A DNA stretch of 6,632 nt. Source: a virus (taxonomy: Duplodnaviria > Heunggongvirae > Uroviricota > Caudoviricetes). The stretch lies in IMG/VR virus record IMGVR_UViG_2693429508_000005, one strand, 5' to 3'. Below the pieces are notes generated by a model that was not told the DNA's origin, did not search any database, and was given only the letters and a program-made list of their open reading frames with translations. This document shows positions 1 through 6,632 of the stretch, in pieces. A program made the translations under genes and the position numbers. Each line of letters starts with the position of its first letter. Positions within the stretch are counted from its first letter, which is position 1.

Positions 1-606
1 GAAGGAGTGTCCGTTAAACTCAGGCTACCTCAGGATGCGGATAATGCGGCGGGAACGGCAGAACAGATGTTTACAGTGGCATTCAGCAGTGCCGGTAATG
101 CACTGGCGACATTCTGTACCACCGGTAAGCTGAATTTTAAATCCTTCACCTCTTCCCTGTTGTCAGATATGGCCAGAATTATGGCACAGATGGCCATGAT
201 GCAGGCGGTAAAGGGCGTCGGTTCTTTATTCGGCTTCACGACTAATGCTGATGGCGGTGTTTACCAGTCTGCTGATTTGAGTCGCTACAGTGGCACGGTG
301 GTTAACCGTCCGACGTTTTTTGCTTTTGCAAAAGGCGCGGGTGTGATGGGGGAAGCGGGACCTGAAGCCATTCTGCCACTGCGTCGCGGTGCTGATGGTA
401 AGCTGGGGGGTGTGGCGGATACTGGTGGTTCAGGCATGGTGATGTTTGCCCCGCAGTACAACATTGAGATCAATAACGATGGCACGAACGGGCAGATAGG
501 TCCGGCTGCCCTGAAGGTGGTTTATGACCTCGGGAAAAAAGCGGCCGCGGACTTTATGCAACAGCAGGCCCGTGATGGTGGCCGGTTAAGTGGAGCATAC
601 CGGTAA
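1..606 (+). CDS. H: Tail length tape-measure protein, C-terminal part (5'-partial; divergent allele H')
   Basis: Reading frame is open from the window start (the track's GTG at 7 is not the real start) and stops at TAA 604-606. The C-terminus (...NNDGTNGQIGPAALKVVYDLGKKAAADFMQQQARDGGRLSGAYR) is homologous but only about half identical to the lambda-type H C-terminus at 1455-1889 (...QNDGTNGLPGPQMMKAVYDMARKGARDEIQTQMRDGGLFSGGGR). The stop overlaps the start of an M homologue (TAATG), the synteny seen in lambda H-M. Confidence 0.7.
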   Translation, partial: EGVSVKLRLPQDADNAAGTAEQMFTVAFSSAGNALATFCTTGKLNFKSFTSSLLSDMARIMAQMAMMQAVKGVGSLFGFTTNADGGVYQSADLSRYSGTVVNRPTFFAFAKGAGVMGEAGPEAILPLRRGADGKLGGVADTGGSGMVMFAPQYNIEINNDGTNGQIGPAALKVVYDLGKKAAADFMQQQARDGGRLSGAYR

Positions 607-935
607 TGGAGACGTTTCACTGGAAAGTGCGCCCGGATATGAATGTGGTATCAGAGCCGAAAGTGGTGACAGTGAAGCTGGGCGATGGTTATGAACAGCG
701 TCGTGCGGCGGGACTGAATAACCAGTTGTCGACTTACAGCGTGACGATACGTGTTCGTAAAGGTGAACACCCATTTTTAAAAGCCTTTCTGGAACGGCAC
801 GGTGGCGTCCGCGCATTTCAGTGGACGCCACCTTATGACTGGAAGCCGATCAGGGTGGTTTGTCGTAAATGGTCGGCAAGCGTGGGGGCGTTGTGGGTAA
901 CCATAACGGCAGATTTTGAACAGGTCGTGGCATAG
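606..935 (+). CDS. M: Tail tip assembly protein M (divergent allele M')
   Basis: 109 aa, the same length as the lambda-like M at 1886-2215 and alignable end to end (shared WKV.P.M.V, GDGY.QR, AGLN..L.TYSVT, FLE.HGG, W.TPPY.W, ADFEQVV motifs), at roughly 60% identity by eye. Start overlaps the H' stop (TAATG). Confidence 0.85.
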   Translation: METFHWKVRPDMNVVSEPKVVTVKLGDGYEQRRAAGLNNQLSTYSVTIRVRKGEHPFLKAFLERHGGVRAFQWTPPYDWKPIRVVCRKWSASVGALWVTITADFEQVVA

Positions 936-944
936 GAGGCTCTG

Positions 945-1453
945 ATGCAGGATATTCCACAGGAAACACATCATGAGACGACACGCCTCACTCAGTCAGC
1001 CCAGGTGGTGCTCTGGGAAATCGATCTGACAGAGGTCGGTGGTGAACGTTATTTTTTCTGTAATGAGCAGAACGAAAAAGGTGAGCCGGTTACCTGGCAG
1101 GGGCGGCAGTATCAGGCATACCCCATTCAGGGGACGGGATTTGAACTGAACGGCAAGGGCAGTGCTGCCCGTCCGACACTGACGGTTTCTAACCTGCACG
1201 GAATGGTCACCGGGATGGCGGAAGACCTGCAGAGTCTGGTCGGCGGAACGGTGGTCAGGCGTAAGGTTTACGCCCGTTTTCTGGATGCGGTGAACTTCGT
1301 CAACGGAAACAGCGACGCCGATCCGGAACAGGAGGTGATCAGCCGCTGGCGCATCGAGCAGTGCAGCGAACTGAGCGCGGTCAGTGCCTCTTTTGTGCTG
1401 GCCACACCAACGGAGACGGATGGCGCGGTTTTCCCGGGGCGTATCATGCTGGC
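945..1453 (+). CDS. L: Tail tip protein L, N-terminal fragment (L', about 169 codons), fused in frame to an H C-terminal fragment
   Basis: AGGAGG-like RBS at about 935-940 precedes ATG 945. From about nt 1005 it is roughly 90% identical in nucleotides to the L gene at 2215-3070; the first ~20 codons diverge. Homology to L stops after ...GRIML at 1453, with an ambiguous base n at 1454. Confidence 0.7.
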
Positions 1454-1454
1454 N

Positions 1455-1889
1455 GGGGCTGTTGGTGGCGGCGCATCCGCGTCAGGTGGTACAGCCATTC
1501 AGGCCGCTGCGGCGAAATTCCATTTTGCAACTGGGGGATTTACGGGAACCGGCGGCAAATATGAGCCAGCGGGGATTGTTCACCGTGGTGAATTTGTCTT
1601 CACGAAGGAGGCAACCAGCCGGATTGGCGTGGGGAATCTCTACCGGCTGATGCGCGGCTATGCGGAAGGTGGTTATGTGGGCGGTGCCGGAAGTCCGGCG
1701 CAGATGCGGCGGGCTGAAGGCATTAATTTTAATCAGAACAATCACGTGGTGATTCAGAACGACGGTACGAATGGTCTGCCAGGTCCACAGATGATGAAGG
1801 CCGTGTATGACATGGCCCGCAAGGGTGCCCGTGATGAAATTCAGACACAGATGCGTGATGGTGGCCTGTTCTCCGGAGGTGGACGATGA
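1455..1889 (+). CDS. H: Tail tape-measure protein H, C-terminal fragment (lambda-type, about 144 codons), 3' part of the chimeric ORF 945-1889
   Basis: Ends ...QMRDGGLFSGGGR, matching the lambda gpH C-terminus as I recall it. Stop TGA 1887-1889 overlaps the M start ATG 1886 (ATGA), as in lambda H/M. Gly/Ala-rich segment typical of tape-measure C-termini. Confidence 0.7.
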   Translation, partial: GAVGGGASASGGTAIQAAAAKFHFATGGFTGTGGKYEPAGIVHRGEFVFTKEATSRIGVGNLYRLMRGYAEGGYVGGAGSPAQMRRAEGINFNQNNHVVIQNDGTNGLPGPQMMKAVYDMARKGARDEIQTQMRDGGLFSGGGR

Positions 1890-2215
1890 AAACCTTCCGC
1901 TGGAAAGTGAAACCCGGTATGGATGTGGCTTCGGCCCCTTCTGTAAGAAAGGTGCGCTTTGGTGATGGCTATTCCCAGCGAGCGCCTGCCGGGCTGAATG
2001 CCAACCTGAAAACGTACAGCGTGACGCTTTCTGTCCCCCGTGAGGAGGCCATGGTACTGGAGTCGTTTCTGGAAGAGCACGGGGGCTGGAAAGCCTTTCT
2101 GTGGACGCCGCCTTATGAGTGGCGGCAGATAAAGGTGACCTGCGCAAAATGGTCGTCGCGGGTCAGTATGCTGCGTGTTGAGTTCAGCGCAGAGTTTGAA
2201 CAGGTGGTGAACTGA
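1886..2215 (+). CDS. M: Tail tip assembly protein M (lambda-like)
   Basis: 109-aa ORF MKTFRWKVKPGMDVAS...SAEFEQVVN, essentially identical to lambda gpM as recalled. ATGA overlap with the upstream H stop, and its stop overlaps the L start at 2215. Confidence 0.92.
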   Translation: MKTFRWKVKPGMDVASAPSVRKVRFGDGYSQRAPAGLNANLKTYSVTLSVPREEAMVLESFLEEHGGWKAFLWTPPYEWRQIKVTCAKWSSRVSMLRVEFSAEFEQVVN

Positions 2216-3070
2216 TGCAGGATATCCGGCAGGAAACACTGAATGAATGCACCCGTGCGGAGCAGTCGGCCAGCGTGGTGCTCTGGGAAATCGATCTGAC
2301 AGAGGTCGGTGGAGAACGTTATTTTTTCTGTAATGAGCAGAACGAAAAAGGTGAGCCGGTTACCTGGCAGGGGCGGCAGTATCAGGCNNNNNNNNNNNNN
2401 NNNNNNNNNNNNNNNNNNNNNNNNNNNNNNNNNNNNNNNNNNNNNNNNNNNTCTGACAGAGGTCGGTGGAGAACGTTATTTTTTCTGTAATGAGCAGAAC
2501 GAAAAAGGTGAGCCGGTCACCTGGCAGGGGCGACAGTATCAGCCGTATCCCATTCAGGGGAGTGGTTTTGAACTGAATGGCAAAGGCACCAGTACGCGCC
2601 CCACGCTGATGGTTTCTAACCTGTACGGTATGGTCACCGGGATGGCGGAAGATCTACAGAGTCTGGTCGGCGGAACGGTGGTCCGGCGTAAGGTTTACGC
2701 CCGTTTTCTGGATGCGGTGAACTTCGTCAACGGAAACAGTGACGCCGATCCGGAGCAGGAGGTGATCAGCCGCTGGCGCATTGAGCAGTGCAGCGAACTG
2801 AGCGCGGTGAGTGCCTCTTTTGTACTGTCCACGCCGACGGAAACAGATGGCGCTGTTTTTCCGGGACGTATCATGCTGGCCAACACCTGCACCTGGACCT
2901 ATCGCGGCGATGAGTGCGGTTATCACGGTCCGGCGGTCGCGGATGAATATGACCAGCCAACGTCCGACATCACGAAGGATAAATGCAGCAAATGCCTGAG
3001 TGGCTGTAAGTTTCGCAATAACGTCGGCAACTTTGGCGGCTTCCTTTCCATTAACAAACTTTCGCAGTAA
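2215..3070 (+). CDS. L: Tail tip protein L (lambda-like), interrupted by an N-gap and a redundant 93-bp overlap; intact 232-codon gene if 2215-2385 is joined to 2543-3070
   Basis: N-terminal ORF 2215-2387 (MQDIRQETLNECTRAEQSASVVLWEIDLTEVGGERYFFCNEQNEKGEPVTWQGRQYQ) runs into the N-run. Sequence after the gap repeats the last 93 nt and continues in L frame to TAA 3068-3070. Joining 171 + 528 nt gives 699 nt, which is 232 aa plus stop. C-terminus carries a Cys cluster (CTWTYRGDECGYHG...KDKCSKCLSGC). Confidence 0.85.
2388..2451. other. Assembly gap (64 N)
   Basis: Continuous run of n from 2388 to 2451. Confidence 0.97.
2452..2544. repeat. 93-bp direct duplicate of 2295-2387 flanking the gap (unmerged contig overlap)
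   Basis: 2452-2544 (tctgacagaggtcggtggagaacg...cagtatcagcc) repeats 2295-2387 with 3 mismatches (T/C, G/A and a final G/C). Confidence 0.9.
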
Positions 3071-3075
3071 ATCCC

Positions 3076-3819
3076 ATGACAGAGACAGAATCAGCGATTC
3101 TGGCGCACGCCCGGCGATGTGCTCCAGCGGAGTCGTGCGGCTTCGTGGTAAGAACGCCGGAGGGGGAAAGATATTTCCCCTGCGTGAATATCTCCGGTGA
3201 GCCGGAGGCGTATTTCCGTATGTCGCCGGAAGACTGGCTGCAGGCAGAGATGCAGGGTGAGATTGTGGCACTGGTCCACAGCCACCCCGGTGGTCTGCCC
3301 TGGCTGAGTGAGGCCGACCGGCGGCTGCAGGTGCAGAGTGATTTGCCGTGGTGGCTGGTCTGCCGGGGGGCGATTCACAAGTTCCGCTGTGTGCCACATC
3401 TTACCGGGCGGCGCTTTGAGCACGGGGTGACGGACTGTTACACGCTGTTCCGGGATGCTTACCATCTGGCGGGGATTGAGATGCCGGATTTTCATCGTGA
3501 GGATGACTGGTGGCGTCACGGTCAGAATCTCTATCTGGATAATCTGGAGGCCACAGGGCTGTATCAGGTGCCGTTGTCAGCGGCGCAGCCGGGCGATGTG
3601 CTGCTGTGCTGTTTTGGTTCATCGGTGCCGAATCATGCCGCCATTTACTGTGGTGACGGCGAGCTGCTGCACCATATTCCTGAACAACTGAGCAAACGAG
3701 AGAGGTATACCGACAAATGGCAGCGACGCACACACTCCCTCTGGCGTCACCGGGCATGGCACGCATCTGCCTTTACGGGGATTTGCAACGATTTGGCCGC
3801 CGCATCGACCTTCGTGTGA
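3076..3819 (+). CDS. K: Tail tip assembly protein K (MPN/JAMM plus NlpC/P60-like), long form of 247 aa; the classical lambda-type start would be the in-frame ATG at 3220
   Basis: ORF MTETESAILAHARRCAPAESCGFVV... is open from the ATG 6 nt after the L stop. It contains the JAMM signature H-x-H-x7-S-x2-D (HSHPGGLPWLSEAD) and a Cys...His pair (GVTDCYTLF ... NHAAIY) compatible with an NlpC/P60 fold. The last 103 nt overlap I, as in lambda K/I. Confidence 0.85.
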   Translation: MTETESAILAHARRCAPAESCGFVVRTPEGERYFPCVNISGEPEAYFRMSPEDWLQAEMQGEIVALVHSHPGGLPWLSEADRRLQVQSDLPWWLVCRGAIHKFRCVPHLTGRRFEHGVTDCYTLFRDAYHLAGIEMPDFHREDDWWRHGQNLYLDNLEATGLYQVPLSAAQPGDVLLCCFGSSVPNHAAIYCGDGELLHHIPEQLSKRERYTDKWQRRTHSLWRHRAWHASAFTGICNDLAAASTFV

Positions 3820-4388
3820 AAACGGGTGCCGAAGCCATCCGGGCGATGGCCACACAGCTCCCTGCGTTTCGTCAGAAGCTGAGCGACGGCTGGTATCAGG
3901 TGCGTATTGCCGGGCAGGATGTTAGCACGTCCGGATTAACGGCGCAGTTACATGAGGCTCTGCCTGACGGCGCTGTGATTCATATTGTTCCCAGAGTCGC
4001 CGGGGCCAAGTCAGGTGGTGTATTCCAGATTGTCCTGGGAGCAGCCGCCATTGCCGGATCATTCTTTACCGCCGGAGCCACCCTTGCAGCATGGGGGGCT
4101 GCCATTGGTGCCGGTGGTATGACCGGCATTCTGTTTTCTCTCGGTGCCAGTATGGTGCTCGGCGGTGTGGCTCAGATGCTGGCACCGAAAGCCAGAACTC
4201 CCCGCACACAGACAACGGATAACGGTAAGCAGAACACCTATTTCTCCTCACTGGATAACATGGTTGCCCAGGGCAATGTTATGCCTGTTCTGTATGGTGA
4301 AATGCGCGTGGGGTCACGTGTGGTATCTCAGGAGATCAGCACGGCAGACGAAGGGGACGGTGGTCAGGTTGTGGTGATTGGTCGCTGA
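3717..4388 (+). CDS. I: Tail tip assembly protein I
   Basis: 223-aa ORF MAATHTLPLASPGMARICLYGDLQRFGRRIDLRVKTG...VVVIGR, essentially identical to lambda gpI as recalled. Overlaps the 3' end of K in a different frame. Contains a long Gly/Ala-rich hydrophobic segment. Confidence 0.92.
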   Translation: MAATHTLPLASPGMARICLYGDLQRFGRRIDLRVKTGAEAIRAMATQLPAFRQKLSDGWYQVRIAGQDVSTSGLTAQLHEALPDGAVIHIVPRVAGAKSGGVFQIVLGAAAIAGSFFTAGATLAAWGAAIGAGGMTGILFSLGASMVLGGVAQMLAPKARTPRTQTTDNGKQNTYFSSLDNMVAQGNVMPVLYGEMRVGSRVVSQEISTADEGDGGQVVVIGR

Positions 4389-4410
4389 TGCAAAATGTTT
4401 TATGTGAAAT

Positions 4411-4427
4411 CGCCTCCGGGCGGTTTT
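4411..4427 (+). terminator. Small GC hairpin followed by TTTT in the I-J intergenic spacer (possible weak terminator or attenuator)
   Basis: CGCC-TCCG-GGCG (4-bp stem, 4-nt loop) at 4411-4422, followed by GTTTT. Lies between the I stop (4386-4388) and the J RBS (GGAG at 4437-4440). Confidence 0.2.
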
Positions 4428-4448
4428 ATCGTTTATGGAGCATGACGA

Positions 4449-6632
4449 ATGGGTAAAGGCAGCAGTAAGGGGCATACCCCGCGCGAAGCGAAGGACAACC
4501 TGAAATCCACGCAGTTGCTGAGTGTGATTGATGCCATCAGCGAAGGGCCGGTTGAAGGTCCGGTGGATGGATTAAAAAGCGTGCTGCTGAACAGTACGCC
4601 GGTGCTGGACAGTGAGGGGAATACCAACATCTCCGGCGTCACGGTGGTGTTCCGGGCAGGTGAGCAGGAGCAGTCACCGCCGGAGGGATTTGAATCCTCC
4701 GGCTCCGAGACGGTGCTGGGTACGGAAGTGAAATATGACACGCCGATCACCCGGACCATCACGTCGGCAAACATTGACCGACTGCGTTTTACCTTCGGTG
4801 TACAGGCACTGGTGGAAACCACCTCAAAGGGAGACAGGAATCCGTCTGAAGTTCGCCTGCTGGTTCAGATACAGCGTAACGGTGGCTGGGTGACGGAAAA
4901 AGACATCACCATTAAGGGCAAAACCACCTCGCAGTATCTGGCCTCGGTGGTGGTGGATAACCTGCCGCCGCGCCCGTTTAATATCCGGATGCGCAGAATG
5001 ACGCCGGACAGCACCACAGACCAGCTGCAGAACAAAACGCTCTGGTCGTCATACACCGAAATCATCGATGTGAAACAGTGCTACCCGAACACGGCACTGG
5101 TCGGCGTACAGGTGGATTCGGAGCAGTTCGGCAGCCAGCAGGTGAGCCGTAATTATCATCTTCGCGGGCGCATTCTGCAGGTGCCGTCGAACTATAATCC
5201 GCAGACGCGGCAATACAGCGGTATCTGGGACGGAACGTTAAAACCGGCATACAGCAACAACATGGCCTGGTGTCTGTGGGATATGCTGACCCATCCGCGC
5301 TATGGCATGGGGAAACGTCTTGGTGCGGCAGATGTGGATAAATGGGCGCTGTATGTCATCGGCCAGTACTGTGACCAGTCGGTGCCGGACGGCTTTGGCA
5401 GCACGGAGCCGCGCATCACCTGTAATGCCTGGCTGACCACACAGCGCAAGGCGTGGGATGTGCTCAGTGATTTCTGCTCGGCGATGCGCTGTATGCCGGT
5501 ATGGAACGGGCAGACGCTGACGTTCGTGCAGGACCGACAGTCGGATAAGGTGTGGGCCTATAACCGCAGTAATGTGGTGATGCCGGATGATGGCGCGCCG
5601 TTCCGCTACAGTTTCAGCGCCCTGAAAGACCGCCATAATGCCGTTGAGGTGAACTGGATTGACCCGGATAACGGCTGGGAGACGGCGACAGAGCTTGTGG
5701 AGGATACGCAGGCCATTGTCCGTTACGGTCGTAACGTCACGAAGATGGATGCCTTTGGCTGTACCAGCCGGGGGCAGGCACACCGAGCCGGGCTGTGGCT
5801 GATTAAAACGGAACTGCTGGAGACGCAGACCGTGGATTTCAGCGTGGGTGCTGAAGGGCTTCGTCATGTACCGGGCGATGTCATTGAAATCTGCGATGAT
5901 GACTATGCCGGTATCCGCACCGGCGGGCGCGTGCTGGCGGTGAACAGCCAGACCCGGACGCTGACGCTCGACCGTGAAATCACGCTGCCATCCTCCGGCA
6001 CCACGCTGATAAGCCTGGTTGACGGGCAGGGGAATCCGGTCAGCGTGGAGGTCCAGTCCGTCACCGACGGCGTGAAGGTAAAAGTGAGCCGTGTTCCTGA
6101 CGGTGTTGCTGAATACAGCGTGTGGGGGCTGAAGCTGCCGACGCTGCACCAGCGATTGTTCCGCTGCGTGAGTATCCGTGAGAACGACGACGGCACGTAT
6201 GCCATCACCGCCGTGCAGCATGTGCCGGAAAAAGAAGCCATCGTGGATAACGGGGCGCACTTTGACGGCGACCAGAGCGGCACGGTGAATGGTGTCACGC
6301 CGCCAGCGGTGCAGCACCTGACTGCCGAAGTCACCGCAGACAGCGGGGAATATCAGGTGCTGGCGCGCTGGGACACGCCGAAGGTGGTGAAGGGCGTGAG
6401 CTTCCTGCTCCGTCTGACCGTAACAGCGGATGACGGCAGTGAGCGGCTGGTCAGCACGGCCCGGACGACGGAAACCACTTACCGCTTCACACAACTGGCG
6501 CTGGGGAACTACAGGCTGACAGTCCGGGCAGTAAATGCGTGGGGGCAGCAGGGCGATCCGGCGTCGGTATCGTTCCGGATTGCCGCACCGGCAGCGCTGT
6601 CGCGGATTGAGCTGACGCCGGGCTATTTTCAG
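4449..6632 (+). CDS. J: Tail tip attachment / host specificity protein J, N-terminal 728 codons (3'-partial, runs off the window)
   Basis: ATG 4449 preceded by GGAG 9-12 nt upstream. Open frame to the window end, MGKGSSKGHTPREAKDNLKSTQLLSVIDAISEGPVEGPVDGLKSVLLNSTPVLD..., highly similar to lambda gpJ as recalled. Not in the ORF track because it has no stop within the window. Confidence 0.93.
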   Translation, partial: MGKGSSKGHTPREAKDNLKSTQLLSVIDAISEGPVEGPVDGLKSVLLNSTPVLDSEGNTNISGVTVVFRAGEQEQSPPEGFESSGSETVLGTEVKYDTPITRTITSANIDRLRFTFGVQALVETTSKGDRNPSEVRLLVQIQRNGGWVTEKDITIKGKTTSQYLASVVVDNLPPRPFNIRMRRMTPDSTTDQLQNKTLWSSYTEIIDVKQCYPNTALVGVQVDSEQFGSQQVSRNYHLRGRILQVPSNYNPQTRQYSGIWDGTLKPAYSNNMAWCLWDMLTHPRYGMGKRLGAADVDKWALYVIGQYCDQSVPDGFGSTEPRITCNAWLTTQRKAWDVLSDFCSAMRCMPVWNGQTLTFVQDRQSDKVWAYNRSNVVMPDDGAPFRYSFSALKDRHNAVEVNWIDPDNGWETATELVEDTQAIVRYGRNVTKMDAFGCTSRGQAHRAGLWLIKTELLETQTVDFSVGAEGLRHVPGDVIEICDDDYAGIRTGGRVLAVNSQTRTLTLDREITLPSSGTTLISLVDGQGNPVSVEVQSVTDGVKVKVSRVPDGVAEYSVWGLKLPTLHQRLFRCVSIRENDDGTYAITAVQHVPEKEAIVDNGAHFDGDQSGTVNGVTPPAVQHLTAEVTADSGEYQVLARWDTPKVVKGVSFLLRLTVTADDGSERLVSTARTTETTYRFTQLALGNYRLTVRAVNAWGQQGDPASVSFRIAAPAALSRIELTPGYFQ

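Follow-up and report, generated by a model that had tools for sequence, protein, structure and literature searches.

The open reading frame (ORF) at positions 945–1889 of the window, by which we mean the whole 6,632 nt stretch of viral DNA that was analysed, raises the question of whether part of a lambda-like tail-tip gene (L') has genuinely been joined to the end of a tape-measure gene (H), or whether two prophage fragments were merely placed end to end during assembly. Sequence comparison leaves us highly confident that the L'-H ‘fusion’ is an artefact of scaffolding and gap filling in a short-read draft of Shigella sonnei, rather than a real feature. The apparent tandem duplication of H'-M'-L' and H-M-L is almost certainly an artefact of scaffolding across paralogous prophage tail modules.

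The window is made up of three contigs, A (1–1453), B1 (1455–2387) and B2 (2452–6632), and its complete list of N runs consists of one base at 1454 and 64 bases at 2388–2451. We refer to the prophage type with H'-M'-L', which is disrupted by an insertion sequence (IS), as P1, to the type with H-M-L-K-I-J as P2 and to a third copy as P3. The features are as follows.

1–32, no strand: terminal 32 nt of an IS3-family element, at the left end of the scaffold, interrupting the P1 tape-measure gene
33–606, + strand: C-terminal part of H', P1 (Pfam Tape_meas_lam_C, E 1e-19); 100 % identical to loci L039, L040, L041 and L042
606–935, + strand: M' (tail-tip protein M), P1, complete (Pfam Phage_min_tail, E 1.8e-39, full length)
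945–1453, + strand: first 169 codons of L' plus 2 nt, P1, at the right end of contig A (Pfam Phage_tail_L)
1454, no strand: single n, placeholder for the unresolved join between contigs A and B1
1455–1889, + strand: last 144 codons of H plus stop, P2, at the left end of contig B1 (assigned by identity to CP104423.1 and CP026802.1)
1886–2215, + strand: M, P2, complete (Pfam Phage_min_tail, E 7e-40); the exact protein is widespread
2215–2387, + strand: 5' part of L, P2, at the right end of contig B1; the last ~27–75 nt carry P1 alleles
2388–2451, no strand: 64-N scaffold gap, hiding a false 93-nt duplication
2452–3070, + strand: remainder of L, P2, contig B2 (Pfam Phage_tail_L, profile 1–206 of 206, E 7e-101)
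3076–3819, + strand: K, P2 (JAB/MPN and NlpC/P60 domains, Pfam)
3816–4388, + strand: I (tail assembly protein I), P2 (Pfam Lambda_tail_I); 190 aa in the source record
4449–6632, + strand: N-terminal 728 codons of J, P2, cut at the scaffold end (Pfam FNIII-A_GpJ, Phage-tail_3 and Ig_J)

The Pfam search supported every gene assignment in the window and the order H-M-L-K-I-J, so that both gene order and all Pfam families agree with the module of phage lambda. The window differs from lambda in holding one and a half modules, which it does only through the concatenation of two prophage copies. The H'-M'-L' and H-M-L copies are ~75–96 % identical and repeat at spacings of 1270 and 1280 nt, which bears out the tandem partial modules with a period of about 1270–1280 bp put forward in a preliminary description of this DNA. 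That description started the first module at position 1; the module itself stands, but H' begins at 33, and 1–32 is the end of the IS. Taken alone, the P1 and P2 tail modules are each ordinary.

The chimeric ORF encodes 314 aa, comprising 169 codons of L', a 170th codon GCn (1452–1454) that specifies Ala for any base, and 144 codons (1455–1886) of a lambda-type tape-measure C-terminus with the final residues LFSGGGR. Residues 1–169 matched Phage_tail_L (PF05100) over profile positions 1–141 of 206 (E 5e-66). The ORF did not yield a full-length match to this family, as the C-terminal Cys-rich third is absent, and the C-terminal ...NTCTWTYRGDECGY... of the window's other L is replaced by tape-measure sequence. 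The segment 1455–1889 had no Pfam match because this piece lies downstream of the Tape_meas_lam_C domain, and it was assigned to the lambda-family H by the identity of its C-terminus to annotated H. Over 1450–1653 its identity to the phage records of Escherichia virus Lambda_4C10 and relatives is 98.5 %, and after the n the H genes of finished chromosomes agree with it at 99.5 %. The composition first proposed, an L' N-terminus, n and an H C-terminus, is thus confirmed by the ORF, Pfam and H identity, and the native L' and H sequences agree with the earlier observation that the join connects non-homologous positions of two genes, running from the interior of L' to the interior of H.

The window is identical end to end to scaffold CXDS01000189.1 (6,632 nt) of assembly GCA_001259615.1, a draft S. 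sonnei genome. The chimera, queried with GCn as Ala, had one exact match, the protein cluster P0001, which is named ‘Minor tail protein [Shigella sonnei]’ in NCBI nr and holds 1 member sequence on 1 contig, namely CXDS01000189.1; the ORF translated with X gave no exact look-up match, the Ala version being the nr entry. At the left end of the scaffold, native H' is wholly different across positions 1–32, and the 32-mer is multi-copy, occurring in 3,143 of 5,426 E. coli genomes at up to 43 places per genome. The finished genome CP179997.1 carries an IS3-family element of 1,264 bp in H' (L040 5164–6427), with a 3-bp target duplication and an exact match to window 1–32; this length would fit IS600. 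The IS/H' junction at 32/33 is real, unlike the join at 1454, and represents a strain-specific marker common to CP179997.1 and the window.

If the join is false, each flank should have its own native continuation elsewhere. The misjoin reading predicts that, in reads of the isolate, the H sequence GGGGCTGTTGGTGG is found behind native ...GCGCCATTGGC, and that L' runs into GAATACCTGTATG. For the left flank, CP179997.1, which contains no Ns, is identical to the window at 1453 of 1453 positions over 1–1453, IS junction included. Past ...ATCATGCTGGC (1453) it continues with GAATACCTGTATGTGG..., a normal L C-terminus, and the native continuation of L' after 1453 in this genome is GAATACCTGT.... L' is complete there (232 aa), and K', I', J' and Lom lie downstream of it. 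The exact M' protein was found on two finished chromosomes, CP179997.1 and CP180280.1, in the order M'-L'-K'-I'-J'-Lom, and the same native behaviour was seen in CP180280.1 and in the draft loci L042 and L044–L048. A 35-mer ending at 1453 was found at 30 further loci, 29 of them on IMG/VR contigs and one on a chromosome of S. flexneri, and in all 30 it was followed by the native continuation (GAATACCTGTATGTGG).

The right flank is equally ordinary in finished genomes. CP104423.1 and CP026802.1 are 99.5 % identical to the window over 1450–2385 and 99.9 % over 2452–6632. In both, the H end closes a full-length H, intact or split, that of CP104423.1 having 853 aa, with head genes and the full-length H upstream and a contiguous 232-aa L downstream; native H before the breakpoint reads ...GCCATTGGC. 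Each flank therefore has its own collinear continuation in finished genomes, which supports a misjoin. In the finished relatives, >6 kb of P1 genes follow L' 1453 and >6.5 kb of P2 head and tail genes precede H, and the two ends are therefore not neighbours at short-insert distance. L' 1453 and H 1455 would thus lie >12 kb apart even with adjacent prophages.

In the collections searched, the junction was not found outside this scaffold. A 399-nt query centred on n was searched against 5,426 finished E. coli genomes, of which 4,328 matched one half or the other; both halves lay within reach of each other in only three, and a collinear L-to-H join was found in none of the 5,426. These three genomes were rejected as junction carriers, as the order is H then L and the loci are base-resolved deletion scars annotated as pseudogenes. 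The scars lie in NZ_CP148445.1 (L001 6328–6331), NZ_CP104509.1 (L002) and NZ_CP025840.1 (L003), in each of which a truncated tape-measure gene is fused to a 5'-truncated L; NZ_CP148445.1 and NZ_CP104509.1, from poultry isolates from South Korea and the USA, share an identical scar locus. These deletion scars in decaying E. coli prophages resemble the window in that the same two genes are fused at non-homologous positions, but they differ in being base-resolved, in standing in finished genomes, in having the order H then L, which denotes deletion and not duplication, and in having other breakpoints. An L-to-H join was likewise not found in 50,697 phage records, and contig collections of genomes, viruses and metagenomes held 0 matches to a degenerate exact join pattern. 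Of 5.8 billion protein clusters, only two extend over both sides of the join, P0001 and P0002, the latter from a related scaffold described below. The junction is absent from the independent assemblies searched, the chimeric protein is a singleton, and no base-resolved junction was found in close relatives or independent assemblies, the relatives reading natively through 1453.

One phage record required separate inspection. ON470602.1 (L037), the partial genome of Escherichia phage vB_EcoS-885R8, is annotated H-H-M-L-H-M-L over 1291–4245, and has four N runs (2602–2611, 2848–2881, 4222–4231 and 4858–4867), two of which are spanned by its L-to-H transition. It was rejected as a junction carrier, as N runs lie between its L and H, and its H-M-L repeat probably arose through scaffolding of the kind seen in the window. 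A partial tape-measure protein from a 3,831-nt E. coli contig (P0017) has an internal tandem repeat of ~100 residues (AMLTGAEADW...KEATSRIG twice), which could reflect either real variation in tape-measure length or one more false duplication.

Sister scaffolds of the same accession series showed how variable such joins are. This S. sonnei lineage carries no fewer than three lambdoid tail modules, P1, P2 and P3, the last of which was seen in a sister strain. The closest scaffold, CXDB01000145.1 (L012, of which L043 is an identical copy), agrees with the window's three parts at 99.93 %, 99.57 % and 99.86 %, and its J stops at the same base as that of the window. Its P1 module continues through 1453 for a further 880 nt to the end of K', where a single N follows. 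In CXAQ01000042.1 (L056), three tail modules are chained with three single Ns. The single-N joins in related scaffolds, with coordinates to the right of the stroke given as window-equivalents, are as follows.

CXDB01000145.1: K' 3760 / H 1470
CXAQ01000042.1, join 1: P3 L 2907 / H ~1400, yielding a 341-aa chimera (P0002)
CXAQ01000042.1, join 2: L 3015 / L 2846, the ends overlapping by 170 nt with 6 mismatches
CXAQ01000042.1, join 3: J 4718 / IS
Locus L034: I' 4150 / H ~1400
Locus L032: K' 3460 / L 2658

Together with the single n of the window, for which an uncalled base stands exactly at the junction, there are seven single-N sites, and their coordinates are all different. Each of the other six is either a non-collinear join or a pair of overlapping ends that were left unmerged. 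The breakpoint thus varies among near-identical genomes and always coincides with N; a join that moves between strains, always at an uncalled base, does not behave as a real rearrangement would. The L/L join of CXAQ01000042.1 gives rise to P0020, a 289-aa ‘L’ with a false internal duplication of 57 residues. Both P0002 (L056 10001–11026) and P0020 (L056 11352–12221) are named ‘phage minor tail protein L [Shigella sonnei]’ in nr.

These observations bear upon the possibility, raised in the preliminary description as an alternative, that illegitimate recombination left a genuine scar with a duplicated tail-tip module. In such a scar, L' of one prophage would be joined at TGGC to the H C-terminus of another, giving tandem partial H'-M'-L' and H-M-L modules, the n being a poorly called base. 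The motif is indeed common to L' (...CTGGC) and native H (...TTGGC GGGGCT) at the join, the ORF as written keeps its frame, S. sonnei prophages are decaying, to judge from the IS in H', and the real H-to-L deletion scars in finished E. coli prophages indicate that rearrangements of this region are possible. However, a TGGC-mediated join would read TGGCGGGGCT, which is out of frame; on our reading of the sequence, the n adds one base to what such a join would contain. The chance of being in frame is 1 in 3, and the fusion is in frame only if n represents exactly one real base. The base after TGGC is G in both parents, native L' and native H, and should have been callable; the idea that n marks the first disagreement between the parents (C in the window's own L and G in H) was rejected, as native L', the correct parent allele, has G. 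A base-resolved copy of the junction was present in none of the searched collections, CP179997.1 has an intact L' despite sharing the IS junction and every base up to 1453, the closest sister scaffold passes through 1453 to its own single-N join 880 nt later, and the scaffold holds another artefact of this class at a distance of 934 nt. A genuine scar, which is without support in the searched genomes and contig collections, is in our view very improbable. The fuller proposition, that the isolate truly carries an L'-H fusion formed by microhomology recombination, with a duplicated partial module and an expressed chimeric protein, appears extremely improbable from the sequences compared.

A different reading accepts the order of the contigs and questions only the size of the gap, such that P1 and P2 would be true chromosomal neighbours and the n would stand for a missing stretch. 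This could account for the appearance of a P1- or P3-type module directly before the P2 H C-terminus in three or four related scaffolds, although that recurrent H start is accounted for by an exact repeat of 262 nt described below. In CP179997.1 and CP180280.1, P1 runs past Lom to a Mu-like transposase without P2 head genes, and CXAQ01000042.1 has the opposite order, with P1 placed after P2. With >6.5 kb before the P2 H, a true link between 1453 and 1455 is beyond the reach of short-insert pairs, and we would give true adjacency with a mis-sized gap scarcely any credence. A misjoin remains the preferred explanation, as the preliminary description had anticipated: the native flanks, the absence of the junction elsewhere and the variable single Ns agree with it, with the addition that this lineage involves three or more lambdoid tail modules and not two. 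Its use of the n at the breakpoint and of the N gap 900 bp further on as marks of misjoining was likewise sound, with the amendment that the gap consists of overlapping ends, of 93 nt.

The contig ends fall in shared sequence on the H side, but not plainly on the L' side. The P2 and P3 H genes share a 262-nt exact repeat at window-equivalent 1224–1485, and all four H-side contig starts (~1400, ~1400, 1455 and 1470) lie within it. Across H-M-L, P2 and P3 are identical in runs of 262, 175, 152, 115, 90 and 83 nt (L056 7102–10536 compared with L049 4443–8028), a mosaic that, judged from sequence, is a guarantee of short-read assembly trouble. The L' side is less straightforward. Between L' of P1 and P3 there is an exact run of 97 nt at 1258–1354, ending 99 nt before the join, with shorter runs to 1381, and at the breakpoint itself only 14 nt are common to P2 or P3. 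The L' breakpoint at 1453 therefore lies 72–99 nt past the nearest long repeat, and its position requires that greedy extension be assumed.

The 64-N gap was found to be an event of similar character. Its flanks (window 2295–2544) overlap by 93 nt with 3 mismatches, and L012 and the finished chromosomes are contiguous at this point, L049 7500 being the counterpart of window 2385 and L049 7410 that of window 2452. As the positions of window 2385 and 2452 are reversed in finished genomes, the gap marks some 91–93 nt of false duplication and not missing sequence. When 2215–2387 is merged with 2452–3070, a normal contiguous L of 699 nt is obtained. Contig B1 carries P2 alleles at 2268–2274 and P1 alleles at 2361, 2376 and 2386, with the switch inside a 47-nt exact P1/P2 repeat, and it was because of this P2-to-P1 allele switch that the end of B1 could not be merged with B2.

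We propose that the window arose as follows. The S. sonnei genome contains several lambda-like prophages whose tail genes have long exact stretches in common, and contigs would break at or near these tail-gene repeats. The scaffolder would then have joined the P1 contig (1–1453) to the P2 contig (1455–2387) on the basis of misleading read pairs in shared sequence. As the ends were not true neighbours, the gap between P1 and P2 could not be closed; it was presumably filled from both sides until one N was left, and a single n would remain. The 64-N gap would reflect the same kind of event, in which one L end was extended along the wrong prophage copy and the 93-nt overlap was left unmerged.

That such tools leave one N for an unclosable gap is, in our data, an empirical pattern in seven sites. 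A statement that SSPACE or GapFiller leave one N for unclosable or negative gaps was not found in PMC3446322, PMC5596377 or PMC6733440. The Sanger high-throughput pipeline of Velvet, SSPACE and GapFiller, as applied to 299 S. sonnei assemblies with a mean of 405 contigs, is described by Page et al. 2016 (PMC5320598), who note that such greedy tools ‘can lead to false joins’. The accessible part of the supplement to that paper lists S. sonnei accessions with the neighbouring prefixes CWZ*, CXAA and CXAC; the accession of the window (prefix CXDS) was not found in the literature or in that part of the supplement. For this accession we infer both the pipeline (Velvet, SSPACE and GapFiller) and the precise order in which events took place. 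Gap edges are lengthened greedily by GapFiller in single-base steps with default k-mers of 30 nt, and a gap is closed only where the extensions overlap and agree with the estimated size (PMC3446322). The 47-nt exact repeat exceeds the 30-nt k-mer and is therefore enough for a GapFiller extension to hop between copies.

The window is similar to the false joins made by greedy scaffolders at near-identical repeats (SSPACE/GapFiller, PMC5320598), in that diverged copies are placed in series with uncalled bases between them, the H-side breakpoints lie within an exact repeat between copies, that of L' lies 72–99 nt past one, and the join differs among near-identical genomes. Comparison may also be made with false duplication in another setting. 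In diploid assemblies, false duplication arises when two haplotypes are placed in series. The copies in the window differ from this in being paralogous prophages in a haploid genome and not haplotypes.

The chimeric ORF has no biological import and represents no new gene or mechanism. It does, however, stand in NCBI nr as an ordinary ‘minor tail protein L’ entry, together with at least two similar products (P0002 and P0020). A lone N in such scaffolds should be treated as a boundary between contigs, with a size that is unknown or negative, and not as an ambiguous base, and gene fusions or tandem duplications that span a lone N in such scaffolds should be discarded.

A further gene call in this region deserves mention. 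A 418-aa antisense ORF (window 5238–6494, − strand) lies entirely within J and has no Pfam match; it is present as a gene call in both the source record and the sister scaffold, and is most likely a spurious call.

Follow-up and report, generated by a model that had tools for sequence, protein, structure and literature searches.

Mosaic segments of lambdoid phages have been defined as stretches of at least 100 bp in which two phage genomes, temperate or defective and diverged elsewhere, exceed 90% identity (PMC3945230). Homologous recombination (HR) traces were found for only about one third of such mosaics, the median mosaic is about 400–500 bp long, and sequences with as much as ∼12% divergence are recombined by Red-beta (PMC3945230). 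The genes that are compared here encode the tail tip region, in which lambda gpL comprises an HDI (residues 1–166) and an Fe-S domain (residues 154–232), with the cluster coordinated by C173, C182, C205 and C212 (PMC10721106). The DNA stretch that was analyzed, 6632 nt long and hereafter called the window, contains an abrupt change of sequence identity within gene L, between what the first-pass annotation described as two module copies lying side by side. This junction is ordinary, already-known lambdoid mosaicism to which a scaffolding error was added. The complete explanation, in which the tandem is a scaffolding artefact caused by the shared sequence, is very probably correct.

Contigs and prophage loci in the window

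The window consists of three contigs chained by Ns. Positions 1–1453 belong to one tail-gene locus (locus A), positions 1455–2387 contain the end of H, all of M and the beginning of L from a second one (locus B), and positions 2452–6632 contain L-K-I-J of locus B. The supposed adjacent module copies thus come from different prophage loci, whose contigs were joined at the following features:

1454, no strand: single N, scaffold join between the locus-A and locus-B contigs; contexts differ on each side
2388–2451, no strand: false 64-N gap; flanks 2295–2387 and 2452–2544 are the same 93 nt
945–1889, + strand: artificial L′::H fusion ORF of 314 codons, with X at the N; natural contexts differ on both sides

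Window 1–1453 is 100% identical to contigs and genomes that carry a complete L′ gene of 232 aa with K′-I′-J′-lom behind it, and the natural L′ continuation beyond 1453 would be GAATACCTGTATG. The sequence from 1455 onward is, in gap-free genomes, part of an intact H of 853 aa, and the sequence expected just ahead of 1455 is ...GCCATTGGC. The frame at 945–1889 is artificial, because the tandem is a scaffold of two prophage loci joined at Ns. The flanks of the 64-N gap are identical to each other at 90 of 93 nt, and on gap-free locus B the coordinates of their contigs overlap (5566–6500 and 6410–10590); since the flanks duplicate 93 nt, this gap is false. The mismatches of the contig-2 tail to locus B of L099, at 2361, 2376 and 2386, all correspond to the contig-1 (locus A) base, and with three locus-A variants in its last 27 nt this tail is chimeric.

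These features are those of a repeat-induced short-read scaffold misjoin, in which contigs end in a near-repeat, both unique entrances are placed in series, Ns serve as placeholders at the joins, a false gap is flanked by duplicated sequence and one contig has a chimeric tail. The Ns stand at the junctions, the gap-free continuations differ, and the join point varies from one assembly to another: in the sister draft L089, the A–B join lies inside K′ and leads to H 15 nt further in, at a single N, and in the sister draft L088 the J 5′ end of locus B is joined, in the opposite order and again at a single N, to a point within the IS600 copy upstream of A. Artefacts of this kind also affect at least two further public drafts, as well as the IMG/VR ‘viral genome’ L004. 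Pipelines of the SSPACE/GapFiller type typically join contigs by a single N; no usable statement of a single-N scaffolder convention was found in a literature search. An assembly-graph overlap at the 1454 join was also considered and rejected, as a search for k-mer overlap found only TGGC common to both sides.

The H′-M′-L′(1–170)::H-M-L tandem could alternatively be real, formed by an illegitimate or microhomology-mediated join of the prophages, with the N as an ambiguous base call. Reading passes from L′ into H without a change of frame at the N, which has a 1-in-3 chance, both sides have TGGC directly ahead of the join, which could count as a microhomology of 4–5 nt (TGGC[G]), and the order of A then B in L089 is comparable. 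However, the join points of L089 and L088 differ from that of the window and all of these joins are at single Ns, both loci are intact in gap-free assemblies, the second gap of the window is demonstrably false, and the end of contig 2 is a chimera. Moreover, none of 5426 complete E. coli genomes contained at least 80% of window 1–3200 in one place. A real tandem is therefore extremely unlikely.

Locus A is a degraded prophage with a tail of the mEp460/cdtI type, in which H′ is cut by IS600:

1–32, − strand: terminal 32 nt of IS600 (IS3 family), cutting H′ at 32/33; 100% identity to L087 999–1030, reversed
33–606, + strand: H′ 3′ end (tape-measure gene, mEp460/cdtI type); PF09718 Tape_meas_lam_C, E = 1e-19
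606–935, + strand: M′ (distal tail protein), locus A allele; PF05939, E = 1.8e-39
945–1453, + strand: L′ codons 1–170, locus A allele, ended by the contig end; PF05100

Positions 1–32 are also 100% identical to the contig starts of L091 and L092, which lead into an IS transposase gene; in E. coli genomes the element is annotated as ‘IS3-like element IS600 family transposase’. All phage and E. coli matches to H′ begin at 33/34, the H′ 3′ end is 100% identical to L087 and L090, and the GTG start of ORF 7–606 is supplied by the IS end. The exact M′ protein occurs in assemblies with full L′-K′-I′-J′-lom downstream, and the identical L′ sequence runs into a complete 232-aa L′ in L087, L090–L094 and S. 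flexneri SFBU1023, so the truncation of L′ is a contig end and not a real one. The Fe-S domain is missing from the window L′ because the contig ends. S. flexneri SFBU1023 contains the exact contig-1 end with 131 nt of upstream sequence, and the context further upstream was taken from other loci. The corresponding tail module of mEp460, cdtI and PhiR47_1 matches the H′ 3′ end, M′ and the L′ 5′ part at 91–94%, over window 33–1453 or 103–1453 in one piece, and its L N-terminus (MQDIPQETHHETTRLTQSAQ) is identical to the A copy; it differs in that the window copy has the IS600-cut H′ and that L′ in its natural context has a diverged Fe-S domain.

The remainder of the window belongs to locus B:

1455–1889, + strand: H 3′ end, lambda-type, 144 codons plus stop; colinear within the 853-aa H of L095/L099
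1886–2215, + strand: M, lambda-type allele; PF05939, E = 7e-40
2215–2387, + strand: L codons 1–58, end of contig 2; the three locus-A variants lie in 2361–2387
2452–3070, + strand: L from nt 81 to stop; PF05100; 99.88% identical to L099
3076–3819, + strand: K (JAB/MPN plus NlpC/P60 tail assembly protein); PF14464, PF00877
3717–4388, + strand: I (tail tip insertion protein); PF06805
4449–6632, + strand: J (central tail fibre), 5′ 728 codons, running past the window end; PF24801, PF13550, PF24421

Both M′ and M match PF05939 (Phage_min_tail) over its full length with 135–136 bits (cut-off 39), and many assemblies encode the exact M protein as part of V-G-T-H-M-L-K-I-J. The H 3′ end at 1455–1889 alone gave no Pfam match. 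When 2215–2294 and 2452–3070 are combined, an intact 232-aa gpL is obtained (PF05100, E = 1e-100, profile positions 1–206), which contains Cys173/182/205/212. The window J is colinear with that of L099, and at each of the five positions where contig 3 departs from natural locus B (4237, 4505, 4515, 4529 and 5786) the base is that of locus A. Locus B shares the H-M-L-K-I-J order, the Pfam families and the 232-aa gpL with four Fe-S cysteines with the lambda-type module (lambda, HK630, phage 21 and mEp332), which it matches at 93–96% from the 3′ end of H through M into the 5′ end of L. It shows no notable difference from this module and is an ordinary allele, 99.5–99.9% identical to the loci of many public assemblies. 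The comparison with lambdoid genomes that had been proposed thus assigns the A segments to the mEp460/cdtI/PhiR47_1 type and the B segments to the lambda/HK630/phage 21/mEp332 type.

Identity step inside L

The two loci were compared as an ungapped pair of M′+L′ (606–935 and 945–1453) and M+L (1886–2215, and 2215–2294 plus 2452 onward). The maximum-likelihood change point is at window 1004/1005, corresponding to L nt 60/61 and codon 20/21, with a 2-lnL support interval of 1004–1009. To its left, 237/390 nt are identical (60.8%), and to its right 410/449 (91.3%; Fisher p = 1.8e-26). The log-likelihood ratio of the change point is 57.5, and the maximum in 2000 column permutations is 9.4. The junction is located as follows:

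1004–1005, + strand: mosaic junction, A copy; identity 61% left and 91% right, dS 1.99 to 0.35
2274–2275, + strand: mosaic junction, B copy; L codon 20/21, from the sliding-window profile and change-point fit

These results bear out the first-pass annotation, which had placed an abrupt step just inside the 5′ end of L, followed by ∼90% nucleotide identity past codon ∼20: the sliding-window profile changes in a step at this position and is not uniformly divergent across M and L. The reading of M′/M and of the H′/H C-termini as different alleles also holds, as the M proteins are 56% identical and the H C-termini can be aligned only over the final 55 residues, with 47% identity. The identity of gpL is 65% for residues 1–20 and 94.6% for residues 21–169. 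The high-identity L tract is patchy, with dips to 72–82% at 1142–1201 and 1382–1453 in the sliding window, and its left edge coincides with the first long identity run, 38 nt at L nt 61–98.

A step of this kind could also arise without any recombination, if purifying selection acted more strongly on the gpL core than on the gpL N-terminus and gpM. The Pfam Phage_tail_L core begins at residue 29, so the first 20–28 residues are outside the conserved family core, and in all lineage pairs examined conservation is higher in L than in M. Purifying selection alone, however, does not account for the collapse of synonymous divergence: dS between A and B is 1.69 in M, 1.99 in L codons 1–20, 0.35 in codons 21–169 and 0.19 in codons 86–145, and is thus ∼five-fold lower right of the codon 20/21 boundary. 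Nor does it account for the reassortment of internal L patches, as in L084, which combines lambda-type M and L N-terminus with an A-type patch at codons 57–85, or for the L-core identity between lineages, which is bimodal (74–77% or 90–94%) and does not track M identity. Selection as the sole cause is therefore highly improbable. Because dS falls from ∼1.7–2.0 to 0.35 at the step, the sequences point to a recombination (mosaic) junction, beyond what protein constraint would produce.

The junction in other phages and genomes

The step is not specific to this assembly. The isolated phages mEp460 (Mexico) and HK630 (Hong Kong) have it at the same nucleotide, with identities of 60% in M, 63% in L nt 1–60, 91% in L nt 61–510 and 96% in K, and it is also present between two complete E. 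coli genomes (L001 and L002) and between gap-free locus A (L087) and gap-free locus B (L099). Together with the ∼five-fold drop in dS, this recurrence in independent phages and genomes upholds the earlier attribution to lambdoid modular mosaicism by recombination. The shared segment had been given as ∼450 bp, a length that was set by the contig end. Between L087 and L099, the similar block extends through L, K, part of I and ∼3 kb of J, so the codon-20 edge is the left end of a patchy L-K-I-J block of ∼5 kb with 75–100% identity.

The high-identity block might instead result from gene conversion between the two prophages within the host genome (concerted evolution), and the A-type bases in contig 3 (five) and the contig-2 tail (three) could be short conversion tracts. 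Against this, the junction is at the same nucleotide between free phages and between loci of different E. coli genomes, and A and B are less alike in L (91%) than are L001 and L002 from different strains (mostly 94–100%, with one patch of 80–90%). The A-type bases are missing from L089 and from seven gap-free B loci, and they fit assembler cross-talk equally well. Gene conversion is very unlikely as the source of the block.

In other lineages the conserved L block begins at the M/L gene junction, so the codon-20 edge is, as far as the compared sequences indicate, lineage-specific and no general hot spot; the sample is small, and suggests that only the A lineage has the nt 60/61 edge. The L proteins retrieved from IMG/VR with L as query were all at least 99% identical to it, too uniform for a broad survey of junction positions. 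Loci L004, L042 and L072 came from this search.

Codon 20/21 could also be the edge of a functional sub-module, in which the 20 N-terminal residues of gpL are co-adapted with gpM and the gpH C-terminus; selection would then preserve H-M-L(1–20) as a unit and allow crossovers at codon 20/21 alone. In all seven A/B-type sequences compared, a given M type goes with the same L(1–20) type while downstream patches reassort, and in the lambda tail tip the gpL HDI/gpJ ring is stacked on the gpM ring (PMC10721106). However, the same structural study gives no specific contact of gpL residues 1–20 with gpM. Moreover, the 473R12-type M is only 51% identical to lambda M in nucleotides, yet it adjoins a lambda-like L N-terminus (88%, nt 1–60), a pattern repeated in L042 and L072, and 2851 and JNE110649 are 95% identical over L nt 1–60 with just 62% in M. 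A strict M–L(1–20) linkage was thus rejected, as it holds in the A/B-type sequences and is broken in the 473R12-type and 2851/JNE110649 lineages. Co-adaptation is an unlikely basis for the edge, and it is decidedly unlikely that the junction is a selected sub-genic boundary of a unit of H C-terminus, M and gpL N-terminal arm; if it were, this unit would be inherited together so that the gpM ring docks on the gpL/gpJ hub.

As a lambdoid mosaic, the junction agrees with those described by De Paepe et al. in 2014 (PMC3945230) and with the modular picture of PMC9836094 in its >90% block (449 nt at 91.3%), its abrupt edge and its ∼60% background (61%). The two sides have differing histories, with dS of 1.69–1.99 on the left and 0.35 on the right and patches that reassort between lineages. 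As in the 2014 mosaics, a functional-type module is paired with a degraded prophage, and the edge lies within a gene and not at a gene boundary. Unlike them, the left flank lacks an HR trace, and the patchy block of ∼5 kb exceeds the median mosaic. No intermediate identity is seen on this flank, as L nt 1–60 are 63% identical compared with 61% in M, below the background + 10% that marks such a trace.

Proposed history and meaning

The source bacterium is most likely a Shigella or E. coli with two lambdoid tail-gene loci, A and B, which are old homologues through H, M and L codons 1–20, with ∼60% nucleotide identity and saturated synonymous sites. The L-K-I-J block probably spread by homologous recombination among lambdoid phages and prophages, with its left edge at the 38-nt identity run. 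Because the left flank is without an HR trace, we infer this mechanism rather than demonstrate it, and the same applies to the exact scaffolding logic. Short-read assembly would have broken inside L because the L-K-I-J block is a near-repeat between the two loci, and the scaffolder would then have set both ‘entrances’ of the repeat in series, as contig A, an N, the small B contig with H-M-L, 64 Ns and the B contig with L-K-I-J. The earlier suspicion of assembly confusion through the shared segment was justified, as the false tandem arose at this near-repeat.

For the biology of lambdoid phages, the junction is a clean yet routine case of mosaicism. For data quality, the shared L-K-I-J near-repeat leads short-read assemblies to string two prophage loci together as a false tandem, which yields a fictitious 314-codon L′::H ORF, a seemingly truncated L′ and a false gap with duplicated sequence. 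Such records mislead counts of tail-gene duplications, fusion proteins or prophage numbers.

Gene content of the window

By its ORFs and Pfam matches, the window encodes a lambda-type tail-tip operon, with a first module of the mEp460/cdtI type (locus A; H', M' and L') and a second module of the lambda type (locus B; H, M and L).

Features of the window
1–32, end of an IS600 copy (see also L087 999–2263 and L091 1–126)
7–606, plus strand, tape-measure gene, 3' end (PF09718)
606–935, plus strand, M' (PF05939)
945, plus strand, start of an L-like gene (PF05100)
1454, single N
1886–2215, plus strand, second M
2215, plus strand, start of second L
2388–2451, run of 64 Ns
3076–3819, plus strand, K (PF14464 and PF00877)
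3717–4388, plus strand, I (PF06805)
from 4449, plus strand, J (5' 728 codons)

An IS600 copy interrupts H' of locus A; its end occupies nt 1–32 and supplies the GTG start of the 199-codon ORF at 7–606. H' is uninterrupted at this point in the complete genome L087, so the insertion is lineage-specific. Neither N site is visible from the reading frames alone, and the ORF at 945–1889 (314 codons) runs through L' to codon 170, across the N at 1454 and into the last 144 codons of a tape-measure gene. In locus A, 9 nt separate the M' stop from the L' start, with a GGAGG Shine-Dalgarno motif (933–947); in locus B, the stop and start codons overlap as TGATG (2211–2217). A 418-codon antisense ORF (5238–6494, minus strand), located entirely within J and facing the PF13550 and PF24421 domains, is called as a gene in the draft contig L089 and is almost certainly not one.

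The identity step within L

The first-pass annotation described an abrupt transition just inside the 5' end of L, and this was borne out by sliding-window alignment of the two modules. Identity in 40-nt windows was 45–75% across H, M and L nt 1–60 and 82–100% beyond, with one dip to 72% at 1142–1201, i.e. a step change near L codon 20 and not uniform divergence across M and L. The maximum-likelihood change point in the ungapped M and L columns fell between 1004 and 1005, at L codon 20/21 (support interval 1004–1009), with a log-likelihood ratio of 57.5 (the maximum among 2000 permutations was 9.4). Identity was 60.8% (237/390) to the left and 91.3% (410/449) to the right (Fisher p = 1.8e-26). 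At the protein level, the modules are 56% identical in M, 65% in L residues 1–20 and 94.6% in residues 21–169, and the H' and H tails are alignable over 55 residues only (47% identity).

Synonymous divergence between loci A and B (Nei-Gojobori dS) was 1.69 in M and 1.99 in L codons 1–20, and dropped to 0.35 in codons 21–169, with values as low as 0.19 in codons 86–145. Since protein-level constraint does not lower dS, the two sides of the junction differ in history. The step occurs at the identical nucleotide in three independent comparisons: between two complete Escherichia coli genomes (FDAARGOS_944 and KKo009), between gap-free copies of locus A (L087) and locus B (L099), and between mEp460 and HK630, phages isolated on different continents (M 60% and L nt 1–60 63%, followed by L nt 61–510 91%, L nt 511–699 95% and K 96%). 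The junction thus belongs to phage lineages, not to the assembly or the host. Together with the dS drop, this supports the proposed recombination breakpoint, and comparison with lambdoid genomes assigned the donor lineages to the mEp460/cdtI/PhiR47_1 type for module 1 (91–94%) and the lambda/HK630/phage 21/mEp332 type for module 2 (93–96%).

Red-beta/RecA can generate lambdoid mosaics from short, diverged homology, and traces of flanking homology are present in about one third of mosaics (PMC3945230). Past the diverged M sequence, a long identical run first occurs at L nt 61–98. Its 38 nt would suffice as a substrate, and resolution of a crossover at this site would produce exactly the observed edge. 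No trace of intermediate identity was found on the left flank (63% versus 61%). All of this fits known lambdoid biology.

Six M-L types were compared (A, B, phage 2851, vB_EcoM-606R7, vB_EcoS-473R12 and Stx2a_JNE110649). M was more diverged than L in every comparison (51–76% nucleotide identity in M), the L core fell into two identity classes (74–77% or 90–94%), and L nt 1–60 varied independently. This segment is 88% identical between the lambda and 473R12 types, with M genes at 51%, and 95% identical between 2851 and JNE110649, whose M genes share 62% identity; that of the A type is 55–63% identical to all others. The 473R12 pattern is repeated in IMG/VR loci L042 and L072. In these 473R12-type loci and the 2851/JNE110649 lineages, the conserved block is bounded by the M/L gene junction, and the codon-20/21 edge appears to be confined to the A lineage. 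The distal-tail hexamer of the lambda tail tip is made of gpM, and stacked on it is a ring of gpJ and the HDI domain of gpL (residues 1–166); no specific role is reported for gpL residues 1–20 (PMC10721106). The Pfam L profile starts at residue 29. Among A/B-type sequences, M type is linked to L(1–20) type and deeper L patches reassort (e.g. in L084). The observed patterns weaken the idea of an obligatory co-adapted unit of M and L(1–20), although a weaker effect may exist.

A second mosaic edge lies in L near codon 170, near the border of the HDI and Fe-S cluster domains, exactly where the first contig ends. The Fe-S cluster domain of natural locus A L' (L087 6833–7012) is only 67–75% identical to that of lambda-type L (window 2880–3070); for the A-type L of E. 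coli FDAARGOS_944 and mEp460 the figure is ∼95%. In phage 2851 (L102 3032–4327), K does not directly follow L: a small hypothetical gene and an antirepressor-like one come first, forming a moron-like insertion within the tail-tip operon.

Assembly origin of the tandem arrangement

The side-by-side placement of the two copies, taken at face value in the first-pass annotation, is wrong, as indicated by the N joins, the duplicated gap flanks and the normal continuation of both loci elsewhere. The window is composed of a locus A contig (1–1453), an N, a small contig with the H 3' end, M and the L 5' end of locus B (1455–2387), 64 Ns and a locus B L-K-I-J contig (2452–6632). The flanks of the 64-N gap (2295–2387 and 2452–2544) are the same 93-nt stretch of L (90/93 identical), and in seven gap-free B loci window 1450–2385 maps to 5566–6500 and 2452–6632 to 6410–10590, so the contigs overlap and the gap is false. 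Three of the four differences between the middle contig and natural locus B lie within its last 27 nt (2361, 2376 and 2386); all three are module-1 bases and are preceded by 47 nt identical in both alleles. Judged by these bases, the tail of this contig is probably chimeric.

Contigs L091 and L092 match window 1–1453 at 100% identity, as L087 does for 33–1453; in all three, L' runs on to its complete length of 232 aa, and K'-I'-J'-lom come after it. The 185 nt directly before the N at 1454 are 100% identical to S. flexneri SFBU1023, where GAATACCTGTATG... (the rest of L') comes next. Window 1455 corresponds in gap-free genomes to a mid-gene position of an intact H (853 aa), with ...GCCATTGGC just before. 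Two other public drafts chain these loci in other ways. In L089 (CXDB01000145.1), locus A extends past L' and into K' before a single N at 5497, after which H starts 15 nt further in; in L088 (CXAQ01000042.1), K, I and the 5' end of J from locus B are joined, through a single N at 1124, to the IS600 interior upstream of locus A. A biological junction would be reproducible; the join points differ between drafts. A search of 5426 complete E. coli genomes found none with at least 80% of window 1–3200 in one place; the best matches were single H-M-L-K units, onto which both query halves collapsed.

The shared segment was earlier put at ∼450 bp, a figure that arises from truncation of the contig: it is the length from the junction to where the contig stops. 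Between gap-free loci A and B, similarity extends far beyond it, at 75–100% from L codon 21 through K; identity falls in mid-I, is ∼95% over ∼3 kb of J and is lower again at the receptor-binding end of this gene. The longest stretches shared without mismatch are 292 nt (J) and 55 nt (the L segment present in the window). Two unique entrances, H'-M'-L'5' and H-M-L5', lead into one near-repeat, and the scaffolder would have set them in series, which is a classic scaffolding error. All five differences between the third contig and the seven gap-free B loci (4237, 4505, 4515, 4529 and 5786) are the locus A base, reflecting either true gene conversion over short tracts in this strain or assembler cross-talk between loci that are nearly identical.

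Many IMG/VR contigs with lambda-type L stop ∼100–900 nt downstream of L (L013, L020, L028, L033, L034, L041 and others), as would be expected if assemblies often break in the L-K-I-J near-repeat shared by co-resident lambdoid prophages. Comparable false joining of A and B is seen at a single N (1755) in L004 (IMGVR_UViG_2698536312_000003), and IMG/VR has accepted such a product as a 10.5-kb 'viral genome' in which M and L are duplicated. The useful outcome is the identification of a scaffold misjoin that has also spread into other public records.

What the first reader, a model, noticed from the sequence alone, without database searches (positions are those of the whole stretch)
3076..3222. 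K reads through as a 247-aa ORF; the classical shorter start would leave the JAMM motif with almost no upstream sequence
The K frame is open from ATG 3076, 6 nt after the L stop, suggesting translational coupling, although there is no obvious SD there. An in-frame ATG at 3220 has a GGAGG 11 nt upstream and corresponds, as I recall it, to the 199-aa gpK start in the reference lambda annotation. The HSHPGG...SEAD JAMM signature sits only about 20 residues after the 3220 start, whereas MPN/JAMM domains normally have about 50 residues including a conserved Glu before the H-x-H. The 48 upstream codons (MTETESAILAHARRCAPAESCGFVVRTPEGERYFPCVNISGEPEAYFR) are therefore probably part of the protein.
Basis: partly seen in the sequence, partly recalled or inferred. 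Interest (0 to 1): 0.4.

Follow-up and report, generated by a model that had tools for sequence, protein, structure and literature searches.

The report
Lambda tail gene K's true start
The lambda-type tail assembly gene K here encodes a 247-residue two-domain peptidase starting right after gene L; the textbook 199-residue version is an annotation artefact, most likely caused by one missing G in the 1982 lambda reference sequence, and modern annotation already uses the long form.

Summary
ATG 3076 lies 5 nt after the L stop and has no Shine-Dalgarno sequence. ATG 3220 has GGAGG 11 nt upstream and corresponds to the 199-aa K start of NC_001416.

- Only the 247-aa form passes Pfam Prok-JAB (52.6 bits, against 22.9 for the 199-aa form; cut-off 25).
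- Codons 1-48 carry the near-invariant P17, catalytic E19, C21, G22 and N38.
- 96 of 98 homologues at 34-60% identity align from residue 15 or earlier. Met49 is not conserved (consensus Ile).
- dN/dS for codons 2-48 is 0.08-0.35.
- All 80 IMG/VR relatives keep the ORF intact.
- An AlphaFold model (pLDDT 96.8) places residues 1-48 as the first helix and two strands of a JAMM fold.

One G is absent 9 nt before ATG 14276. Every independently sequenced lambda checked has that G, including 14 de novo assembled lambda contaminant contigs, so the 199-aa K is most likely a reference error.

PGAP already annotates the 247-aa form, and the JAB+NlpC/P60 architecture was published in 2006. The finding is correct but known. 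The useful by-product is a correction to the lambda reference record and to work that still uses the 199-aa protein.

The parts
3068..3070 (+). Stop codon (TAA) of gene L (minor tail protein L)
   Evidence: The ORF ending at 3070 matches lambda L. PGAP annotates the same arrangement in prophages.
3071..3075 (+). 5-nt L-K spacer (ATCCC) with no Shine-Dalgarno sequence; presumed site of termination-reinitiation coupling
   Evidence: Anti-SD duplex dG is +0.6 kcal/mol. Close relatives keep a 4-5 nt spacer. A Citrobacter homologue has an ATG overlapping the L stop (TGATG) and a second ATG 12 nt downstream.
3076..3819 (+). Gene K, full length: 247 codons plus TGA
   Evidence: PGAP and other annotators call the same 744-nt CDS.
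3076..3219 (+). Codons 1-48, the segment missing from the 199-aa annotation. It encodes helix 1 and strands 1-2 of the JAMM/MPN+ domain, including the catalytic Glu19 (codon 3130-3132).
   Evidence: Pfam gives 24.1 bits for this segment alone, on profile positions 3-41. PDB 2kks aligns from residue 7. P17, E19, C21, G22, N38 and F47 are at least 90% conserved. dN/dS is 0.08-0.35. pLDDT is 97-98.
3204..3208 (+). GGAGG inside the coding sequence (codons for Pro43-Glu44-Ala45). It acts as an SD-like decoy 11 nt before ATG 3220.
   Evidence: Duplex dG is -9.5. It overlaps the conserved Pro43 codon.
3209..3210 (+). Site of the G that is absent from J02459/NC_001416 (lambda 14266/14267): GGAGGC[G]TATTTCC
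   Evidence: Alignment A1.
3220..3222 (+). Internal Met49 codon, the start of the classical 199-aa K annotation. It is not a conserved start.
   Evidence: The codon is ATT (Ile) in the O111 prophage and in E. albertii, ATA or CTG in 2 of 80 IMG/VR loci, and the consensus is Ile in 59 divergent homologues.
3277..3318 (+). JAMM metal-binding motif H68-S-H70-x7-S78-x2-D81
   Evidence: H68, H70 and D81 are invariant; S69 and S78 are at least 90% conserved.
3406..3747 (+). NlpC/P60 (C40) cysteine peptidase domain, residues 111-224. Candidate catalytic residues are C121, H187 and H199.
   Evidence: Pfam PF00877 scores 49.2 bits with full profile coverage. Foldseek hits include MepS and Acd33800. Conservation is shown.
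3756..4388 (+). Gene I (ubiquitin-like tail assembly protein), the probable substrate of K. It overlaps the 3' end of K.
   Evidence: Pfam PF06805 scores 95 bits. PGAP places the I start at the position equivalent to window 3756. Iyer et al. 2006 (PMC1779556) and a 2025 conference summary (PMC12908700) link K and I functionally.

Best explanation
Gene K of this lambda-type tail cluster is translated from ATG 3076 into a 247-residue protein with two peptidase domains. Residues about 1-105 form a JAMM/MPN+ (Prok-JAB) zinc isopeptidase domain with the motif E19...H68-S-H70-x7-S78-x2-D81. Residues 111-224 form an NlpC/P60 cysteine peptidase domain.

The start has no SD and lies 5 nt after the L stop. 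Initiation is therefore most likely coupled to termination of L translation; this step is inferred. The internal ATG 3220 with its GGAGG is a coding-sequence coincidence, because the GGAGG encodes the conserved Pro-Glu-Ala. It misleads gene callers.

The classical 199-aa gpK exists because the deposited 1982 lambda sequence lacks one G 9 nt upstream of that ATG, which puts the true N-terminus out of frame. Other lambda sequences carry the G, so real lambda also encodes the 247-aa protein.

By function, the JAMM domain most likely clips the ubiquitin-like N-terminal domain off the product of the next gene, I, during tail-tip assembly. This was predicted in 2006 and reported orally in 2025. It was not tested here.
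For: Shown here:
- Pfam Prok-JAB scores 52.6 bits over profile positions 4-103 for the 247-aa form, against 22.9 bits (below the cut-off of 25) for the 199-aa form.
- PHROG 30 scores 548 against 443 bits, and phrog_2635 and phrog_7305 match from residue 1.
- A weak NCBIfam desampylase match to residues 3-114 is lost in the short form.
- PDB 2kks aligns from residue 7.
- 96 of 98 homologues at 34-60% identity align from query residue 15 or earlier. Their median start offset is 2 and their median length 244.
- In 59 homologues G22 and N38 are invariant and P17, E19, C21 and F47 are at least 90% conserved, while Met49 is not conserved.
- dN/dS for codons 2-48 is 0.08, 0.10, 0.32 and 0.35 in the four informative comparisons, similar to the rest of the gene. 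There are 13 synonymous against 4-5 nonsynonymous changes, p about 1e-5.
- 80 of 80 IMG/VR loci, 74 of them distinct CDS, have an intact 247-codon ORF.
- The AlphaFold model has pLDDT 96.8 and pTM 0.91, with residues 1-48 at pLDDT 97-98. Foldseek matches PfJAMM1 5ld9/5lda at TM 0.68, then AMSH, CSN5 and Rpn11, plus NlpC/P60 enzymes.

Reference error:
- The lambda reference lacks one G, so ATG 14133 is out of frame with K.
- DE3, KT232076, LC730321, PV340536 and lambda imm434 have the G.
- 14 de novo assembled lambda contaminant contigs are identical to J02459 over up to 3741 nt except for this G.
- No complete E. coli genome matches the reference version perfectly.
- IMG/VR holds 0 copies of the G-less 31-mer and at least 120 of the G-containing 32-mer.

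Annotation: PGAP, CPT (phage 434) and others already annotate the 744-nt CDS.

From the literature: the JAB+NlpC/P60 architecture and predicted cleavage of gpI (PMC1779556); a report that gpK cleaves the Ubl domain of gpI (PMC12908700).
Against: - There is no direct protein or ribosome evidence for the start site.
- ATG 3076 has no SD, whereas ATG 3220 has a strong one with a long but usable 11-nt spacer. Some internal initiation cannot be excluded.
- Two database records, OR974322 (which carries Sam7) and OR474059 (unverified), share the G-less version. They may be reference-guided assemblies, but I could not prove that.
- The contaminant contigs could not be typed as cI857 Sam7, because only 3.7 kb of each was held.
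Confidence: 0.92

Rival explanations
1. Two products are made. The full-length 247-aa K starts at ATG 3076, and a nested 199-aa isoform starts at the SD-bearing ATG 3220. The short isoform would be an NlpC/P60 peptidase with a crippled JAB remnant and a role of its own, by analogy with the nested lambda C/Nu3 genes.
For: GGAGG with an 11-nt spacer gives the best anti-SD duplex of all in-frame starts (dG -9.5). ATG49 is present in 78 of 80 close relatives. Iyer et al. note phages whose K carries only the NlpC/P60 domain.
Against: The internal Met is Ile or Leu in the O111 and E. albertii homologues, and the consensus is Ile in 59 divergent homologues. The GGAGG is explained by the conserved Pro-Glu codons. 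The short product would lack helix 1, strands 1-2 and the catalytic Glu of a compact fold, so its first 55 or so residues would probably be unfolded. Conservation among relatives at 97% identity says little.
Confidence: 0.1
2. The classical annotation is right for lambda itself. The sequenced strain really lacks the G, gpK is the 199-aa protein from ATG 14276, and the JAB N-terminus is dispensable, at least in the laboratory.
For: J02459/NC_001416 and two further records lack the G, and one of those carries the Sam7 mutation that is not in J02459. The internal start has a good SD.
Against: 14 de novo assembled lambda contaminant contigs from unrelated genome projects are identical to the reference except for this G. 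All other lambda laboratory derivatives checked have the G. The G-less version occurs nowhere in 5,426 E. coli genomes or in IMG/VR. In any case this rival concerns only one strain, not the window, where the frame is open.
Confidence: 0.07
3. Codons 1-48 are an untranslated or separately translated leader, and their conservation reflects a nucleic-acid element rather than protein.
For: None was found beyond the lack of an SD at 3076.
Against: Substitutions are mostly synonymous. The amino-acid pattern matches the JAMM family down to 33% identity, including the catalytic Glu. The structure model needs these residues.
Confidence: 0.01

Closest known systems
Lambda gpK / 'TAPK' tail assembly protein family (JAB + NlpC/P60), as described by Iyer, Burroughs and Aravind 2006 (PMC1779556) and annotated by PGAP as a 247-aa 'C40 family peptidase'
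   Same: The window protein is 98% identical to widespread 247-aa E. coli prophage proteins. Its frame-corrected lambda counterpart differs at 7 of 247 residues. Gene order is L-K-I-J, with the same two domains and the same start position as PGAP uses.
   Different: Nothing of substance. It differs only from the 199-aa entry of the lambda reference record (NC_001416 NP_040598), which lacks residues 1-48.
Archaeal and bacterial stand-alone JAMM/MPN+ enzymes (P. furiosus JAMM1 5ld9/5lda, Haloferax desampylase, DSY2949 2kks)
   Same: Same fold (Foldseek TM 0.68, rmsd 2.6-2.7 A over about 110 residues). The E...HxH...S..D motif is complete. These enzymes cleave ubiquitin-like proteins, and K has a ubiquitin-like partner encoded next door.
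   Different: In K the domain is fused to an NlpC/P60 peptidase and works in virion assembly. Sequence identity is only 20-26%, and the NCBIfam desampylase model scores 29 bits against a cut-off of 130, so K is not an equivalog.
NlpC/P60 (C40) peptidoglycan endopeptidases such as MepS/Spr and C. difficile Acd autolysins
   Same: The fold and the Cys-His-His catalytic pattern match (C121, H187, H199).
   Different: No signal peptide or cell-wall-binding domain was found. gpK was not detected in virions (PMC10721106), so a role in processing tail proteins is as plausible as cell-wall cleavage.

Membership tests
JAMM/MPN+ metalloprotease (Pfam Prok-JAB PF14464) | Profile match above the curated gathering score | tested here: met
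   The 247-aa form scores 52.6 bits against a cut-off of 25, on profile positions 4-103 of 114. The 199-aa form fails at 22.9 bits.
JAMM/MPN+ metalloprotease (Pfam Prok-JAB PF14464) | Complete catalytic motif E-x(n)-H-S/T-H-x7-S-x2-D | tested here: met
   E19, H68, S69, H70, S78 and D81 are all present, and each is invariant or at least 90% conserved in 59 homologues. E19 lies in the disputed 48 codons.
JAMM/MPN+ metalloprotease (Pfam Prok-JAB PF14464) | MPN fold, with an N-terminal helix and two strands preceding the HxH strand | tested here: met
   The AlphaFold model has pLDDT 96.8 with H3-15, E21-27, E30-36, H51-60 and E62-69. Foldseek finds 5ld9 at TM 0.68, and also 2kks, AMSH, CSN5 and Rpn11.
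JAMM/MPN+ metalloprotease (Pfam Prok-JAB PF14464) | Zinc binding and isopeptidase or peptidase activity on a ubiquitin-like substrate | not testable with these tools
   The only evidence is second-hand: the 2006 prediction (PMC1779556) and a conference summary that gpK cleaves the Ubl domain of gpI (PMC12908700).
NlpC/P60 (C40) peptidase (PF00877) | Profile match above the gathering score, and a conserved Cys-His-polar triad | tested here: met
   49.2 bits against a cut-off of 23, on profile positions 1-105 of 105. C121, H187, H199 and H200 are at least 90% conserved. Foldseek finds MepS and Acd33800.
Lambda-type tail tip assembly cluster (L-K-I-J) | Gene order: L (PF05100) upstream; I (PF06805, ubiquitin-like) and J downstream | tested here: met
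   Window ORFs, a 96% match to lambda 13510-17688, PF06805 in the next gene and annotated neighbours.
Translationally coupled gene pair (termination-reinitiation) | Start codon within a few nucleotides of the upstream stop and no SD of its own | tested here: met
   The spacer is 5 nt and the anti-SD duplex dG is +0.6. Spacers are 4-11 nt in most relatives examined, and an ATG overlaps the L stop in one.
Translationally coupled gene pair (termination-reinitiation) | K translation depends on L translation | not testable with these tools
   This needs polarity experiments, for example an L nonsense mutation that reduces K expression.

The most novel reading that the evidence does not exclude
The SD-bearing internal ATG (3220) is also used, so that lambda-like phages make a second, nested K product of 199 aa alongside the 247-aa enzyme. 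That product would consist essentially of the NlpC/P60 domain and have a separate role in tail assembly or infection.
Probability: 0.08. Interest if true: 0.45.

Novelty: already known. Interest (0 to 1): 0.25.

Why it matters
The biology is not new. K-family proteins with a complete JAB domain fused to NlpC/P60 were described in 2006, and NCBI's pipeline annotates the 247-aa form in thousands of prophages.

What matters is practical. The canonical lambda record (J02459/NC_001416) carries a K protein that lacks the catalytic glutamate of its deubiquitinase-like domain. A 2020 review that analysed the 199-aa protein found only the peptidase domain at residues 52-182 (PMC7291167). Public protein sets also hold thousands of 199-aa calls.

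The evidence here points to a single missing G in the deposited lambda sequence as the cause. Anyone cloning, modelling or mutating lambda K from the reference record would therefore work with a truncated, probably inactive JAB domain. Correcting the record would help current work on how gpK processes the ubiquitin-like gpI.

Tried and rejected
- Single-sequence AlphaFold gave pLDDT 34, which is useless. It was replaced by a run with a 59-sequence alignment.
- The search for related loci with the very diverse alignment A2 failed because no stretch was conserved enough. I used a closer alignment, A3, instead.
- Literature searches for an explicit report of the K start or frameshift error found nothing. 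The lambda ribosome-profiling paper (PNAS 2013) and the Casjens and Hendrix 2015 review are not held. I therefore cannot say that the error has never been reported.
- I considered that the 199-aa database clusters might be naturally truncated genes. This was rejected: their DNA has the open upstream frame with the intact N-terminus.
- I considered that E. coli ECMA0423 loci L131 and L132, which have broken K frames, might be counter-examples. This was rejected: the assembly has dozens of indels relative to lambda across the whole locus, so it is an assembly-quality problem.

Full report
**1. What is in the sequence**

The window is a lambda-type tail gene region. Bases 2453-6632 match lambda 13510-17688 at 96% identity.

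- Gene L ends with TAA at 3068-3070.
- The K frame has an in-frame TAA at 3052-3054. Its first start codon is ATG 3076, and it runs to TGA 3817-3819, which is 247 codons.
- ATG 3076 lies 5 nt after the L stop and has no Shine-Dalgarno sequence. The best duplex with the 16S rRNA 3' end is +0.6 kcal/mol.
- An in-frame ATG at 3220 has GGAGG at 3204-3208, 11 nt upstream (-9.5 kcal/mol).
- By alignment, ATG 3220 is the K start of J02459/NC_001416 (14276..14875, 199 aa).
- H68-S-H70 lies 20 residues after Met49.

**2. Are codons 1-48 protein-coding and part of K?**

Domain models:
- The 247-aa form matches Pfam Prok-JAB (PF14464) over profile positions 4-103 of 114 at 52.6 bits, against a cut-off of 25.
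- The 199-aa form matches only positions 63-103 at 22.9 bits, below the cut-off.
- The 48 residues alone score 24.1 bits on positions 3-41.
- PHROG 30 gains 105 bits with the extension, and phrog_2635 and phrog_7305 match from residue 1.
- A weak match to the archaeal desampylase model covers residues 3-114 and disappears in the short form.
- The solved JAMM protein 2kks aligns from residue 7: AILAHARRCAPAESCGFVV against EMLAHARQALPNEACGLLGG.

Distant homologues:
- An exhaustive HMMER search of 1.84 billion representatives found 2776 relatives.
- 98 of the listed hits are divergent, at 34-60% identity and at least 200 aa long. Of these, 96 align from query residue 15 or earlier.
- Their median offset between target and query start is 2 residues, and their median length is 244.
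- In an alignment of 59 of them, G22 and N38 are invariant and P17, E19, C21 and F47 are at least 90% conserved. Met49 is not conserved; the consensus is Ile.
- E19 completes the canonical JAMM motif E-x(n)-H-S-H-x7-S-x2-D (E19, H68, S69, H70, S78, D81). The 199-aa form would lack the catalytic glutamate.

Selection and integrity:
- Nei-Gojobori dN/dS for codons 2-48 is 0.08 (O111 prophage), 0.10 (E. albertii), 0.32 and 0.35 (Citrobacter). The rest of the gene gives 0.13-0.18.
- The two closer pairs show 13 synonymous against 4-5 nonsynonymous changes (binomial p about 1e-5).
- All 80 IMG/VR relatives, 74 of them distinct CDS, have an intact 247-codon ORF with no stop or frameshift in codons 1-48.

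Structure:
- With the 59-sequence alignment, AlphaFold gives mean pLDDT 96.8 and pTM 0.91.
- Residues 1-48 score pLDDT 97-98 and form helix 3-15 and strands 21-27 and 30-36.
- Foldseek against the PDB returns P. furiosus JAMM1, alone and bound to the ubiquitin-like SAMP2 (5ld9/5lda, target TM 0.68, rmsd 2.6-2.7 A). It also returns 2kks, AMSH, CSN5 and Rpn11 for the N-terminal half, and MepS and Acd33800 (NlpC/P60) for the C-terminal half.

**3. Why the reference says 199 aa**

Translating lambda 14132-14875 from NC_001416 does not give the long protein. The alignment shows that the reference lacks one G: GGAGGC-TATTTCC against GGAGGCGTATTTCC in all six other sequences. As a result, ATG 14133 opens a 76-codon ORF that leaves the K frame after residue 45.

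- Among phage records, only J02459, NC_001416, OR474059 (flagged unverified) and OR974322 share the gap.
- DE3, KT232076, LC730321, PV340536, lambda imm434, 434 and 2B8 have the G.
- OR974322 carries the Sam7 base that J02459 does not, so it is not a plain copy of the reference. It may still be a reference-guided consensus.
- The genome-contig scan happened to retrieve lambda DNA contaminating assemblies of unrelated organisms, among them Neobacillus, two Pseudomonas, Shewanella, Chromatium, Paenibacillus, Bradyrhizobium and Leeuwenhoekiella. Several are contigs of about 48.4-48.5 kb at roughly 1x coverage, built by de novo assemblers.
- Thirteen of these contigs are identical to J02459 over up to 3741 nt except for one extra G at 14267. 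A fourteenth has that G and two further substitutions.
- No complete E. coli genome matches lambda 14100-14400 at 100%. The best hits are all 301 of 302, with the extra base.
- IMG/VR holds 0 copies of the G-less 31-mer and at least 120 of the G-containing 32-mer.

I conclude, with about 85% confidence, that the deposited lambda sequence has a one-base error here. The choice of ATG 14276 would then have been forced by it. I found no paper stating this, but several key lambda papers are not in the searchable library.

**4. State of annotation and literature**

- PGAP annotates the 744-nt CDS as 'C40 family peptidase' in E. coli prophages sampled across the identity range and in RefSeq phage 2B8.
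- The 434 record and a 2025 lambda record also use the long form.
- Other records, including DE3 and lambda imm434, keep the 199-aa start even though their frame is open upstream.
- Public protein sets hold both 247-aa and 199-aa clusters, each with thousands of members. The DNA behind two 199-aa clusters has the intact upstream frame, so those are gene-caller choices of the SD-bearing ATG.
- Iyer, Burroughs and Aravind (2006, PMC1779556) described K-family proteins as JAB plus NlpC/P60, next to the ubiquitin-like protein I. They predicted that the JAB domain cleaves I.
- A 2025 conference summary reports that the Davidson laboratory showed gpK cleaving the ubiquitin-like domain from gpI (PMC12908700).
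- A 2020 review that analysed the 199-aa sequence found only the peptidase domain, at residues 52-182 of 199 (PMC7291167).
- Cryo-EM and mass-spectrometry studies do not find gpK in virions (PMC10721106, PMC12617516).

**5. Mechanism**

Shown: K is one ORF of 247 codons encoding a complete JAMM domain fused to an NlpC/P60 domain.

Inferred: translation starts at ATG 3076 by coupling to termination of L. The spacer is 4-11 nt in most relatives examined, an ATG overlaps the L stop in one Citrobacter homologue, and no SD is present.

[quoted passage not shown] The role of the NlpC/P60 domain is open.

The GGAGG before ATG 3220 encodes the conserved Pro43-Glu44-Ala45. The ATG is replaced by ATT, ATA or CTG in some relatives and by Ile in most distant ones. 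A conserved internal start is therefore unlikely, though low-level internal initiation cannot be excluded.

**6. Verdict**

The finding is correct and the reasoning was sound, but the conclusion is already embodied in current annotation and in the 2006 domain analysis. Novelty: already known. Interest is low to moderate. Its value is the explanation for the discrepancy, a probable single-base error in the lambda reference, and the practical warning that the reference K protein lacks its catalytic glutamate.

Noticed in passing
window 1-3075 (N at 1454; N run 2388-2451): The window is a scaffold of three lambdoid pieces whose lambda coordinates overlap: 468-1453 is about lambda 12965-13937 (76% identity), 1450-2385 is about 12665-13599 (93%), and 2453-6632 is about 13510-17688 (96%). 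The H'-M-L' unit therefore appears twice, and the 314-aa 'ORF' at 945-1889 is an L/H chimera read across an N. This looks like mis-scaffolded contigs from a genome with several lambdoid prophages. The K region lies well inside the third, contiguous piece.
   Followed up: partly
window 3717-3819 (K/I overlap); lambda 14773: The start of gene I is also inconsistent between annotations. The lambda reference uses the ATG equivalent to window 3717 (223 aa), PGAP uses the ATG at 3756 (210 aa here), and a review cites 190 residues. Pfam PF06805 (profile positions 2-83) begins at residue 14 of the 223-aa form, which is residue 1 of the 210-aa form. The 190-aa form (GTG 3816) loses profile positions 2-25. 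The 3756 start fits the ubiquitin-like domain best, so the reference I may be 13 codons too long.
   Followed up: partly
L099, L101-L110, L119, L120, L122 (genome contigs): Genome assemblies of unrelated organisms contain lambda DNA, several as contigs of about 48.4-48.5 kb at roughly 1x coverage. The organisms include Neobacillus, Pseudomonas, Shewanella, Chromatium, Paenibacillus, Bradyrhizobium, Leeuwenhoekiella, Oceanobacillus, Kitasatospora and Enterococcus. This is laboratory contamination. It proved useful here as independent resequencing of lambda.
   Followed up: yes
lambda J02459 14133-14363 (locus L016): As deposited, the lambda reference contains an unannotated 76-codon ORF starting at ATG 14133. 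Its first 45 residues are the true N-terminus of K, and the rest is out-of-frame sequence created by the missing G.
   Followed up: yes
P0059, P0060, P0061, P0070 (199 aa); loci L135, L136: Public protein collections hold clusters of 199-aa K proteins with thousands of members. They were called from DNA whose upstream frame is open and encodes the intact N-terminus. This is a systematic gene-caller error caused by the internal GGAGG-ATG.
   Followed up: yes
P0024, P0031, P0039, P0042, P0047 (L-K) and P0015, P0032, P0086, P0116 (K-I): Some database proteins fuse L (PF05100) to K, or K to I (PF06805). With a 5-nt L-K spacer and overlapping K/I frames, single-base indels or assembly errors would create such fusions. 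Iyer et al. 2006 mention fusions as possibly real.
   Followed up: no
L131, L132 (E. coli ECMA0423, CP178302): Both K copies in this 'complete' genome have broken frames and dozens of indels relative to lambda across the whole locus. This is probably uncorrected long-read error rather than pseudogenes.
   Followed up: partly
LC730321 versus J02459 (L014 versus L016): Lambda_AGU differs from the reference at 15 positions. They include the K-site G, a 1-nt deletion at 138 and an extra C at 20833. The extra C lies just before the end of orf-401 (19650-20855). From memory, this is near the side-tail-fibre (stf) frameshift that separates laboratory lambda from Ur-lambda.
   Followed up: no
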